The notes under the pieces: generated by a model
Databases searched by the model: none
The model's input: the letters and a program-made list of their open reading frames with translations, nothing else
Told to the model about the DNA's origin: nothing
Source: an uncultured Gammaproteobacteria bacterium
GTDB taxonomy: Bacteria; Patescibacteriota; Microgenomatia; Daviesbacterales; UBA10151
Assembly: GCA_964362195.1 (NCBI GenBank)
Contig: CAYICZ010000002.1
Location: 63 to 64,062, forward strand
Direction of reading: 5' to 3'
Length of the DNA stretch: 64,000 bases
In this document: positions 1-64,000 of the stretch, piece after piece
Layout: each line of letters begins with the position of its first letter
How positions within the stretch are numbered: the stretch's first letter is position 1
Made by a program: the position numbers and the translations under genes

Positions 1-2354
1 ATTCTGCTGATCTAAAAATAGAATGTGAAGATGCAAAGGTTTCATACAATAAAAAATCAGAAACAGTTAGTTTAACTTATATAAAACCAATTCCGGCCGG
101 TAAGCACAATCTAAAGCTTAAGTTTAGCGGATTTTTAAATGATAAGATGAGAGGATTTTATAGGAGCAAGTATGGAGATAATCAGCATTTGGCCACTACC
201 CAGTTTGAATCAACAGATGCCCGCCGTGCCTTTCCTTCTTTTGATGAGCCTGCCCAAAAAGCCATTTTTGACGTGACTTTAATGATTCCCCCCGGAAAGA
301 TGGCTATCTCAAATACCATTGAATCAGAAGTTTTGGAACATGAGAGTGGTTATCAAATTGTTCAGTTTGCCCCGACTCCTAAAATGAGCACCTATCTTTT
401 AGCTTTTATTGTGGGGGATTTTGAATATATTGAGGGTAAAAGTGAGGATGGAACAGTAGTTAGGGTTTTTACCACTCCCGGTAAAAAGGATCAGGCTAAA
501 TTTGCCCTGGAGGTTGCCAAAAAATGCATGGATTTTTATGAGAGGTATTTTGGCATAGATTATCCTTTGCCTGTTTTGGATATGATTGCCATCCCGGATT
601 TTGCAGCCGGGGCCATGGAAAATTGGGGAGCTGTGACTTACAGAGAATCAACCTTGTTGGTGGATGAGGAAAAAACATCTTCACAAAATAAACAATGGGT
701 AGCCATGGTAATTGCCCATGAGCTGGCCCACCAGTGGTTTGGCAATTTGGTAACCATGGAGTGGTGGACCCATCTTTGGTTAAACGAGGGTTTTGCCTCA
801 TTTATAGAATATTTAGCCATAGATCATATCTTTCCGGAGTGGGATATCTGGACCCAATTTGTGGCAAATGAAATGGGAGTAGCGCTGTCTTTGGATGCTT
901 TGAACAATACTCACCCCATTGAGGTAGAAGTAGGGCATCCGGCAGAAATATCTGAAATTTTTGACCGGGTTTCTTATTCCAAAGGGGCCTCAGTCTTGCG
1001 AATGCTCTGGAAGTATTTAGGGGAAGAGGATTTTCAAAAAGGATTGCAACATTATTTAAAAAAGCATGCGTATGGAAATGCCCAAACAGGGGATTTATGG
1101 AAAGCATTATCAGAAGTTTCTGGTAAAAATGTAGGTAAAATTATGGCTAACTGGACTGGGAAGGCTGGACATCCTCTGGTTAGGGTACAGGAGACAGGCA
1201 ACAGGCTACAGTTAACACAATCCAGATTTTTTTCAAGCCCAATTTCCAAAAAACAAACCCATGACAATACTATTTGGTCGATTCCAATAAATGGGTTTTT
1301 GATGGGCAAAAAGTCCATGATAGTTAAAGGAGATGGAAAACTAAATAAAGGAGAAGTAAGTTTGGTCAGAGTTGATTATCCGCATGAATATTTGAAAAAA
1401 TTAGAATCAAAGATTAGTCAGCTCTCTGCTCCAGACAGGTTAGGATTAATAAGAGATAGTTTTGATCTTGCCCAATCCGAAAATTCACCTACATCATTAG
1501 CATTAGAATTGGCACAAAGTTATAAGGAAGAGGAAGATTATACTGTTTGGAGTTCTTTAACAAGTCACTTGAGCCAGCTAGATTCACTTTTGGCTTATGA
1601 AAGTTTTTATGATGATTTCAGAAATTATGGAAAACAGATTTATTCCGGGATAGCTCTAAAAATGGGATGGGAAAAGAAAGCAGGAGAAAAACACACAGAT
1701 TCTTTGCTTCGTGGAATGGTTTTAAATATGCTGGGTTTTCTCGGAGATGAAAAAACCATTAAAAAAGCTCAATCTTTATTTGGTAAAAGAGTGGATCCTG
1801 ATTTAAAAGGTGTAGTTTATAACCTGGTGGCAGAAAATGGGGGAAAAAATGAGTGGAATACTTTAGTTAAGATGTATAAAGAAGAGGATAACCAGCAGGA
1901 AAGAGACAGATTAGGCAGATCCTTGGGTAAATTTTCGTCCAAAGGACGACCAGACTCTGGCTGGAAATCTAAAAAATTGCTTAATAAAACTCTCGCATTT
2001 TCTATCAGTAAGCATGTCAGGTTTCAAAATACTTTGGGGATAATAGCTTCTGTTTGGCATAATCCGGAAGGCAGATATTTAGCCTGGGAATTTGTCAAGT
2101 CTAATTGGAAAATGCTAAAAGAGCGATATGCCGGCGGGCATTATTTCACCAGAGTCTTCACTCCGGCAGGGGAGTTTACAAAATTAACTGATGCCAAAGA
2201 TATAGAAAAATTTGTCAAGAAAAATCCCGTCCCGGAGGCCAAAAGAACTATAGCCCAAGCTCTAGAACAAATTTATTCTAATGTGGAATGGTTAAAAAGG
2301 GATAGGGAAGGAATTAAGAAATTTTTAGAAAAATTTAAGCTCAAGGAGAGTTAA
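1..2354 (+). CDS. pepN: M1-family aminopeptidase N (5' partial; reading frame stays open to base 3 of the window)
   Basis: GAMEN motif (AGAMENWGAV) and HEXXH-X18-E zinc motif (VIAHELAHQWFGN...WLNEGFA); frame open upstream of the M at 147, so the true N-terminus lies outside the window. Confidence 0.85.
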   Translation, partial: SADLKIECEDAKVSYNKKSETVSLTYIKPIPAGKHNLKLKFSGFLNDKMRGFYRSKYGDNQHLATTQFESTDARRAFPSFDEPAQKAIFDVTLMIPPGKMAISNTIESEVLEHESGYQIVQFAPTPKMSTYLLAFIVGDFEYIEGKSEDGTVVRVFTTPGKKDQAKFALEVAKKCMDFYERYFGIDYPLPVLDMIAIPDFAAGAMENWGAVTYRESTLLVDEEKTSSQNKQWVAMVIAHELAHQWFGNLVTMEWWTHLWLNEGFASFIEYLAIDHIFPEWDIWTQFVANEMGVALSLDALNNTHPIEVEVGHPAEISEIFDRVSYSKGASVLRMLWKYLGEEDFQKGLQHYLKKHAYGNAQTGDLWKALSEVSGKNVGKIMANWTGKAGHPLVRVQETGNRLQLTQSRFFSSPISKKQTHDNTIWSIPINGFLMGKKSMIVKGDGKLNKGEVSLVRVDYPHEYLKKLESKISQLSAPDRLGLIRDSFDLAQSENSPTSLALELAQSYKEEEDYTVWSSLTSHLSQLDSLLAYESFYDDFRNYGKQIYSGIALKMGWEKKAGEKHTDSLLRGMVLNMLGFLGDEKTIKKAQSLFGKRVDPDLKGVVYNLVAENGGKNEWNTLVKMYKEEDNQQERDRLGRSLGKFSSKGRPDSGWKSKKLLNKTLAFSISKHVRFQNTLGIIASVWHNPEGRYLAWEFVKSNWKMLKERYAGGHYFTRVFTPAGEFTKLTDAKDIEKFVKKNPVPEAKRTIAQALEQIYSNVEWLKRDREGIKKFLEKFKLKES

Positions 2355-2428
2355 AAATCCGCAGGTGTAGCTACAATTCCACCCCCGGGGTGGACATTCG
2401 ATAAGTAAAAGAATGCCAGATAGAAAAT
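2345..2428. repeat. composite palindromic insert (REP-cluster-like) between two ~50-bp imperfect direct copies of the pepN 3' end
   Basis: 2281-2330 and 2428-2480 are near-identical (gtgg[a/g]atggttaaaaagggatag...attaagaa.tttttagaaaa); the segment between them carries aggtgtagctacaattc (half-site of the cacctcgaaggtg family) and ccacccccggggtggac (7-bp stem hairpin). Confidence 0.5.
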
Positions 2429-2564
2429 TGTGGGATGGTTAAAAAGGGATAGAACAGGGATTAAGAAGTTTTTTAGAAAATCTTCGATAAGTTTACTTTA
2501 TTTTTTCTTTAGTTGCTGAAATTGTGCTGCTAAAGCTGTATTCCTGAGATGATCACTAAATCTA

Positions 2565-2963
2565 TTATCTGGTTGGGTTCCCAGGCAATGTAGAAGCAGT
2601 TCTGATTTTTGTCTGCTCTGATGGATCTAGAGCAGTAAAAGCTACTTGTTGAGCTTTGATCCTACCTGATAGGGTTCTTATCTGATCTTCAGGGGGATAG
2701 TTTTCTTTTGAGCCTTTTTTGATATAAACAGTATTTCCATAATCGTCTGAGAATTGAGCAATACTGAATACATCAGAATTTGGATCAATTCCTCCTTCAG
2801 GAGTACGATAAGCTCCATGAACAGAGTCGCGGAATTTAAATTTTTGGGCATACTCCTGATTTTGCTGAGCCATACCCGCTTGACGCTCAGCCCTTCTGGC
2901 TTTAAATCTTTTTACATATTCTGGTGGAAGATTATTTAGTTTATCTATAGGATCTTCAGGCAT
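2565..2963 (-). CDS. hypothetical protein
   Basis: 132-aa ORF with no motif I recognise. Confidence 0.4.
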   Translation of the reverse strand: MPEDPIDKLNNLPPEYVKRFKARRAERQAGMAQQNQEYAQKFKFRDSVHGAYRTPEGGIDPNSDVFSIAQFSDDYGNTVYIKKGSKENYPPEDQIRTLSGRIKAQQVAFTALDPSEQTKIRTASTLPGNPTR

Positions 2964-3003
2964 ACTCTTATTTTAGCATATTTTATGGTAAAATTCATGG
3001 ATT

Positions 3004-3567
3004 ATGGCTGGAAATGTTAATGAACTTCGAAATGGTGCTTTTATAAAAGAAGGCAAAGATATTTTTTTGGTGGTTACTTATGAGCATATGAAAACCGGAC
3101 GGGGGTCCGGCAATATTAAGCTTAAAGTTAGAAATCTTCGCACAGGTGCTGTAGTTGAGAAATCATATATAACCGGAGCAAAAGTAGAAGAGGCTAATGT
3201 AGATAAGAAAAAAGCCCAATTTTTATACTGGGACGCGGATATTTACTCTTTTATGGATCCTGTATCTTTTGAACAGTTTAGCGTCTCTTCTCAAGTTTTA
3301 GGAGATCAAATAAAATATTTAAAAGATGGACTTGATGTGATTTTAATTGTTTTAGACGAAGAAGTATTGGGTTTGGAGTTGCCAATGAGCTTGGTTTATA
3401 CCATTGTTGAAACAGGTCCAGGCGAAAAAGGTAATACTGTGTCAAATGTTTACAAAGATGCTACACTAGATAATGGATTGGTTGTTAAAGTTCCCCTGTT
3501 TATGGATGCTGGGGAAAAGGTTAAAATAGATACCAGATCAGGAGAATATGTGGAGAGAGTAAAATGA
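3004..3567 (+). CDS. efp: elongation factor P
   Basis: KLKVRNLRTGAVVEK and the three-domain EF-P pattern; loop tip reads KTGRGSG (Arg at the position of E. coli K34). Confidence 0.9.
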   Translation: MAGNVNELRNGAFIKEGKDIFLVVTYEHMKTGRGSGNIKLKVRNLRTGAVVEKSYITGAKVEEANVDKKKAQFLYWDADIYSFMDPVSFEQFSVSSQVLGDQIKYLKDGLDVILIVLDEEVLGLELPMSLVYTIVETGPGEKGNTVSNVYKDATLDNGLVVKVPLFMDAGEKVKIDTRSGEYVERVK

Positions 3568-4451
3568 CAAAGAAAATAACTAAGGTGTTAATCCCTGCAG
3601 CCGGATTTGGGACACGGTTTTTACCCCAAACCAAGGCCATGCCCAAGGAGATGTTGCCGATTGTAGACAAGCCTGTAATTCAATATGTAGTTGAAGAAAT
3701 TGTGGCCTCCGGTATAGAAAACATAATTATTGTTACAGGCGCAACCAAGCGGGCAATTGAGGATCACTTTGATGAGCCATCTGAGGATCTGGTACAAAAT
3801 TTAAAAAACGGCAATAAAACTAAAGCTCTGGAACAAATAGAGCATATTTCAAATATGGCAAATTTTATTTATGTCAGGCAAAAAGGGCCTTATGGCAATG
3901 GTACCCCTGTTTTATCCGGTGAGTCAGTGATTGAAGATGAGCCTTTTGCCGTGATTTGGGGAGATGAGTTTATTTTGTCAGAACCTCCAAGACTTAAACA
4001 AATGATTGATGTATATGAAAAGTATGGGGGAATGGTAGTCTCTGGTGTCAGAATAGAAAATAAAGAAGATTTAAGAAGATACGGGGTAATGGATTTAGAG
4101 CCGGTTGAAGGAAATGTCTATAAAGTAAAAAGTATTGTGGAAAAGCCGCAACCTGGCGAGGCACCTTCCAATCTGGCTGCAATTGGAGCTTATATTTTGC
4201 CTCCGGAAATTTTTGAAGCGCTTAAAAGTATAAAGCCTGGTAAAGGAGGAGAGCTCTGGTTGGTTGATGCTATAAATCTACTACAAGAAAAGGGGATTCC
4301 TTTATATACTGTAGAAATTGAGAATGGCAAATATTATGATACGGGAAATAAGCTGGAATATATGAAAACTGTGGTGGATTTGGCAAGAGTTCACCCTGAA
4401 ATAGGCAGCGATTTTGAAAAATACTTAAAAGAGTTAATGAACAAATCTTAA
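3564..4451 (+). CDS. galU: UTP--glucose-1-phosphate uridylyltransferase
   Basis: N-terminal IPAAGFGTRFLPQTKAMPKEMLPIVDKP nucleotidyltransferase motif; overlaps the efp stop by 4 bp. Confidence 0.85.
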   Translation: MTKKITKVLIPAAGFGTRFLPQTKAMPKEMLPIVDKPVIQYVVEEIVASGIENIIIVTGATKRAIEDHFDEPSEDLVQNLKNGNKTKALEQIEHISNMANFIYVRQKGPYGNGTPVLSGESVIEDEPFAVIWGDEFILSEPPRLKQMIDVYEKYGGMVVSGVRIENKEDLRRYGVMDLEPVEGNVYKVKSIVEKPQPGEAPSNLAAIGAYILPPEIFEALKSIKPGKGGELWLVDAINLLQEKGIPLYTVEIENGKYYDTGNKLEYMKTVVDLARVHPEIGSDFEKYLKELMNKS

Positions 4452-4919
4452 AGCAATAACTATTCCGCCAACAGTTACTGCCTGAGTTAAAATTCCCCAT
4501 GGCAGAAAAGCTAGTTTGGCATGTTTTTGAATTTTATGTTGAAATTGGTAGGCAGTGGAAAATGGTGGAAATTTCCAGTTAAACAAAAGATAGGGCATCA
4601 TTAAAATGTCCCAGATTTCAGAAAAAAAGATACAGGATAAAAGATAAATAGGATCTACATTTTTACCAAAGATAAAAAAAGCTAACAGTATTCCTACTAC
4701 CAAATCTAAAACAGATTCGGCGAAGAGAGTAATTTTATTTTTGCCTCTCCAGCCTAACCCAAGATCCCAATGAGGGATCATATCTAAAAGAGGGTGAGAG
4801 AGCGCAGCCAAAGGTAGAGCGATTGCAGGATTTGAAATAGAGGCTGCTATTGCGCCACCGACTAGCGCGTGTGCTGTTGCTGTCATAAATGAGATAATAA
4901 GTGTATCACGTTTTGTCAA
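4434..4919 (-). CDS. membrane-bound metal-dependent hydrolase-like protein (DUF457/YdjM-like)
   Basis: small polytopic membrane protein with conserved His/Asp positions; weak family recall. Confidence 0.35.
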   Translation of the reverse strand: MTKRDTLIISFMTATAHALVGGAIAASISNPAIALPLAALSHPLLDMIPHWDLGLGWRGKNKITLFAESVLDLVVGILLAFFIFGKNVDPIYLLSCIFFSEIWDILMMPYLLFNWKFPPFSTAYQFQHKIQKHAKLAFLPWGILTQAVTVGGIVIALRFVH

Positions 4920-4939
4920 TTTGATTCAACTAACCCTTT

Positions 4940-5851
4940 ATGGTAACCTTCTTGGATATGTTTCCGGTACTTTTTTCCATTGGCAAATTTTCTGTCTCAT
5001 CTTTTGGAGTTTTTCTATCTCTGGGATTTATTTTTGGAGTCTTTTTAATCTGGAGGTTGTCCCGGGCCTGGGATTTGGATGAGGAAAAAATTCTGGATTT
5101 AACACTTTTAACATTTGTGGGAGGGCTAATTGGCGCAAGGATCTACTTTGGTATTACTCACATAAGTGAGTTTGCATCCAGTCCGCTAAATTTTATCCTT
5201 TTTTTCAAATACCCGGGATTTTCTTTTTGGGGAGGATTTTTAGGTGGTTGGCTTACTATGTATTACTATGCAAGGAGACAAAGAGTAGATTTTTGGCAAA
5301 TTGCAGACATAGCTGCAGTTGGTTTTTTAGGAGGGCTTATTTTATCTGATTTAGGTTGTTTTTTGGGTGGTTGTGGGGCAGGAAGTCAGACGCATTTATT
5401 TTTAGGTGTTCCCATGGTCGGGTTAATTGGCAGAAGATGGCCTGTTCAACTAGTTGAAGCTATTTTACTTGCCTTTATTTTGCGAAATATTTGGAAAAAA
5501 GCAACACATTTTCACCTTAGGGGTAAAATTATCAGTCTTAGTTTAGTTTTAATAGGCTTGGTCAAGTTAATGCTTTTACCTTTTAAACAAATTGCAGGAG
5601 GAGAGTATATTTTCTCAAGCCTTCTGGTTATTTTAGGAATTACTATTTTTTATAGAGTTACAAAGCAAAATATAATAATTGACTTAAAACGCTTTGTTAA
5701 ATTTATCTCAAACAGAAAGTTAGTGTTAGAAGTTTTACAAAAGAGCTGGTATAATCACCAAACGTCCTTTACTTGGAAGTTTAGGAATTTAAAAAAATTA
5801 TTAAGGAGGTTTAATGTTAGATTTTCCATCAAAAACACTAAAATATCTTAA
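4940..5851 (+). CDS. lgt: prolipoprotein diacylglyceryl transferase-like
   Basis: FSIGKFSVSSFG / GARIYF / FWGGFLGG blocks align to the Lgt FSIGP..HWYG / GARIGY / FHGGLIG blocks; polytopic; ~60-aa C-terminal extension. Confidence 0.65.
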   Translation: MVTFLDMFPVLFSIGKFSVSSFGVFLSLGFIFGVFLIWRLSRAWDLDEEKILDLTLLTFVGGLIGARIYFGITHISEFASSPLNFILFFKYPGFSFWGGFLGGWLTMYYYARRQRVDFWQIADIAAVGFLGGLILSDLGCFLGGCGAGSQTHLFLGVPMVGLIGRRWPVQLVEAILLAFILRNIWKKATHFHLRGKIISLSLVLIGLVKLMLLPFKQIAGGEYIFSSLLVILGITIFYRVTKQNIIIDLKRFVKFISNRKLVLEVLQKSWYNHQTSFTWKFRNLKKLLRRFNVRFSIKNTKIS

Positions 5852-6170
5852 AAACCTGTTAGTCAGACAGCAAAGAGAGGTTGAGAAAAATTTAAAAGAA
5901 GTTACGGAAGATGATCCGGCTATGAGTCAAGTGCTGGCTGAAACTTCAGAACCTGGAACAGATTCATCCATTGCAGATTCTCATACCAAAACAGTGGTTG
6001 TTGAAGAGCAACTTAAGAAAGCAAATACCAGCATAAAAGTAGCTCTTTTAAAAATTAGCAAAGGGACTTATGGCAAATGTGAGAAATGTGGTAAACAGAT
6101 AGAAATTGGTAGACTTCTGGCTATGCCCACAGCCCAATATTGTTTATCTGACTCCAAAAAAATTCACTAA
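5814..6170 (+). CDS. DksA/TraR-family zinc-finger protein
   Basis: C-terminal CEKCGKQIEIGRLLAMPTAQYC zinc-finger spacing; N-terminal coiled coil; overlaps the lgt 3' end. Confidence 0.55.
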   Translation: MLDFPSKTLKYLKNLLVRQQREVEKNLKEVTEDDPAMSQVLAETSEPGTDSSIADSHTKTVVVEEQLKKANTSIKVALLKISKGTYGKCEKCGKQIEIGRLLAMPTAQYCLSDSKKIH

Positions 6171-6183
6171 ATAATAATCTTTA

Positions 6184-6909
6184 GTGTATAATTTAAATAT
6201 GCCCTTTGATGAAGAATACTTAAAAGATAATTTTGTTTCTGTGGTAGCTCACGAACTTAGAACCCCGATTACTGCTATTAGATCTTATGCCTGGATGGCT
6301 CTTCACAAATCAGATGTACCTTTATCACAAAAACTGGAAAAATACCTGATCAGAATTTTTATTTCCTCAGAAAGATTAATTAATCTGGTTAATAGTATGC
6401 TTAATATCTCACGTATTGAATCAGGCAAGATTGAGATACATCTGGAGAGAGTAGATATAATTTCAATACTTAAAGATACAATTGATGAGGCTTATTATTC
6501 TAAATCTACTGAAAAACAGATCAATATATCACTTTTAGAACAACCCCTACCCAAGGTTTTAGCAGACCCGGAGAAATTAAGAGAAGTATTACTGAATATT
6601 TTAGTGAATGCAATCAAATTTTCATCAAATAGAGGAAAAATTACCGTTAGTTTCTTTACTGATGGTAATGTGATAGAAGTAAGTATTAAGGATGAAGGTC
6701 CGGGAATAAGCAGAGAGGATTTATCCAAGTTATTTAAAAAATTTGGCAAACTGGATAATTCCTACACTGCTGCTACTTCCGGAGGTACAGGTTTAGGACT
6801 ATATATTTCTAAAAGTTTGACGGAGAAGATGAATGGTAAAATTTGGGCTGTCTCAGAGGGCTTAGGTCAAGGGGCAACTTTTGTTTTATCGTTGCCTATT
6901 GCTAAATAA
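6184..6909 (+). CDS. cytoplasmic sensor histidine kinase (HisKA + HATPase_c only, no TM or sensor domain)
   Basis: H-box VAHELRTPITAIRSY; N, G1 and G2 boxes (LLNILVNAIKFS, KDEGPGIS, GGTGLGLYISK). Confidence 0.8.
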   Translation: MYNLNMPFDEEYLKDNFVSVVAHELRTPITAIRSYAWMALHKSDVPLSQKLEKYLIRIFISSERLINLVNSMLNISRIESGKIEIHLERVDIISILKDTIDEAYYSKSTEKQINISLLEQPLPKVLADPEKLREVLLNILVNAIKFSSNRGKITVSFFTDGNVIEVSIKDEGPGISREDLSKLFKKFGKLDNSYTAATSGGTGLGLYISKSLTEKMNGKIWAVSEGLGQGATFVLSLPIAK

Positions 6910-6981
6910 ATTATGGATAATCAAAGCAAAAAAATATTAACGTCCCGCCATAGGCGGGAGGAAAGCAGGCTTTGACATATT

Positions 6982-7359
6982 ATGGCAAAGATTCTTATTG
7001 TTGAGGATGACCAGTTTTTAAGGGAGTTTTACCAGGAGCTTTTAACAGAGGAAGGATATTTAATAGATGCGGCAGCAGATGGGGAAGTTGCGTTGTCTAA
7101 ACTCAAAGATAATGAATATGATTTAGTACTTTTGGATATTATGCTTCCTAAAAAAGACGGCGTACAAATTTTAAGGGATTTAAAAGCTACTCCTGCCAAA
7201 AAGGCAAATGTGACTATTGTTGTTTTAACCAATTTAGGCCAGGATGCAGTTATAAAAGAATGCTTTGATTTAGGGGCAGAAGGATATTTAATCAAATCTG
7301 CTATGAATCCGGATCAGGTGCTTCAGGAGGTTAAAAGCTATCTTCAAAAAACCCCTTAA
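6982..7359 (+). CDS. single-domain response regulator (CheY-like receiver, no output domain)
   Basis: MAKILIVEDD...LVLLDIMLPKKDG...KS receiver signature; 125 aa. Confidence 0.8.
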   Translation: MAKILIVEDDQFLREFYQELLTEEGYLIDAAADGEVALSKLKDNEYDLVLLDIMLPKKDGVQILRDLKATPAKKANVTIVVLTNLGQDAVIKECFDLGAEGYLIKSAMNPDQVLQEVKSYLQKTP

Positions 7360-8105
7360 TGAAAGTTATTTTTCAGGATGATGATTTATTAGTTTTAGAC
7401 AAACCGGCAGGATTAGTGGTGGATAAGTCTAATACTCAGCAGGCCGATACTTTAGAGGATATTTTAAAAAAAGATTTTAATATTAAGCTTAAGCGGGGGG
7501 GAATAGTGCATAGATTAGACAAAGATACCTCAGGGGTAATTTTGGTTGCTAAAACCCAAGTTGCGCTGGAAAATCTGCAAGCCCAATTTAAGGAAAGAAA
7601 GACTAAAAAAGAATATCTGGCATTAGTTCATGGATTTGTGGAAAGTCTGGGTAAAGTGGAAGGAAATATTGGCAGGAATCCAATAAAGCGGGGAAAATTT
7701 ACAGTGTTAGATGAAGGGAAGGAGGCTGTGACTGAGTATAGACTGGTTAAGCATTTGACAATGGACAATGGACATTTGACAAATACATTTTCAGATTTAA
7801 ACAAAATTCAAATGAGGAAACTGGAGAGAATGAAATACAATGAATTCACTTTACTCCGCTGTTTCCCAAAAACTGGACGAACACACCAAATTAGGGTACA
7901 TTTAAAATACATCAATCATCCAATAGTTTCAGATGAGATATACGGGGGAAAGAAGATAGTACGGTTGGATCACAGATGGTGCTTGAGGCAATTTTTGCAT
8001 GCTGCTAAAATTGGCTTTTATCATCCTGTTTCAGGTAATTGGACGGAAGTTGAAAGTGAATTGCCTGAGGATTTGAAAGAAGCTTTAAATAAATTGAATG
8101 AATAA
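7359..8105 (+). CDS. RluA-family pseudouridine synthase
   Basis: catalytic HRLDKDTSGVILVAKT motif; start overlaps the upstream stop. Confidence 0.8.
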   Translation: MKVIFQDDDLLVLDKPAGLVVDKSNTQQADTLEDILKKDFNIKLKRGGIVHRLDKDTSGVILVAKTQVALENLQAQFKERKTKKEYLALVHGFVESLGKVEGNIGRNPIKRGKFTVLDEGKEAVTEYRLVKHLTMDNGHLTNTFSDLNKIQMRKLERMKYNEFTLLRCFPKTGRTHQIRVHLKYINHPIVSDEIYGGKKIVRLDHRWCLRQFLHAAKIGFYHPVSGNWTEVESELPEDLKEALNKLNE

Positions 8106-9807
8106 TATTTTTATACAACTTGCCATAATTTTAGGTTTATCCTCAGCTTTAGGCTTTGTGGTGGTTAAATTTAAACTGCCACTTTTGATTGCCTATTTAA
8201 TTGTAGGGCTTTTAATTGCAACATCTGCTATTTTTGATCCCAGGGCATCAGATGTTTTACATTTCCTGCCTGAAATAGGAATAGCATTTGTGCTTTTTTT
8301 GGTAGGAATGGAACTTGATCTCAGGGAAATAAAAAGCCTGGGTAAGCCGATCCTTTTAGCAGGAACTGTTCAAATTATTATTACAACTATTGCAGGTTCA
8401 ACTATTGCAAACCTTTTAGGTTTTAGGCAACTGGAATCCTGGTATTTAGGTATAGGGCTTGCTTTTTCCTCAACCATTCTGGTGATTAAACTTTTGATTG
8501 ACAAAAAAGATGTTGGAGCACTTTATGGAAAGTTAGCTGTAGGTATTTTACTCCTGGAGGATCTTTTTGCAGTACTTTTACTGGTTGTTTTAACTGTTTC
8601 TTCATCAGTTTTAGGCTTAGGGTTACAGCAAACATTTCCTGTTATTGCCTTAATATTGAAGGCAGTTTTGCTTTTCGGACCGGTTTTTGTATTTAGCAGA
8701 TTTATTTTACCTGTTGTTTTTAAGACGGTTGCAAGACAAAGCGAGCTGCTTTTCATAACTGCGCTGGCCTGGTGTTTTGTTTACATATCTTTTGCAATTG
8801 TTTTAGGTTTCTCTGTTGTTATCGGGGCATTTTTAGCAGGAGTTGCGCTGGCAAATTCTCCTTTTCATTATCAAATTCAGGGTAAAGTAAAACCTTTAAG
8901 GGAATTTTTTGTAGCATTGTTTTTTGTTTATCTTGGGACACAGGTAGATTTTACTGAGATTGGCAAGATATATCCTTTGATGATCGTTTTCACAAGTTAT
9001 ACATTGATAATTAAGCCTACGATATTTTTACTGCTTTTGGGATCATTTGGGTTCAGAAAACATACAATGTTTCAGACGGCTTTAAGTCTAACCCACATCA
9101 GTGAGTTCTCATTAATCCTAATGCTGGTTGGCTTTGAACTCGGTATTGTCAGCAGGTCAGCTTTGACTGTGATAGCGCTGTCAGCCGTGCTTTCTATGAT
9201 TGTAGCTTCTGTCATGATTACCCATGCCAATAAGCTGTATAAGAAAATTACCAATATATTAAGTTTTTTCGAAAGGAAAAATTTTAAACATTCTCTGGAA
9301 AAGATAGATACCAGAGAGAATTTAAAAGGTTATGTAATAGTAATAGGGGCAAGAAAGGTGGGAGGGGAGATAGTTAAGTTATTAAAAAGGGAGAATATTC
9401 CTCAAATTGTTCTGGATTTTAATCCTCATCAGGTTGAAGTTTTAATAAAAGAAAAAATTCCTGTTTTGTATGGTGATATGGGAGACCCGGAAGTTTTGGA
9501 TGGATTGAACTTAGCAGATGCCAGGATGGTGATTTCTACATCAGCCAGTGTGGATGATAATTTGTTGCTTTTGGAAGAATTAAGGTTGAGGCATATCAAT
9601 ATACCGGTTATTATCAGAGCTGATGAGGCTGATGATGCGGAAGATTTATACAAAGCAGGAGCTGATTTTGTTATCCTGCCGGAAATCATGGCAGGGGATT
9701 TTTTGGTGGAAAAGCTTAAGGATCACTTAAACAGCGGAAATTTCTTCAAAGACCGTAGTAAAACAGAATTAGCACGGTTATCCAAAAAAACATTGGCCTG
9801 GGAATAA
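8098..9807 (+). CDS. CPA2-family cation:proton antiporter with C-terminal RCK/TrkA-N domain (KefB-like)
   Basis: about 12 TM helices followed by the Rossmann GxGxxG motif VIVIGARKVGGEIVKLL. Confidence 0.8.
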   Translation: MNNIFIQLAIILGLSSALGFVVVKFKLPLLIAYLIVGLLIATSAIFDPRASDVLHFLPEIGIAFVLFLVGMELDLREIKSLGKPILLAGTVQIIITTIAGSTIANLLGFRQLESWYLGIGLAFSSTILVIKLLIDKKDVGALYGKLAVGILLLEDLFAVLLLVVLTVSSSVLGLGLQQTFPVIALILKAVLLFGPVFVFSRFILPVVFKTVARQSELLFITALAWCFVYISFAIVLGFSVVIGAFLAGVALANSPFHYQIQGKVKPLREFFVALFFVYLGTQVDFTEIGKIYPLMIVFTSYTLIIKPTIFLLLLGSFGFRKHTMFQTALSLTHISEFSLILMLVGFELGIVSRSALTVIALSAVLSMIVASVMITHANKLYKKITNILSFFERKNFKHSLEKIDTRENLKGYVIVIGARKVGGEIVKLLKRENIPQIVLDFNPHQVEVLIKEKIPVLYGDMGDPEVLDGLNLADARMVISTSASVDDNLLLLEELRLRHINIPVIIRADEADDAEDLYKAGADFVILPEIMAGDFLVEKLKDHLNSGNFFKDRSKTELARLSKKTLAWE

Positions 9808-9821
9808 ATATTTAAATTTTC

Positions 9822-9850
9822 TTGACTTCGGGTTAAATTTGGGGTAATGT
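9822..9850 (+). promoter_or_regulatory. sigma70-like promoter candidate (TTGACT-17-TAATGT)
   Basis: TTGACT at 9822-9827, 17-nt spacer, TAATGT at 9845-9850, upstream of ORF 9889. Confidence 0.3.
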
Positions 9851-9888
9851 AAATTAATGGATACAAATAGCACTATACCCTGAAGATA

Positions 9889-10149
9889 TTGGTCCGATCT
9901 GAAAAAAAACTCATTCAAGAAGGAAGTGAGGTGTACGAAAAAATCGTACAACTGAAATTAGAATCTCTGGATGGAAAAAAATATTTTACGGATGCGGCTG
10001 ATGTAGAAACACTTTTCAGACTTATTCAATCTGTTCCAAGCCCGAAAGCTGAACTTTCAAACTTGTTTATAGAGAATTTAATGAGGCAAATTAGAGAAGC
10101 AATAAAAAATAGACAATTTAAAAAATTAAGGATGAGTTGGTTAGATTAA
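9889..10149 (+). CDS. hypothetical protein
   Basis: 86-aa ORF downstream of a promoter-like site. Confidence 0.35.
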   Translation: MVRSEKKLIQEGSEVYEKIVQLKLESLDGKKYFTDAADVETLFRLIQSVPSPKAELSNLFIENLMRQIREAIKNRQFKKLRMSWLD

Positions 10150-10173
10150 AACCTCTGTTATACTCTAATACAT

Positions 10174-10197
10174 CGTAAACTGCTTGTAACGTTTACG
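10174..10197. promoter_or_regulatory. inverted repeat (cgtaaac-N10-gtttacg) upstream of the hicB-like gene; candidate operator
   Basis: 7-bp perfect inverted repeat followed by an extended -10-like tatggtatatt. Confidence 0.3.
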
Positions 10198-10222
10198 TTA
10201 TAAAGTATGGTATATTTTATGT

Positions 10223-10546
10223 ATGAAGAATTTAAAAACTCTTGAGCAACTACCAGCAGAATTAGATGTTAAAGTATCAAGAAATCCTAAAACTGGGATT
10301 TGGATTGCCCAGATTAAAAATCTAGACGTTTTTACAGAGGCAGAGGATCTAATAGGGTTGATTTACAATGTTAATGATCTGATTTATGCTTTTTTTGATA
10401 TTCCTAAAAAACTCCAACATAAAGTGTGGTATATGGCTCCTTATATTCAAGAAACCACTGCGCATAAACCAAAAATTCAGTTAGATGAACTAATAAAATT
10501 TAACATTTTGTTATCTCCAAAGTTACACCATACATATTTAAACTAA
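10223..10546 (+). CDS. HicB-like antitoxin candidate
   Basis: 107 aa, immediately upstream of a HicA-like ORF; weak N-terminal similarity to the HicB/RNaseH-like fold. Confidence 0.35.
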   Translation: MKNLKTLEQLPAELDVKVSRNPKTGIWIAQIKNLDVFTEAEDLIGLIYNVNDLIYAFFDIPKKLQHKVWYMAPYIQETTAHKPKIQLDELIKFNILLSPKLHHTYLN

Positions 10547-10552
10547 TACAAA

Positions 10553-10807
10553 ATGCCCCGAGTTTTTTCACCTGAAGAACTTTGTAAATTGTTAAAAGAC
10601 CAAAAGTTTGGTTCACAAGACCAAAATGCTACCAGTCATGTTAAATTCACTCATCCTGTTCCTAAAGCTGTTTCAATAGGCATTAGACCATTTATCATTG
10701 TAATACTAAAGAAGGGAAATTACGATCCTAATACTTCGGCAAGCTATAGAACTCAATTAAGAAGGCTAGGTATTCCCAGTGAGGTTATAAAAAAGTTTTT
10801 AGGATAA
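10553..10807 (+). CDS. HicA-like mRNA interferase toxin candidate
   Basis: 84 aa; KLLKDQKFGSQDQNATSHVKFTHP...GIPSE resembles the HicA (YcfA) consensus KLL...GW..vrqkGSH.f.hp...G. Confidence 0.5.
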   Translation: MPRVFSPEELCKLLKDQKFGSQDQNATSHVKFTHPVPKAVSIGIRPFIIVILKKGNYDPNTSASYRTQLRRLGIPSEVIKKFLG

Positions 10808-10831
10808 AAGCAATAGCAGATTCTGTTATGA

Positions 10832-10866
10832 AGAAAGAGGCTTTTTAGGGCCTCTTTCTTTTTTCA
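10832..10866. terminator. bidirectional intrinsic terminator
   Basis: agaaagaggc / gcctctttct 10-bp stem followed by tttttt; sits between convergent genes. Confidence 0.6.
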
Positions 10867-10887
10867 AATTCTTTGCAAAGAATTCTC

Positions 10888-11109
10888 TTAAACTACAGGT
10901 GCACCAGGCGTGGGCTGGTCGCCCAAAGGCGTGGGCTGATCGCCCAAAGGCGTGGGCTGGTCGCCCAAAGGAGCTGGTGTTTCAGGAGCTGGTGTTTCAG
11001 CAGGAGGAACCACTGGTTCATCCGAAGCTGATGGTGGAGTATAAGCTGTTCCACCCATAGGTGCATCTGTTGCCGGTGCAGCCGGTGCATTTGGATAATT
11101 TGGATTCAT
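10888..11109 (-). CDS. proline-rich small protein with three tandem LGDQPTP repeats
   Basis: 73 aa, no signal peptide; encoded by a 21-bp x3 DNA repeat plus a 15-bp x2 repeat. Confidence 0.45.
   Translation of the reverse strand: MNPNYPNAPAAPATDAPMGGTAYTPPSASDEPVVPPAETPAPETPAPLGDQPTPLGDQPTPLGDQPTPGAPVV
10907..10999. repeat. tandem repeats: 21-bp unit ggcgtgggctg[g/a]tcgcccaaa x3, then ggagctggtgtttca x2
   Basis: direct reading; units at 10907, 10928 and 10949, then 10970 and 10985. Confidence 0.85.
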
Positions 11110-11151
11110 AAAAATATCACCTCCTTTAATATAAGTTTATATTGCTAATGG

Positions 11152-12183
11152 TTGCGCGGTCAAGGGGCTTTTAGGTACTATAAGTATATGCCCGGCTGGA
11201 AAAAGGTTCAATCTAAAAGGAAAACTAGAAATAAAACAAGATTAGGTTTTATTGTCTTGGGACTGATAGCTTTGCTGATAGTGTTTTCTCAAATCTTCCA
11301 TTTTACTAAAACTTTACTTTCTCCCTGGAAAGCCTCCGGCTCTCAAAGAACTTATACCTGGGATGGACGATTTAATATTAATTTAGTCTTCCGCTCAAAG
11401 GGTGTTGCTTTTGTATCATATAATCCCACTGATCAAAAAATAGCCGTAGTGGATATTCCTGATCAAACTTATTTAGAAGCTGCGCATGGCTATGGTAAAT
11501 GGCAGCTTAGAGCACTATTTGATTTAGGAGGGGATCAACTGCTAAAAGATACTCTGAGTCAATTTCTGGCCCAACCGATTGACGGGTTTTTAGATTTCTC
11601 AGGTTCTTATAGAGATAAAAGTGCCAAAGAAATCATTGATCTGGTTAAGATAAGTCCCGGCAGACCTATTAATATATTGTCTAATTTAAAAACAGATTTA
11701 ACTTTAATGGAACTCGTGCGGCTGAAGTTTGGTTTGGCAGGTGTCAGGTTTGATAAACTAGTTCAAATTGATCTGCAGGATACCAAAGCTTTAACCAAAG
11801 ATCATCTGCTGGATGGAACAGAGATATTAGTAGCTGATCCAAATTTGCTGGATATATCTTTAGCTATCCTATCAGACCCAAAGATAAAAAATGAACACAA
11901 AACTATTGTACTTTTTAATGCAACAGATAAGCCTCTCTTTGCCCAAAAATGGGCCCGACTACTAACAAATATGGGAGGGGATGTGATTATTACCTCGAAT
12001 GCTAAAAAAAGAGTTGATAAAACAATAGTAGCAGGGGAAGCAAGTGAAACTTTAACAAGACTGCAACAAGTGTTTAATTTTGAGTGCGTGAGTGACAATT
12101 GTGATAAAATCCAAAAGACAGATGAGGATATGGCAGGGTCCAGGGGCCAGATTAGTATAAAACTGGCTTCGGATTTGCCTTAA
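11152..12183 (+). CDS. LytR-CpsA-Psr (LCP) family cell-envelope phosphotransferase
   Basis: N-terminal TM anchor; block NINLVFRSKG..VDIPDQTYLE..GYGKWQLRALFDLGG matches the LCP core (RsD..m...iPRD.yv...g..klN.ay..GG). Confidence 0.6.
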   Translation: MRGQGAFRYYKYMPGWKKVQSKRKTRNKTRLGFIVLGLIALLIVFSQIFHFTKTLLSPWKASGSQRTYTWDGRFNINLVFRSKGVAFVSYNPTDQKIAVVDIPDQTYLEAAHGYGKWQLRALFDLGGDQLLKDTLSQFLAQPIDGFLDFSGSYRDKSAKEIIDLVKISPGRPINILSNLKTDLTLMELVRLKFGLAGVRFDKLVQIDLQDTKALTKDHLLDGTEILVADPNLLDISLAILSDPKIKNEHKTIVLFNATDKPLFAQKWARLLTNMGGDVIITSNAKKRVDKTIVAGEASETLTRLQQVFNFECVSDNCDKIQKTDEDMAGSRGQISIKLASDLP

Positions 12184-12188
12184 ATAAA

Positions 12189-12872
12189 ATGTTCGCATTA
12201 ATCTTTTTATTTTTACTGGTAATCTTAATCTCTTTTTTTCTGGCTATATATTCAATGCATGATTTTGAGATAAAGCCAAATCTAAAGCTGGAATATGGGA
12301 CTTTCTTAATTAAAAATCCGACCAATTTAAACCCGGATACACTGACTCCTTTATTGGCTGATCTGGCTAAGGCAAATTTGTTAATTAGCTTTGAGAGACT
12401 GTTTAAAGGTCATGAGGGGGTTTTAGTTGTATACGGGCCTAAAAATATACTTTTGAGGTATCAAAATCAATTTAATTTTTTGGAACTGGAGGATTATACC
12501 GGCATAGATTTAAATCATATTGCAATTTGGGAGGTGGAGGTGCATGATAAACCTAATTTTAGAGATAAATTTCCTGACCTACTGCCTGATGAGCAAATTT
12601 GGTTCCAGATTATATTAAGGATAAACAAAAAAGATTTAAGTTTTTTCCCCACCAGAATTAGGGTGGTGCTTACTTCTCAAGATGAGAGTCGGTTAAAAGA
12701 GTTAACTAAAGACTTTCAAGAAAAATACAAATTAATTTTACCCAAAATTCCCCAGCCATATTCCAAATCTCAAATGTTTGAATTCTATAAGAAACGCAGC
12801 TTTATTAAAGAAGGGGGAGGTGATATTAATCTAGCGATAGAGGATATTTTAAACCTCTGGCTCTTCTTCTAA
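12189..12872 (+). CDS. hypothetical N-terminally anchored protein
   Basis: 227 aa with one N-terminal TM helix and no recognised motif. Confidence 0.4.
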   Translation: MFALIFLFLLVILISFFLAIYSMHDFEIKPNLKLEYGTFLIKNPTNLNPDTLTPLLADLAKANLLISFERLFKGHEGVLVVYGPKNILLRYQNQFNFLELEDYTGIDLNHIAIWEVEVHDKPNFRDKFPDLLPDEQIWFQIILRINKKDLSFFPTRIRVVLTSQDESRLKELTKDFQEKYKLILPKIPQPYSKSQMFEFYKKRSFIKEGGGDINLAIEDILNLWLFF

Positions 12873-13580
12873 GACTTCTTCCTCTTCATCATCATCTTGA
12901 TTTAAGTTAGGCAATATTTCAGAAGTTACAACTGAATCAGAATTATCCAAAAATGAGGGCTGATTTTTAAACTTTTTGCTTCTGTGGACCTCTTTTATCA
13001 AAATAGAGAGTCCGTTTACCTTAATTGATTTAATAAAAAGATCGTATTTATTGCCACCCTTTAACAATCTGAACATCAAATGAGATATATCATCCGGCAT
13101 CACTCCCATATAGTTTCCATTTAGGTCAACTATTGTAATGCCTCTGTTTTTAATCACCATCTCCACCCTCATGCCACAAAAAGCCTGAGACAGCTTTTGC
13201 GGTTCAGCAACTTTTAAGAGAGATACTATTTTTGTTTTTCCTGGTTCCTGCAGGAAAAGGGAAGGGGATAGCCTTGAATAACCATTTGTACCGGGTACAT
13301 ATTCAACCCCGTTAGGTTTAAAGGATTTAATAATTTTTAAGTTTTTTATAGCAATAGGATTATAAGGGTCAAACTTTAAGGCCTCAGAGTAATACTTTTT
13401 GGCTAAATTACCTTTTCCCATCTCCATATAAACCCTGGCCTGGCGGTTTAGCGCATCAACATTTTGCGGATCTGCTTTGATAATTTGTTTATTTATTTTT
13501 AGAGCCACATCCCAGTTGGAATTTAGCGCCGCATCTATGGCCTGATCATTTAAAAGGGTAAGATTAGGAGAAGTGTCCAT
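12849..13580 (-). CDS. TPR-repeat protein with acidic C-terminal tail
   Basis: TPR-like 34-aa periodicity (ALN..A.VY...G....A...Y..AL...P.N); C-terminus DDDEEEEVLEEEPEV. Confidence 0.55.
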   Translation of the reverse strand: MDTSPNLTLLNDQAIDAALNSNWDVALKINKQIIKADPQNVDALNRQARVYMEMGKGNLAKKYYSEALKFDPYNPIAIKNLKIIKSFKPNGVEYVPGTNGYSRLSPSLFLQEPGKTKIVSLLKVAEPQKLSQAFCGMRVEMVIKNRGITIVDLNGNYMGVMPDDISHLMFRLLKGGNKYDLFIKSIKVNGLSILIKEVHRSKKFKNQPSFLDNSDSVVTSEILPNLNQDDDEEEEVLEEEPEV

Positions 13581-13760
13581 CTAAGGGTTGAAGTATAAGG
13601 GTAAGTATTTTCCTTGTCAACGTTTCGCATTTAATTAGGGAATGGAGATTATTACTTTTTAGGAATTAAGAAGAAAACTATATAAAGATCCACTTGAGAA
13701 ATATTCATTTAACCTCCTCCAAAAGACTCATTACAAAATTATACTCTAGATGTTAAAATA

Positions 13761-14477
13761 GTGCACATGAGCGGACATAGTAAATGGTCAACTATCAAGC
13801 GGGCAAAAGGTGTGACAGATATTAAAAGGGGTCAAACTTTCACAAAACTTGCCAATGTTATTACTATTGCTGTGCGCCTGGGAGGCTCAGGTGACCCGGA
13901 TTCTAACCCAAGACTTCGGATGTCTATAGATGAAGCCCGTTCAGTTAATATGCCCAAAGAGAACATCCAGCGAGCCATAGATAGAGGTTTAGGAAAAGGA
14001 GAAGAAGCTAACTTGGAAGAGGTATTATATGAGGGATTTGGACCCTCTAAAGTAGCTGTAATTGTTGAAGGGTTGACTGATAATAAATCAAGGACCCTTC
14101 AGGAAGTAAAAAATATTTTTGAAAAAAGGGGTGGACATTTGGCAGGACAGGGTAGTGTGGCTTATATGTTTGAAAGAGTAGGGGAAATAAGGGTAAAGGG
14201 GAAAGGGGGAAGTGTAGAAGAAGAAACGTTGGAGTTAATAGACCTTGGTGCTAAAGATATACAAGGCTATTTAGTATATACAGAGAGCCCAGAATTAAAT
14301 ACTATGGGTAATAAAATTACTCAGGCTGGATATGGAGTAGAGAGCCAGGGTTTGATCTATAAACCAACTGTTTTTGTGGAAATTAATGATGAAGAAAGCG
14401 CAGACAAAGTTTTAGATTTTATTAAAAGACTAGAGGAGCTAGATGATATACAAAAAGTCTATACAAACTTACAATGA
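13761..14477 (+). CDS. yebC: YebC/PmpR-family transcriptional regulator
   Basis: MSGHSKWSTIKRAKG N-terminus is diagnostic. Confidence 0.9.
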   Translation: MHMSGHSKWSTIKRAKGVTDIKRGQTFTKLANVITIAVRLGGSGDPDSNPRLRMSIDEARSVNMPKENIQRAIDRGLGKGEEANLEEVLYEGFGPSKVAVIVEGLTDNKSRTLQEVKNIFEKRGGHLAGQGSVAYMFERVGEIRVKGKGGSVEEETLELIDLGAKDIQGYLVYTESPELNTMGNKITQAGYGVESQGLIYKPTVFVEINDEESADKVLDFIKRLEELDDIQKVYTNLQ

Positions 14478-15007
14478 TAATACTGGGAATTGATCCGGGA
14501 ACAGCTACAACAGGATATGGAGTAATAAAAATCCCTGATAATATTTTAAGCAGGGAATTTAAATATGATATTGAACTTATTACATATGGCAATATTCATA
14601 CTCCTAAAGAGAAGCTGATGCAGGATAGGCTGCATATGATTCATTTGGCGCTCACCAAAATAATAAAAGAATATAAGCCGGACCAGATGATTTCCGAGAT
14701 GCTGTTTTTCGGCGCTAATACCAGGACTGCCATTACCGTAGGGCAGGCAAGGGGAGTTATAATGTTAACCGCTGCCCAAAACAGGATTCCGTTTCAGGAT
14801 TACACCGGTCCGCAGATAAAATTAATGGTGGCAGGATCTGGCAGGGCAGATAAAAATCAGGTCCATGATGGGGTAAGAAAATTTTTAGGGAAGGTAGGCA
14901 GAAGAAGAAATAAACTAAAGGTAAGCTGGAAAGGCGGGCATCTGGATGATGCCACAGATGCGCTGGCCATAGCTATTTGTCATGTATTAAAGTTAGTAGC
15001 AAAATGA
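14474..15007 (+). CDS. ruvC: crossover junction endodeoxyribonuclease RuvC
   Basis: MIILGIDPGTATTGYGV RNase H-like start; yebC-ruvC synteny. Confidence 0.85.
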   Translation: MIILGIDPGTATTGYGVIKIPDNILSREFKYDIELITYGNIHTPKEKLMQDRLHMIHLALTKIIKEYKPDQMISEMLFFGANTRTAITVGQARGVIMLTAAQNRIPFQDYTGPQIKLMVAGSGRADKNQVHDGVRKFLGKVGRRRNKLKVSWKGGHLDDATDALAIAICHVLKLVAK

Positions 15008-15789
15008 AGTTTAATTTATTAAACAAACGTCAGAAAATCATAATAGCCTCAGTGTTATTAACTATAGGGTTACTTTCTACACAACTTGTGGACTTTAATT
15101 TAAGGTTTAAGTTTATAGCAGGCTTGTTTGTTCTATCATACATACTCTCCATTTGGGCTCTCTGGGAAGGACTAAATTTAACAAAAGCTATTGTTTTAAT
15201 AGTATTGCCGACTTTTTTTACAGTAGCTTTGGCAAGCTTTTATTTTCTGCTACCTGTTCGGTGGTTAACCAGATTGCCGGTTGCCGCTAGCTTTGGTTTA
15301 ATGTTCTACCTGCTGCTTTTGGCTCAAAACGTTTTCAATGTGGCATCACTCCGCACCATTCCCTTATACAGGGCAGCATCCACGGCCAGCTTTCTTTTTA
15401 CTCTTTTATCAGCATTCTTTCTATTTAATGTGATTTATGCTTTTAATTTATGGTTTTTTTGGAATGGGCTGGCTGTTTTTATTATTAGCTTTCCGCTTAT
15501 CTTGCAGGTTCTTTGGTCTATTCAAATGGAAGATCAGGTATCTAGCGCAATATTAGTCCAAAGCTTCATACTAAGTCTTATATTAGGGGAGTTAGCGTTG
15601 AGCTTTTCCTTTTGGCCAACACCTAATACTATCTGGCCGTTAATTCTTTCATCCTCAATGTATGTTTTGCTTGGACTTTCAACTCAAGTTTTAAAGGATA
15701 AAGTGAATAGGAGAGTAGTATGGGAATATTTAGGAATAGGGCTGGCAGTATTAATTCTTGGTTTTTTTACTACCTCCTGGACAGGATAA
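14977..15789 (+). CDS. hypothetical polytopic membrane protein
   Basis: 270 aa, about 8 TM helices. Confidence 0.45.
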   Translation: MSCIKVSSKMKFNLLNKRQKIIIASVLLTIGLLSTQLVDFNLRFKFIAGLFVLSYILSIWALWEGLNLTKAIVLIVLPTFFTVALASFYFLLPVRWLTRLPVAASFGLMFYLLLLAQNVFNVASLRTIPLYRAASTASFLFTLLSAFFLFNVIYAFNLWFFWNGLAVFIISFPLILQVLWSIQMEDQVSSAILVQSFILSLILGELALSFSFWPTPNTIWPLILSSSMYVLLGLSTQVLKDKVNRRVVWEYLGIGLAVLILGFFTTSWTG

Positions 15790-16481
15790 ATTAATTAGTT
15801 TAGATTGATTTGATAGTCCAAATGCAACAAGAAGTAGAGGAGCGTGAAAACTGTGAATAAATATCGTGAAAAGAAGAGATGATATGGTATGATGTAGTTG
15901 CCAGGCATGAATGTGGAAAACTATCGGTCTATGTATACAATTGCTAATAATAAAACCCGAACCCCTAGAGTAGAGATGTATCTATTTCTCTTGGAGGTTG
16001 CTCTAGACTATATGAAGTTCTGTGCTTTAAGTACACACTAGAAGTACATATTGATAATAAGCCTATTTCCTCTCTCTTTTCAGACTTCCCTGTATTTCGT
16101 TCGATGTCGCACAATATTAAGATTGAAGTAAACAGAGGAGAGGTATTCTTGGACTTTAAATATTTTTATTTATGTTAAAAGATAGGAAATTTGGAGAATA
16201 ATTTATTAGCTTTAAAAGTGGTAGTTCCCGTCCAAATTTTCCATAATCAAAAAAATTAAACTTTTAAATATATCAATAAAGCGTTTGGATTTTCCTGACA
16301 ATCTAATCTGGATGATGATAGATAGCCTTTATCCCCTGACAAGCCGTTTTTAGGGCCTTACAGGACCTCGTGCCTGAATAGGCTCAAGAAGGGAAATACC
16401 TTATAAGGATCTACCCGTTTAACGTGGTAACGTTACTTCACCACCAAAAATATTATAACTTTTCGTATTCATTTATGCACT

Positions 16482-16510
16482 TGACAGCCAGATTTAGGCA
16501 TGTTATTATT
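16482..16510 (+). promoter_or_regulatory. sigma70-like promoter candidate (TTGACA-17-TATTAT) for the recombinase gene
   Basis: TTGACA at 16482-16487, 17-nt spacer, TATTAT at 16505-16510. Confidence 0.35.
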
Positions 16511-16540
16511 CTTGTAATCAGCATTACACGAAGTTACAAT

Positions 16541-17542
16541 ATGCCCACTCCAACTAATCAAAATTTAAAAAATCAAACTCCACCCTCATCTTTAGATTTA
16601 ATAGATGACTTTTATTTATTTCTGCAAACCAACAACTATTCCCCTGCTACTATTTATCACTACAAAAATGATTTGGCAATTTTTGATAATTTTTTAAAAT
16701 CCAGAAATCTAAAAGTTAACGATTTAGATAAACGGTCTATATTTGAGTTTAAGGCTTATTTGTCATCAGATGACAGGCAAACAGCCACTACTCACCTTGA
16801 ATCTGCCCAAAGGTTATCCTCAGCAAGTATAAACAGGTGTCTTTCTGCAGTTAGGGCCTATATCCGATTTTTGATAGATCAGGATTATAAAACGCCGGTT
16901 TTTCCTGAGCAATTTAAGATGGTTAAAAGAGAACGTTCTCATCCGAACGTTGCAGAATTTAGTGAGTTAGTTTCCCTTATTGAATCCCCATCAACTATTG
17001 AACAGGATCCTGTAATTGCTGCGCGGAATAGAGCCATTCTGGAAGTTTTATTTGCAACAGGGATGCGTATCTCAGAACTTGTTTCCTTAAACAGAAGAGA
17101 TTTAAATGTTGAAGGAAAAATATTTATAACAGGAAAAGGACGGAAGCAAAGGTTTGTTTATCTGACAGAGCGTGCACAGTCCTATCTGGATCAATATTTG
17201 ACAATTAGGAAAGATAACCAGCAGGCCTTATTTGTTCCGACAAAAACAAGAAGTAAGGATAAACTTTCCTCAAGGTTAACCCCCAGATATGTTCAGGAGC
17301 GGCTTAAAACATACAGGGAAAAACTAAGAATAAACTTACCGACCACTCCGCATTCTTTCCGTCATGGTTTTGCAACATACTTAGCTGAAGAAGGAGCTTC
17401 CCCTGCTGCCATCCAGATATTACTTGGTCATGAGAGTTTGAATACCACCACCAGATACGTAAATGCATCGGATAAGTTTGCTCAGGAGTCACACCGCAAG
17501 TATCATCCTTTAGCTGAAAGGGCTTCAAGTGACGAGCGATGA
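16541..17542 (+). CDS. tyrosine site-specific recombinase (XerC/XerD-like integrase)
   Basis: C-terminal R..HSFRHGFAT...LLGH....TT.RY catalytic pentad pattern; start placed at the internal MPTPTNQ (16541), because the track N-terminus MVTLLHH... reads into the promoter. Confidence 0.8.
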   Translation: MPTPTNQNLKNQTPPSSLDLIDDFYLFLQTNNYSPATIYHYKNDLAIFDNFLKSRNLKVNDLDKRSIFEFKAYLSSDDRQTATTHLESAQRLSSASINRCLSAVRAYIRFLIDQDYKTPVFPEQFKMVKRERSHPNVAEFSELVSLIESPSTIEQDPVIAARNRAILEVLFATGMRISELVSLNRRDLNVEGKIFITGKGRKQRFVYLTERAQSYLDQYLTIRKDNQQALFVPTKTRSKDKLSSRLTPRYVQERLKTYREKLRINLPTTPHSFRHGFATYLAEEGASPAAIQILLGHESLNTTTRYVNASDKFAQESHRKYHPLAERASSDER

Positions 17543-18068
17543 TTTTGTAAAAATCTTCTACAGTAACTATACTCCAAGTATTGATTGGGCTAATATAGAT
17601 GAGATAACTTGGATGTATCAGGAAGAATTATTTACTATTTCTTCCAAGATTATTGCCTCTTCCGATGAATTTCTAAAAAAGTTAGATTTTGTTTTGGATT
17701 CCAAGAATGGATTAACAAGAAGCGGTGAAAGTGACGCACACCTGGCTTTAAAGTCCTTTGCTGCTGATTATTTAACTTCTAATTATGGTGTTTTGAAAGA
17801 AGAGGTGAAATTTGAATATCCCCTCATAGGATTTGAGGTTGATGTTATAGATAAGAATTTATTTTATCCTACGGAATGCGGAGATACAAATGCTTTAAAG
17901 CTTGAAAAATACCTTGTTCTGCCTGATACTAAAAAGATGTTAATTCTTCCCTATCCCCACTTTGGGAATGTAAAAGTATTTGAGTTTCAGGCTAATCCTA
18001 AATTTTTTAAATACATTAAACACAAACAAACTTTTCTAAATCAAAAAAACGCTAAATTCCGGAAGTAA
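17529..18068 (+). CDS. hypothetical protein
   Basis: 179 aa, overlaps the recombinase stop; no recognised domain. Confidence 0.4.
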   Translation: MTSDDFVKIFYSNYTPSIDWANIDEITWMYQEELFTISSKIIASSDEFLKKLDFVLDSKNGLTRSGESDAHLALKSFAADYLTSNYGVLKEEVKFEYPLIGFEVDVIDKNLFYPTECGDTNALKLEKYLVLPDTKKMLILPYPHFGNVKVFEFQANPKFFKYIKHKQTFLNQKNAKFRK

Positions 18069-18141
18069 AATCCGTTGTCGGACAATATTAATCCCTGCTG
18101 CTATTGACAAGCTCTTAGAATATGTGATTTAGTTAATTAAG

Positions 18142-20055
18142 ATGCCCAAATTTTTAAAATTACTCAGGCTTAATCAAAAAGGGGTTATCCACCTTATTCC
18201 CCTATTCCTTATATTAATAGGTATTATTGCTGGAGTATATTTAGTCCAGCATCCGCAGATCTTTAAGCCAAAGGCTGATGCACCGACTATTCAGTGGGTG
18301 CCGCGAAGCTCGGAAAATGATCCTGATAATTGTGTAACCGGAGTTGATCAAAATGGTTATGCCATAGCTGTCTGTTCAAAATTAAAGCTAAAATTTAACC
18401 TGCCGGCTCAATCTTCAGATGCAGGGTTCCAGTTTGTTAAAACAGCATATGCAAACCATCCTGCTGACACAGAAGACTTTTATTGTCAAAATAATCAGGT
18501 TTGGCACAGTGAGTACAGACCTGCCTGGGATTTGCTCGGTTGGTTCTCAGACCATAGTTTTAAAGAGGACTGTTCGAAAAGCAAGAAGATTTGTGTTACG
18601 TTGCCTGGTAGTGGAACGGGACAGGGAAAGCTTACCCAAAATGCGGCATGCGAAAATCAGCTTAGTATCGTATCATTTTCTACAGAGGACAGTGCAGGCC
18701 AGTCTAAGAAAGACTTTGTTACAGGAGATAAACCATTTACAGTAACTGCTTCAGCACTGGTTCGCAATAATAGCGGTGATTACGTTGAAGGAGATCAAAT
18801 ATGGCAGTGGTTTAATCCTTCAGGATCTTGGGTATCTGCAGAAACGGTTCATTTTATACTGCCGCCAGGTGTATCTGATGATATAGCCACTGCTATCTTA
18901 AGAGATAAAAATTCACCACCAGGTACCTATCGGGTAGATTTAAAAATTCTCGATATGAACGGGAACAAAATATCTGAAAGTTCCACTGCCTTTCAAGTAT
19001 CTTCTGTAGGAAAATTCCATTGTGGTTTTGCTTCAGATAAAGATAAAATCTACGATCAAAATTCTAAACTGATTAGCGATTGTGCAAGTACCAATCAGAT
19101 ATGCGTAGAGATTTCTGTTCCTGTCACCGTAGGTAGTGTAACAACAGCTAAATGCGCAGATAATCAGACAGTACCAACTCCAACTGGTGTTGGTACTACT
19201 GAACCAGCGGCTTCTCAAGTTACCCCTTCCCCAACTCCCGCTGCAGGCGGAATTAAGGTTGTTTGTGACGATAAAAAAGAGACTTATGGCCAGTGCGGCA
19301 ATACAGATGGATTAGAAGGTAAGGATCCTACCCATGAATTTGAAGTTACCAAAGTTACAGACTGTAATGGCAGGCCAAAGCCATACCTGATTAAAGATAA
19401 CGGCCCCTCTTCCAGATGTCCGCAAGATTCCGGCTCCCAAACAATAACCACCCCATCTACTGCCCCGACTGCTACAACAGCCCCTATCGCTTCCAGGAAA
19501 ATTGTAAAGTACAGGTATAAAGTAAGCTATCCTCCAATTAAAGAATCAGGCTGGATAAATATTACGGGTGGAGATATTGCAATAGATGCTGAAAATGCCA
19601 GCCCGGGAACACAAACAATTTACTTTGAATTTGCGGACAGCAATGGACAAATAGTAGAAATAGACGGTAAATCTACTGTGGCTGCATATGTAATATTTAT
19701 TGCACCGGGTACAACAACAACGCCAACTCCGACCATGACTCCGACTGCAGCTCCCCAGGCTACAGTTACACCAACTCCGGCAGGTACCGGCTGTACTGCT
19801 CCTCAGGCACCAACAGGCTTAGGTTATGATAAAAATAGTAGGACTGTTTTCTGGAATAAAGTTGAGGGAGCATCAGCATATAATGTTAGATTAGTGGATC
19901 CTGCTAAAGTTGAGCATGATCATGATGATATTAGTAACACCTGGTATACATTCCCTGCCAGTGAGGTTTCGGCTGTTGGAAGTTATTCAGGTTGGGTAGA
20001 TGCTTTTAACCAATGCGGAGTAGCAAGAGGTGGTTTCTCCTTTACCAACCTATGA
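18142..20055 (+). CDS. N-terminally anchored Cys-rich surface protein with Thr/Pro linkers and a C-terminal Fn3-like module (paralog 1)
   Basis: signal-anchor LILIGIIAGVYLVQHPQIFKPKA; many Cys; TPTPT linkers; C-terminal APTGLGYDKNSRTVFWNKVEGASAYNVRLVD resembles fibronectin type III. Confidence 0.55.
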   Translation: MPKFLKLLRLNQKGVIHLIPLFLILIGIIAGVYLVQHPQIFKPKADAPTIQWVPRSSENDPDNCVTGVDQNGYAIAVCSKLKLKFNLPAQSSDAGFQFVKTAYANHPADTEDFYCQNNQVWHSEYRPAWDLLGWFSDHSFKEDCSKSKKICVTLPGSGTGQGKLTQNAACENQLSIVSFSTEDSAGQSKKDFVTGDKPFTVTASALVRNNSGDYVEGDQIWQWFNPSGSWVSAETVHFILPPGVSDDIATAILRDKNSPPGTYRVDLKILDMNGNKISESSTAFQVSSVGKFHCGFASDKDKIYDQNSKLISDCASTNQICVEISVPVTVGSVTTAKCADNQTVPTPTGVGTTEPAASQVTPSPTPAAGGIKVVCDDKKETYGQCGNTDGLEGKDPTHEFEVTKVTDCNGRPKPYLIKDNGPSSRCPQDSGSQTITTPSTAPTATTAPIASRKIVKYRYKVSYPPIKESGWINITGGDIAIDAENASPGTQTIYFEFADSNGQIVEIDGKSTVAAYVIFIAPGTTTTPTPTMTPTAAPQATVTPTPAGTGCTAPQAPTGLGYDKNSRTVFWNKVEGASAYNVRLVDPAKVEHDHDDISNTWYTFPASEVSAVGSYSGWVDAFNQCGVARGGFSFTNL

Positions 20056-21455
20056 AGTTAGGCTTTATGTTAAACCAAAAAGGCCTTGCCCATATATTTT
20101 TACTTCTTATTTTAGGACTTGGAATTATTGCCGGGGTTTATTTAGTTTCTCATCCTACTATTTTTAAACCTAAAGCAGCTGGGGCAAATATTGAAATCGG
20201 AACTAATGAATGTGTAAGGCAAGTGGAAGGCAGAAAGACTTTAGTTTGCGGCGATGTTCCCTTAAAGCTTGTTTCTCCGCTAGAAACCGGCAATGCTGCC
20301 CCTGTTTCTGATGCAGGTTTTAGCCTGGTAAAAACAGTTTTAGCTCAAGAATCTAAAGGAGGGGTTGGATATTCTTGTGAGAAGGAAGGTGGAGATAAGT
20401 TAAAGATTTATCACCAGAAATGTAATTTTCAACTCCTTGGTATTAATTTTTGTGAGTTAAACTTCCCCTATACTAAATATGACTTAATACAAGAAAGTTG
20501 TGATATTGGACAAAGATGTGATTCAACTACTACAGATCTTTTTAATACCATAGCTAAATGCGTACCAGATGAGAATTCTCAACCCATCAGAAATCTCCAG
20601 CCTCCTATTTTTGTCCAGCCGCCCATCCCCACACCTACTTTTACTTCTATCCCCCGTGCTGTAGCTACTCCTACCCCAATTCCTACTGTAACAAATACTT
20701 CCCGTGCTACAGTTACTCCAACTTCAACTCCTATTCCGGCTGTAACCACTACAGCTACCCCAACAGCTACCCCACCTCCTACTCCTGATGCAATTGCTAG
20801 TGCTACACCAAGAGTTACAAAAGGTTACAGGATTGCGGAAGATCTGACTGCTTTAAAAACAGCCAAGTGGCATGATGATTATAAAGCTGGAGGAATAACT
20901 TATATTTATCCTCTTAGCAAAGATACAAAACCAGGTGGTACTGTTACATTGTTTGTGGAATTTAGGGATCAGGACGAGAAAACTATTAAATTCAGCAATG
21001 GGAATACGTATGCCAGCGTAAGTATTGATTTTTCCGCTCCCGAAGTATCTCCTTCCCCAACTGCTGCCCGTGTTATTGCAGCAACAACATGTAAGGTTGC
21101 TGAAAATGCCAATAGAAAGTGTACTCTTCCAACTGAAAAATGTGAGATTACAACTTTGGCTGATATAGGTAATTGTACAAATGAACAGTTATTGGGAACG
21201 TTAACCAAGGAGCAGCTTGGAACAATTGATCTCGCAAGAATGAAGACATTTGGAAGCGATGATCTGATGTGTTTTTTCCCTAGAGAAGTAGTAGCCAGAA
21301 TGGATGCAGGAACGTTAAAAGACTTACCTAATGAAGATTTGCTTCTATTGGGTGATGCTTCAGGCGACTGTAAAACATTTCTTTCCAGTTTTAGTTGCGA
21401 CAGAATAGTTTTGCTCCCTTCAGAATATCAGGCTCTCACCAGTTGTGGCCGTTAG
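20052..21455 (+). CDS. N-terminally anchored Cys-rich surface protein (paralog 2)
   Basis: same N-terminal block LLILGLGIIAGVYLVSHPTIFKPKA and SDAGFSLVKT motif as paralog 1; start moved to the ATG at 20052 (ATGA overlap with the upstream stop). Confidence 0.55.
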   Translation: MKLGFMLNQKGLAHIFLLLILGLGIIAGVYLVSHPTIFKPKAAGANIEIGTNECVRQVEGRKTLVCGDVPLKLVSPLETGNAAPVSDAGFSLVKTVLAQESKGGVGYSCEKEGGDKLKIYHQKCNFQLLGINFCELNFPYTKYDLIQESCDIGQRCDSTTTDLFNTIAKCVPDENSQPIRNLQPPIFVQPPIPTPTFTSIPRAVATPTPIPTVTNTSRATVTPTSTPIPAVTTTATPTATPPPTPDAIASATPRVTKGYRIAEDLTALKTAKWHDDYKAGGITYIYPLSKDTKPGGTVTLFVEFRDQDEKTIKFSNGNTYASVSIDFSAPEVSPSPTAARVIAATTCKVAENANRKCTLPTEKCEITTLADIGNCTNEQLLGTLTKEQLGTIDLARMKTFGSDDLMCFFPREVVARMDAGTLKDLPNEDLLLLGDASGDCKTFLSSFSCDRIVLLPSEYQALTSCGR

Positions 21456-21506
21456 CTTGACAAAACCATTCAAAAAGTGACAAAGTGAATACAGGACTTA
21501 ATTTAC

Positions 21507-23495
21507 ATGTCAGATTATCTAAAGGAAATCTTATCCAGGAAGAATTTAATCAATATTTTAATTCTGGCTATTTTAATTTTAGCAGTTCCCTTAACCATAA
21601 ATTTAGTCAGACAGCAGCAGATTTTAAAATCCAAAGCAGCCACAGATACAGTGCAATTGGTAGACAATTCTTGTACCAGCGTCCAAAATAATAAAAAAGT
21701 CTTAACCTGTCCAACAGTCACCTTAAACTTTGTTGCCCCAACTGAGGTGGATGTAATTACTGAACAAAGATTAGTTAATACTGCTTATGCTGCACAAGGT
21801 GATTGTATTTATTCTGAGGTGGATATAAACGGTACTAAATGCTACACCGGAGTTTGTTCTGTTCCAAATTGCAGTTTTAACAATAATTGTGTATATCAAT
21901 ATGGAATATCTGAACTAACAACATGTCCTGGTCAAGCTGCGCCAACCAGTTGTTCTTCTGATCTGGAGTATTGCGATACAGACCTAAATAGAATTGTCCA
22001 TAAAACAGGAGGGGTTTATGATCCGGAGCGAGCGATAAAAGCAGATGGGTCAAGAACAGATGATTATCCATGTGTTTATGCCTATGTGGACACAGGACGC
22101 GCTTGTCCAGGTGGAGGATCAGCAACTCCAACTTCAACTTCAACTCCAACACCAACACCTGCTCCTGCTGCTGCTTCAACAGCTGCACCTTGTCCAAAAA
22201 ATCCTGGAGACTCCGGGACGAAAACGACTTGTGGAACAACAACATACGACAGCTGTGTAGATGATCAAGGTGTGCCGGATACCAATACCCAATTTTGTAA
22301 AAATGCTAGTTCTAAGTTTAAATGTTCATACTCCAAAAATTCAGCCTGTACTAGTGAATTTGTTTATTCCTGTTCATCTTGTGCTACTGCTTCCCCATCC
22401 CCTTCTGCCTCTCCTTCTACAGTTCAAAATGTTGTCAAAGTAAGATACGCGGAAAACTCAGCTGATTTAACTAACCCTAATGCCAGACGTGAATTTGCAT
22501 ATTTTAAGGGTGGAGTTAGACAGGATATTACTTTTGTTGATCAAACCCCTGGTACTAAATTCATTTATGCCCAGTTTATAGATGATAAAGGTCAGACTCA
22601 AAATGGTAATCCTTTTCCATTCAAGATAGATCTGGTTGGTCCAACCCCACTGGTGTCAGGTTTTGCCTGTGAGCTGGATTTGGTTAATTCTTCTGATTTA
22701 TTGTTTAAGTTTATAGGGTCTAATTTTGGTCAAACTCAAGGTAATGGAAGTATAACCCTTAGAAGTGGCGGCAGCATAAGTAGATACGACAGCTGGACAG
22801 ACAGCGTAGTTACTGCCCGTTTAAGCAGTCCCCCGGTTTCTGCAATTGCTTTAGGAACTCAATATTTTGCAACTTTGACAAATAGTAATGGACAAAAATC
22901 CCAGGAACAGCAATGTTTGGTGGGAATTACCCAAATCTCCCTTGGGGCAAAGCTTTTCTGTAGGGCTCAGAGGGATTTTGACCAGGACAATGTTGAGCTG
23001 ATTTTAATTTTAGATAAAGACCGTTCTCAAAAATCAACTGAAAAAGTAACTATAGATAAAGATGGCAATATTACCAATATTAAAACCAAACTTAAATCAG
23101 GTGAAAACTATATTGCCTGTATCAAAGCTCCCTTAAGTTTAAAAAGATGCTCTGCTCCATTCACAGCTTCTTCCGGAACTAACAATTTAACAATAAATCT
23201 TCCTATTGGAGATTATAATGGGGATGGTAGTATAAATAGTGTGGATGCATCTTTACTTAAAAGTCAGTGGGGGCCTATGAATTCCTCTAAAAACTGTGAT
23301 GTAAACCGGGATCGATTCTGTAATTCATTTGAATGGTCTTGTATGCTGCATGATTTTAATACATCTGATCAACAAACGCTGCCTAATTCTATTGCCCCAG
23401 TTTCAACTCCTACACCGACTCCTACACCAACTCCAACACCAACTCCAACACCACCACCGTCACCTACGCCAACACCTGATACATCAGGAATTTAA
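21507..23495 (+). CDS. N-terminally anchored Cys-rich surface protein with C-terminal dockerin-like module (paralog 3)
   Basis: N-terminal anchor plus ILKSKAATDT; C-terminal DYNGDGSINSVDASLLKSQWG...NCDVNRDRFCN matches dockerin Ca-binding repeats (D.NGDG.INS.D...LK); (TP)n tail. Confidence 0.55.
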   Translation: MSDYLKEILSRKNLINILILAILILAVPLTINLVRQQQILKSKAATDTVQLVDNSCTSVQNNKKVLTCPTVTLNFVAPTEVDVITEQRLVNTAYAAQGDCIYSEVDINGTKCYTGVCSVPNCSFNNNCVYQYGISELTTCPGQAAPTSCSSDLEYCDTDLNRIVHKTGGVYDPERAIKADGSRTDDYPCVYAYVDTGRACPGGGSATPTSTSTPTPTPAPAAASTAAPCPKNPGDSGTKTTCGTTTYDSCVDDQGVPDTNTQFCKNASSKFKCSYSKNSACTSEFVYSCSSCATASPSPSASPSTVQNVVKVRYAENSADLTNPNARREFAYFKGGVRQDITFVDQTPGTKFIYAQFIDDKGQTQNGNPFPFKIDLVGPTPLVSGFACELDLVNSSDLLFKFIGSNFGQTQGNGSITLRSGGSISRYDSWTDSVVTARLSSPPVSAIALGTQYFATLTNSNGQKSQEQQCLVGITQISLGAKLFCRAQRDFDQDNVELILILDKDRSQKSTEKVTIDKDGNITNIKTKLKSGENYIACIKAPLSLKRCSAPFTASSGTNNLTINLPIGDYNGDGSINSVDASLLKSQWGPMNSSKNCDVNRDRFCNSFEWSCMLHDFNTSDQQTLPNSIAPVSTPTPTPTPTPTPTPTPPPSPTPTPDTSGI

Positions 23496-23513
23496 ATGTG
23501 ATAATCTAAAAAT

Positions 23514-24137
23514 ATGGACAATCAAATATTTAATTATCAAAATTCGGATTTTCAAAAACCTCCCAAAGCTGGTTTGCCCATACTGAGGATTATTTTTTTT
23601 ATCTTTGCTGCAGTAATTGCCTTTGAGCTTTTAATGGGCGCCAAAACCTTGCTTACTCCTATCAAAGTGATCCAAAAAACTCCGTCTACGGTTGTTTTAT
23701 CAGAGGGGGTTATTAATCTAAGCACTCTTCAGTCTTCATATGGTGTTTCAGAGACAGTTCCTGTTGCTGTTAAAGTTTCAACCGGTAATCACCTAACCTC
23801 AGGTGTTGATTTGGTTTTAAAATATGATCCTGTTATACTGGAGGCATCCAGTGCAGCTTTGATTAAAGGATCGGCCTTTGATGAGTATCCGGATGTAAAT
23901 ATAGATTCTAAAAATGGCATATTAAGAGCTTCAGGAGTGGTTTCTCCTGCAAAGCTAGGATTTAACGGCAATAATGGAGATTTTGGAGTGATTAATTTCA
24001 CTGCAATATCCAAAGGAATGACCACTATTTCCCTGGAATTTTCTCCAAATGCAACTGATGATTCAAACATGGTGGAGCTGGAAACCAATAAAGATGTATT
24101 AGGAAAAGTCAGTAGTGTTAAAATAAATATACAATGA
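23514..24137 (+). CDS. membrane-anchored cohesin-domain protein
   Basis: N-terminal TM; VPVAVKVSTGNHLTSGVDLVLKYDPVILEA...GVINFTAISKGMTTISLEF matches the cohesin consensus (v.v......l.g.dl.l.YDp.vLe ... i.F.a...G.t.l.f). Confidence 0.5.
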   Translation: MDNQIFNYQNSDFQKPPKAGLPILRIIFFIFAAVIAFELLMGAKTLLTPIKVIQKTPSTVVLSEGVINLSTLQSSYGVSETVPVAVKVSTGNHLTSGVDLVLKYDPVILEASSAALIKGSAFDEYPDVNIDSKNGILRASGVVSPAKLGFNGNNGDFGVINFTAISKGMTTISLEFSPNATDDSNMVELETNKDVLGKVSSVKINIQ

Positions 24138-24859
24138 AAAAATTACTGTCTATAATGTCTGTATTACTGTTTGGATTTTTAACAGCCGCTCCTGCTTATG
24201 CCTCTACTTTATCCCTCTCCCCTGCATCCGGCACCTTTAATAAAGGCTGCAACTTTGTTTTGGATGTTTTACTTGATACCCAAGGAGCATCAACAGACGG
24301 GACTGATGCTTATATTAATTTTGATTCCTCCCGTTTTACTATGGTTAGTATAAATACAACAGGAAAAATATACCCTGAATATCCTGGCAGCGGAATAGAT
24401 TCTCAAAATGTTAACAAAATTTTAATCTCAGGTTTGGCAACCTTTGGACAACCATATTCAGGTTCAGGAAAGCTGGCTACTATTAATTTTACAGTGAAAG
24501 AAGCAGCCCAAACAGGACTGTCTCAGATGACTTTTGATTTTGATACAAACAATAAAAACTCAACTATTGATTCAAATGTGGTTAAATCAGGTGATTCTAC
24601 AGAAACGCTGACATCTGTAAATAATGGAAGCTATACTATAGGTACAGGGAGTTGTACCAGTCCTTCCCCTACTCCTGCAGGAAGAGTTAATATAGGAGGG
24701 CCTAATATTTCCACCCCTTCTGCAACACAAATTCCTTTGAAACAAATACCTACCAAAGAAAGTTTGCCTGATGCCGGGACACCTGAGTTTACAGCCGCAA
24801 TTGCTATTGTTGGTTCTATTTTAACTGTCCTGGGGATTTTAGGACTGGCTTTGTTATGA
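24134..24859 (+). CDS. secreted cohesin-like protein with C-terminal LPDAGTPEF + TM anchor
   Basis: signal peptide ending AYAST; cohesin-like block NFVLDVLLDTQGASTDGTDAYINFDSSRFTMVSI...GKLATINFTVKEAAQTGLSQMTFDF; C-terminus LPDAGTPEFTAAIAIVGSILTVLGILGLALL. Confidence 0.5.
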   Translation: MKKLLSIMSVLLFGFLTAAPAYASTLSLSPASGTFNKGCNFVLDVLLDTQGASTDGTDAYINFDSSRFTMVSINTTGKIYPEYPGSGIDSQNVNKILISGLATFGQPYSGSGKLATINFTVKEAAQTGLSQMTFDFDTNNKNSTIDSNVVKSGDSTETLTSVNNGSYTIGTGSCTSPSPTPAGRVNIGGPNISTPSATQIPLKQIPTKESLPDAGTPEFTAAIAIVGSILTVLGILGLALL

Positions 24860-25779
24860 CACTTGCTGCGCTGATAACTGATTTTTTAGAGTATCTGGAA
24901 CTGGAGAGGAATACCTCACAGCTGACTATTAAAAATTATGATCATTATCTAAAGCGGTTTCTGGATTTTGCAGGTGATATCAATCCAAAAGATATAGATT
25001 TAAATCTTGTTAGAAAATATAGACTGCACCTTTCAAGATGGGCAGATCCCCAGACACAAAAATCCTTAAAAAGAATTACCCAGAATTATTTTATGATAGC
25101 TTTGCGGGCATTTTTAAGATATTTGGCCAGAATAGATATTGATACTCTCTCCCCTGAGAAAGTTGAGCTTGGTGAAACAGATCCAAGACCCTTAAAGATC
25201 CTGGATGATAGCCATTTAAAACAGCTTTTAGAGGCCCCTGATACCACTAAAAAAGATGGAATCAGGGATAGAAGTATCCTGGAAACCTTATTTTCAACCG
25301 GCCTGCGTGTATCTGAGCTTGCCTCACTGAATTGTGACACCATTAATTTAGGAAGGCGTGAATTTGGGATTGTTGGCAAAGGAGGAAAAGAGCGGGTAGT
25401 ATTTATCTCTGACTCGGCAGCTGAGTGGCTCCAGAAATATCTGGATATCCGGAAAGACAGCTTTAAACCGCTTTTTATCAGATTTCAGGGAAGGATGGAT
25501 CCTGCAAATAATGGTGAGGCAATGAGGCTTACACCACGATCAATTGAAAGAATAGTAGAAAAATATGTTAAATCTTTAGGCTTTTCTGTAAAAGCTACCC
25601 CGCATACATTACGTCACTCTTTTGCTACAGATTTATTAATTAATGGAGCAGATATCCGCTCTGTGCAGGAAATGCTTGGACACTCCTCTATTCAAACAAC
25701 CCAAATTTACACCCATGTGACAAATGCACATTTAAAAGACGTTCACAAAGCCTTTCACTCTAGTAATTCCAAAGAATAG
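24856..25779 (+). CDS. tyrosine recombinase XerC/XerD family
   Basis: N-terminal LITDFLEYLELERNTSQLTIKNY core-binding pattern; C-terminal HTLRHSFATDLLINGADIRSVQEMLGHSSIQTTQIYTHV with the catalytic Tyr. Confidence 0.85.
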   Translation: MTLAALITDFLEYLELERNTSQLTIKNYDHYLKRFLDFAGDINPKDIDLNLVRKYRLHLSRWADPQTQKSLKRITQNYFMIALRAFLRYLARIDIDTLSPEKVELGETDPRPLKILDDSHLKQLLEAPDTTKKDGIRDRSILETLFSTGLRVSELASLNCDTINLGRREFGIVGKGGKERVVFISDSAAEWLQKYLDIRKDSFKPLFIRFQGRMDPANNGEAMRLTPRSIERIVEKYVKSLGFSVKATPHTLRHSFATDLLINGADIRSVQEMLGHSSIQTTQIYTHVTNAHLKDVHKAFHSSNSKE

Positions 25780-25782
25780 CTT

Positions 25783-26142
25783 TTATTTTTTCGCTATATC
25801 TTTGAGCAAGCTTGATAGTACTGTTCCAACAACAGATAAAACTATTGCTCCAAGTATTGCCGGTACCCAGCCATCAATCTTTAAGCCTGGCACCACGTAT
25901 GAGACTATAAATAAGATCAGCGCATTGACTACAAATGAGAATAAACCCAGTGTAATTAATGTTATAGGTAGTGTAATAAGTGCCAGTACTGGTTTAATAA
26001 AAGTATTAACTGCTCCTAAAACAATTGCAGCCAACAGGGCTGTTGTAAAATCAGTAACTCTAAATCCAGGGACAATATAGGCAGTTGCCATTAAAGCCAG
26101 GGCATTTAAAACTAAAGCTACAATAATTTGCAAATTAATCAC
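25783..26142 (-). CDS. phage-holin-family-4 / DUF360-like 4-TM membrane protein
   Basis: 119 aa, 4 TM, pattern AYIVPGF.V..F..A...A.VLG..N...KP.L resembles the YvlD / holin superfamily IV family. Confidence 0.5.
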   Translation of the reverse strand: MINLQIIVALVLNALALMATAYIVPGFRVTDFTTALLAAIVLGAVNTFIKPVLALITLPITLITLGLFSFVVNALILFIVSYVVPGLKIDGWVPAILGAIVLSVVGTVLSSLLKDIAKK

Positions 26143-26194
26143 CTCCTTTAATCTATTATTTGATCAAATTGTAGTTTATGTCAACTTTTTTCAA

Positions 26195-26224
26195 TTGACA
26201 AATTTTGCCTCACTTGTGTAGTAT
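26195..26224 (+). promoter_or_regulatory. promoter candidate (TTGACA-18-TAGTAT) with overlapping tgtcaa/ttgaca inverted repeat, upstream of the amidase gene
   Basis: direct reading of the divergent intergenic region 26143-26246. Confidence 0.3.
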
Positions 26225-26246
26225 TAACTTCTCCTGCCCAAAATAA

Positions 26247-27020
26247 ATGGCCACAAATCTTTCAATCCCATCTTTAGGAGCTAAATTTGTGGATTTAAGA
26301 GATTCTCTTCCCGGAGACTCTTATAATTGGAGTTGGATTAGACAGCTGTCTCAGGTAAATTATCTGGCAATACATCACAGCGCCGGTTCGGATACTCAAA
26401 CCCCGGAAGAAATCGCAGATTATCATATAACTGATCATGGCTGGGGCGGGATTGGGTATCATTTTTTAATTGCTAAAGATGGAGTAGTTTATTATGTAGG
26501 TGACATAGGAACAGCCAGGGCTAATGTTGTTAATTTAAACGAACAGGTAATAGGTATTTGTTTGATAGGGAATTTTACCTCCGGCAGAACTCCTACGGAG
26601 GAGCAAATTGATTCTACTCATAAACTTTGTGAGGCCTTAATCAACTATCCTGAGCTGTCAAATGTTAATTCCTGGGAAGCGCTAAAGTCTCATAAAAGTC
26701 TGCCTGGTCAAGCAACTGTTTGCCCTGGAGATGATGATTCCTGGATGAATAAAATTATTTCCCCCAGAGAAATTATATTTAACCAACCCTTAACTCAAAG
26801 TCAGGAAGTATTAAATTTAAGGTTGCAGGTTGATTCTTTGCAAACTACGCTGGCAACAGTTAATCAGCAGCTTATTTTTTTGCAGGAAGCTTTAGCTGAA
26901 AAAGATCAGAAAAATAGTAATCCTACCCAAACTTTAAAACCTCTCTACCTCGCATTAGCCACCGCCATATTTATAGATTTTATGCTGTCAGGCTTTATAA
27001 TTTTGCTAGGATCTAAATAA
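26247..27020 (+). CDS. N-acetylmuramoyl-L-alanine amidase (Amidase_2/PGRP domain) with C-terminal coiled region and TM anchor
   Basis: HHSAGSD...GWGGIGYHFLI...VIGICLIGNF...ATVCPGD zinc-ligand pattern of Amidase_2. Confidence 0.75.
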   Translation: MATNLSIPSLGAKFVDLRDSLPGDSYNWSWIRQLSQVNYLAIHHSAGSDTQTPEEIADYHITDHGWGGIGYHFLIAKDGVVYYVGDIGTARANVVNLNEQVIGICLIGNFTSGRTPTEEQIDSTHKLCEALINYPELSNVNSWEALKSHKSLPGQATVCPGDDDSWMNKIISPREIIFNQPLTQSQEVLNLRLQVDSLQTTLATVNQQLIFLQEALAEKDQKNSNPTQTLKPLYLALATAIFIDFMLSGFIILLGSK

Positions 27021-27026
27021 TTACAC

Positions 27027-27737
27027 TTACACCTCGAAGGTGTAAAGCTAAATCTCATCCACAAGATGATGTTTTATAAATTCTAACGCTTTGCCATAAT
27101 CAATCTGATCTTCCACAAATTCCGTGTATTTTTCTCTGGAAGGGAATAAATTTAGAATCTCAAGGGGATTACAGAATAGACTATGAGTTTGGGTGTATTC
27201 TAAATATGAAGACCAGGGATAGTATTCTGGTTTCTTGGTCAAATCAGAAACAACCGGATTTAGGTGGATATATCTGGAAACATGAATTAATTGTTCTTGT
27301 GACTCAATCAGGACTGCCTTAAAAGCTCCTTGAAGTAAGGGCCCTACCCTTTTGTATTTAATATTAAAATATTTTGTATAACTGTTAGAAAGTTGGCTCA
27401 TGAAAATTGATATTCCATTGTCTTTCAACTGCTTAACTAAGAAATGGAAGTGATTTGGCATTAAACAATAACAAAGTACCTCTACTATTTTGTTATTGAA
27501 CGAAGTTTTAAAAAGATCTGTCTTTGTAAAATTTGCAAATCTTGGTTTAGGTCCAGGGAATTGGTAATAATATGAGGTTTTCAAAAACCTCATATAATCT
27601 CTGGATTGTTGATAGATGCTTCTTTTCTCGCTGCCCCTGTTATAAATATGATAAAACTCGTTGTTTACTAAGGGTGTAATTCTTCCGGGCATATAAATTA
27701 GTTTACGATTACACCTTCGAGGTGTCAAGCTACATTT
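27027..27737 (-). mobile_element. RayT/IS200-like HUH tyrosine transposase unit flanked by cognate hairpin repeats
   Basis: hairpins ttacacctcgaaggtgtaaagctaaat (27027-27054) and ttacaccttcgaggtgtcaagctacat (27707-27737) bracket the transposase ORF in the same orientation. Confidence 0.6.
27048..27692 (-). CDS. REP-associated tyrosine transposase (Y1 HUH, IS200/IS605 TnpA-like)
   Basis: HUH motif CLMPNHFHFLV and C-terminal SRYIHLNPVVSDL...YPWSSY; start moved to the internal MPGRITPL (27692), because the track N-terminal 23 aa are a translated hairpin repeat. Confidence 0.7.
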   Translation of the reverse strand: MPGRITPLVNNEFYHIYNRGSEKRSIYQQSRDYMRFLKTSYYYQFPGPKPRFANFTKTDLFKTSFNNKIVEVLCYCLMPNHFHFLVKQLKDNGISIFMSQLSNSYTKYFNIKYKRVGPLLQGAFKAVLIESQEQLIHVSRYIHLNPVVSDLTKKPEYYPWSSYLEYTQTHSLFCNPLEILNLFPSREKYTEFVEDQIDYGKALEFIKHHLVDEI

Positions 27738-27945
27738 ATATAGGTTTGCCGGCCAGGCCAAAGATTAGCAGATCGTTAACAAAACCGGTTGCCTGAAATG
27801 GCCAGGTAATAATTACTGAGTAAAATCCCGGAGATAAAAAAGAAATAACAGGCCATTTATAATATATAGCAAAGACTATGGTAAAGACAAATCCTACCAT
27901 AAAATAACTAATAGCAATTGTAGAAAGTATGGCAGACTTTTTCAT
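27736..27945 (-). CDS. small hydrophobic protein (2 TM), hypothetical
   Basis: 69 aa, 4-bp overlap with the gyrA stop; could be spurious. Confidence 0.3.
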
Positions 27946-30503
27946 TTAGTCTTATCCTGATTAACATTATCAGCTGTTTTGTCTTTGCTGGCAACCACTG
28001 TGGCAGCAACAACTTTTTCTCCCGGCCTTACCCGCATTAATATTACACCCTGTGTTTGGCGCTGAAGTGTTGGTACTTCCTTAAGGCTCATCTTAATTAG
28101 CTGTCCTTTGGTGGATGTTAGAACCAAAGTATCCATTGATTTATCAACAACGGAAGCTGTGACAATGTCACCTGTTTTGGCAGTTATTTGGGCAGCTTTC
28201 ACTCCCTGTCCTCCCCTGCCTTGTTTGCTCCAACCGGTTGTCAGGGTTTTTTTGCCTAAACCATTTTCCATAACTACCAAAAGTTCTCCTTCTACTTTTC
28301 CTATAATATTTAAAGAAACAACCTGATCGTCTTTTCCTAAGCGTATTCCTCTGACTCCTGAGGTGTCCCGATGGGTTGGCTTCACCTGCTTTTCGCTAAA
28401 ACGGATCGATTTTCCTTTTTTGGATACTATAATAACTTCATCTTCCCCTGTTGTGGGGGAAACCCAGCCTAAAACATCTCCGGTGTCAAGCTTTATAGCC
28501 ACCAGGCCATTCTTTCTGATATTTGCGTATTCTGTCAAAGCAGTTTTCTTAACAGTTCCGCGCGAGGTACACATAAAGAAGTATTTAGCGCTTTCTCCTT
28601 TACCCCTAGTGGTCAATACTGCAGTTACTTTTTCACCTTGTTCAACATTTATTAAATTGACAATTGCCTGGCCTTTGGCTACTCTTTGGGTTTCCGGAAT
28701 TTCCCAAACCTTTACCTGATAAACTTTACCCTTGTCTGTAAAGAATAAAATATTGTCATGGGTTTGGGTATAAAATATGTGAGAAACCGCATCTGTTTCT
28801 TTTGTAGAGATTCCCATAACTCCTTTTCCACCCCGCTGTTGGGTTCTAAAAGAGGCAGGAGCTTGTCTTTTAACATATCCGCCTTCGGTAATTGTGACAA
28901 TAGTTACCTCATTTGGTACCAAATCTTCTTCATTAAACTCCCCTATTTTTTGTTTATAAACCCTAGTTTTTCTATCATCACCATATCTTTCTTTTATGTT
29001 AATCAGCTCATTTTTAATAACTTTTAAAATTTTCTCAGGATGGGCCAGCAAATCAGTCAAATAAGCAATAGTTTCCTGGACCATTTTCAACTCATCTTCA
29101 ATTTTTTGCCGCTCCAGGGCTGCCAGACGCCTTAGCTGCATATCCAAAATAGACACTGCCTGTATCTCTGATAATTTAAATTTTTTCATCAAATTAATCT
29201 TTGCCTCATCTGAGTCTTTTGATTTTCGAATTGTGGCAATTACCTCATCTATGTTATCAACAGCTATTTTTAATCCTTCTAAAATATGCTCTCTGGCCTT
29301 AGCTTCGCTCAACTCAAACTCAGACCTTCTTCTAATAATTGTCTGACGGTGGGAAATAAACTCCTCTAAAATATGCTTTAGGGTCAAAAGATGTGGCACG
29401 CCATCAACTAAGGCAACCAGATTAACATTAAAAACAGACTGCATAGCGGTTGATTTATAAAGGTTATTTAAAAGGGATTGTGGCTTTGCATCTTTCTTTA
29501 GATCAAACACAATTCTGACCATTTGTTTTCTGTCTGATTCATCTCTTAAGTCTGCAACTCCTTCCAGTTTTTTATCCTTAACCAAATCTGCAATCCTGGC
29601 AATCAGGGTGGATTTATTAACCTGATAAGGCAGCTCAGAAACAATAATCTGCATTTTTCCTGCTGGTGTTTCATCAATTTCTGCTTTGGCTCTCATCACA
29701 ATTCGCCCCTTTCCTGTGGCATAAGCAGCCAGGATTTCTGTCTGGTCGTAAATTGAAGCGCCTGTGGGGAAATCAGGCCCTTTAATAAACCCCAGCAGCT
29801 CTTCCACTGATGCATCTGAGGTAAATTTACCGGTTGAGTCAAACTTAGTCATGGTATCTGAGTGATCAATACCTTCTGTTTTTTCTTCGCTACCCCCTTT
29901 TGAAGGGTTCTCAATCATATAAACTAAAGCGTCGCAAACCTCACCTAGATTATGAGGCGGAATTTGGGTGGCCATGCCAACAGCAATACCTGAGGCGCCA
30001 TTAAGCAGCAGATTAGGTATAACAGATGGAAGCACAGTTGGTTCCTGAATTGTGCCGGAATAATTATCCACAAAATCTACCGTGTTTTTATTAATATCCC
30101 TAAGCAGCTCATCTGCAATTGCAGCCAGTCTGGCTTCTGTATACCTCATGGCTGCAGGAGAATCTCCGTCAATTGAGCCATAGTTTCCCTGACCGTCAAC
30201 TAACATGTATCTTAGGGAAAAATTCTGAGCCATCCTGACCATGGCTTCATAAACAGGGGCATCACCATGAGGGTGTAAATTTTTTAATACCTCACCAACA
30301 ACTGCAGCAGACTTTTGATACCTGGAGGTATGATGCAGGCCTTGCTCGTTCATGGCAAAGACAATCCTCCGTTGGACAGGTTTAAGGCCATCTCTTACAT
30401 CCGGCAAAGCTCTTGAGATAATAACAGACATTGCATAATTCACGTATGAATCCTGCATCTCTTTTATAATTGGGGTTGGTTCTATTTTTCCGATATTACT
30501 CAT
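27942..30503 (-). CDS. gyrA: DNA gyrase subunit A
   Basis: [10 protein letters not shown] active-site Tyr region and a C-terminal beta-pinwheel; 853 aa. Confidence 0.95.
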
Positions 30504-30528
30504 TTAGGAAGGTTAAATTATACCTTTT

Positions 30529-31143
30529 TTAGGTTAGCTTAAGCAAGGGGAATTTAGCCTTTCTGGGCCAGTTGCGCCAGGCCTGTTCATTTCTATATAA
30601 AGTGAACTCACTCTTTTTAACCCAATGCAAATTATCCGGGTTAGTAATATGATCCACAAATATTTTGCCGATTAAATGATCAATTTCATGCTGAAAAATT
30701 CTTGCCACATATCCACTATATTTTTTTTCTGTATATCTAGCTTGCAACCTCGGAGGTTGCAGCGTAAATCCTCTAATTTTTATGGAAGTTGGTCTGGAGA
30801 CAATGCCGCAAACTCTTCCTGTTGAGAAACAACCTTCATACCACTCCCCTTTCTTTTTGGATTTCCAGATAATTTCCGGATTTATATAAACGCGAAGATT
30901 TCCGACCTGGCCTTTGCCATTAGCTGCTACATCAACGAGGATTATCCTTTTTAAAATCCCAATCTGCGGCGCGGCCAGTCCTACCATCACAGGTTTATTC
31001 TTATTTTTTTGCTCACCAGACGCAACTTTTAACATAAGATTAATAATCTCCTTAGTTTCTTTTGAAGAAATTTGCTCTTTGGGAATTTTTTTGGAAATTT
31101 TTGTTAAAAGCGGATTATTGGGCTTAAGGAATCTTGTTCGCAT
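30529..31143 (-). CDS. def: peptide deformylase (N-terminal extension; in-frame palindromic insert encoding TLQPPRLQA)
   Basis: Def motifs GLAAPQIG, EGCFS and QHEIDHL; identical 30-nt palindromic element sits in the loop between motifs II and III. Confidence 0.85.
   Translation of the reverse strand: MRTRFLKPNNPLLTKISKKIPKEQISSKETKEIINLMLKVASGEQKNKNKPVMVGLAAPQIGILKRIILVDVAANGKGQVGNLRVYINPEIIWKSKKKGEWYEGCFSTGRVCGIVSRPTSIKIRGFTLQPPRLQARYTEKKYSGYVARIFQHEIDHLIGKIFVDHITNPDNLHWVKKSEFTLYRNEQAWRNWPRKAKFPLLKLT
30738..30767. repeat. REP-like palindromic element tagcttgcaacctcggaggttgcagcgtaa (copy 1, inside def)
   Basis: identical 30-mer also at 40633-40662; 9-10 bp stem. Confidence 0.8.
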
Positions 31144-32026
31144 AAGATAATTTTATTATTTTATCTAACAGTTTTGGAAAAGTTATTCCCACTGCCTGAG
31201 CTGCTTTGGGGAATAAAGAAGAGGCTGTTAATCCGGGAATAGTATTTACTTCCAAGACATACACTTCTCCATTAGACACAATGAAATCTGTTCTGGAAAA
31301 CTGCCCAAGTTTTAAAGTTATGTGAATTTGTTGGGCAATTTGTTGGGCTTTTTTCTGTAACTTCTTTGATACAGATGGAGCAAAAGGAATTTCTTTTGTT
31401 TTACCCCAATATTTATTTTGATAATCAAACCAGCCATCTTTTGGTGGAACTATTTCCACAACAGGCAATGCTTCATTTTCAAGTATTCCTACGGTGATTT
31501 CTACTCCAGGTAAATATTTTTCTACAAAAAGCGGCAATTTGGATTTTAAAAGCTTTTTCAACAAAGGGTTTATGAAATCTTTCTCTTCTTTTATTATTAC
31601 AACTTCCCTTGATGATCCTCCACTAGTACTTTTTAAAACAGCAGGAAGTCCAAAGTTTTTTATGTCCTTTAAACTTTTTACTTTTTTCCAAGGGGCGGTT
31701 AAAATTTTATTTTCATCAGAAAATTTTTTGAAGCTCAGTTTGTACCAGCCCTTTTTATATCCCTTATGATCTCCACCTATAAACGGTTTACCTAAAGTAG
31801 ACAAAAACTTTTGCAAATTACCTCCCTCTCCTTCTTCACCATGGATTACCGGGAAAATAACATCAAAATCATAAGATAACTTTTTTAAAGCAGGAAATCC
31901 TTTTTTTAAATCAAAAAGTTTTACCTGGTGACCTGTTTCTTCCAGTCCACCTTTAACTTGCTTTGCTGACATTTGGGAAATTAATCTTTCAGATGATGTT
32001 CCCCCTGTTATAACTAAAATTTTCAT
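31124..32026 (-). CDS. ddl: D-alanine--D-alanine ligase
   Basis: MKILVITGGTSSERLISQMSAK N-domain and an ATP-grasp C-terminus; adjacent to alr. Confidence 0.8.
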   Translation of the reverse strand: MKILVITGGTSSERLISQMSAKQVKGGLEETGHQVKLFDLKKGFPALKKLSYDFDVIFPVIHGEEGEGGNLQKFLSTLGKPFIGGDHKGYKKGWYKLSFKKFSDENKILTAPWKKVKSLKDIKNFGLPAVLKSTSGGSSREVVIIKEEKDFINPLLKKLLKSKLPLFVEKYLPGVEITVGILENEALPVVEIVPPKDGWFDYQNKYWGKTKEIPFAPSVSKKLQKKAQQIAQQIHITLKLGQFSRTDFIVSNGEVYVLEVNTIPGLTASSLFPKAAQAVGITFPKLLDKIIKLSYANKIP

Positions 32027-33126
32027 ATAATTATCCTTTTTATTGAACTGTCTAAATTTACCAACAGATCATATGTAATAGTTTTACAAATTTTAGCACA
32101 ATTCTGCATAGAATTCGGGTCACTGGGATTATCCGAATAGACTAAAACTTCCATACCAATTTGCGGGTTTTCTAATTTACTTATATCAACAATTGTAATA
32201 TTCATACTAACTCTCCCAATTATTGGACAAATTACCCTATTAATTATTACCATCCCTTTGTTTGATAATCTTCTATCAACTCCGTCATTATAGCCAATTG
32301 GTAAAATGCCTATGTTTAAATCTTTTTTTGTACTAAACGCCCCGTCATAGCCGCTTGTCTCGCCCCTTCTTAAAATTTTGATTTGACCTAAATGAGTAAT
32401 TAATTTTAAAGTGGGTTTTAGATTTTTATCATCACCTAGTCCATATAAAGAAATGCCAGTTCTGGACAAATTAGAGATTTGAGAAATAATTTCATTCGTT
32501 TCCTTATTAATCAAACCTCCTGATGCAGCTATGTGAATCCATCTAGGGCTTATTTTATACTCCTTTACAATTTTTAAAGCTTTTTTAAACTGTTTAATTT
32601 GGAGATTAAACAAAGGATCGTTTTTACCATTTGTTGATGCTAAATGAGACATTAATCCCTTAACTCTAACACCGGATTTCTTTACATCTTCCAAAGTCAC
32701 CCCTTCTCTTCTCATGCCGGTATCCACAAAAATATGTACACCGGCTTGAGGCTGATATTTTGCAATTGCTTCCAGTAAGTCTTTTGTATAAACAGCAAAA
32801 GAAAAAGGCAGTTTCTTTACCTTTAAGTTTTCAGGATTTGTATAACCTGTTATTAATATAGGGATTTTTATTCCGGATTTTTGCAGTTGATAGGCCTCAA
32901 ATAAAGAATCCACACAAAAAAATGGAGGGTTTAAAGGATCAAGGATCTTGGCAACTTCTACTATTCCATGTCCATACCCATTACTTTTTATAACCGGAGC
33001 AATTCTTATACCTTTGTTTAAAGAAGATAAATATTTATAATTGTGAATTAGGTTTGCTTTTGAAACCTCAATTTTATTTAAGGTTTGGTAATCTTTTTTT
33101 AATAATTTTAAAAGTTTGCTCAACAT
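32023..33126 (-). CDS. alr: alanine racemase
   Basis: PLP-lysine motif APVIKSNGYGHG. Confidence 0.85.
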   Translation of the reverse strand: MLSKLLKLLKKDYQTLNKIEVSKANLIHNYKYLSSLNKGIRIAPVIKSNGYGHGIVEVAKILDPLNPPFFCVDSLFEAYQLQKSGIKIPILITGYTNPENLKVKKLPFSFAVYTKDLLEAIAKYQPQAGVHIFVDTGMRREGVTLEDVKKSGVRVKGLMSHLASTNGKNDPLFNLQIKQFKKALKIVKEYKISPRWIHIAASGGLINKETNEIISQISNLSRTGISLYGLGDDKNLKPTLKLITHLGQIKILRRGETSGYDGAFSTKKDLNIGILPIGYNDGVDRRLSNKGMVIINRVICPIIGRVSMNITIVDISKLENPQIGMEVLVYSDNPSDPNSMQNCAKICKTITYDLLVNLDSSIKRIII

Positions 33127-33166
33127 TTAAGAGAAACTAATTATACATTATCCAATATATTGTGGA

Positions 33167-33730
33167 TTGACAAAGAAATCTATCTTGGTTATTGTGTTAA
33201 TTATGCAGATTGGTTTGCTATCCATAATTATTGTTGGGTTTGGAATTTTATCAAGACTTATTCCACATGCTCCAAATATTGTTCCAATTGGAGCTTTGAT
33301 GCTTTTTGGCGGAGCATATTTACCAAAAAAACTTTTATGGTTACCCATCTTGGCACTTTTTATTTCCGACTATTTCATTGGATTTTACGGGATAGATATG
33401 CTTTATGTTTATGGAGGTTTTGGGCTTGCCGGGCTGATTGGACTTTGGTTGCGATCACGAAAGAAACCGCTTTTTGTGATTGGAGGAGCACTATCTTCTT
33501 CCATATTATTTTTTATTATCACCAACTTCGGGGTTTGGGCTCCGCCAAATAACTGGTATCCGCATACTTTGAGCGGTTTAATTCAAAGTTATACTTTGGC
33601 CATCCCATTTTTCAGAAATTCACTTATCGGAGATTTGGGATATACAATCCTGCTTTTTGGCGGGTATGAACTAGTGCAGAATTTTTCTAAGAAATATCTG
33701 TCCCAAAAACTTGTTTCACTGCTGTATTAA
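33167..33730 (+). CDS. hypothetical polytopic membrane protein
   Basis: 187 aa, about 5 TM helices. Confidence 0.4.
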   Translation: MTKKSILVIVLIMQIGLLSIIIVGFGILSRLIPHAPNIVPIGALMLFGGAYLPKKLLWLPILALFISDYFIGFYGIDMLYVYGGFGLAGLIGLWLRSRKKPLFVIGGALSSSILFFIITNFGVWAPPNNWYPHTLSGLIQSYTLAIPFFRNSLIGDLGYTILLFGGYELVQNFSKKYLSQKLVSLLY

Positions 33731-34994
33731 ATTTTCTTCCCCTGTCAAATTCATTTTGGAATAAATTAAACGAAGTAGCTCCCGGAGAAAAAAGGACGAT
33801 GTCTCCTTTTTGTACAATTGCTTTTACATCAGTTAATAACTTTTCTAAATTATTATAAGTGCCTTTTATTTTTTCTTTATTTTGCATTAATCTTTTTATC
33901 TCTTCTGTTGAATCTCCCTCCAGAAAAAAAACTTTTTTTGTATATTCATCAATTACTTTTGCCAGTTCCTTGTAGTCCATTCCTTTGTTCATCCCCCCGC
34001 AAATTAAAATAGAATTAGGGAATGTTTTTATGGCAGCAATTGCAGGATCAGAACCAGTAGCTGTTGTATCATTTATAATTTTTATACCATTCCAATCTTT
34101 TATTAACTCCATCCTAAAAGGAACACCCTTAAAATTATTTATGGTTTGAATAACTGATTTCTCTTCCAATCCAAAGTTTTTTCCAAAAGCCAACGCAGCA
34201 GCCATATTAGACTTATTATGGACACCTTCTAGGGCTGGTTTAAAATCCTCTGGTAAATCCGACTGAGAATAGAAGATAATTTTCCCATTTAAATTTTGCA
34301 AAAAATTAGGACTACTAATTGTCTGGTCGTCTTCATTGATAAAGAGAAAATCATCAGGTGTTTGATAAAGTCCGATTATTTTTTTTGAATAAATATATTC
34401 ATCCATATTTTTATAATAATTTAAATGATCCGGATAAATATTTGTGATCACTGCCCAATGAGGAGAAACTTTATGCTTATTAAAAGCTTCAAGTTGGAAA
34501 GAAGAAATTTCCAAAATAACTAATGTTTCCTCCGTAATATATTCCAGAGTATCTAAAACACTTTTGCCGATATTTCCGGCAAAGACAATTTTCTTAACTG
34601 AATTTTTTAAAACCTCATATATTAAAGATGCAGTAGTTGATTTACCTTTAGTTCCTGTTACTCCAATCATTTGCGAGGGTTTAACAAAGTCCAAAAAAAT
34701 TCCCATATCCTGCTCCACACATTTCCCCCTGGATTTTGCATATTTTATATATTGGTTTCCAGGTTTTACCCCGGGATTTTTAATAATTAAATCTGCCCAG
34801 TCAATGTCCTCATTTTTATGTTTCCCTAAAGTAAAAGTAATATCAGGAAAATCTTTTAATTGATCTAAAGAAGGCTTTAAAATTTCTTTAGATTTTAAAT
34901 CAGTTATTTTAACTTCATCACCTTTTTGGGCAAAAAATTTAGCAGAGCCTACTCCTCCCTCATTTAATCCTAAGCCAAAGATTAATACCTTCAT
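33687..34994 (-). CDS. murD: UDP-N-acetylmuramoylalanine--D-glutamate ligase
   Basis: Mur ligase P-loop GVTGTKGKSTTASL with N-terminal Rossmann-like MKVLIFGLGLNEGG. Confidence 0.85.
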   Translation of the reverse strand: MKVLIFGLGLNEGGVGSAKFFAQKGDEVKITDLKSKEILKPSLDQLKDFPDITFTLGKHKNEDIDWADLIIKNPGVKPGNQYIKYAKSRGKCVEQDMGIFLDFVKPSQMIGVTGTKGKSTTASLIYEVLKNSVKKIVFAGNIGKSVLDTLEYITEETLVILEISSFQLEAFNKHKVSPHWAVITNIYPDHLNYYKNMDEYIYSKKIIGLYQTPDDFLFINEDDQTISSPNFLQNLNGKIIFYSQSDLPEDFKPALEGVHNKSNMAAALAFGKNFGLEEKSVIQTINNFKGVPFRMELIKDWNGIKIINDTTATGSDPAIAAIKTFPNSILICGGMNKGMDYKELAKVIDEYTKKVFFLEGDSTEEIKRLMQNKEKIKGTYNNLEKLLTDVKAIVQKGDIVLFSPGATSFNLFQNEFDRGRKFNTAVKQVFGTDIS

Positions 34995-35017
34995 GGTATG
35001 ATATTATATCTTGTTTT

Positions 35018-35824
35018 ATGCGTAATAATCCAATTGGTATCTTTGACTCTGGAATAGGCGGTTTGACAGTAGTTAAAGAAATTATAAAAACACTCCCTCA
35101 TGAAAGTATCATTTATATTGGGGATACAGCCAGAGTGCCATATGGACCAAGGAGTAAAGAAGTTGTTACTAAGTTTGCCATGGAAATGGTTACTTTCCTG
35201 CTTAGGAGGAAAATTAAAGCTTTGGTTATTGCCTGTAATACAATTTCAGGCTTAAGTTATGATGAGATTAGAGATGCAGTTTATCCTATTATAACTTTGG
35301 GAGTTATTAGACCGGCAGTCAGGCTTGCGATTCAAACCACTAAAAATAAAAAAATCGGGATAATAGGTACAGAAGGGACTATAAAGAGTCAGTCTTATCA
35401 GAAGATGTTTGAATTTTACAACTCTGATGCCCGAATTATATCTTCTGCCTGTCCTTTATTTGTGCCAATGGCCGAAGAAGGTTTGAATAATCACAAAGCG
35501 ACTAAATTGATAGCTCAGGATTATCTGAAGGAGTTTATTAAAAATAAAGTAGATACTCTGATTTTAGGCTGTACTCACTATCCTCTGTTGTATGATGCTA
35601 TTCAAGAGACTGTAGGAAAAGAAATGACATTAATAGATTCTGCTCAGCCAACAGCCCAAATGTTAAAAGAAAGATTAGAAGATGTGAATCTGTTGAGTGA
35701 TAACCCAAATCCCAAACATGAATTTTATGTCACTGATGCACCTGAGCGGGTAAAAAAAGTAGCAGGCAGATTTTTTGGGGAGGAGTTAAATGGGAAATTA
35801 AAAAAAGTTAATCTTGAGGATTAA
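35018..35824 (+). CDS. murI: glutamate racemase
   Basis: IGIFDSGIGGLTVV and the second catalytic Cys motif GCTHYPLL. Confidence 0.9.
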   Translation: MRNNPIGIFDSGIGGLTVVKEIIKTLPHESIIYIGDTARVPYGPRSKEVVTKFAMEMVTFLLRRKIKALVIACNTISGLSYDEIRDAVYPIITLGVIRPAVRLAIQTTKNKKIGIIGTEGTIKSQSYQKMFEFYNSDARIISSACPLFVPMAEEGLNNHKATKLIAQDYLKEFIKNKVDTLILGCTHYPLLYDAIQETVGKEMTLIDSAQPTAQMLKERLEDVNLLSDNPNPKHEFYVTDAPERVKKVAGRFFGEELNGKLKKVNLED

Positions 35825-37112
35825 CTAATCCTCTAGCCATTTTATCTATATCCCCTGCTCCCATGAAAAATAAAATATCTCCTGGCTTTGCATATTGTTC
35901 AAATTCTTGTCTTTTAAGTTCTTTTGCGAAGTAAACGTTATTTTTGCCTATAGCTTTAACTAACTCCTGCGAACTTACTAAACCTATATCAATTTCTCTT
36001 GAGGGGTAAATATCCAAAATAACAATGCCTTCAACAGGCAAATTTTTAAATACTTTTACAAAATCACTAAATAAAGCCTTAGTTCGACTAAACATGTGGG
36101 GTTGATAGAAAAACCAGATTTTTTGATTTGGAAATTTTTCCCTGGCAGCTTCCATGGTTTTTTTAATCTCTGTAGGATGATGGCCAAAATCAGAGTAAAC
36201 TTTGGCCCCATGATACTCTCCTAAATACTCAAATCTTCTGCCAACTCCATTATAGTTATTTAAGCTATTTCTTATAATCTCCGGGTCGATTCCCAGAAGC
36301 AAACCCACTTGAAAAGCTGCTTTGGCATTTGAAATATTATATTCTCCCGGAATTTTAAGATTAAATTCTACCTCTATTTTATTAAAATCTAGCGCGGAAA
36401 CGCTAGAATGTTTCATGACATCTTTTACAATCTCTGCCACGTTTTTATCCAGAAGATTTGCCGCGATAGTTTGCTTACTTTGCAAAAGAAACTTCTCGAA
36501 AGATCCTAAATATGCATTTATGTCTTTAAAATATTCCGGATGATCCATTTCAATATTGGTAACAACAGTTATGTTTGGTTTAAAATGCAAAAAATTATCA
36601 TTAAACTCATCCGCCTCCACTACGAAGTATTTACTCTCTCCGGTTCGGTAATTTGTTTTCCATTTTGGATGGATTGCTCCAAGTAAAACAGTTGGGTCTA
36701 AGTTTGCGTCCTCCAGCATTTGAGCAATCATGGCAGTAGTTGTTGTTTTGCCATGTGTTCCGCAAACAGCAATTACAAATTTATCCTTGGTTAAATACTC
36801 TCCTGTAAACTGCTGCCAGGTTAAAACCGGAATGCCTAATTTTTTTGCCTCTAATAATTCCGGATTATTAGGATCTAGCGATGTAATTGCCGGAGTAATT
36901 GCCAAAATATCAATATTCGAATGGCCACCCCCGGGGTGGACGTTTAAATGTTTTGGGCTGTGACCTTTTAGAAGATGGGAAGATTTAAACTGGGTGGTAA
37001 ATTCGTTATTCGGTTCTAAATCACAACCGGTTATTTCAAATCCCTGAGCTTTTGCTAGTGCAGCCGCAGCTGATGCTCCAGATCCCCCTATTCCCAAAAA
37101 ATGCACTTTCAT
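35808..37112 (-). CDS. murC: UDP-N-acetylmuramate--L-alanine ligase (with in-frame palindrome encoding VHPGGGH)
   Basis: HFLGIGGSGASAAAALA N-terminus and the P-loop GTHGKTTTTAMIAQ. Confidence 0.85.
   Translation of the reverse strand: MKVHFLGIGGSGASAAAALAKAQGFEITGCDLEPNNEFTTQFKSSHLLKGHSPKHLNVHPGGGHSNIDILAITPAITSLDPNNPELLEAKKLGIPVLTWQQFTGEYLTKDKFVIAVCGTHGKTTTTAMIAQMLEDANLDPTVLLGAIHPKWKTNYRTGESKYFVVEADEFNDNFLHFKPNITVVTNIEMDHPEYFKDINAYLGSFEKFLLQSKQTIAANLLDKNVAEIVKDVMKHSSVSALDFNKIEVEFNLKIPGEYNISNAKAAFQVGLLLGIDPEIIRNSLNNYNGVGRRFEYLGEYHGAKVYSDFGHHPTEIKKTMEAAREKFPNQKIWFFYQPHMFSRTKALFSDFVKVFKNLPVEGIVILDIYPSREIDIGLVSSQELVKAIGKNNVYFAKELKRQEFEQYAKPGDILFFMGAGDIDKMARGLVNPQD
36926..36942. repeat. hairpin ccacccccggggtggac (same as 2378-2395), embedded in-frame in murC
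   Basis: 7-bp stem ccacccc/ggggtgg; identical 17-mer in the pepN 3' region. Confidence 0.7.
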
Positions 37113-37120
37113 GGGGTTAA

Positions 37121-40381
<3,261 letters not shown>

Positions 40382-40384
40382 CTA

Positions 40385-41017
40385 TCATTTTATTGAAGGC
40401 ATGACCAGCATTAAATATTCCAAAATTGCCCTTATATTTACATTCTGTTTTTGCCACTCCCCTGCCTGCAAAAGTTCTTTTACAAATTTAGAATTGGCGG
40501 GTAATTTTTTATGAAAATAGTCTAGTAAAGAAAGAAAAAACTCTTCCCTGTCTTTTAATTTTTCAATATATTCAAATCTCTGTTCTAAATTGGATTCTAA
40601 TAATTTTTCTATATCTGCTGAAAAGTTAGATTTAGCTTGCAACCTCGGAGGTTGCAGCGTAATTATCTGGCATCGGGATAAAACCGTTGGTAAAAATGGA
40701 GCATCTGAGTTTGCACATAAAATAAATAAACCATGTTTTGGTAGTTCTTCTAAAGTTTTAAGCAGAGCATTTTGGGCCTCAGGGGTTAGCGAGGTTGCAT
40801 CTTCTAAAACAACAGCCCTGCCTTTACCGGAGTATGGCTTTAGTGAAAAAAACTCTTTTATTTTTCTGGACTCAGCAATTCCTAACTTGGAATCTGAGCT
40901 AAAATACAATAAATCCGGATGATTATTTACGTTCACACCTCGAAGGTGTAAGGCTAAATTCTCTTGAATTTCTTTTTTTATTGTTTCAAGTGGTCCAATT
41001 AAAAGCCTTGCAATCAT
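40385..41017 (-). CDS. holB: DNA polymerase III delta-prime-like subunit, short form lacking the N-terminal P-loop; two in-frame palindromic inserts
   Basis: HPDL...GRAVVLEDATSLTPEAQNALLKTLEELP...FILCANSDAPFLPTVLSRCQ matches delta-prime/tau box motifs; the inserts encode ENLALHLRGVN and TLQPPRLQA. Confidence 0.65.
   Translation of the reverse strand: MIARLLIGPLETIKKEIQENLALHLRGVNVNNHPDLLYFSSDSKLGIAESRKIKEFFSLKPYSGKGRAVVLEDATSLTPEAQNALLKTLEELPKHGLFILCANSDAPFLPTVLSRCQIITLQPPRLQAKSNFSADIEKLLESNLEQRFEYIEKLKDREEFFLSLLDYFHKKLPANSKFVKELLQAGEWQKQNVNIRAILEYLMLVMPSIK
40633..40662. repeat. REP-like palindromic element tagcttgcaacctcggaggttgcagcgtaa (copy 2, inside holB)
   Basis: identical to 30738-30767. 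Confidence 0.8.
40933..40960. repeat. REP-like hairpin ttcacacctcgaaggtgtaaggctaaatt (third copy of the family flanking the transposase; inside the holB 5' end)
   Basis: compare 27027-27054 and 27707-27737. Confidence 0.75.
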
Positions 41018-41042
41018 GGGCCAATTTTAACATAATGAAGTT

Positions 41043-42737
41043 ATGCCCAATACAACCCTTGAGGATATCTTATTTAACCAGGGTGTAATTACCAGTGACC
41101 AGCTCTCTGCTGTTAAGCTGGAAAGTATAAATTCAGGCCAGGGTGTTGATAAAATTCTTCTGCAGCATAATATAGTCAGCGCAGATAAAATTACCCAGGC
41201 AAAAGCACAGCTTCTGAATGTTCCTTTTATAAAACTGGAAGGAAAAGCAATTGCGGCTGATGTATTAAATCTTGTTCCGGAGCCGGCTGCAAGGCGCTAC
41301 CGGATTATCCCTTTTGAAAAATCTAAAGATGAACTTATGGTGGCTATGGAAGATCCGCTGGATATTCAGATTATCCAGTTTGTAGAAAAAAGATCCGGAA
41401 TGAGAGTAAAGCCATATTTAGCGCTTTCTGAGGATGTTTTAAAAGCAATTGGTGATCAATATTCACAAAATTTAACATCAGAGGTAACATCTGCCTTAAG
41501 GGAAGTTCAATCTGTCAGGCCTGATGAAGATCTGACACAAGCTCCTGAAATTATCAGGGAAGCTCCTGTTTCAAATATAGTTAACCAGCTTTTGGAATAT
41601 GCCATTAAAACCCGTGCTTCAGATATTCATATTGAGCCTGAGGAAGATCGGACAAGGGTTAGATATAGAATAGATGGAATTCTGCAGGAAAAAATACTTC
41701 TGCCAAAAGGGGTTCATGATGCCCTGATTTCACGTATCAAAATTTTATCTGTTTTAAAGATTGATGAAAAAAGACTGCCTCAGGATGGCCGTTTTACTTT
41801 TAAATATGGACAAAACGAAGTTGATCTTAGGGTATCTACAGTTCCCACAGTTTTTGGAGAAAAAGTGGTTATGAGGCTTTTACCCAAAAGCAATGCTGCC
41901 CCAACCCTACTAGAGTTAGGTTTAAGAGGTGTTTCGGTGAAGGCTTTGGAGTCTCAGCTACTTCGAACCCATGGAATTATTTTAATTTGTGGTCCAACAG
42001 GTTCAGGTAAAACAACTACGCTATATTCAATTTTAACTAAAGTTTCGACAACTAAAGTTAATGTTGTAACAGTTGAAGATCCGGTTGAATATCAAATTAC
42101 CGGAGTTAATCAGGTTCAGGTAAATCCCACTGTAGGTTTAACTTTTGCCTCGGCTCTGCGTTCATTCCTTAGACAGGATCCTAATATTATAATGGTAGGA
42201 GAGATTAGAGATACAGAGACTGCAGAGTTAGCGATCCAGGCTGCACTAACCGGCCACCAGGTTTTCTCCACTATACACACCAACTCAGCAGCAGGTTCTC
42301 CCCCAAGGCTTTTGGATATGGGAGTTGAGCCATTCCTTTTAACCTCTGCTCTAAATTGTGTGGTAGGACAAAGAGTTGTCAGAAAAATCTGTACCCACTG
42401 TAAAGTCCAATTCAATGCCCCGCCTGAGGTGACAGAAAGCATTAAACAGATACTGGGAAAATTTATACCGGTGAACCAGGCCTCTGTTATGAAGCTTTAT
42501 AAAGGAGCCGGCTGCAGCTTTTGCGCTAAGACCGGCTATTTAGGCAGGATTGGGATTTTTGAAGTTTTGGTAATATCAGATAGCATTGCCAAGCTTATTT
42601 TAGAGCATACCTCCAGTAGCGCAATTGAGGAATTAGCAGTTTCTTCGGGAATGATTACTATGAAGCAGGATGGTTATTTAAAAGTTCTGGAAGCAGTAAC
42701 AACTTTAGAGGAGGTATTGAGGGTAGCTCAAGACTGA
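41043..42737 (+). CDS. pilB: type IV pilus assembly ATPase PilB (GspE family)
   Basis: N-terminal T2SE_N-like domain; Walker A GPTGSGKTTT; Asp box, His box and tetracysteine CTHC...CSFC. Confidence 0.9.
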   Translation: MPNTTLEDILFNQGVITSDQLSAVKLESINSGQGVDKILLQHNIVSADKITQAKAQLLNVPFIKLEGKAIAADVLNLVPEPAARRYRIIPFEKSKDELMVAMEDPLDIQIIQFVEKRSGMRVKPYLALSEDVLKAIGDQYSQNLTSEVTSALREVQSVRPDEDLTQAPEIIREAPVSNIVNQLLEYAIKTRASDIHIEPEEDRTRVRYRIDGILQEKILLPKGVHDALISRIKILSVLKIDEKRLPQDGRFTFKYGQNEVDLRVSTVPTVFGEKVVMRLLPKSNAAPTLLELGLRGVSVKALESQLLRTHGIILICGPTGSGKTTTLYSILTKVSTTKVNVVTVEDPVEYQITGVNQVQVNPTVGLTFASALRSFLRQDPNIIMVGEIRDTETAELAIQAALTGHQVFSTIHTNSAAGSPPRLLDMGVEPFLLTSALNCVVGQRVVRKICTHCKVQFNAPPEVTESIKQILGKFIPVNQASVMKLYKGAGCSFCAKTGYLGRIGIFEVLVISDSIAKLILEHTSSSAIEELAVSSGMITMKQDGYLKVLEAVTTLEEVLRVAQD

Positions 42738-42738
42738 T

Positions 42739-43791
42739 ATGAATATACAACAACTTTTGGATTTAACAATACAAAGAAATGCTTCTGATTTACATCTTTC
42801 TGTGGGTTTCCCTCCCACACTCCGTATCCATGGAGATCTGATTCCTGTTGTTGGGGAGACTCCATCTACCCCGCAGCAGATTCAAAGTTTAATTACTCCA
42901 CTTATATCAAGCCAGCAGAAAAGTATTTATGATCAGGGTTTTGAGCTTGATTTTTCTTTTGAAAAGGAGGGAAAAGCCAGATTTCGGGCCAATGTATACA
43001 GACAAAAGGGGTTTCCTGCTGTGGCTCTAAGATTAATCCCGTATATGATTCCTTTACTTGAGAATCTGGGTCTTCCTGCCTCTGTTGTGAAGCTAACAAA
43101 TTTAAAGCAGGGATTTATTTTAGTGACCGGTCCAACAGGCCATGGTAAATCAACAACACTGGCTTCAATGATAAATAAGATTAATATGGAAAGAGCGGAG
43201 CATGTTATTACCATTGAAGATCCGATTGAATATGTATACCCTAAGGGTAAATCTTTTATTGAACAGCGTGAGATGTATCGGGACACCAGATCCTGGGGGA
43301 ATGCCCTGAGGGCTTCTTTAAGGGAAGATCCGGATGTTGTTTTAATTGGTGAAATGAGAGACTTGGAAACCATAGCAGCTGCCATGACAATTGCCGAAAC
43401 CGGTCATTTGGTGCTTGCTACTCTTCATACAAATTCGGCTGCCCAATCAGTTGACAGGATAATAGATGTTTTTCCGGAGATACAACAGCCGCAGATCAGG
43501 CTGCAGTTAGCCTCGACTTTGGAGGCAATTATATCTTTGCGGTTAATTCCAACTATCCAGCCGGGCAGGGTTTTAGCATCAGAGGTTTTATTTGCCACAC
43601 CGGCTGTCAGGAATATTATCAGAGAGGGAAAAACTTACCTTACAGATAACTTAATTGAAACTTCAGGTGAGTTAGGCATGCAAATACTGGAGCGCTCTTT
43701 GGCTGATTTAGTAAAAACGGGAAAAATATCAGAGGATTTAGCTAACCGGTTTGCACTTCGTCCTGAACTCTTGAGTAAACTCATAAAATAA
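42739..43791 (+). CDS. pilT: twitching-motility retraction ATPase PilT
   Basis: ASDLHL, GPTGHGKSTT and AIRE-like region; 350 aa. Confidence 0.9.
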   Translation: MNIQQLLDLTIQRNASDLHLSVGFPPTLRIHGDLIPVVGETPSTPQQIQSLITPLISSQQKSIYDQGFELDFSFEKEGKARFRANVYRQKGFPAVALRLIPYMIPLLENLGLPASVVKLTNLKQGFILVTGPTGHGKSTTLASMINKINMERAEHVITIEDPIEYVYPKGKSFIEQREMYRDTRSWGNALRASLREDPDVVLIGEMRDLETIAAAMTIAETGHLVLATLHTNSAAQSVDRIIDVFPEIQQPQIRLQLASTLEAIISLRLIPTIQPGRVLASEVLFATPAVRNIIREGKTYLTDNLIETSGELGMQILERSLADLVKTGKISEDLANRFALRPELLSKLIK

Positions 43792-44994
43792 ATGGCTGAA
43801 TTTAACTACAGTGCAAAAGATAGCGAAGGTTTAAACCACACAGGCTCTGTTAAAACTCCTGATCTTCACTCAGCTGCTGTCATTTTAAGAAAAAAAGGGC
43901 TGATTGTTATTTCCATAACCCCTAAAGGAGGTGGAGCAAATTCTTTTTTAGGAAAGTTTCTCAATAGAGTTTCCTTTACAGACTTGGTTATTATAACCAG
44001 GCAACTGGCAACTATGGTTTCGGCAGGGCTGGTTTTATCTGAAGCTATTGATATTTTGGTTGAACAACAAAATAATAAAACCTTAAAAAAAGCTTTGGAT
44101 GAGATTTCTCAGGATATTAAAGGTGGATTAACTCTGGCTCAGGCTTTAGGTAAATATCCAAATATATTTCCCCGGCTTTATGTTAATTTGGTAAAAAGCG
44201 GTGAAGCTTCGGGAAAGCTAGACCAGGTGCTTGTACAAATGGCTGACGGATTGGAAAAAGACAGGGAGTTTCAAGCCAGAATTAAGGGGGCATTGATTTA
44301 TCCAGTAGTAGTTATTTCGATGATGATTGTTGTTGTCATAATAATGATGGTTTTTGTGATACCAAAGCTGGTAACTCTGTATTCACAATCAACAATTGAC
44401 TTGCCTCTTCCCACTAAAATTCTAATCGGAACATCAAATATGTTTGTGCATTTTTGGTGGCTGATGATCATTGTTATTGTGGGGTCAATCATTGGTATCC
44501 AAAGGTGGAATAAAACCCCTTCGGGAAATCTTTTTCTGGGAAGGCTTCTTTTAAAAACTCCTCTGATCGGCAGAATAATTACCAATGTGACTTTAACCAA
44601 TTTTAACCGTACTTTTGGATTACTCACCGCTGCTGGTATCCCTCTTTTGGAATCAATAGGAATTGTTTCCGAGTTAACAGACAACCCGGTCTATAGGATT
44701 GCGCTAAAAGATGCATATGAAGGTGTTGAAAAAGGCTTGAGCTTTTCTTCTCTTTTAACAGCGGAAGTATTCCCCAAAATTGTTTCCCAGATGATAAAAG
44801 TAGGAGAAGAAACAGGTAAAGTTGATGAGATATTTTTCAAACTGGCAGAATATTTTGAGTCAGAGTCTGATCATCTGGTTAAGAACTTAACTGTAGCAAT
44901 TGAGCCGATAATTTTGATAATTTTAGGTGTTGGAGTAGGATTTTTGGTTATTTCGATCATACTGCCAATATACAAGTTGACAACGTCATTTTAG
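43792..44994 (+). CDS. pilC: type IV pilus platform protein PilC (GspF family)
   Basis: two T2SF repeats and 3 TM helices; 400 aa. Confidence 0.85.
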   Translation: MAEFNYSAKDSEGLNHTGSVKTPDLHSAAVILRKKGLIVISITPKGGGANSFLGKFLNRVSFTDLVIITRQLATMVSAGLVLSEAIDILVEQQNNKTLKKALDEISQDIKGGLTLAQALGKYPNIFPRLYVNLVKSGEASGKLDQVLVQMADGLEKDREFQARIKGALIYPVVVISMMIVVVIIMMVFVIPKLVTLYSQSTIDLPLPTKILIGTSNMFVHFWWLMIIVIVGSIIGIQRWNKTPSGNLFLGRLLLKTPLIGRIITNVTLTNFNRTFGLLTAAGIPLLESIGIVSELTDNPVYRIALKDAYEGVEKGLSFSSLLTAEVFPKIVSQMIKVGEETGKVDEIFFKLAEYFESESDHLVKNLTVAIEPIILIILGVGVGFLVISIILPIYKLTTSF

Positions 44995-45036
44995 TATGAA
45001 TACAATGAAATATACATTGAAAGGGGGTGAATTAAT

Positions 45037-45579
45037 TTGATAAAATCTGCTCACAGAGGTTTCACGCTTGTGGAACTTTTGGTTGTTATCGCAATTATTG
45101 CTATTTTAGCAGCGGTTGTTGTCTTAATCATTAATCCATTAGAACTTACTAGAAGAGGTAGAGATGCAGCCAGATTAACAGACCTTGCAAATTTACAACA
45201 GGCTATTAATGTGGCAGTTCAAGAAGCCACAAATAGCGGTCAAAATATTGCTTGTGCGGGAGCTGGCCCTACTTGTAGAGATGATAGTAAAATTGGTCTA
45301 AGAACAACTGATGGAACTGGATGGGTAAGAGTGAATTTAGGGGTACAAACAAGCGTATCTGTTCCAACTTTACCTGTTGATCCAACTAACAGTACTGTTT
45401 ATCACTATGCCTATTGTGGCAGCGGTGATAATTGGGAAATATACACTGTTTTAGAATCAGCCCAACAAAGTCCTAAGATGACCACTGATGGTGGTACCAA
45501 CAATAATTACTATGAAGTTGGTTCTGTACTTAATTTGGCAGGCACTGCTGCAGGAGGAAGTGGATTTTGCACCTATTAA
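45037..45579 (+). CDS. type IV pilin (probable major pilin)
   Basis: class III leader MIKSAHRG|FTLVELLVVIAIIAILAA; first pilin after pilC; C-terminal Cys pair. Confidence 0.75.
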   Translation: MIKSAHRGFTLVELLVVIAIIAILAAVVVLIINPLELTRRGRDAARLTDLANLQQAINVAVQEATNSGQNIACAGAGPTCRDDSKIGLRTTDGTGWVRVNLGVQTSVSVPTLPVDPTNSTVYHYAYCGSGDNWEIYTVLESAQQSPKMTTDGGTNNNYYEVGSVLNLAGTAAGGSGFCTY

Positions 45580-46466
45580 ATTTGAATTGGTTTGTAGTTT
45601 CGGGAATGGTTTTGGGTGCAATTTTGGGAAGCTTAGTTAAAGCGCTCTCTGATCGGAGCCTAATAAATAAGTCCTTTTGGGGAAGGTCGTATTGTCCGAT
45701 ATGCCATAAGCATTTGAGATTATACGACCTTTTTCCAGTTCTTTCCTATTTATCCACCAGTGGAAGGTGTAGATACTGCAAAAAAAAGATTGGGATTGAA
45801 TATCCTCTGGTAGAAATTGTGATGGGAGTATTAATAGGTTTTCTTTTTTTTCAAAGCTCCCTGAGTTTACTGTCGGTAAATCTTGTTTTAAGTCTTATTT
45901 ATAAAATATTCTTTATCACAATTCTTGCTGTTTTGTTTTTAACAGATTTAAAAAAGATGTTTATACCGGATAGGATAATACTTCCCTCTTTGGTAATAGG
46001 CCTTATCCTTAGTCTGGGAATCACTATTTATAAAATAGGATATTTATATTATTTTCTGCTGCAAAACCCGGTTGGAAAGTTTCTACTCCCCCCCCACTCC
46101 GATTATTTCCTAAGACATGCATTTTATGCTGCAGAGCCCGCCTTAACAGGAATTTTAATGGCCATCTTGATAGGTGGATTTTTCTGGGGTTTAATTATTA
46201 TCACAAAAGGAAAAGGTATGGGTGGAGGTGATGTTAAGCTGGGAGCATTCATGGGGTTGATGTTAGGTTTTCCTCAAGCTCTTATTGCCTTAATTTTATC
46301 TTTTTTAATAGGCGCAATATTTTCCATAATTTTAATTATTTTTGGCAAAAAACATTTAGGACAAACTATCCCCTTTGGACCATTTTTAGTTTTAGGCAGT
46401 TTAATAGTTTTATTTTGGGGAGAAAAGATTTTAAACTGGTACCTAAACTTAAGTATAGGTACTTGA
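45567..46466 (+). CDS. pilD: prepilin peptidase PilD (A24 family)
   Basis: N-terminal CPICHK...CRYCKKKI zinc-binding cytoplasmic domain and a polytopic peptidase core with the catalytic Asp motif GGGDVKL. Confidence 0.85.
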   Translation: MHLLNLNWFVVSGMVLGAILGSLVKALSDRSLINKSFWGRSYCPICHKHLRLYDLFPVLSYLSTSGRCRYCKKKIGIEYPLVEIVMGVLIGFLFFQSSLSLLSVNLVLSLIYKIFFITILAVLFLTDLKKMFIPDRIILPSLVIGLILSLGITIYKIGYLYYFLLQNPVGKFLLPPHSDYFLRHAFYAAEPALTGILMAILIGGFFWGLIIITKGKGMGGGDVKLGAFMGLMLGFPQALIALILSFLIGAIFSIILIIFGKKHLGQTIPFGPFLVLGSLIVLFWGEKILNWYLNLSIGT

Positions 46467-46501
46467 CATCAGACGCTTTTCGTACAAATAATTAAGTAGT
46501 A

Positions 46502-46885
46502 ATGAAAAAATTTCTGCCCAAAACAGCTTCTAATCCGAATGGTTTCACCCTGGTTGAACTTCTGGTTGTTATCTCCATTATTGCCATCCTTTCTGTGATT
46601 GGAATTACTATTTTTTCAGGAGTCCAAAAAAATGCCAGAGATGCCAGAAGAAGAGGAGATATAGAAGCTATTTCTAAAGCCTGGGAGGTAAATTATTCCA
46701 AGACTACTCCTTTCTATCCAAAATTAGTCATAACTTGGTTTGCCTCTGGAGCTATACCAAAAGACCCTCAAACAGGTGCTTCATATACGTATACTGGTGC
46801 TAATGAAACTACTGGAGCAGATACTTATAAAGTCTGTGTAACTTTAGAAGATACCACAACGTACTGCAAGTCTAATCAACAATAA
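46502..46885 (+). CDS. type IV pilin-like protein
   Basis: G|FTLVELLVVISIIAIL prepilin N-terminus. Confidence 0.7.
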   Translation: MKKFLPKTASNPNGFTLVELLVVISIIAILSVIGITIFSGVQKNARDARRRGDIEAISKAWEVNYSKTTPFYPKLVITWFASGAIPKDPQTGASYTYTGANETTGADTYKVCVTLEDTTTYCKSNQQ

Positions 46886-47326
46886 ATGACCAGACGGTCT
46901 GGATTTACTTTAATTGAACTGCTGATCGTAATTTCTATTATTGGTATTTTGTCTGTTATTGGAATGGTTGCTTATAGTACTTTTTTGAAAAATTCCAGGG
47001 ATGCCAAAAGACAGTCAGATTTAAAATTTATCCAGTCTGCATTGGAGGAGTATCATTCTGACCAACTTTATTATCCCTCTGGGACAACTTTAGGTTCATC
47101 AATTACCAATGGTAAAACTCCTCTTAAAACATATTTAACTACAGTTCCTAATGATCCTAAAGATCAATCAGCTTATTCTTATGTTGCTCAACCAAGCGGT
47201 TGTGCCACTGCAGCTTGTACAAGCTATTGTTTATCAGCGAGCTTGGAAAATCTTGTAGGTAAAAAGACAGAAGGTAATTGTTCTAATCCTTCTGGCCCAT
47301 ACAATTTTACTGTTACCAGACCTTAA
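46886..47326 (+). CDS. type IV pilin-like protein
   Basis: SG|FTLIELLIVISIIGIL prepilin N-terminus. Confidence 0.7.
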   Translation: MTRRSGFTLIELLIVISIIGILSVIGMVAYSTFLKNSRDAKRQSDLKFIQSALEEYHSDQLYYPSGTTLGSSITNGKTPLKTYLTTVPNDPKDQSAYSYVAQPSGCATAACTSYCLSASLENLVGKKTEGNCSNPSGPYNFTVTRP

Positions 47327-47345
47327 AATATGATACCTTTAATAT

Positions 47346-47780
47346 ATGAGGTCTGCCGGCTATACACTCATTGAACTTCTAGTTGTTATTTCAATAATAG
47401 GCATTTTGTCTGTTGTAGCTTTTGTAAATATTAAGGAATTCTCCTCCTCTCAAGCATTAAAAAAAGCAGCAGGTGAAGTGCAATCCTTTTTAAGGCTGGC
47501 CCAAAGCAATGCCAGTTCCTCTACTCTCTGCAACGGTGTTGGTGGTGTTCCTTGGACAGTTACTATTAATACAAACACTGTTGTAATTACATGTAATATT
47601 GATACTCCTTATAAAACTTTAACCCTTCAATCAGGAATAACAATAAGTCCCCAGTTTTCAGTGATTTATTCGGCCCTCAAAGGTGTTCCAGATAGCAGTG
47701 TTACTATTACCTTAGATAATGGCAAAGGTGAAACAAAAACAGTGATTTTAACCAGCGGAGGGGCAATAAATGTACAGTGA
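47346..47780 (+). CDS. minor pilin (GspH/FimT-like)
   Basis: AG|YTLIELLVVISIIGIL. Confidence 0.6.
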   Translation: MRSAGYTLIELLVVISIIGILSVVAFVNIKEFSSSQALKKAAGEVQSFLRLAQSNASSSTLCNGVGGVPWTVTINTNTVVITCNIDTPYKTLTLQSGITISPQFSVIYSALKGVPDSSVTITLDNGKGETKTVILTSGGAINVQ

Positions 47781-48300
47781 AAAAGGACAAAGCCTGATGG
47801 AACTGGTAATTGTGATAGCTGTAGTGGTTATTGTAATAGGAGCTTTAGTTTTTGCCACTATTGCTTCTTTAAGAAATGCCCAATTTGCTAAAAACCAGGC
47901 CCAGGCTACAAAGCTGGCACAGGAAGGCCTGGAATGGGTAAGAACCGGCAGAGACAGGAATAAAGGAATTAATGATCTGGATTCATCAGTGACCAATTGG
48001 GATACAATTTGGGGGTATCAAATTTCGGGGGGTCCTGATACATTTTGTAATAGTTCTTCTATTATAAAACAATGCTATTTTAAAATTTTGTCTGATGGTT
48101 CCTTGATATACATTAATTCTTCTTCTGCCTTTCCATCAGGTTTTGCAGAATCTATTCAGCCAAATTTCGAAAGAGCAATTACATTATCTGATGATTCGGC
48201 TTCTTCTGATAAACAGAAAACTGTTACTGCTATTGTTACATGGACTGATTTTTCAGGGCCACACGAATCAAAGCTGACTACGATCTTGAGGAAATTATGA
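47770..48300 (+). CDS. minor pilin-like protein
   Basis: GQSLMELVIVIAVVVIVIG hydrophobic N-terminus with Glu at +5. Confidence 0.5.
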   Translation: MYSEKGQSLMELVIVIAVVVIVIGALVFATIASLRNAQFAKNQAQATKLAQEGLEWVRTGRDRNKGINDLDSSVTNWDTIWGYQISGGPDTFCNSSSIIKQCYFKILSDGSLIYINSSSAFPSGFAESIQPNFERAITLSDDSASSDKQKTVTAIVTWTDFSGPHESKLTTILRKL

Positions 48301-48902
48301 AAAAAGGATTTACTCTAGTTGAAATTTTGGTAGTTATATCTGTTTTATCAGTTGCCGGGGTAATTATTCTAACTATATTTACCAGGACCTTAAAAGGTAA
48401 TAATAAAGCACAAATTTTATCAGTCATTAAACAAAACGGCCAGGCTGTTTTGGAAAATATGGATAAGACTATAAGAGGAGCAGATAATGTGGTTTGCATC
48501 AGTCCAGATAATAAAACCTTAGTTGTTGCGCAAGGTGGTATATACACCCGCTACAGGTTTGTAGCACCAATTCCTGATACTGCAAATGGATTGATTCAAC
48601 AAGCTAATCCTATTCAGCCTGATACTGGTGATAATAGTGATATTAAGCTTTTTAAGGATAATGTTTGCACAGATCCTATGGGGACAGATACTCAGGGTGG
48701 AAATCTAATAAATATACTTACTGATACTGATTTACAATCAGGAGTATCTGTGGAAAATGGCTCATTTAATAAAAATCCGCAGTCAGGATTTAAAGACACA
48801 ATAACTATAAATTTTCAGCTTGCACATGCTCTGAAGGCTCCCCCGGCAGTTGCAGGGCAGATTGATCCTGTTACATTCCAGACAACTATACAACTAAGAT
48901 GA
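48297..48902 (+). CDS. minor pilin (PilV-like)
   Basis: KG|FTLVEILVVISVLSVAG. Confidence 0.6.
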   Translation: MKKGFTLVEILVVISVLSVAGVIILTIFTRTLKGNNKAQILSVIKQNGQAVLENMDKTIRGADNVVCISPDNKTLVVAQGGIYTRYRFVAPIPDTANGLIQQANPIQPDTGDNSDIKLFKDNVCTDPMGTDTQGGNLINILTDTDLQSGVSVENGSFNKNPQSGFKDTITINFQLAHALKAPPAVAGQIDPVTFQTTIQLR

Positions 48903-48914
48903 TAATATAAATAT

Positions 48915-49787
48915 ATGATAAAAAGACAATCCGGTCAGGCAATCCTTGCTCTTATATTAATAATGACAGTGGCGCTGGCTATTGGTTTATCAGTTGTCCA
49001 AAAGAGTCTGGTTGACGTGTCAACGTCAACCAAGGTAGAAGAATCAAGCCGGGCTTTCTCTGCAGCCGAGGCAGGTATAGAACACGCTCTAAGGGGTGGC
49101 AGTATAACCTCTCTTCCCGATTTGGGAGATAATAATGCTACGATTACATCAATAACAGGAGGTAATTTAATACCAACTATTCCTGCTGCAAATACAAGAC
49201 AAGATTCCCTGGAATATCCCCCTTTGGCAAAAGAAGAAATAGCCCATGTCTGGCTTGCAGACTTTACTTTGGGTACTAATCCTCCTGATGAATTTTACAA
49301 ACAAACTAGTTTAAATATTTACTGGGGTGATCCTAAAGCTACTGATAAAGCTGCACTGGAGTTAACCATAGTTTCTTTTGACGGAAGTAAGTATATATCT
49401 AATAAGTTTTACTTAGATAATTCAACAATTGCTCCAAGAGGCAACAATTTTGATACAAACACAATTTGTCCTGTAGGAGGGATTAGCGATGTTGGTGTAA
49501 ATAAATATCAATGTTCCAAAATAATTACCGGATTATCCCCGAAATTAATGCTTATCAGGGCACGCCTATTATATAATTCAACTTCCCAGCCTTTTGCTGT
49601 CCAGGCTACGTATCCTTGTGGCGGTACATCTGGAAATAACTGTTTTATTCCTCCACAGGCAAGGATACTTACCTCGACTGGAATTTCCGGTGAAACCCAA
49701 AGACGCGTCCAGGTATTTAGACTGGATAAAGTAGTTCCTCCTTATTTTGACTATGCCATTTTTTCGCTGGGAGCTATAAGTAAGTGA
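48915..49787 (+). CDS. PilX-N-like minor pilin
   Basis: N-terminal SGQAILALILIMTVALAIG followed by AAEAGIEHAL, as in the PilX N-terminal domain. Confidence 0.5.
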   Translation: MIKRQSGQAILALILIMTVALAIGLSVVQKSLVDVSTSTKVEESSRAFSAAEAGIEHALRGGSITSLPDLGDNNATITSITGGNLIPTIPAANTRQDSLEYPPLAKEEIAHVWLADFTLGTNPPDEFYKQTSLNIYWGDPKATDKAALELTIVSFDGSKYISNKFYLDNSTIAPRGNNFDTNTICPVGGISDVGVNKYQCSKIITGLSPKLMLIRARLLYNSTSQPFAVQATYPCGGTSGNNCFIPPQARILTSTGISGETQRRVQVFRLDKVVPPYFDYAIFSLGAISK

Positions 49788-50188
49788 AAGGCTTCTCTTT
49801 AATTGAGTTACTACTGGTAATAGTAGTTGTTGGCATCAGTGTTTTTTTGCTTGCCAGCTTACCCAATGCCCTGAATTTAATCACCAAAAGCAATCACATG
49901 TCGCTGGCCCGGGAAATTGCCAGCAAACAGCTTGAGGATAAAAGAGCCTTAAGTTATGCAAATTTAGTTCCGGATATTTCAACTATTGCAGATTCAAGGA
50001 TTAGCCTGCTTCCTTTGGGTTCAGGGACTACTACTGTGGAAGATTGTGTAAAAGAAACATATCCCCAGTATTGTCCGAACGACGAACATATAAAACTTGT
50101 GGTTGTGACTATAAATTGGAAAGACAACAGTAAAGATCAAACCATTAGTCTGAATACTTTTATTGGAGAAGGAGGGATAAACCAGTGA
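49784..50188 (+). CDS. minor pilin-like protein
   Basis: KG|FSLIELLLVIVVVGI. Confidence 0.55.
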   Translation: MKGFSLIELLLVIVVVGISVFLLASLPNALNLITKSNHMSLAREIASKQLEDKRALSYANLVPDISTIADSRISLLPLGSGTTTVEDCVKETYPQYCPNDEHIKLVVVTINWKDNSKDQTISLNTFIGEGGINQ

Positions 50189-50751
50189 AAGGCTTAACTT
50201 TGCTTGAGTTGGTAATAACAATGGGTCTTGTTTCGGTAGTAGGACTTTTACTGGTGGTAATTATTGTTAACTCAACCGGAGTTTTTTATAAAGAGTCTTC
50301 CAAGCTTTCTCAAGGTTTAAATATAAATGATGCGTTGTCCAGTATCAGAAGCGATATTAAGCAGTCAGCAGGTGTTGCGGCATCTTATGTAGACGGTTCA
50401 ACAACTTATACCTCAGGAACAACACAACTTGTTTTAAAACGCTCATCCGTTGATTCATCTAATAATTTAATTTCCAATACCTATGATTACTTTGTGTATT
50501 TTTTGGATCAAAAAAAACTACGTTTGAAAACTTTTCCGGATCCGTCAAGCACCAGAAAGCAGCAAGATAAAATATTTTCAACTCTAGTTGACTTTCTTTT
50601 ATTTCAATACTTTGACTTAAATAATCCCCCCACTGAGGTAACACCTGAAATTGCCGGCAAAGTCAGAATAACAATTACACTTAAGGAAAAAAGCGGAGCT
50701 GGTTATGAAACAAAAACAGCTACATCAGAGGCTACCTTAAGAAATGATTAG
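50185..50751 (+). CDS. minor pilin-like protein
   Basis: KG|LTLLELVITMGLVSVVG. Confidence 0.55.
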   Translation: MKGLTLLELVITMGLVSVVGLLLVVIIVNSTGVFYKESSKLSQGLNINDALSSIRSDIKQSAGVAASYVDGSTTYTSGTTQLVLKRSSVDSSNNLISNTYDYFVYFLDQKKLRLKTFPDPSSTRKQQDKIFSTLVDFLLFQYFDLNNPPTEVTPEIAGKVRITITLKEKSGAGYETKTATSEATLRND

Positions 50752-52612
50752 AAAAGAAGCGGGACAAATTTTAATAATAGTATTTGTGGCTTTGGGAGTG
50801 GTTTTATTTACTGTTTTATCAGTAGTTGCAGGAGCACAAATCTATTTTTCAAATGCCTCTTATACGGTAAATGCAGAAAAAGCAACTGCCTTGGCCGAAG
50901 CAGGAGTTGATAAGGCTATAAACTCTCTAAATAAAAATCCATCCGGTTATACAGGAGAAGGTCTGGGAACAGAGGGGGTGGCAATAGGTAATGCCGGGGA
51001 CGGTGAATATTCTGTCAAAATTACCTCAAAAGATGTATCCACAAAACTTATTGAAGCAACCGGGTTTATTCCCAACAAGACATCAGCCAAAGTTAAAAGA
51101 ACTGTTAAAATAAGTTTATCAAGGGGTGTTGGTGTTGCATTTAACTATGGAATACAGGTAGGAGACGGAGGTATGGAGCTGGGAAATGGTAATTTAATAA
51201 AAGGTTCAGTATATTCTAATGGAAGTATTATTGCCGGTAATAGCAACATTATAACCGGTTCAGCTTTTGTTGCAGGAGGCGCACAGGCAACTGCTGATCA
51301 GCAAACAGAGTGTGAAGGTTCAAACTGTACAGATTATATCTTCGGAAAGATTGTTAATGGTGAGAGTAGGCTGAATATTGCTCAAAGTTTTCAGCCTACC
51401 ATAAACGAAGTATTAAACAGGGTTTCGCTAAGAATTAAAAAGATCGGTGGTCCTACTAATCCTGTGACAGTTAGGATTTTAAGCGATTCTTCCGGTAAAC
51501 CAAATAAAAATGGAGTTTTAACATCAGGAGATTTAGATATCAATTTGGTAACAGATGAATATGGGTGGATAGATGTGGCTTTTTCTTCTTTACCTGTCTT
51601 AACCGCAAACACTACTTATTGGTTAATGATTTCTACAACAGCAGAGTCAAATGTCAGTAAATACTGGGTTTGGCAAAATGTTACATTTCCCAGCTATATT
51701 TGTGGGAATCCGGATCAATGTGTACCAAAATGGTCTGCAGACTGGAAAATAGGAAATCCTACCTGGACTGCAATTCCCGGAGATTTGTCCTTTAAAACAT
51801 ATATGGGCGGAGCCCCAACAGTTTTAAGAGGAGGTAATAATGATAAATCAAGTGTTAATGGTTCGGTCTATGCAAATACTATTGAAAACCTGATCATAGG
51901 AGGTGATGCTTATTATCAGACAATTACCAACAGTACTGTGGGCGGAGTATCTCATCCAAATGAGGCAGATCAACCCCCCAAAGTATTCCCTATTTCTGAT
52001 GCAAATGTGGCTGATTGGAAGAAACAAGCCGGTGATTGTGATTCATCACTAAATAATTGTCAAAATGTATTATCAGGTAATATTACCGATTGTGTAACTA
52101 CTTTAGGCTCAAGTAATCCTGCTAAACCTGGTGTAAAAATAGATGGCAGTATTAATTTTAATAGTGGCTGTAGGGTAGTAGTTAAAAGTCCTATTTGGAT
52201 TACAGGTGATCTTACCCTAAACAGTAATAATATTTTGACTCTTGATTCATCATATAACGAAACATCAGGAGTAATTATTGTAGAAGGAAAAGTTTCACTA
52301 AATACTAATAATCATTTTAATGGCACTGGTCAGGGAAGCAGTTTACTGATGGTTTTGACAGAGTATGATTCCAGGACTAATGGGGAAGATGCAATAGCTG
52401 TTAACAGTAATGGAAATTCCGGAGTATATTATGCCTCAACAGGGATTATTAACCCGGGTACTGGAAATTCTTTTAAGGAGCTGACTGCCTGGAAAATAAA
52501 ACTTATCAATCAATCTACAATTGATTATGAAACAGGTTTGTCAAGTACTCTTTTCCAATCAGGGCCTTCAGGTGCATATTCTTTGATAAAAGGAACATAC
52601 CAGGTAAAGTGA
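50744..52612 (+). CDS. large pilus-associated protein with PilX-N-like start (candidate tip adhesin)
   Basis: N-terminal TM plus ALAEAGVDKAINSL (PilX-N-like); 622 aa, Gly/Asn/Ser-rich beta-like repeats. Confidence 0.45.
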   Translation: MIRKEAGQILIIVFVALGVVLFTVLSVVAGAQIYFSNASYTVNAEKATALAEAGVDKAINSLNKNPSGYTGEGLGTEGVAIGNAGDGEYSVKITSKDVSTKLIEATGFIPNKTSAKVKRTVKISLSRGVGVAFNYGIQVGDGGMELGNGNLIKGSVYSNGSIIAGNSNIITGSAFVAGGAQATADQQTECEGSNCTDYIFGKIVNGESRLNIAQSFQPTINEVLNRVSLRIKKIGGPTNPVTVRILSDSSGKPNKNGVLTSGDLDINLVTDEYGWIDVAFSSLPVLTANTTYWLMISTTAESNVSKYWVWQNVTFPSYICGNPDQCVPKWSADWKIGNPTWTAIPGDLSFKTYMGGAPTVLRGGNNDKSSVNGSVYANTIENLIIGGDAYYQTITNSTVGGVSHPNEADQPPKVFPISDANVADWKKQAGDCDSSLNNCQNVLSGNITDCVTTLGSSNPAKPGVKIDGSINFNSGCRVVVKSPIWITGDLTLNSNNILTLDSSYNETSGVIIVEGKVSLNTNNHFNGTGQGSSLLMVLTEYDSRTNGEDAIAVNSNGNSGVYYASTGIINPGTGNSFKELTAWKIKLINQSTIDYETGLSSTLFQSGPSGAYSLIKGTYQVK

Positions 52613-52625
52613 TATACTAAAGTTA

Positions 52626-53663
52626 ATGCCCAAAATATCCGTTGGTTTAGATATTGGTTTTTCTTCAATAAAGGTTGTATCTTTAGCAAAAGATAATGAC
52701 CAGTTTAGATTGGTTTCGCTGGGATCAATTAATTGTCCGCAACCGGGTATGCTCTCTGATTCTGAAGCAGGACTGCAAGCTGTGGCAGATGCTATTAAAA
52801 AGCTGCTGTCTGCCACAAATATTGAGGAAAAAGAGGTTATTGTGGCCTTGCCGGAATCAAAGGTTTTTACCAGGGTTATAGATGACCTGCCATACCTGAC
52901 AGACAATGAGCTATCTCAGGCTATCCGCTATGCAGCTGAGGAGTTTATTCCAATGCCTATTGCCGATGTTAACTTAAACTGGCAGGTTTTATTTAGGGCT
53001 GATGGTAAAAACAAAAATACCAGGACTATTGTTTTAGTTGTGGCTTCTCCTAAAAATATTGTGGCAAAATATATTAAAGTTTTAAATTTAGTAGGACTGC
53101 ATCCTAAGGTGTTGGAAACAGAAACAATTGCTGTTACAAGGTCCCTGGTTGGCAATAATCCTTTTTCTCCTTCTACCTTGATTGTACAACTGGGAGCTAC
53201 AACCACTGACTTTGCAGCAGTATCTAAGGGCTTAATATGGCTTACCAGGTCTATTTCCACAGGAGGTACAGCCCTAACCCGTTCTCTTGCCCAGCATTTT
53301 AATTTTGAGTTGGCTCAAGCTGAGGAGTATAAAAAAGTTTATGGACTTATGGAAGATCAATTGGAGGGAAAAGTATATGAAGCCCTAAAGCCGGTGGTAG
53401 ATATCATTTCAGGGGAAGGTAAAAGAGTGGTTCAGTCTTTTGAAACCAAATATCCGCAGGATCCTATTAAAAGAGTAGTTTTATCCGGAGGAGGAGCAAA
53501 AATGCCGGGATTTGTTGTTTATTTGGCAAATACATTTGGATTAGAAGTTCAGGAGGCTGATCCCTGGTATGCTATTGCCAAAGATAAGGCATCTGTTTCC
53601 AAGCTTGCCCAAAATGCTCCTTCTTACTCTGTTGCTGCTGGACTTGCTTTAAGGGAGGATTAA
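52626..53663 (+). CDS. pilM: type IV pilus assembly protein PilM (actin-like ATPase)
   Basis: VGLDIGFSSIKVV N-terminus and actin-fold blocks; precedes pilN/pilO. Confidence 0.85.
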   Translation: MPKISVGLDIGFSSIKVVSLAKDNDQFRLVSLGSINCPQPGMLSDSEAGLQAVADAIKKLLSATNIEEKEVIVALPESKVFTRVIDDLPYLTDNELSQAIRYAAEEFIPMPIADVNLNWQVLFRADGKNKNTRTIVLVVASPKNIVAKYIKVLNLVGLHPKVLETETIAVTRSLVGNNPFSPSTLIVQLGATTTDFAAVSKGLIWLTRSISTGGTALTRSLAQHFNFELAQAEEYKKVYGLMEDQLEGKVYEALKPVVDIISGEGKRVVQSFETKYPQDPIKRVVLSGGGAKMPGFVVYLANTFGLEVQEADPWYAIAKDKASVSKLAQNAPSYSVAAGLALRED

Positions 53664-53664
53664 T

Positions 53665-54207
53665 ATGAAGATTGCAATTAATTTACTGCCAATTGAATTT
53701 ACTCAAGCAGAGGTTAAAAGAGCCAAGTTTATAAAAATACAGACAATTGGGGTTTTAGTTATTCTAGTGATGGTATTTCTCTCGTCTTTGTCTGTTGCCC
53801 TGAGAATTTTGCAGAGCCAGAGTATTAAAAGCGTACAAATTCAAGTTTCTGCGACTGAACAAAAGATTTCAGATTTAAAAGACAAGCAGGTTTCACTTTT
53901 ACTTATCAAAAACAGGCTGGCAGTTATTAATCAATATTTAGGCAATTCCTCAAAACAGGTAGCAATGCTTATTCTTTTGGATAAATTGCTACCTTCTTCT
54001 ATTTCTATAAACTCAACAGTAGTTGATATAAATGGTGAGATTTCAATTCTGGCATTAATCCCGGATTCTCAAGCGTTGGATAATATGATTAACAATTTAA
54101 CAGATAACACCCAAAATGAAGGTAAAATTAGCCAGGTTTCGCTAGATAGTCTAAGCCGCGGGAAAGATGGAGTTTATAGAGTAAGTTTGAAAATTAAACC
54201 AAGCTAA
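53665..54207 (+). CDS. pilN: PilN-like protein
   Basis: NLLP motif (INLLPIEF), single TM, coiled coil; position after pilM. Confidence 0.6.
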   Translation: MKIAINLLPIEFTQAEVKRAKFIKIQTIGVLVILVMVFLSSLSVALRILQSQSIKSVQIQVSATEQKISDLKDKQVSLLLIKNRLAVINQYLGNSSKQVAMLILLDKLLPSSISINSTVVDINGEISILALIPDSQALDNMINNLTDNTQNEGKISQVSLDSLSRGKDGVYRVSLKIKPS

Positions 54208-54210
54208 CTT

Positions 54211-54909
54211 ATGAAAAAAGAAACAGTAATAAAATTCTATTTAACTTATAGATTATATTTATTCCCTGTAGCTATAGCCATATCAAGTTTAATCTTAATT
54301 TTTCTAATAATTATTCCACAGCTTGGAAAGCTGATTTCCAACCAAAAAGCCGAAAAGGCATTAGTAAATAATCTCAAGTTCCTGGAAGTTAAAGCTCAAA
54401 CGCTGGATAGCTATGATAGTAATGATTTATCCAACAAAGTAAGTTACGTCTTGGCTTCTTTCCCTCAGGATAAGGACTTTGGTAATGTAATAGGTTTAAT
54501 CCAAAATCTTACAATCCAATCAGGCTTCAGTCTTACCACTATGACCATAAGCACTGCAACAAATAAGACAGCCAATGCACAAAGCTATAGTATAGAGCTG
54601 GAGGTAGTTGGACCCAAAAACTTAATCAGTATTCTTCTTTCCAATATAGAGAGATCAACCAGATTGATGAGAGTCGGGAGTATTGAAATTAGAAACACAA
54701 TCAGTCAACAGACAGTTAATATTTCTTTGAGTCTGGATGTATTGTTTGCGCCAACACCTGCTAGTTTTGGGAGTATTGACTCAACCTTACCGGATTTATC
54801 TCAAAAAGATCAGGAATTACTTACTACTCTGGCAAAGAATTTTACACCGGTATTCACATCCGAAAATGTTTCTCTGCCTTCTCGTGGTAAGGCTAATCCG
54901 TTTGAATGA
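54211..54909 (+). CDS. pilO: PilO-like protein
   Basis: single TM plus coiled coil; position after pilN. Confidence 0.5.
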   Translation: MKKETVIKFYLTYRLYLFPVAIAISSLILIFLIIIPQLGKLISNQKAEKALVNNLKFLEVKAQTLDSYDSNDLSNKVSYVLASFPQDKDFGNVIGLIQNLTIQSGFSLTTMTISTATNKTANAQSYSIELEVVGPKNLISILLSNIERSTRLMRVGSIEIRNTISQQTVNISLSLDVLFAPTPASFGSIDSTLPDLSQKDQELLTTLAKNFTPVFTSENVSLPSRGKANPFE

Positions 54910-55555
54910 TTTCCGGCCTGACTTTTTTAGTTTTTTTAATTGACTCCTCTTTTCGCCATTTATCGATTTCTCCGTGGTTACCGGAAAGTAAAATTTTGGG
55001 AACTTTTAAGCCCTTCCAAACTTCTGGTCTGGTGTATTGAGGATATTCCAAAAGTCCATCTGAAAAAGATTCATTCTCAATTGCTTCTGGTTTTTTTAAG
55101 ACTTTGGGGAGAAGTCTGACAATAGAATCAGAAATTATCATAGCCGGGATTTCTCCCCCTGTTAAAACATAATCTCCGATTGAAATTTCCTCGTCCACGC
55201 ACTTTTCTATAAATCTTTGGTCAACCCCTTCATAATGGCCGCAGACTATAACCAGATGGTTAAATTTAGATAACCTCTTTGCATCTTGTTGTTTATATGG
55301 TTTTCCTGATGCTGAGGTTAAAATTACATGACCTTTTTTTGGTAATGCTTTAGATAAAATATCAGCGCGAAAAAGCATGCCTGCTCCACCACCATAAGGC
55401 TTGGCATCAACAACTTGATGTTTGCCTTCTCCAAAATCCCTTAAATTAATAAATTCAAATTCAACTTTTCCTTTTTTTTGTGCTCTTTTTAAAATTGAGG
55501 AATTCAGAACTTTGTCAAAAACTTCCGGAAAAAGTGTAATGATGGAAATTTTCAC
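54893..55555 (-). CDS. trmD: tRNA (guanine37-N1)-methyltransferase
   Basis: MKISIITLFPEVF...PYGGGAGMLF SPOUT-knot motifs. Confidence 0.9.
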   Translation of the reverse strand: MKISIITLFPEVFDKVLNSSILKRAQKKGKVEFEFINLRDFGEGKHQVVDAKPYGGGAGMLFRADILSKALPKKGHVILTSASGKPYKQQDAKRLSKFNHLVIVCGHYEGVDQRFIEKCVDEEISIGDYVLTGGEIPAMIISDSIVRLLPKVLKKPEAIENESFSDGLLEYPQYTRPEVWKGLKVPKILLSGNHGEIDKWRKEESIKKTKKVRPEIIQTD

Positions 55556-55812
55556 TCTTTTGGTTTATCAGTACTTCCTTGTGGATCATTTAGCTGCAAA
55601 TTTACTCTGACTCCTTCTGCAAGAGCCCTGACTGTAAGTAATTTTCTTATTGACCTTATGGTTTGTCCGCCTTTACCAATAATTAAACCCATATCTTCCG
55701 GGTCAACAGTTAAGATGTAGGTAATATCAGTTCCGTTTACCTGCTCGTCTATTAAGACTTTTTCCGGTTTGGTAACTAAACTGGTAACAATATAATTAAG
55801 AAGGTCTTTCAT
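55552..55812 (-). CDS. KH-domain RNA-binding protein (YlqC/UPF0109-like)
   Basis: GxxG KH loop IGKGGQTIRSIR; rpsP-KH-trmD synteny. Confidence 0.8.
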   Translation of the reverse strand: MKDLLNYIVTSLVTKPEKVLIDEQVNGTDITYILTVDPEDMGLIIGKGGQTIRSIRKLLTVRALAEGVRVNLQLNDPQGSTDKPKE

Positions 55813-56167
55813 CTTTTAATTCCTCTTCTTTTGGAGCTTCCTCTGCTGGCTTTTCTTCTGCCAGTTGTTCAACAGCTGGGGTTTCAGCAGGTTTTTCTTC
55901 TTTCTTCTCCTTCTTCGGCTTGCGTGGTGGTCTTTGTGGAGCTTTGCCAATAATTCTTAAAAACCCATCACTCATTTGGGCTCCCTGTTTTACCCAGTGA
56001 TCAATTCTATCTTGTTTTAATTTAATATCTTTTGGTTCAGTTAACGGATTATAAGTTCCCAAGAGTTCAATATATCCACCTGTTCTTTTGGCTCGCTCAT
56101 CCACAGCCACCACCCTATAAAAAGGCCTCTGTCTTCCACCAATTCTCATTAATCTAATTTTTAACAT
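55796..56167 (-). CDS. rpsP: 30S ribosomal protein S16 with Lys/Glu-rich C-terminal extension
   Basis: MLKIRLMRIGGRQRPFYRVVAVDERAKRTG...GTYNP. Confidence 0.9.
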   Translation of the reverse strand: MLKIRLMRIGGRQRPFYRVVAVDERAKRTGGYIELLGTYNPLTEPKDIKLKQDRIDHWVKQGAQMSDGFLRIIGKAPQRPPRKPKKEKKEEKPAETPAVEQLAEEKPAEEAPKEEELKDERPS

Positions 56168-56226
56168 GGGGTTAAGTATAGCTGAAAGCTAGTTAAGCGT
56201 CAACGACTGTCTTAGGAATTATTTTG

Positions 56227-56562
56227 CTATTTTTTAACCACTCTCATGCCTAGTTTTTTGGCAAGATCTTTATAAAAACCTTGCAGGTCTTTTAAGTTTA
56301 GAGGAACTAACATTTTTGGCATGTAATTAAATTTTTCAACTTTTAAAAAATCAGATGCTAACCATACAAAATCCAATTCCATCCTAAATTTTTCTTTTAC
56401 TCCGCATAATAAATCCCAGAAAGTAAATTCTTTTAATAAAAAATAAAGATCAACAAAATCCTTAATTCTAAGCTTTACGTTTTTGGAGAATTCATCAAAA
56501 ATTATGCGTTGAATAGGAGTAAAAGTTAATTCAGAGATATCTTTCTTGTTTATTTTCCCCAT
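56227..56562 (-). CDS. hypothetical protein (possibly the C-terminal part of a frameshifted gene with 56550..56759)
   Basis: two adjacent ORFs on one strand in different frames overlapping by 13 nt. Confidence 0.3.
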   Translation of the reverse strand: MGKINKKDISELTFTPIQRIIFDEFSKNVKLRIKDFVDLYFLLKEFTFWDLLCGVKEKFRMELDFVWLASDFLKVEKFNYMPKMLVPLNLKDLQGFYKDLAKKLGMRVVKK

Positions 56563-56759
56563 ATTAAAAACTTAAACAATCTTTTTCTGTCCGGATCAAG
56601 TTGAAGTTTTTTCCAATTTTTCTTCACCTCTGAAAGCTTAATCTTATCCTTGTCGGATAGAAACATACCGTAGTTAATTTGTCTTTCTAAAATTAGAAGT
56701 TTCCCTGACTCAGTCTTTCTTAACTTATTGATATCGTAATCCCAAATGTGATAACCCAT
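56550..56759 (-). CDS. hypothetical protein (possibly the N-terminal part of a frameshifted gene)
   Basis: 69 aa; see previous entry. Confidence 0.3.
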   Translation of the reverse strand: MGYHIWDYDINKLRKTESGKLLILERQINYGMFLSDKDKIKLSEVKKNWKKLQLDPDRKRLFKFLIWGK

Positions 56760-56779
56760 ATATATTATTTTAACACAAA

Positions 56780-57469
56780 TTACTTTGCTAATTTTTCTAA
56801 TGCTTCTTTTGCTGCTTTTTCTTCCGCTACTTGTTTGGAGGCTCCGGATCCGATGCCATATTCTTTTCCGCTTACATAAACCGCTACCTGAAACTTCTTG
56901 GCATGATCAGGTCCGGTGGTTGCGACTATTTTATAATGCGGGGACTGCTTAAAACGATCCTGCACAATTTCCTGCAAAGACGACTTGGCATCTTTTGGCG
57001 GGCCTAATTTTAATTCTTTTTCAAAAAGGGAAAAAAGAGTTTTTTCTATAATATTTCTGACTGCTTCCAGGCCCTGGTCTAAAAATATTGCTCCCAAAAG
57101 CGCTTCATAAGTATTAGCCAGAAGCTGGGGGTTTTCCCTGCCTCCTCCCATTTCTTCACCTTTTGATAATTTTAAGTATTTCCCTAAATTAAGTTTTTTG
57201 GAAGCCTCTGAAAGTGATTTGGTTTTAACAATATAGGCTCTTAAATTGGTCAGATCCCCTTCAGCATCTCCTTTTCTTAAGTTAAAAAGTGTTTCAGAAG
57301 TGATTAAAGACAAGACAGAATCACCTAAAAATTCCAGTCTTTCATTTGAAACTAATTCTCCTTTGAACTCATTAAGATAAGAGCGGTGATAAAAAGCCTG
57401 CTCTAATAATTCAGGTCTATTAAATTTAATCCCCAGAGATTTTTGAAGTTCACTTAATCCGCTTTGCAT
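56780..57469 (-). CDS. rnc: ribonuclease III
   Basis: ERLEFLGDSVL signature plus C-terminal dsRBD. Confidence 0.9.
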   Translation of the reverse strand: MQSGLSELQKSLGIKFNRPELLEQAFYHRSYLNEFKGELVSNERLEFLGDSVLSLITSETLFNLRKGDAEGDLTNLRAYIVKTKSLSEASKKLNLGKYLKLSKGEEMGGGRENPQLLANTYEALLGAIFLDQGLEAVRNIIEKTLFSLFEKELKLGPPKDAKSSLQEIVQDRFKQSPHYKIVATTGPDHAKKFQVAVYVSGKEYGIGSGASKQVAEEKAAKEALEKLAK

Positions 57470-57471
57470 TT

Positions 57472-57708
57472 TTAGTCCAGTAAATTATCTTCGACCAAGC
57501 TCACCAGGTCATCGATTTTTTTTAAACTCTCAACATCTTCACTCTCAAACGACACCTGAAACTTTTGAGATAAGTGCGAGAGTAAATCATTAAGTTCTAT
57601 CGGACCCAAGCCTAACTCATCTTTTAAATCAGCATGTCTATCCAAGTCTTCCGGATTTAGATTTAAATGTTCTGCTATAGCTTGAACAATGTCATTTGTT
57701 GTTGGCAT
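57472..57708 (-). CDS. acyl-carrier-protein homolog lacking the phosphopantetheine-attachment serine
   Basis: aligns with ACP over its full length (4-helix pattern; acp-rnc synteny as in Bacillus), but DLGADSLD is replaced by ELGLGPIE. Confidence 0.65.
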   Translation of the reverse strand: MPTTNDIVQAIAEHLNLNPEDLDRHADLKDELGLGPIELNDLLSHLSQKFQVSFESEDVESLKKIDDLVSLVEDNLLD

Positions 57709-58066
57709 TTGTTTTAATTCCTTTCAACTGGACAACTTTACCTAAAACTCCGTTGATAAAACCTGACGAAGAATCAGCTCCAAACTCTTTACCAAGTTCC
57801 ACTGCCTCATCAATTACAACTTTAGGCGGCTCTTTATTTATTATTAACTCAAAAATTGCTAAACGCAAGATAGCTAAATCAATTTTATTAATTTGAGAGG
57901 TGGGTCTATCCGGTGCAGACTGCCTGATTAGCTCATCAATTTCATCCAGACGGTTTACAACTTCTGAAATTTTTACAGGAGCTTTGCCTTTTTGAAACTG
58001 CCAGGTAAAAAGGAATCTCATTAAATCTATACGCTTTATGTGTCTTGGGTCAGATTTTAGCTTCAT
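57692..58066 (-). CDS. nusB: transcription antitermination factor NusB
   Basis: NusB-like helical protein (RIDLMRFLFTWQF...IDLAILRLAIFELI...ELGKEFG). Confidence 0.75.
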   Translation of the reverse strand: MKLKSDPRHIKRIDLMRFLFTWQFQKGKAPVKISEVVNRLDEIDELIRQSAPDRPTSQINKIDLAILRLAIFELIINKEPPKVVIDEAVELGKEFGADSSSGFINGVLGKVVQLKGIKTNANNK

Positions 58067-58074
58067 GGAGTTTA

Positions 58075-58242
58075 AGCTTTAGTGACCTTTGTGCCGAAGA
58101 AACCACACTCTTTACAGACAGTGTGGGACTGGGTTAGCCTGCCGCAGTTTTTACAAGTAACTGAATTTACAGCCAAATTAATGGATGCTCTTCTGGTTCG
58201 CTTGCGTGTTTTACTATGTCTTCTTTTTGGTTCAGCTGCCAT
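58075..58242 (-). CDS. rpmF: 50S ribosomal protein L32 (missed by the ORF track because it is shorter than 60 aa)
   Basis: hand translation of the minus strand gives MAAEPKRRHSKTRKRTRRASINLAVNSVTCKNCGRLTQSHTVCKECGFF...; L32 KRR.SK.R...RR signature and C4 zinc ribbon. Confidence 0.8.
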
Positions 58243-58251
58243 TTTTTATCC

Positions 58252-60282
58252 TTAATCCGGCATCACATTTGGTGCCAGACTTTGTAATTTTCCCGCAACT
58301 GTTGGGTATTTGTCAAGGGTAGGATTATCTTGTAGTAATTTTTTGGCAGCATTTCTGGTTTTTTCAACCAGATCCAGATCTGAAAAAGAGGCTATTTTAA
58401 ATTCAAATCTGCCTGATTGTCTGATCCCGAAGATTTCTCCACTGCCTCTGATTTTTAAATCAAGCTCAGCTAATTTTAATCCGTCATCAATTTTTTCCAG
58501 GTTTTTAAGTCTGGAGATATTATCTTTATTTGGAATCTCGCTAAAAAGCAGACAATATGATTGCTTTTTTCCTCTGCCTATTCTTCCTCTTAACTGATGA
58601 AGTTGTGCCAGTCCAAATCGCTCAGCTGACTCAATAACCATGATAGTGGCATTTGGAATATCTACTCCTACTTCAACTACAGATGTTGAAACCAGAATAT
58701 CTAACTTCCCCTTCTTGAATTTATTCATGATTGCTTCCTTCTCAGCGGATTTTAATCTGCCGTGCATTAATCCTAATTTTAACTTGGGAAAAATTTGCTT
58801 TTGCAGTCTTTCATACTCGATAGTTGCTGCTTTGGCAGATTGCATTGTTTCAGACTCCTCAATCAAAGGGGTAATTATGTAAGCCTGATCTCCTGCTTTA
58901 ACTTGTTTTTCTATAAATCCATAAGCAGCAGCTCTTTTCTTTTGCGGAACAACATGAGTTTTAATTTTCTGCCTGCCTTCTGGCAGCTCATTAATGATTG
59001 ATAAATCCAAATCACTATACAAAGTTAGAGCCACAGTTCTGGGGATGGGAGTTGCAGTCATAGTTAAAAAGTGCGGCAGTTTTCCTCTTCCGCGAAGGAG
59101 GGTTCTTTGTGCTACTCCAAATCTTTGTTGCTCGTCTATGATAATCAGTCCCACGTTATCCGTATTTAGCTTTTCCGAAAGCAAGGCATGAGTGCCGATG
59201 GTGACATCATCATTGGCAACTTTTTTCCTGCTGCCGGTATAAATTCCCACCTTGATTCCAAAAGGTGTCAGGAGTTTAGAGATAGTCTCATAGTGTTGGA
59301 AAGCCAGAATTTCTGTAGGAGCCATCAGCAGAGTCCGGAAGTTGTTTTTGTAAACCAGATATGCAGCTGCAGTGGCCACCACTGTTTTTCCTGAACCCAC
59401 TTCTCCCTGGACTAATCTGTTCATTGGATGTTTTCCTTCCAGATCGGAAATTATTTCTTTTAAAACCCTATTTTGGGCATTGGTTAATTCAAATGGCAAC
59501 TTACTAATAAATTTATCCAGATCCTGATTGTTAAATCGCAAAAGATGCAAAAGTGGCTTTTTCTCCCACTCCAGCCTGGTTTTTTGAGTGGCAAGCGAGA
59601 CATAAAAAAGTTCCTCAAACCCGAGGCGCGCTCTTGCTAAATCAGCCTCTTTCCAGCTAGATGGAAAGTGTATTTTTTCTAATGCCTCCGGCAGTTTTAA
59701 CATATTTTCCCTTATTGAATCCGGAAGAGTATCCTTAATTTCTGCTAAAACCTGCGGCATGATTTGTGAAACCTTTATTCGAATCCACTTAGAAGTTAAT
59801 CCTTCTGTTTCAGGATAAACCGGAACCAAACGGCCGGTGTGTATAGGGTTTGGGGTATAGGGTTTGGGGTATAGTTGATCAGTAATTTTTTCCCAGCGGG
59901 GCATAATAATAGAAAGTTTATTTCTGTATTTTGTTAATTTCCCTGAAACCTGTAGCCTGTCACCTGTTTTAATTTGTTTTGTCAGCCAGGATTGGTGAAA
60001 CCAAGTTAACTCAATAGGTGATGTACCGTCGTTAAAAATAGCCTGAGTTATAACTTTTCTGGCTCTGGTAAAAATATTTTTAATTGACCAAATCTCACCC
60101 TGCAAGGTAACGACCTGGCCAATTTGAGCATCTTTTATGGTTGTGCTCTGAGAAAAATCATCATATCTAAATGGAAAATGATAAATTAAATCCTCCACAG
60201 TATTTAAATTAAGTCTTGAGAGTTTATATAAAAGCCCGGGTCCAATTCCGGTTAAATTAGATAGCGGAGTTTGTAAATCCAT
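58252..60282 (-). CDS. recG: ATP-dependent DNA helicase RecG
   Basis: wedge/OB N-domain, Walker A GEVGSGKTVVA, DEQQRFGV (DExH) and the TRG-like C-terminal region. Confidence 0.9.
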   Translation of the reverse strand: MDLQTPLSNLTGIGPGLLYKLSRLNLNTVEDLIYHFPFRYDDFSQSTTIKDAQIGQVVTLQGEIWSIKNIFTRARKVITQAIFNDGTSPIELTWFHQSWLTKQIKTGDRLQVSGKLTKYRNKLSIIMPRWEKITDQLYPKPYTPNPIHTGRLVPVYPETEGLTSKWIRIKVSQIMPQVLAEIKDTLPDSIRENMLKLPEALEKIHFPSSWKEADLARARLGFEELFYVSLATQKTRLEWEKKPLLHLLRFNNQDLDKFISKLPFELTNAQNRVLKEIISDLEGKHPMNRLVQGEVGSGKTVVATAAAYLVYKNNFRTLLMAPTEILAFQHYETISKLLTPFGIKVGIYTGSRKKVANDDVTIGTHALLSEKLNTDNVGLIIIDEQQRFGVAQRTLLRGRGKLPHFLTMTATPIPRTVALTLYSDLDLSIINELPEGRQKIKTHVVPQKKRAAAYGFIEKQVKAGDQAYIITPLIEESETMQSAKAATIEYERLQKQIFPKLKLGLMHGRLKSAEKEAIMNKFKKGKLDILVSTSVVEVGVDIPNATIMVIESAERFGLAQLHQLRGRIGRGKKQSYCLLFSEIPNKDNISRLKNLEKIDDGLKLAELDLKIRGSGEIFGIRQSGRFEFKIASFSDLDLVEKTRNAAKKLLQDNPTLDKYPTVAGKLQSLAPNVMPD

Positions 60283-60519
60283 GACAGGATTTTACCTCAA
60301 TGGATATTAAAATGCACTTAAAAGCGGAAGTAAAGAAAACAAAATTATGGATATCCCGGCAATTCCTGCCAGTATTATCCAGACTATCTTAAACTTCTTT
60401 GAATACATCATATTTTATTAATATAACATATCTTGGTATAATCTCACTATGACAAACGAAATTAAAAAAGTTAGCGGAGTTGCAGTAGAGCTTGCTTTTG
60501 AAGAAGTAGCTCAAATTGC

Positions 60520-60852
60520 TTGGAAAGAAGTGAGCCGAAAGAAGATGTTCTTTTAACCAGAAGATTGGTTGATTATTTTTATGAAAATTTGGGTAAATTT
60601 ATGGGTGCTTCTACCATTTTAGGTATTGGAGTAATGGGTTACGGTGCCTGGAATGTTGCAAGGGGTTTGGGTAACAGCTCATTTCCCGGACTTGTTTCAG
60701 ATGTAGCAGTAGTTGGTTCATCATTAATAGCAGGTGCATGGTTGGGTTTTATGGGAGGTTTAGCTGGAGGTGTTGGTATTGCGCTTTTATCAGATAAAGT
60801 TGGGAGTTTAGAAGGAAATATCAGAAAAAGGTTCGCAAGAAATATTATTTAG
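60520..60852 (+). CDS. hypothetical Gly-rich membrane protein
   Basis: 110 aa with 2-3 TM helices; start uncertain (a TGgTATAAT -10 element lies at 60434). Confidence 0.35.
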   Translation: MERSEPKEDVLLTRRLVDYFYENLGKFMGASTILGIGVMGYGAWNVARGLGNSSFPGLVSDVAVVGSSLIAGAWLGFMGGLAGGVGIALLSDKVGSLEGNIRKRFARNII

Positions 60853-61939
60853 AAGTTAATCTTTCAATTTCTTCCAAAGCCTCTTTTCTTTTTGGATCTT
60901 CAAAATAAATTCTGGCTGGCTCCAGTTTTCTAATTAACCATTCGGCCACAGCTGCTTTTAAATCTTGTGGATGTAAAGTTTTATCCGCATAATCCTTTTC
61001 CAGCTCTTCATAAGAGTTATATGTTTTATCCCCTCCCCATTTCTCATCTCTTTTGATTTGCAAGGCTGGTCCTTGCGAGGCTAAAATTAAGTGTTTAACC
61101 CAATCAAGGATTGGGTTGTACTCTACTTCCCCCTCCGGGGCAAAAGCATTATTGACTTTTCTCTTTATTTCTTCAGGCGAATCTGTAATAAAAACAGCAG
61201 AATCCGGTTTGGATTTACTCATTTTCATAGCAGTGACAGCCTCATCACGGTTATCTTTTGGTAGCGGCCAAACATCAGGTTTTAGTAATCCTTGGATCAG
61301 GTGGTGATGAATAGCCACAGGTTTTGAGAATCCTAACTTTTTAGCCGCATCTCTTGCCACAATATGGACATTTCTCTGGTCTGTTCCGGCATGGGCAATA
61401 TTAAGTTCCATTTGAAAAATATCCGCTGCCTGCATGGCCGGATAAAAAAGAGTGGCTGTTTCAGAGGAATCGCCGGACATTCTCCCCATAATATCAGTTG
61501 ACCGCATCATTCTTGAGATTGTAGTAGCTTTTGCTATCCCTACTACTTTTGGCCAGTAAGTCTTATCATAAAGTTCTGATCCTAAAACAAATTTTAAATC
61601 GTCAGGATTTCCTCCAACACAAAGATAACCTGCTTTCATGGCTTCCAGGAAATATTCCCTGGCCATTCTGGTAGCAGTTTCCAGCGTTCCATCCAGCTTT
61701 TTGTTAATCCAGGTATGCCAGTCTGCCAGAAAGATGGTAGTTTCTGCTCCGGCGTCGTGTAAGTCCTTGACCTTTTGCATGGAAGCGATGCCTTGTCCTA
61801 AATGTACTTTTCCTGAAATTTCAAAGCCAATATAGTGCTTAAGCGGAGTTCCGGAATCTATTAAAGCTTTTAATTCTTCTTCAGTTAAGACTTCTTCCAA
61901 ATTTCTGGTGATTAATTTAAATTTCTCATCTGTGCTCAT
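60845..61939 (-). CDS. tyrS: tyrosyl-tRNA synthetase, archaeal/eukaryotic type
   Basis: YIGFEISGKVHLGQ (HIGH-like) and KMSKS; C-terminal NSYEELE...LHPQDLKAAVAEWLIRKLEPAR closely parallels archaeal TyrRS; start moved to the internal MSTDEKF (61939), since the track N-terminus runs into the divergent neighbour. Confidence 0.85.
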   Translation of the reverse strand: MSTDEKFKLITRNLEEVLTEEELKALIDSGTPLKHYIGFEISGKVHLGQGIASMQKVKDLHDAGAETTIFLADWHTWINKKLDGTLETATRMAREYFLEAMKAGYLCVGGNPDDLKFVLGSELYDKTYWPKVVGIAKATTISRMMRSTDIMGRMSGDSSETATLFYPAMQAADIFQMELNIAHAGTDQRNVHIVARDAAKKLGFSKPVAIHHHLIQGLLKPDVWPLPKDNRDEAVTAMKMSKSKPDSAVFITDSPEEIKRKVNNAFAPEGEVEYNPILDWVKHLILASQGPALQIKRDEKWGGDKTYNSYEELEKDYADKTLHPQDLKAAVAEWLIRKLEPARIYFEDPKRKEALEEIERLTSK

Positions 61940-61941
61940 TA

Positions 61942-63534
61942 ATGGTAATATTACCATACCATATGGGTAAGCCATTAACAAAATTAGCAAGTGTTTTAAT
62001 TTCTTCTTTTGACAAGGAGTATTCACAAAATGATGATAAGACAATCTCGGTTAATCCAATTGCCTCAGAGCTGGCTTCCTGGTATGAAAAATTCAGGACT
62101 GCTATGGATTATAGGGAAGATGAAGTAATTTTACGCTCTGCAATTGAAAGAATCTTGAAGAGAAGGTCTTTTTTAGGAGGAGACGGACAGACTATTGCTG
62201 CTCCACTGATCCGAGAGTTGGTTTGGGCAAGGTATTTTCCTGATTCTTCTATCCCTGAGACTATTGTTTCTAAGGTTTCCCATCAAATTGATTTATATCT
62301 CAAGTTAGAATCTGAAGTTAATCAGAAACATAAGATTAATAAGGGGTTGGTTAATGAGTGGATCCTGCAGCTTTTATCCTCGGAAATAGAACATATCCTG
62401 AAGCCAAATGACCCGAAAGATCTGGTAAGTAATTTTATATTCAGAATTTTTAAAGAAAGGATAAATATTGCTGATGATAGTGAAGAAACACGGGATATCC
62501 AGACTTTTATTGCGGTAAGGAGGGCTTTTGCCAATGATGACCTGCCGTTTTTAAGATACCATCTTTTCAAGCAGTATTTCGGGCAAATGACTACTGAGAA
62601 TGTGGATAAAGTTTCCAATAATTTTGTTCAAGGAGTAAAAATAATGGAAGAGCAATTTAACTATCCTGCCAAAGATAAGATTTATTCTTATGTTAAAAAA
62701 CAAACTATTCCTTTTTTAATTCTGGATGATGTTTTTAGAAAATACCGCGGTGATATATCACAATTGGTAACAGATGAAGATAAACTAAATTCTGAAATTT
62801 TAAATGCCTGCTCCATCCGCTATAAATCTATATCAGGTAGAGTGAAAAGAGCCATCATCAGATCAGTAATTTTTATCTTTTTCACCAAAGCCCTGTTTGC
62901 TTTTTTAATTGAAGGGACTTTTGAAAGATTTTTATACGGCCAGGTTGTCTGGTCTTCGATTGTCCTAAATACCTTGACTCCTCCTGCTTTGATGATTATT
63001 GTTGGATCATTAATTAAAACCCCTGGTAGAGAAAATTCATTTAAGATTTTAAAAAAAATTAACACCATTTTATTTGATGAAAATCCAGACCTTGAAAAGT
63101 CTCTGACAGTTAAGAAAAAGCCAGGTAAGACAGATCCAATACTTTGGGGTCTTTTTATAATATTCTGGCTAACAACTTTTGTTCTATCATTTGGAGGAAT
63201 AGTATTTATGTTATCAAAGCTGAATATAAATCCGCTGTCTCAAGCTGTCTTTGTATTCTTTTTGGCAGTTGTTTCTTTTGTTTCCTACAGAATAAACAGG
63301 ACAGCCAATATGTATATCATAAAAGATAAAAAGGATAATTTAGGATCGCTACTTTTTGACTTCTTCTTTATGCCCTTTATCCAAGTTGGACAAAGATTAA
63401 CCATGGCTGTTTCGCAATTAAATATAATTTTGTTTGTGTTTGACTTTATTATTGAAACTCCATTTAAAGGCATTGTTGCCTTCCTGGAACAATGGCTTTT
63501 GTTTCTTCGCACCCAGCGGGAAAAGCTTGACTGA
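61942..63534 (+). CDS. hypothetical protein with soluble N-terminal domain and 4-5 C-terminal TM helices
   Basis: 530-aa ORF with no recognised motif; true start probably downstream of 61942 (e.g. MGKPLTK at 61963). Confidence 0.45.
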   Translation: MVILPYHMGKPLTKLASVLISSFDKEYSQNDDKTISVNPIASELASWYEKFRTAMDYREDEVILRSAIERILKRRSFLGGDGQTIAAPLIRELVWARYFPDSSIPETIVSKVSHQIDLYLKLESEVNQKHKINKGLVNEWILQLLSSEIEHILKPNDPKDLVSNFIFRIFKERINIADDSEETRDIQTFIAVRRAFANDDLPFLRYHLFKQYFGQMTTENVDKVSNNFVQGVKIMEEQFNYPAKDKIYSYVKKQTIPFLILDDVFRKYRGDISQLVTDEDKLNSEILNACSIRYKSISGRVKRAIIRSVIFIFFTKALFAFLIEGTFERFLYGQVVWSSIVLNTLTPPALMIIVGSLIKTPGRENSFKILKKINTILFDENPDLEKSLTVKKKPGKTDPILWGLFIIFWLTTFVLSFGGIVFMLSKLNINPLSQAVFVFFLAVVSFVSYRINRTANMYIIKDKKDNLGSLLFDFFFMPFIQVGQRLTMAVSQLNIILFVFDFIIETPFKGIVAFLEQWLLFLRTQREKLD

Positions 63535-63582
63535 TTTTAAGAGCTTCTTGTAAAATGATTGATTCCTTGGGACAATGTATAT

Positions 63583-64000
63583 ATGGAAGAAATTGTTTTA
63601 AAGCCGGAAATACTGGGATTTTTCCATCAGCTTCCCATAACTAATACTCTACTAACTTCCTGGCTGGTGATGGCGGTTTTAATTGGCATTAGTTTAGCCA
63701 TAAGGTTTAAGGTTAATATTTTTCCATCTCATCTGCAGTCTATATTTGAGGTGATTATTGATTTTATGTATACTACAGCAGAGCAGCTGGCCGGAGATAA
63801 AAAAGCCAGAGTATTTTTTCCATTTGTAGCTACTTTCTTTTTCTTTATTTTATTTTCTAATTTATTAGGTTTGCTTCCCGGCTTTGCCACTATTACATTT
63901 AAAGGTATGCCTTTTTTAAGAAGTATGAACTCTGATTTAAATATGACTTTAAGTCTGGCCCTTTTTTCTGCATTTCTCACTCATTTTTTTGCTCTAAAAT
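63583..64000 (+). CDS. atpB: F0F1 ATP synthase subunit a (3' partial, runs off the window)
   Basis: hand translation MEEIVLKPEILGFFHQLPITNTLLTSWLVMAVLIG...FFFILFSNLLGLLPGFATITFKG; the SNLLGL(L/I)P motif is typical of subunit a; missed by the track because there is no stop in the window. Confidence 0.7.
   Translation, partial: MEEIVLKPEILGFFHQLPITNTLLTSWLVMAVLIGISLAIRFKVNIFPSHLQSIFEVIIDFMYTTAEQLAGDKKARVFFPFVATFFFFILFSNLLGLLPGFATITFKGMPFLRSMNSDLNMTLSLALFSAFLTHFFALK

Follow-up and report, generated by a model that had tools for sequence, protein, structure and literature searches.

A probable cohesin–dockerin surface display module shared across Candidatus Daviesbacteria

Results

The window analysed here is a 64,000-nt stretch of a contig of Candidatus Daviesbacteria from Hainich groundwater, a CPR bacterium with a genome of approximately 0.8 Mb. 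It carries, all on the + strand, a run of surface-protein genes between two tyrosine recombinase genes, Xer1 (16541–17542) and Xer2 (24856–25779). Every open reading frame listed in an earlier note on this DNA was recovered at identical coordinates, and the five surface genes that it placed between the recombinases are real, but it missed a sixth gene, ORF179 (17529–18068), the start of which overlaps the Xer1 stop. The locus was compared across 44 Daviesbacteria species genomes (one locus each) and nine further metagenomic contigs. The shared order is RuvC-DUF5656-(non-coding element)-variable surface genes-dockerin protein-C1-C2-Xer2...GyrA, with position and orientation constant across the 44 species genomes, and the nine contigs have the same arrangement in a single orientation.

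S1 (18142–20055) is a secreted Cys-rich surface protein without a dockerin, and its orthologues occur in few loci only. S2 (20013–21455) is a paralogue of S1 (31% identity), and its start codon is probably a downstream ATG (the source gene call is 467 aa long). S3 (21507–23495), with 21% identity to S1, is a secreted multidomain protein. A hydrophobic N-terminal segment and a basic K-x-K-A motif are common to all three, which bears out part of the proposal that they share the motifs I(F/L)KPKA and SDAGF..VKT, but S3 reads ILKSKA and lacks SDAGF. Their description as Cys-rich proteins with (TP)n linkers agrees with 16, 16 and 28 cysteines in S1, S2 and S3, respectively, a Thr+Pro content of 17–19% and the presence of TP-repeat DNA. 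The N-terminal signal-anchor attributed to them is doubtful, given that the hydrophobic segment is followed by S-K-A↓A, which resembles a signal-peptidase cleavage site. If it is cleaved, the S3 dockerin would be required for retention; if the segment is an uncleaved anchor, the dockerin would be unnecessary for that purpose.

S3 is laid out as a signal sequence, Cys-rich regions, an IPT-like module, a conserved dockerin-adjoining module, the dockerin and a TP tail. The dockerin (23208–23330, aa 568–608) scores 33.5 bits against the Dockerin_1 profile (PF00404, cut-off 22.9), and its two F-hand loops, DYNGDGSINSVD and DVNRDRFCNSFE, are legible in the sequence and both conserved across alignments, with the acidic or amide residues of a duplicated F-hand at positions 1, 3, 5, 9 and 12. 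The internal symmetry (I/V)NS.D is kept, and the module preceding the dockerin is conserved among orthologues although the remaining protein diverges strongly. The third protein had been thought to end in its dockerin; the module itself lies above the Pfam threshold, but a tail of about 55 aa comes after it. In a motif scan of ORFs of at least 100 aa throughout the window, a dockerin-type loop was found solely in S3.

Each of the next two genes encodes one cohesin. C1 (23514–24137) has an N-terminal membrane anchor (predicted helix at 23–46), and C2 (24134–24859) comprises a signal peptide, the cohesin, a Pro/Thr/Ser linker and a C-terminal transmembrane helix (predicted helices at 2–16 and 217–240). 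The anchors are thus predicted at the ends at which they had been expected, and the signal peptide and C-terminal helix of C2 are conserved in 36 homologues. C2 matches the Cohesin profile (PF00963) with 28.3 bits (cut-off 24.1). C1 itself falls below the Pfam threshold, and PF00963 is found in 16 of 21 homologues among those listed; hhalign pairs the C1 family with the C2 family (99.4%, E 5e-22), and the C1 profile matches the PDB cohesins 3l8q and 5g5d. AF2 models reached a pLDDT of 77.9 (C1) and 80.7 (C2), and the best 50 Foldseek matches of either model against the PDB were all cohesins. The best match of the C1 model was 1qzn (type II, E 7.9e-9), with a moderate fit to type II cohesins (TM about 0.6), and that of the C2 model was 6kgf_C (type I, TM 0.79; best E-value 1.9e-10). 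The profile searches (PF00963, PF00404) and the fold predictions that the earlier note had suggested thereby sustain its two cohesin-like genes, C2 by Pfam and C1 by profile–profile comparison and predicted fold. The C2 motif LP(D/E/P)(G/A)G(T/S) was considered as a sortase signal and rejected: several homologues read GKGPGT, and the C-terminus, LALL without a basic tail, does not correspond to an LPXTG signal.

Synteny with related genomes places S3-C1-C2-Xer2 at one position in nearly all Daviesbacteria. Within the set of 44, C2 adjoins Xer2 in 37 of 40 loci, C1 and C2 are both found in 32 of 37, and the dockerin gene, C1 and C2 occur together in 28 of 35; 30 of the 32 genes immediately upstream of C1 have a Pfam dockerin (E<=0.01). 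Dockerin divergence correlates with that of C1 (r 0.44; 0.44, p about 0.0005, in a partial Mantel test that corrects for Xer2), a mirror-tree signal that common rate changes or the joint transfer of adjacent genes may also produce, and shows no co-divergence with C2 (r 0.12, p 0.19). The conserved linkage and the dockerin–C1 co-divergence support the cohesin–dockerin reading, and the partner of the S3 dockerin is most likely C1. C2 is the more conserved cohesin, and another ligand or other dockerin proteins may be its cargo; it is independent of S3, being retained at two loci (L014 and L022) that have neither C1 nor a dockerin gene.

It is also conceivable that these neighbours are not partners. 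The S3 dockerin would then be a stand-alone module that binds calcium, a ligand or a glycan, C1 and C2 would be cohesin-fold membrane proteins with another ligand, and their adjacency would reflect a shared envelope function. In other ultra-small bacteria, dockerins outside cellulosomes and without known cohesins have been interpreted as adhesins (PMC10066038; PMC10633639), and both the loci that keep C2 with no neighbouring dockerin gene and the lack of co-divergence between dockerin and C2 fit this view. However, about 30 species have kept the dockerin gene immediately before C1 despite the strong divergence of the rest of the protein, dockerin and C1 co-diverge beyond phylogeny, and the internal symmetry is maintained along with the two F-hand loops; we consider this explanation unlikely. 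A self-contained cohesin–dockerin pairing without glycoside hydrolases, as originally proposed, agrees with the profile and fold tests, the gene order and the co-variation with C1.

Very unlikely, in our judgement, is a minimal cellulosome-like degradative complex, in which dockerin-tagged enzymes (hydrolases or peptidases) from elsewhere in the genome would be tethered to C1 and C2, with S3 as just one client. The window does have two cohesins for one dockerin, the blocks of L006, L018 and L023 hold several genes with dockerin loops, and cellulosome-like systems have been proposed for other uncultured phyla (PMC8542988). However, neither S1–S3 nor the C-terminal parts of 32 orthologues contain a catalytic or carbohydrate-binding domain, only TIG and Ig-like domains, and a single cohesin per protein means that there is no scaffoldin here. 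For the proteins covered here, S1–S3, C1, C2 and those orthologues, a cellulosome was rejected on these grounds.

Xer1 and Xer2 are Xer-type tyrosine recombinases, as first annotated, with matches to Phage_integrase (7.9e-35 and 6.8e-44, respectively), SAM-like N-domains in both, intact catalytic residues (R, K, HxxR, H and Y) and 34% identity to each other. Both also match NCBIfam models below the XerC equivalog cut-off of 335 (206 and 240.8), and Xer2 barely reaches the archaeal XerA model (220.5 versus 220). Xer2, the start codon of which overlaps the C2 stop, is conserved as a core gene at 75–91%, is still 50–55% identical in other CPR classes, and is probably the chromosomal Xer of these bacteria, in the same orientation as C2. 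Only some Daviesbacteria carry Xer1 (6 of 44 loci, plus L049), at a constant chromosomal place in all contigs that contain it. ORF179 is a Daviesbacteria-specific orphan protein (112 homologue clusters, about 178 aa) with no match in Pfam, PHROG, PADLOC or the PDB. Together, Xer1 and ORF179 are an extra module fixed in some Daviesbacteria, with a predicted promoter of its own and one palindromic site ahead of Xer1. The sigma-70-like promoter TTGACA-N17-TATTAT (16481–16509), assigned by sequence match, is conserved in Xer1 loci and is the top + strand promoter match in 15700–26300 (11/12 positions plus TG). The palindromic core-type site TATTCTTGTAA-TCAGCA-TTACACGAAGT (16505–16532), with arms of about 11 bp and a 6-bp spacer, ends 8 nt before the Xer1 ATG (16541). 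L009, L013, L019 and L023 share the identical site, and L020 and L024 have a variant in which the two arms are altered symmetrically. Neither the window nor the loci contain the site more than once, and seven metagenome contigs show it in an unchanged context.

Upstream of Xer1, what had been described as a 630-bp non-coding leader is a stretch of 751 nt that contains a conserved element of about 550 nt (15841–16395) downstream of the DUF5656 gene. Blocks of this element are conserved in at least 20 distinct Daviesbacteria sequences with Xer1 present or absent, a search of Rfam gave no match, and covariation support is moderate, making it a candidate structured RNA and/or regulatory region. 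Within it, the motif TGTCGCACAAT (16105–16115) is the left arm of a full dif-like palindrome, GATGTCGGACAA-TGTATC-TTATGCGACGTC, found in relatives that lack Xer1; the window keeps the left arm only. A second TGTCGGACAAT motif (18076–18086) precedes a TTGACA box by 18 nt and the S1 start by 55 nt, and a 19-nt direct repeat, CG(A/T)TGTCG(C/G)ACAATATTAA, occurs at 16102 and 18073. The repeated motif marks transcription-unit starts, precedes Xer2 in distant CPR too, and does not separate single genes in multi-gene slots (L006, L018).

The earlier note had suggested a mobile or phase-variable island, in which the two recombinases would excise, invert or shuffle the block through recombination sites in the leader and at its opposite end. 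Both recombinases are intact and stand on either side of the genes, species differ in the genes that separate the non-coding element from S3 (L001 has unrelated ones there), the 19-nt repeat is direct, and the G+C content of the block is slightly higher (0.40–0.42 versus 0.35–0.38). Nevertheless, a repeat search of the locus found no direct or inverted repeats bracketing 16541–25779 beyond chance, and no alternative orientation was seen in the 44 genomes and nine contigs, so an invertible phase switch was rejected. A genomic island was likewise rejected, given that only Xer1-ORF179 and the S genes upstream of S3 are variable. Most genomes are without Xer1 yet equally variable, Xer2 is a core gene, the place of Xer1 is constant and its site single-copy, the repeated motif marks transcription units, and the non-coding element is independent of Xer1. 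Neither Xer1 nor ORF179 yielded a close viral relative, and the window contains no tRNA genes. Thr/Pro-rich linkers may account for the raised G+C content. Position and orientation are fixed in essentially all related genomes, an outcome that the earlier note had itself named as refuting its proposal, and mobility or phase variation through these recombinases is extremely improbable. GC skew within the window tracks gene orientation.

Discussion

In cellulosomes, anchoring is achieved by type II cohesins and X-dockerins, as in the X-Doc of Clostridium thermocellum CipA with SdbA, OlpB or Orf2p, and in ScaA-ScaB of Acetivibrio cellulolyticus. The Daviesbacteria block is similar in that the dockerin lies behind a conserved Ig-like module and a cohesin on a cell-bound protein is predicted to fix a large secreted protein, and the C1 model is closest to 1qzn, 3ghp, 3l8q, 4u3s and 5k39. 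It differs in lacking a multi-cohesin scaffoldin, enzymes and CBM, in holding its single-cohesin proteins by transmembrane helices rather than by SLH domains or sortase, and in belonging to a CPR bacterium with a small genome.

Single cohesin or dockerin modules outside cellulosomes have been described in organisms that do not degrade cellulose (Peer et al. 2009, as cited in PMC8542988 and PMC10066038). Cohesins of this kind from Archaeoglobus fulgidus (2xdh) and Clostridium perfringens (2jh2, 2vo8) are among the Foldseek matches of both models. Unlike other such modules, the Daviesbacteria pair forms a conserved three-gene operon across a class-level lineage, with membrane-anchored cohesins and co-divergence of the dockerin with one of them. 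A dockerin-bearing surface protein is also found in a cultivated Patescibacterium, the saccharibacterium Southlakia epibionticum, in which the envelope protein SEML1_0315 is essential and is thought to act in host contact (PMC10633639). SEML1_0315 belongs to a different CPR class and has no reported cohesin partner. For the recombinases, the nearest parallels are xerS/difSL, with difSL immediately upstream of xerS (PMC1914069), and xerH/difH: Xer1 likewise has a single putative palindromic core-type site directly upstream. In contrast to these single-recombinase modules, the Daviesbacteria genome retains Xer2 besides Xer1, and the putative Xer1 site overlaps the 5' UTR and hence may be an operator.

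We consider it likely that 21507–24859 encodes a cell-surface display module, inherited vertically throughout the Candidatus Daviesbacteria lineage, in which the S3 dockerin fits into a membrane cohesin, probably C1. S3 would be exported via Sec, its long signal sequence probably being cut at the S-K-A↓A motif, and the freed protein would be retained on the cell through its C-terminal dockerin, preceded by the conserved Ig-like module. Judging from the two families, the dockerin would bind a single-cohesin membrane protein as a calcium-dependent plug, and co-divergence points to C1 as the most likely socket, with a type II membrane topology that would put its cohesin outside. C2 would present a second cohesin on its C-terminal helix, possibly for a different ligand or for further dockerin proteins. 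S1 and S2 would represent, in this genome, a fast-evolving set of secreted Cys-rich proteins encoded upstream of S3, species-dependent in number and kind, and Xer1 and Xer2 would stand outside the display machine.

A bolder version, which we regard as a long shot, is that the block is a plug-and-socket attachment apparatus in which the X-dockerin/C1 coupling is conserved and the fast-evolving secreted adhesins mounted on it have been swapped in the course of evolution. This would be wired to a previously undescribed structured RNA (15841–16395) and to the Xer-associated palindromic motif TGTCGNACAAT, which also stands before the xer gene of distant CPR lineages and is a possible CPR dif site or Xer operator, the surface genes having been inserted beside an ancestral ruvC-DUF5656-dif-xer recombination cluster. 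For the display module itself, the absence of enzyme domains from the displayed proteins makes adhesion or an envelope layer a likelier role in Daviesbacteria than polymer degradation.

Results

The block between the two tyrosine recombinases is likely to encode a cohesin–dockerin display system. The ORFs listed in the earlier note are all present, but the recombinases enclose six genes, not five, because ORF179 (17529–18068), which overlaps the Xer1 stop codon, had been missed. S1 (18142–20055), S2 (20013–21455) and S3 (21507–23495) are large surface proteins that are indeed rich in cysteine (16, 16 and 28 residues), with TP-rich linkers. Their description as paralogs with common motifs is partly right, as all three have the N-terminal hydrophobic segment, but S3 carries ILKSKA instead of KPKA and lacks SDAGF. 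The N-terminus common to the three is the hydrophobic segment, a Q-rich stretch and then K-(P/S)-K-A, and identity to S1 is 31% for S2 and 21% for S3. The dockerin predicted in S3 is recovered as Dockerin_1 at residues 568–608 (33.5 bits; Pfam cut-off, 22.9), and a motif scan of window ORFs of 100 aa or more found this dockerin-type loop only.

The two genes directly after S3 encode membrane-anchored single-cohesin proteins, as had been proposed. C2 (24134–24859) matches Pfam Cohesin at 28.3 bits (cut-off, 24.1). A Pfam search of the C1 sequence (23514–24137) gave no match, but 16 of the 21 C1 homologues listed do match Pfam Cohesin, the C1 family profile matches the PDB cohesins 3l8q and 5g5d, and hhalign relates the C1 and C2 families with 99.4% probability (E 5e-22). 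For the AF2 models (pLDDT 77.9 for C1 and 80.7 for C2), the top 50 PDB matches of each are cohesins only, with C1 nearest to type II (1qzn, E 7.9e-9) and C2 nearest to type I cohesins (6kgf_C, E 1.9e-10, TM 0.79). Predicted helices (C1 23–46; C2 2–16 and 217–240) agree with the anchors described earlier; the source's gene call starts C2 7 codons later. The C2 tail consists of LP(D/E/P)(G/A)G(T/S) and a helix ending in LALL. It was ruled out as an LPXTG signal because position 4 is never Thr, GKGPG replaces LP in several homologues and the basic tail is absent.

A genome scan with Xer2 (24856–25779) returned 80 loci, nearest in Candidatus Daviesbacteria and including one on a complete 820,589-bp chromosome, and 21 window proteins were compared with these loci by tblastn. 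A single gene order is found throughout: YebC-RuvC-DUF5656, then a non-coding gap and a variable set of large secreted proteins, next the dockerin protein with C1, C2 and Xer2, and usually a holin-like gene before GyrA on the opposite strand. Counting only loci with sufficient upstream sequence, C2 adjoins Xer2 in 37/40, C1 and C2 are both present in 32/37 and the dockerin gene, C1 and C2 in 28/35 of the loci with Xer2 at least 72% identical to the window (44 loci; GyrA downstream in 35/44). At 56–72% identity (11 loci) each of these three arrangements occurs in 1/11 (GyrA, 7/11), and below 56% (25 loci) they occur in 0/23, 0/22 and 0/19, respectively (GyrA, 0/25). Nine more metagenomic contigs have the same order and orientation as the genomes, and an identical C1 protein is encoded by Hainich groundwater contigs (0.1-µm fraction of well H43).

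Three loci of the middle band (L050–L052; Xer2 57–60% identical) keep the yebC-ruvC-DUF5656 ... xer neighbourhood (13761–15789 with 24856–25779) without cohesins. RuvC-DUF5656 is still upstream of Xer2 in all three, and GyrA is retained downstream in L050 and L052, the L051 sequence stopping before the GyrA position. By this comparison the neighbourhood predates the cohesin block, which suggests that insertion placed the surface genes in a cluster of recombination genes. In L001, the closest relative (91% identity in Xer2), the slot that separates the non-coding element from the surface genes (L001 600–2950) is filled by unrelated genes, namely a 269-aa ORF (possibly a methyltransferase, by eye), a gene for a 252-aa protein and a remnant of ORF179; upstream of the 269-aa and 252-aa genes there is in each case a separate copy of the palindromic motif TGTCGNACAAT. 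This makes the slot a hotspot of gene turnover. Just downstream of Xer2 (25783–27761) the window carries three genes: a Phage_holin_4_2 (holin-like) gene on the − strand, a peptidoglycan amidase of the Amidase_2 family and, also on the − strand, an IS200-like Y1 transposase. Among relatives, the location of the amidase and transposase differs.

To relate the dockerin to its possible partners, the last 250 residues of the gene immediately upstream of C1 were aligned from 32 genomes. In the alignment, both dockerin loops are preceded by a conserved module (LGAK.FCR ... KAP.S.RR ... F.A..GTT), with Dockerin_1 matched in 30/32, and the remainder of these proteins varies strongly in sequence and in length (563–1728 aa). 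In a mirror-tree test on distance matrices from 31 loci, with partial Mantel tests controlling for Xer2, the dockerin correlates with the C1 cohesin (r 0.44; partial Mantel 0.44; p about 0.0005) but not with C2 (r 0.12; partial Mantel 0.11; p 0.19); the correlation with Xer2 itself is r 0.05. C1 and the dockerin also evolve fastest, with mean distances of 0.62 and 0.55, compared with 0.40 for C2 and 0.22 for Xer2. Co-divergence with C1 and not C2 points to C1 as the cognate socket of the S3 dockerin, subject to the usual caveats of mirror trees for neighbouring genes.

In S3 the hydrophobic segment is followed by S-K-A↓A, a motif that fits the −3/−1 rule for signal peptidase I sites. Among the 84 ORFs of 300 aa or more that related loci carry between DUF5656 and Xer2, 30 have this motif; within the window it is confined to S1–S3. 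The recurrent signature, a hydrophobic helix followed by a Q-rich (I/L)x(K/R)(S/P)(K/R)A↓A stretch (18142–18290, 20013–20200 and 21507–21650; many ORFs in L001–L040), probably represents a signal peptide of unusual length with a site for signal peptidase I. S3 would accordingly be exported and, judging by the motif, cleaved at S-K-A↓A; the released protein would be held via its X-dockerin on C1, whose cohesin would be tethered about 15–20 residues from the membrane. The dockerin is predicted to bind the cohesin, presumably in a calcium-dependent manner. C2, on a linker of ~45 residues, could act as a second, more conserved socket; it is kept without C1 or the dockerin gene in L014 and L022. 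Because no enzyme or carbohydrate-binding domains were found in S1–S3 or in the C-terminal parts of their orthologues, a role in adhesion or as an envelope layer would be likelier than a degradative complex.

The non-coding leader of the earlier note is a real gap (751 nt, 15790–16540), but it is not anonymous DNA. About 550 nt of it (15841–16395), downstream of the DUF5656 gene, consist of conserved blocks, seen in at least 20 distinct Daviesbacteria sequences with or without Xer1. An Rfam scan of the window found nothing, and sensitive Rfam scans of the element from the window, L019 and L014 gave chance matches only; RNase P RNA, tmRNA, SRP RNA and a group II intron were dropped by eye, as their signature motifs are absent. 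In the RNAalifold structure of alignment A6, 84.9% of cells are paired compared with about 43% with slid partners, and there are 18 two-sided pair changes compared with 12.9 in shuffles (7/500 shuffles reach 18). The best-supported helix is long-range (15902–15910 with 16368–16376; G-U pairs and compensatory changes in L014, L013 and L010), and the best-supported hairpin lies at 16285–16306. This moderate covariation is no more than suggestive, since the structure was derived from the alignment used for testing; the element may be a large structured RNA of a new kind. Within it there are also the DnaA-box-like motifs TGTGGAAAA and TGTGGATAA; an origin of replication here was dropped because genes run unidirectionally through the region and the window copy is degenerate. 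GC skew was rejected as a terminus marker, as its sign flips several times along the window in step with the coding strand. The skew therefore reflects the transcription strand, not replication direction, and cannot place an origin or terminus in the window.

Both recombinases are genuine, with Pfam matches of 7.9e-35 for Xer1 (16541–17542) and 6.8e-44 for Xer2, SAM-like N-domains and a complete R-K-HxxR-H-Y set. They are 34% identical to each other, their best-scoring NCBI models are XerC and XerD, below equivalog cut-offs, and Xer2 barely reaches the archaeal XerA cut-off. Xer2 is 75–91% identical across Daviesbacteria and 50–55% in Saccharibacteria and Parcubacteria, and by its distribution behaves as a core gene of the old yebC-ruvC-DUF5656 ... 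xer neighbourhood. Xer1 is found in 6/44 Daviesbacteria loci and in L049, always between the element and the surface genes. The strongest sigma-70-type promoter match in the region (TTGACA-N17-TATTAT, 16481–16509) belongs to Xer1. Between this promoter and the start codon lies a core-type palindrome, TATTCTTGTAA-TCAGCA-TTACACGAAGT (16505–16532), with arms of about 11 bp and a 6-bp spacer, ending 8 nt before the ATG. The palindrome is identical in L009, L013, L019 and L023, and both arms are changed symmetrically in a related clade (L020 and L024; GAGTATAA-TCAACC-TTATACTC). In layout it is like xerS/difSL, in which dif is immediately upstream of the gene (PMC1914069). It could equally be an autoregulatory operator.

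ORF179 is translationally coupled to Xer1, and its remnant in L001 is in a locus without Xer1. The family comprises about 112 clusters of 178-aa proteins, named as Daviesbacteria save for one Nitrospirae-labelled and one unclassified record. Searches of Pfam, NCBIfam, PHROG, PADLOC and PDB gave no match, even with a 24-sequence profile, and viral contigs contained no close relative of Xer1 or ORF179. The invariant residues (E96, D105, D108, E116-C-G and K124) bear a loose resemblance to a PD-(D/E)xK nuclease.

The motif TGTCGNACAAT has two exact copies in 64 kb, one within the element (16105–16115) and one upstream of the first surface gene (18076–18086). Within the element of Xer1-less relatives it forms the left arm of the palindrome GATGTCGGACAA-TGTATC-TTATGCGACGTC (18/18 loci seen there), which has conserved arms and a variable centre and resembles E. 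coli dif, GGTGCGCATAA-TGTATA-TTATGTTAAAT (PMC3025954); the palindrome is also rendered as TGTCGGACAA-TGTATC-TTATGCGACGTC. All Xer1-bearing sequences, including the window (16105), have lost the right arm. The motif recurs ahead of the first surface gene, 9–16 nt before the −35 box (18 nt before it in the window), and immediately 5′ of Xer2 wherever a separate spacer precedes that gene, in distant CPR lineages too (seen in L008, L010, L014, L031, L033, L053, L055, L058, L061 and L074). A cassette boundary in the style of integrons or pdif modules was rejected, because there is one copy per transcription unit and not one between every gene, and a general promoter motif because of the two exact copies. 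Candidate readings are an operator, a Xer half-site and an unusual −10 element.

The earlier note had also proposed that the block is mobile or phase-variable, and had named conserved position and orientation as evidence against this. Position and orientation are the same in essentially all of the 44 Daviesbacteria loci and in the nine metagenomic contigs, so we regard such an island as very improbable. A scan of 15000–27000 for direct or inverted repeats bracketing the block found none beyond short chance-level matches and TP-linker repeats, and no tRNA genes were found in the window. The Xer1 palindrome has no partner site for inversion or excision; the window and each locus have a single copy, and its context is unchanged in 7/7 metagenome contigs bearing it. 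At this locus, being flanked by two recombinase genes does not turn the block into an island.

Discussion

CPR bacteria (Patescibacteria) are thought to live attached to other cells, but to our knowledge attachment machinery is known only from Saccharibacteria. Here, we establish for S3, C1 and C2 the domain identities, topology features, conserved linkage and co-divergence, which together with the predicted folds support the anchoring system anticipated in the earlier note as a display system. In function, the system comes nearest to the step in which cellulosomes are anchored through a type II cohesin and an X-dockerin. However, scaffoldin, enzyme and CBM are absent from the locus, and it is therefore not a cellulosome.

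Cohesins and dockerins have been described outside cellulosomes (Peer et al. 2009, cited in PMC8542988 and PMC10066038). In a cultivated Saccharibacterium, an envelope protein with a dockerin domain is essential (PMC10633639), and some Daviesbacteria homologues already carry the NCBI label "cohesin domain-containing protein". Our literature search found no description of a cohesin–dockerin pair in CPR or Daviesbacteria. What is new is the lineage-wide three-gene module, the single cohesins on transmembrane helices and the statistical pointer to a cognate pair.

The conserved operon offers a testable coupling of the S3 dockerin to the C1 cohesin and a concrete handle on Daviesbacteria. The ectodomains are small and expressible, the interaction is measurable, and the coupling could be used as bait for the ligand or host of the displayed protein. 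Cohesin–dockerin biology would thereby come to include single cohesins on transmembrane anchors, in a bacterium whose genome measures ~0.8 Mb.

Follow-up and report, generated by a model that had tools for sequence, protein, structure and literature searches.

The window, a stretch of 64,000 nucleotides from a small-genome groundwater member of the Patescibacteria, carries a RayT-like gene with a copy of a short palindrome on either side. The gene encodes a Y1 HUH enzyme of 214 aa on the minus strand (27048..27692), running from an ATG at 27692 to a TAG at 27050-27048; the protein begins MPGR. In the mechanical listing of open reading frames it appears as a longer ORF (27048..27761, minus strand, 237 aa) that starts with a TTG at 27761 and contains, as a sequence-only reading of this DNA had noted, the motifs NHFHFLV and YIHLNPV...YPWSSY. 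That reading had taken the first 23 codons for a translation of the upstream hairpin repeat and proposed MPGRITPL at 27692 as the sensible start. Both points are borne out, although the end that it gave for the feature, 27737, falls inside the 237-aa ORF. The 5' extension (27693..27761, minus strand) is spurious: it translates the upstream palindrome, overlaps the 3' end of a 69-aa ORF (stop at 27738-27736), and is carried by none of the 25 aligned homologs. We place the start at the ATG at 27692 because the homologs listed (about 120) are 212-235 aa long, mostly 213-218, with 98-100% coverage of the 214-aa query, and because M[PS][GA]R is the N-terminus in 25/25 aligned homologs. A promoter-like site with -35 and -10 boxes that ends 7 nt before this ATG also supports a start there. 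As a rule for annotation, MP[GS]R marks the start of these genes, and start codons farther upstream, from which the palindrome would be translated, are to be ignored.

The HUH motif of the protein is H81-F82-H83 and the catalytic tyrosine is Y141 in RYIHLNP; H81, H83, Y141, and N145 are invariant across 26 aligned sequences, as is P146. A search with the Pfam Y1_Tnp profile (PF01797), which had been suggested as a check, yields a match of 30.9-31.7 bits to residues 60-143 of 214, above the cut-off of 23. In a profile search of solved structures, the top match is E. coli TnpA-REP (4ER8, E 0.021). Foldseek with an AlphaFold model of the 214-aa protein (pLDDT 83.7) also ranks 4ER8 first (E 6.7e-6, TM 0.60), followed by the TnpA proteins of IS608 and ISDra2; identity between the window protein and 4ER8 is just 13%. 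Neither the 214-aa nor the 237-aa product had an exact match in sequence look-ups; the source contig was recognised through the delta'-like protein alone, as part of a Hainich H43 groundwater assembly. Nearly all named homologs come from Patescibacteria/Microgenomates and are annotated at NCBI merely as "transposase"; the clade comprises 1386 clusters at 50% identity with E<=1e-30.

Among Y1 proteins, Quentin et al. 2018 (PMC6006769) distinguish class 1, the IS200 transposases with a Y-x-x-x-Q motif and many identical copies, from class 2, whose low-copy members carry Y-x-x-x-N-P and include several REP-associated subclasses. Subclass 2.1, which corresponds to RAYT group 1 (Bertels 2017) and to TIRYT (Di Nocera 2013), is reported to lack REPs (PMC6006769). 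The tyrosine motif Y141-I-H-L-N145-P fits the class-2 signature as defined there (PMC6006769), and judged by its sequence the window protein is a class-2 Y1 enzyme. The label RayT-like holds at this level but not beyond it: with NCBIfam NF047646 REP_Tyr_transpos the protein scores 54.3 bits (E 1.4e-14), below the equivalog cut-off of 80 bits, a score that leaves it outside the equivalog family of E. coli RayT; by motif it comes closest to subclass 2.1. The hallmarks of that subclass, NH[YF]H, Y[IV]HLNP, and an 'SS' proximal tail, are all present (NHFH, YIHLNP, WSSY), and non-CPR examples from Legionella and Collinsella in the plasmid collection show 29-30% identity to it in the core and the proximal tail. 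In contrast, the Legionella and Collinsella proteins have the distal C-terminal helix-turn-helix domain that typifies subclass 2.1, seen as weak, sub-threshold Pfam matches (Bac_DnaA_C, HTH_23, and HTH_28 in Legionella; other HTH families in Collinsella), whereas the last 50 residues of the window protein have no Pfam match and the protein ends before this domain. A second difference is that subclass 2.1 is reported without REPs and the clade described here has both flanking and dispersed hairpins. The clade appears to be a separate branch close to subclass 2.1, and the description that we think fits it best is a hitherto undescribed Patescibacteria lineage within the class-2 Y1 enzymes.

The two palindromes that frame the gene belong to what we call family A. 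On the gene strand, the upstream unit (27703..27735, minus strand; core 27711-27725) reads ATGTAGCTTGACACC-TCGAA-GGTGTAATCGTAA, or, with its inner stem set apart, ATGTAGCTTG-ACACC-TCGAA-GGTGT-AATCGTAAAC. The downstream unit (27021..27053, minus strand; core 27029-27043) reads ATTTAGCTTTACACC-TTCGA-GGTGTAAGTGTAA, that is, ATTTAGCTTT-ACACC-TTCGA-GGTGT-AAGTGTAATT. On the plus strand the cores are ACACCTCGAAGGTGT at 27029-27043 and ACACCTTCGAGGTGT at 27711-27725. A third, solo copy without a Y1 gene lies at 40926..40959 (minus strand, core 40935-40949) and reads ATTTAGCCTT-ACACC-TTCGA-GGTGT-GAACGTAAAT on the gene strand; it is in frame in a DNA polymerase III delta'-like ORF (40385..41017), where it encodes the peptide NLALHLRGVNVNN. 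The pattern ACACC-N5-GGTGT occurs three times in the window versus zero times in 100 shuffles.

The flanking units are direct repeats with 79% identity over 33 nt, and the outer arms have one orientation in all three family-A copies. The apical loop of the upstream copy (CGA versus TCG inside a 6-bp stem) is the exact reverse complement of the loop in the other copies. The sequence-only reading had described two hairpins in the same orientation that differ only in the loop, one of them overlapping the stop codon. The overlap is confirmed: the stop codon TAG (27050-27048) is the TAG within the 5' arm, ATTTAGC, of the downstream unit. The other two statements hold in part; the 15-nt cores differ only in the loop but the outer arms differ at further positions, and the shared orientation applies to the outer arms but not to the inverted apical loop. 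The window and two relatives, L081 and L082, all combine TCGAA in the upstream loop with TTCGA in the downstream one, and similar loop flips are seen in L005 and L011.

Folded as single-stranded DNA, the hairpins reach -4.5 to -6.1 kcal/mol (z -2.7 to -4.3), a modest stability. A short tag lies 4 nt from the inner stem, GTAG in the upstream copy and TTAG in the other family-A copies (TTAG or CTAG in family B, described below). Across hairpin strands, [GT]TAG is found nearby in about 14% versus a background of 4.4%, at a modal distance of 4-5 nt from the stem, and is followed by CT. An Rfam scan of 26500-28200 returned no match, so no known RNA family accounts for the hairpins. The downstream unit is identical in L081 (48/48 nt). 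Upstream, a flank of 35 nt, from CTTGACACC to AAACTAATTT, is identical between the window and L082, whose homolog has 74% aa identity and saturated synonymous sites (pS 0.76); since it is unchanged despite this saturation, the upstream flank must be under constraint or otherwise kept uniform.

Could the gene be a decaying, inactive transposase relic with flanks that are alike by chance? The weak profile scores, 31 bits with Pfam and a sub-cut-off score with NCBIfam, are what such a relic might give. We regard this as highly implausible, given an undisrupted ORF, catalytic residues that never vary in the alignment, a large family (the 1386 clusters above), and a flank repeat that arose in 0/100 shuffles. 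In comparison with the closest relative (L081, 90% aa identity), dN/dS is 0.12 with a dS of 0.50; the gene is under purifying selection.

The upstream palindrome lies within a promoter-like site. A sigma-70-like promoter is predicted at 27700..27728 (minus strand), with a -35 box TTGACA at 27728-27723, a 17-nt spacer, and a -10 box TAAACT at 27705-27700 (10/12 matches). It is the best promoter-like site of the region, and the hairpin sits between its two boxes. There is no Shine-Dalgarno sequence before the ATG at 27692, and because the promoter-like site ends so close to this codon, the arrangement points to a leaderless mRNA for the RayT-like gene. Among homologs, 34/77 loci have a promoter-like layout with at least 9/12 matches whose end falls 5-10 nt ahead of the ATG, compared with 1.3% of random ATGs, and the spacer is 17 nt in 27 of these 34. 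On the other side of the gene, the downstream unit scores as terminator-like. We also considered the 5' hairpin as a simple intrinsic terminator of the upstream gyrA operon and rejected this, as no T-run follows the hairpin. We infer both the activity of the predicted promoter and any autoregulation.

To look at the family as a whole, we surveyed 110 nt on each side of the gene at 80 loci from species-representative genomes, 74 of which were usable. The 5' and 3' flanks match, with at least 12 identical nt, in 58/74 loci, compared with control-segment medians of 7-8. A comparison of flanks across other copies of the gene had been named earlier as a check, and these data show that framing by matching hairpins is a property of the gene family. 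The matches are direct at 35 of the 58 loci and inverted or loop-flipped at 21, with two ties. The stems vary by lineage (e.g. ACACC, CAACC, CCACCC, CCACAT, CACACAC), and hairpin divergence correlates with protein divergence (Spearman 0.47, a value reached in 0/2000 permutations). The types that flank the gene recur elsewhere on the contigs of related loci, with 19 solo copies in 511 kb; this density is low, about 1 per 27 kb, and the window has one solo family-A copy in 64 kb. A metagenome scan with the exact 20-mer TTRACACCTCGAAGGTGTAA found five distinct sites directly 5' of a homolog and ten distinct solo sites, and the arms of the solo copies are fully palindromic, TTTAGCTT...AAGCTAAA.

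The window also holds palindromes of two further families, with outer arms like those of family A. Family B has the inner part TGCAACCT-CGG-AGGTTGCA. One copy (30735..30769, plus strand), ATCTAGCT-TGCAACCT-CGG-AGGTTGCA-GCGTAAAT, is in frame in def and encodes FTLQPPRLQAR; a second (40630..40664, plus strand) is in frame in the delta'-like ORF, encodes TLQPPRLQAK, and is also present in the ortholog in L086. Family C has the inner part CCACCC-CCG-GGGTGG. One of its hairpins, TCCACCC-CCG-GGGTGGA at 2378..2394, is intergenic and is followed on the minus strand by ACACCTGCGGAT, the module that flanks MPSR-type homologs (L006-L014); the other (36924..36940) lies inside murC (ORF 35808..37112) and encodes NVHPGGGHS. 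In all, 4/5 solo copies in the window sit within essential genes and keep their reading frame: one in def, two in the delta'-like (holB-like) gene, and one in murC.

At these sites, palindromes are present in some orthologs and absent from others. The Def protein of L002 lacks five residues exactly at the palindrome and that of L087 has a half-remnant, whereas def of L088 carries at this site the type that flanks the Y1 gene of L088 itself. PDB homologs of Def and MurC have gaps of 5-8 residues at the palindrome sites. In the delta' family, the palindrome-encoded peptide LA[SL]HLxG[GV]N is present or absent at two positions, by lineage: the family-A copy (site 1) is absent from the orthologs in L086 and L088, and the family-B copy at site 2 is common to the window and L086 (77% identity). 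Because L086 shares B but not A, family B looks older than family A. The intragenic copies show no clean insertion flanked by a target-site duplication. Alleles with and without a palindrome are 12-15 nt apart in length, and sequence resembling the outer arms is already there at empty sites. From one genome to another, a given intragenic site can hold palindromes of different types. REPs inside genes have been described before, often in genes for replication (Di Nocera 2013, PMC3733652), so the intragenic palindromes here are a new case, not a new phenomenon. Like intragenic REPs and the Rickettsia palindromic elements (PMC3733652), they are in frame in essential genes, some of them for replication, and orthologs differ in having or lacking them. 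In contrast to those elements, the units here, at about 33 nt or 11 codons, are shorter, filled and empty sites differ in length by only 12-15 nt, and the type at a site varies by genome.

The solo copies bear on the possibility that the hairpins serve only the expression of a domesticated Y1 gene, as its promoter/operator and terminator, that this gene has another function on single-stranded DNA, and that the dispersed palindromes spread or persist through host processes. The promoter-like layout around or beside the hairpin at 34/77 loci, the terminator-like downstream stem, the low copy number, and the report of subclass 2.1 relatives without REPs are all compatible with this. We nevertheless judge it distinctly unlikely. 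The unit occurs on both sides of the gene, with a -35-like module downstream as well, and solo copies in frame within other genes cannot serve expression of the RayT-like gene. Moreover, the solo copies of a genome match the hairpin type that flanks its Y1 gene, as in the def copy of L088, and the hairpins diverge together with the protein.

The order gyrA / 69-aa ORF / RayT-like gene / convergent Amidase_2 gene, which places the gene between gyrA and the amidase gene as the sequence-only reading had stated, is shared between the window and L081 and partly retained in L082. L081 has an extra 610 bp (a 171-aa ORF and a CCACC hairpin) inserted just 5' of the palindrome. From the comparison with L081 and L082 we delimit the conserved unit as running from about 27730, at the -35 box, to about 27026, at the 3' hairpin end. 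Among the top GTDB loci, a homolog adjacent to gyrA is otherwise found only in L022, L074, and L080, where it lies at the 3' end of gyrA in the opposite orientation. L088 is syntenic with the window over 27-48 kb. Between its pilin and prepilin peptidase genes lies a homolog (59% identity) accompanied by a hairpin type of its own; the window (46455-46501) and L087 are empty at this site. Since the positions differ between the otherwise syntenic L088 and the window, the gene and its hairpins moved as a unit during evolution, or still do. We dropped an earlier proposal that the locus lies at the edge of a recombinase-bounded island: the recombinase (24856-25779) is Xer-like, with 241 bits to XerC and a score above the XerA cut-off, the gyrA-to-amidase order is the same in the closest relative, and relatives keep synteny across the neighbourhood.

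[quoted passage not shown] Several features are in keeping with this. The protein has the Y1 HUH fold, and the TnpA proteins of IS608 and ISDra2 are its next-best fold matches. The outer arms of both flanking units lie on one strand, as in IS200/IS605 elements at their left and right ends, and the position of the gene varies between syntenic genomes. IS200 is about 0.7 kb long, and the unit here, at about 715 bp, is close to that length. However, IS200/IS605 enzymes have Y-x-x-x-Q, act as dimers with the active site in trans, occur in near-identical multiple copies, and are often accompanied by tnpB; we see none of these features here, the motif being Y-x-x-x-N-P. A tblastn search with five divergent family members found no second Y1 gene in the 64-kb window, and in the two genomes with two homologs each, the paralogs are only 40-55% identical. 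In orthologs with 90% identity and the dN/dS of 0.12, the context of gyrA, small ORF, gene, and amidase is kept. The solo copies are complete palindromes rather than element ends cut short, and the plasmid collection holds no close relatives (all <40% identity). With these arguments against it, we consider an insertion sequence unlikely.

The reading that we consider probable is that the locus is a REPtron: a gene, apparently present once and kept by selection, for a class-2 Y1 HUH single-stranded DNA nuclease/transferase, together with its cognate palindromes of about 33 nt, both flanking and scattered. Its closest parallel is the E. coli REPtron, which consists of TnpA-REP (RayT, YafM, 4ER8) and its REP/BIME sequences. 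By both sequence and fold, TnpA-REP is the best solved-structure match to the window protein. Both systems combine HUH and Y-x-x-x-N-P motifs with cognate palindromes that frame the gene and also occur solo, and paralogs appear to be few and divergent in both. The hairpin that TnpA-REP recognises is a REP with GTAG on its 5' side, and the cut falls at CT (PMC3479197); the palindromes here have [G/T]TAG and then CT 5' of the stem, a resemblance to the E. coli recognition and cleavage elements that we regard as a lead.

The differences from E. coli are nonetheless substantial. Apart from the low identity and the NCBIfam score below the equivalog cut-off, the window protein has, in its 214 aa, an insertion of about 31 residues after the first helix (at about residues 44-68) and a helical tail, and the position of the metal ligand H123 in TnpA-REP is an invariant Ser in the window family. 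The palindromes are short and nearly symmetrical ('double-foot'-like) compared with E. coli REPs; in this they resemble the "double-foot" REPs of subclass 2.4. The flanking REPs of a classical REPtron are inverted; in the window, inversion is confined to the apical loop and the outer arms form direct repeats. Copies number in the tens rather than the hundreds, and, unlike in E. coli, one palindrome lies within the predicted promoter of the gene and another supplies its stop codon. Against the REPtron reading we count the low copy density, the direct outer arms, the NCBIfam miss and the 13% identity to 4ER8, the motifs that fit subclass 2.1, which is reported to lack REPs, the occurrence of the [GT]TAG tag near no more than about 14% of hairpin strands, and the shifts in gene position.

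If the locus is a REPtron, the palindrome would fold in single-stranded DNA into a hairpin with an inner stem of 5-8 bp, a 3-nt loop, and imperfect outer arms with the [G/T]TAG tag. The enzyme would bind this hairpin, cut nearby using Y141 and the metal-binding residues H81 and H83, and then rejoin the strands; through cutting and rejoining, palindrome copies could be spread, exchanged, or maintained. The upstream copy would have been co-opted for expression by lying in a promoter that yields a leaderless mRNA, with the -35 box on one side of it and the -10 box on the other, and the downstream copy by providing the stop codon and a terminator-like stem. We infer this mechanism, including binding, cleavage, and mobilisation of the palindromes by the enzyme, by analogy with family precedent and from comparative evidence. 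It is plausible that the enzyme is the mobiliser of the dispersed palindromes, as had been proposed.

A more elaborate version, which we hold to be unlikely, is a palindrome-cassette system driven by the Y1 enzyme, in which units with their own -35 and -10 boxes would be written in frame into a small number of tolerant loops in essential genes (def, the delta' subunit, murC, and alanine racemase) and later overwritten by the current type of the resident Y1 gene. If true, this would account for the differing palindrome types at shared sites in related genomes, for the difference of 12-15 nt between filled and empty sites, which corresponds to the inner hairpin, and for the persistence of older types (B and C) with no cognate gene nearby.

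REP/RAYT systems have so far been described mainly in Proteobacteria, Cyanobacteria, and Bacteroidetes, and our literature search found no paper linking them to Patescibacteria. The REPtron arrangement itself is known; it is hitherto undescribed for this group, and the clade with hairpins seems to lie close to subclass 2.1, a group reported to be REP-less. On the REPtron reading, even genomes of about 1 Mb with almost no intergenic space would maintain a REPtron-like system. These tiny genomes appear to manage this partly by reusing the palindromes as promoter, stop codon, and terminator, and partly by carrying copies in frame within essential genes.

The homolog in L088, a locus from another genome, is 59% identical to the RayT-like gene and lies with its own hairpins (3683-4509) in the intergenic site between pilin and prepilin-peptidase genes. 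That site is empty in the window (46455-46501) and in a further compared locus, L087 (4427-4501); L088 versus the window and L087 is a filled/empty pair for the whole gene-plus-hairpins unit. L081, which holds the closest relative, carries an extra 610 bp (822-1430) between a small ORF and the upstream palindrome; this segment comprises a 171-aa ORF, which has no Pfam match, and an additional hairpin, CCACCT-CGA-AGGTGG. In L001, a GC-rich insertion appears to be nested within the homolog's downstream palindrome (10655-10720) and to divide it in two, CAACCTCGAAGG ... GGTTGCAGGCTAAAT. Family-A palindromes, the type that frames the RayT-like gene, also occur in L104 (1685-2602) as a pair in direct orientation, 898 bp apart, with an unrelated 189-aa ORF in place of the Y1 gene; the same arrangement is found in L098, L100 and L111.

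Within the RayT-like gene itself, positions 27567-27598 (codons ~32-42) form a perfect palindrome with an 11-bp stem, ATATGAGGTTT-TTGA-AAACCTCATAT, that occurs in the window's genome alone. At the same place, three residues that are otherwise conserved have been replaced (DYMRFLKTSYY here, DYKRFQQTFYY in relatives). Near the gene, the recombinase at 24856-25779, which the sequence-only reading took for the boundary of an island, is Xer-like, scoring 241 bits to XerC and passing the cut-off for XerA; it is probably the chromosome-dimer resolvase.

REP-like palindromes are also read in frame inside essential genes: in def (30735-30769, peptide FTLQPPRLQAR), twice in the DNA polymerase III delta'-like gene (40630-40664, TLQPPRLQAK; 40926-40959, NLALHLRGVNVNN) and in murC (36924-36940, NVHPGGGHS). 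At these sites, orthologs have no palindrome, a remnant, or a palindrome of another type. Another family-A copy, encoding SRLHLRGVKLN, lies in frame within an ORF that spans 405 aa or more in L095 (880-899) and L101 (2701-2720). These loci belong to two assemblies from Hainich H43, the sampling site of the window's source, and this copy may come from the window's own genome. In gyrB (37121-40369, minus strand, 1082 aa), an insert of ~430 residues follows GDSAGG. The L083 product, identical to that of the window's gyrB, matches Pfam Intein_splicing, and the orthologs of L087 and L088 (646-647 aa) lack the insert; the window's gyrB is thus predicted to contain an intein.

The 64-kb window holds no cognate Y1 gene for palindrome families B (30735-30769, 40630-40664) and C (2378-2394, 36924-36940). 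Their stems match hairpins flanking homologs in other genomes (family B as in L001 and L003, family C as in L006-L008). This suggests that there are more paralogs elsewhere in the genome, or that these copies are relics of an earlier type.
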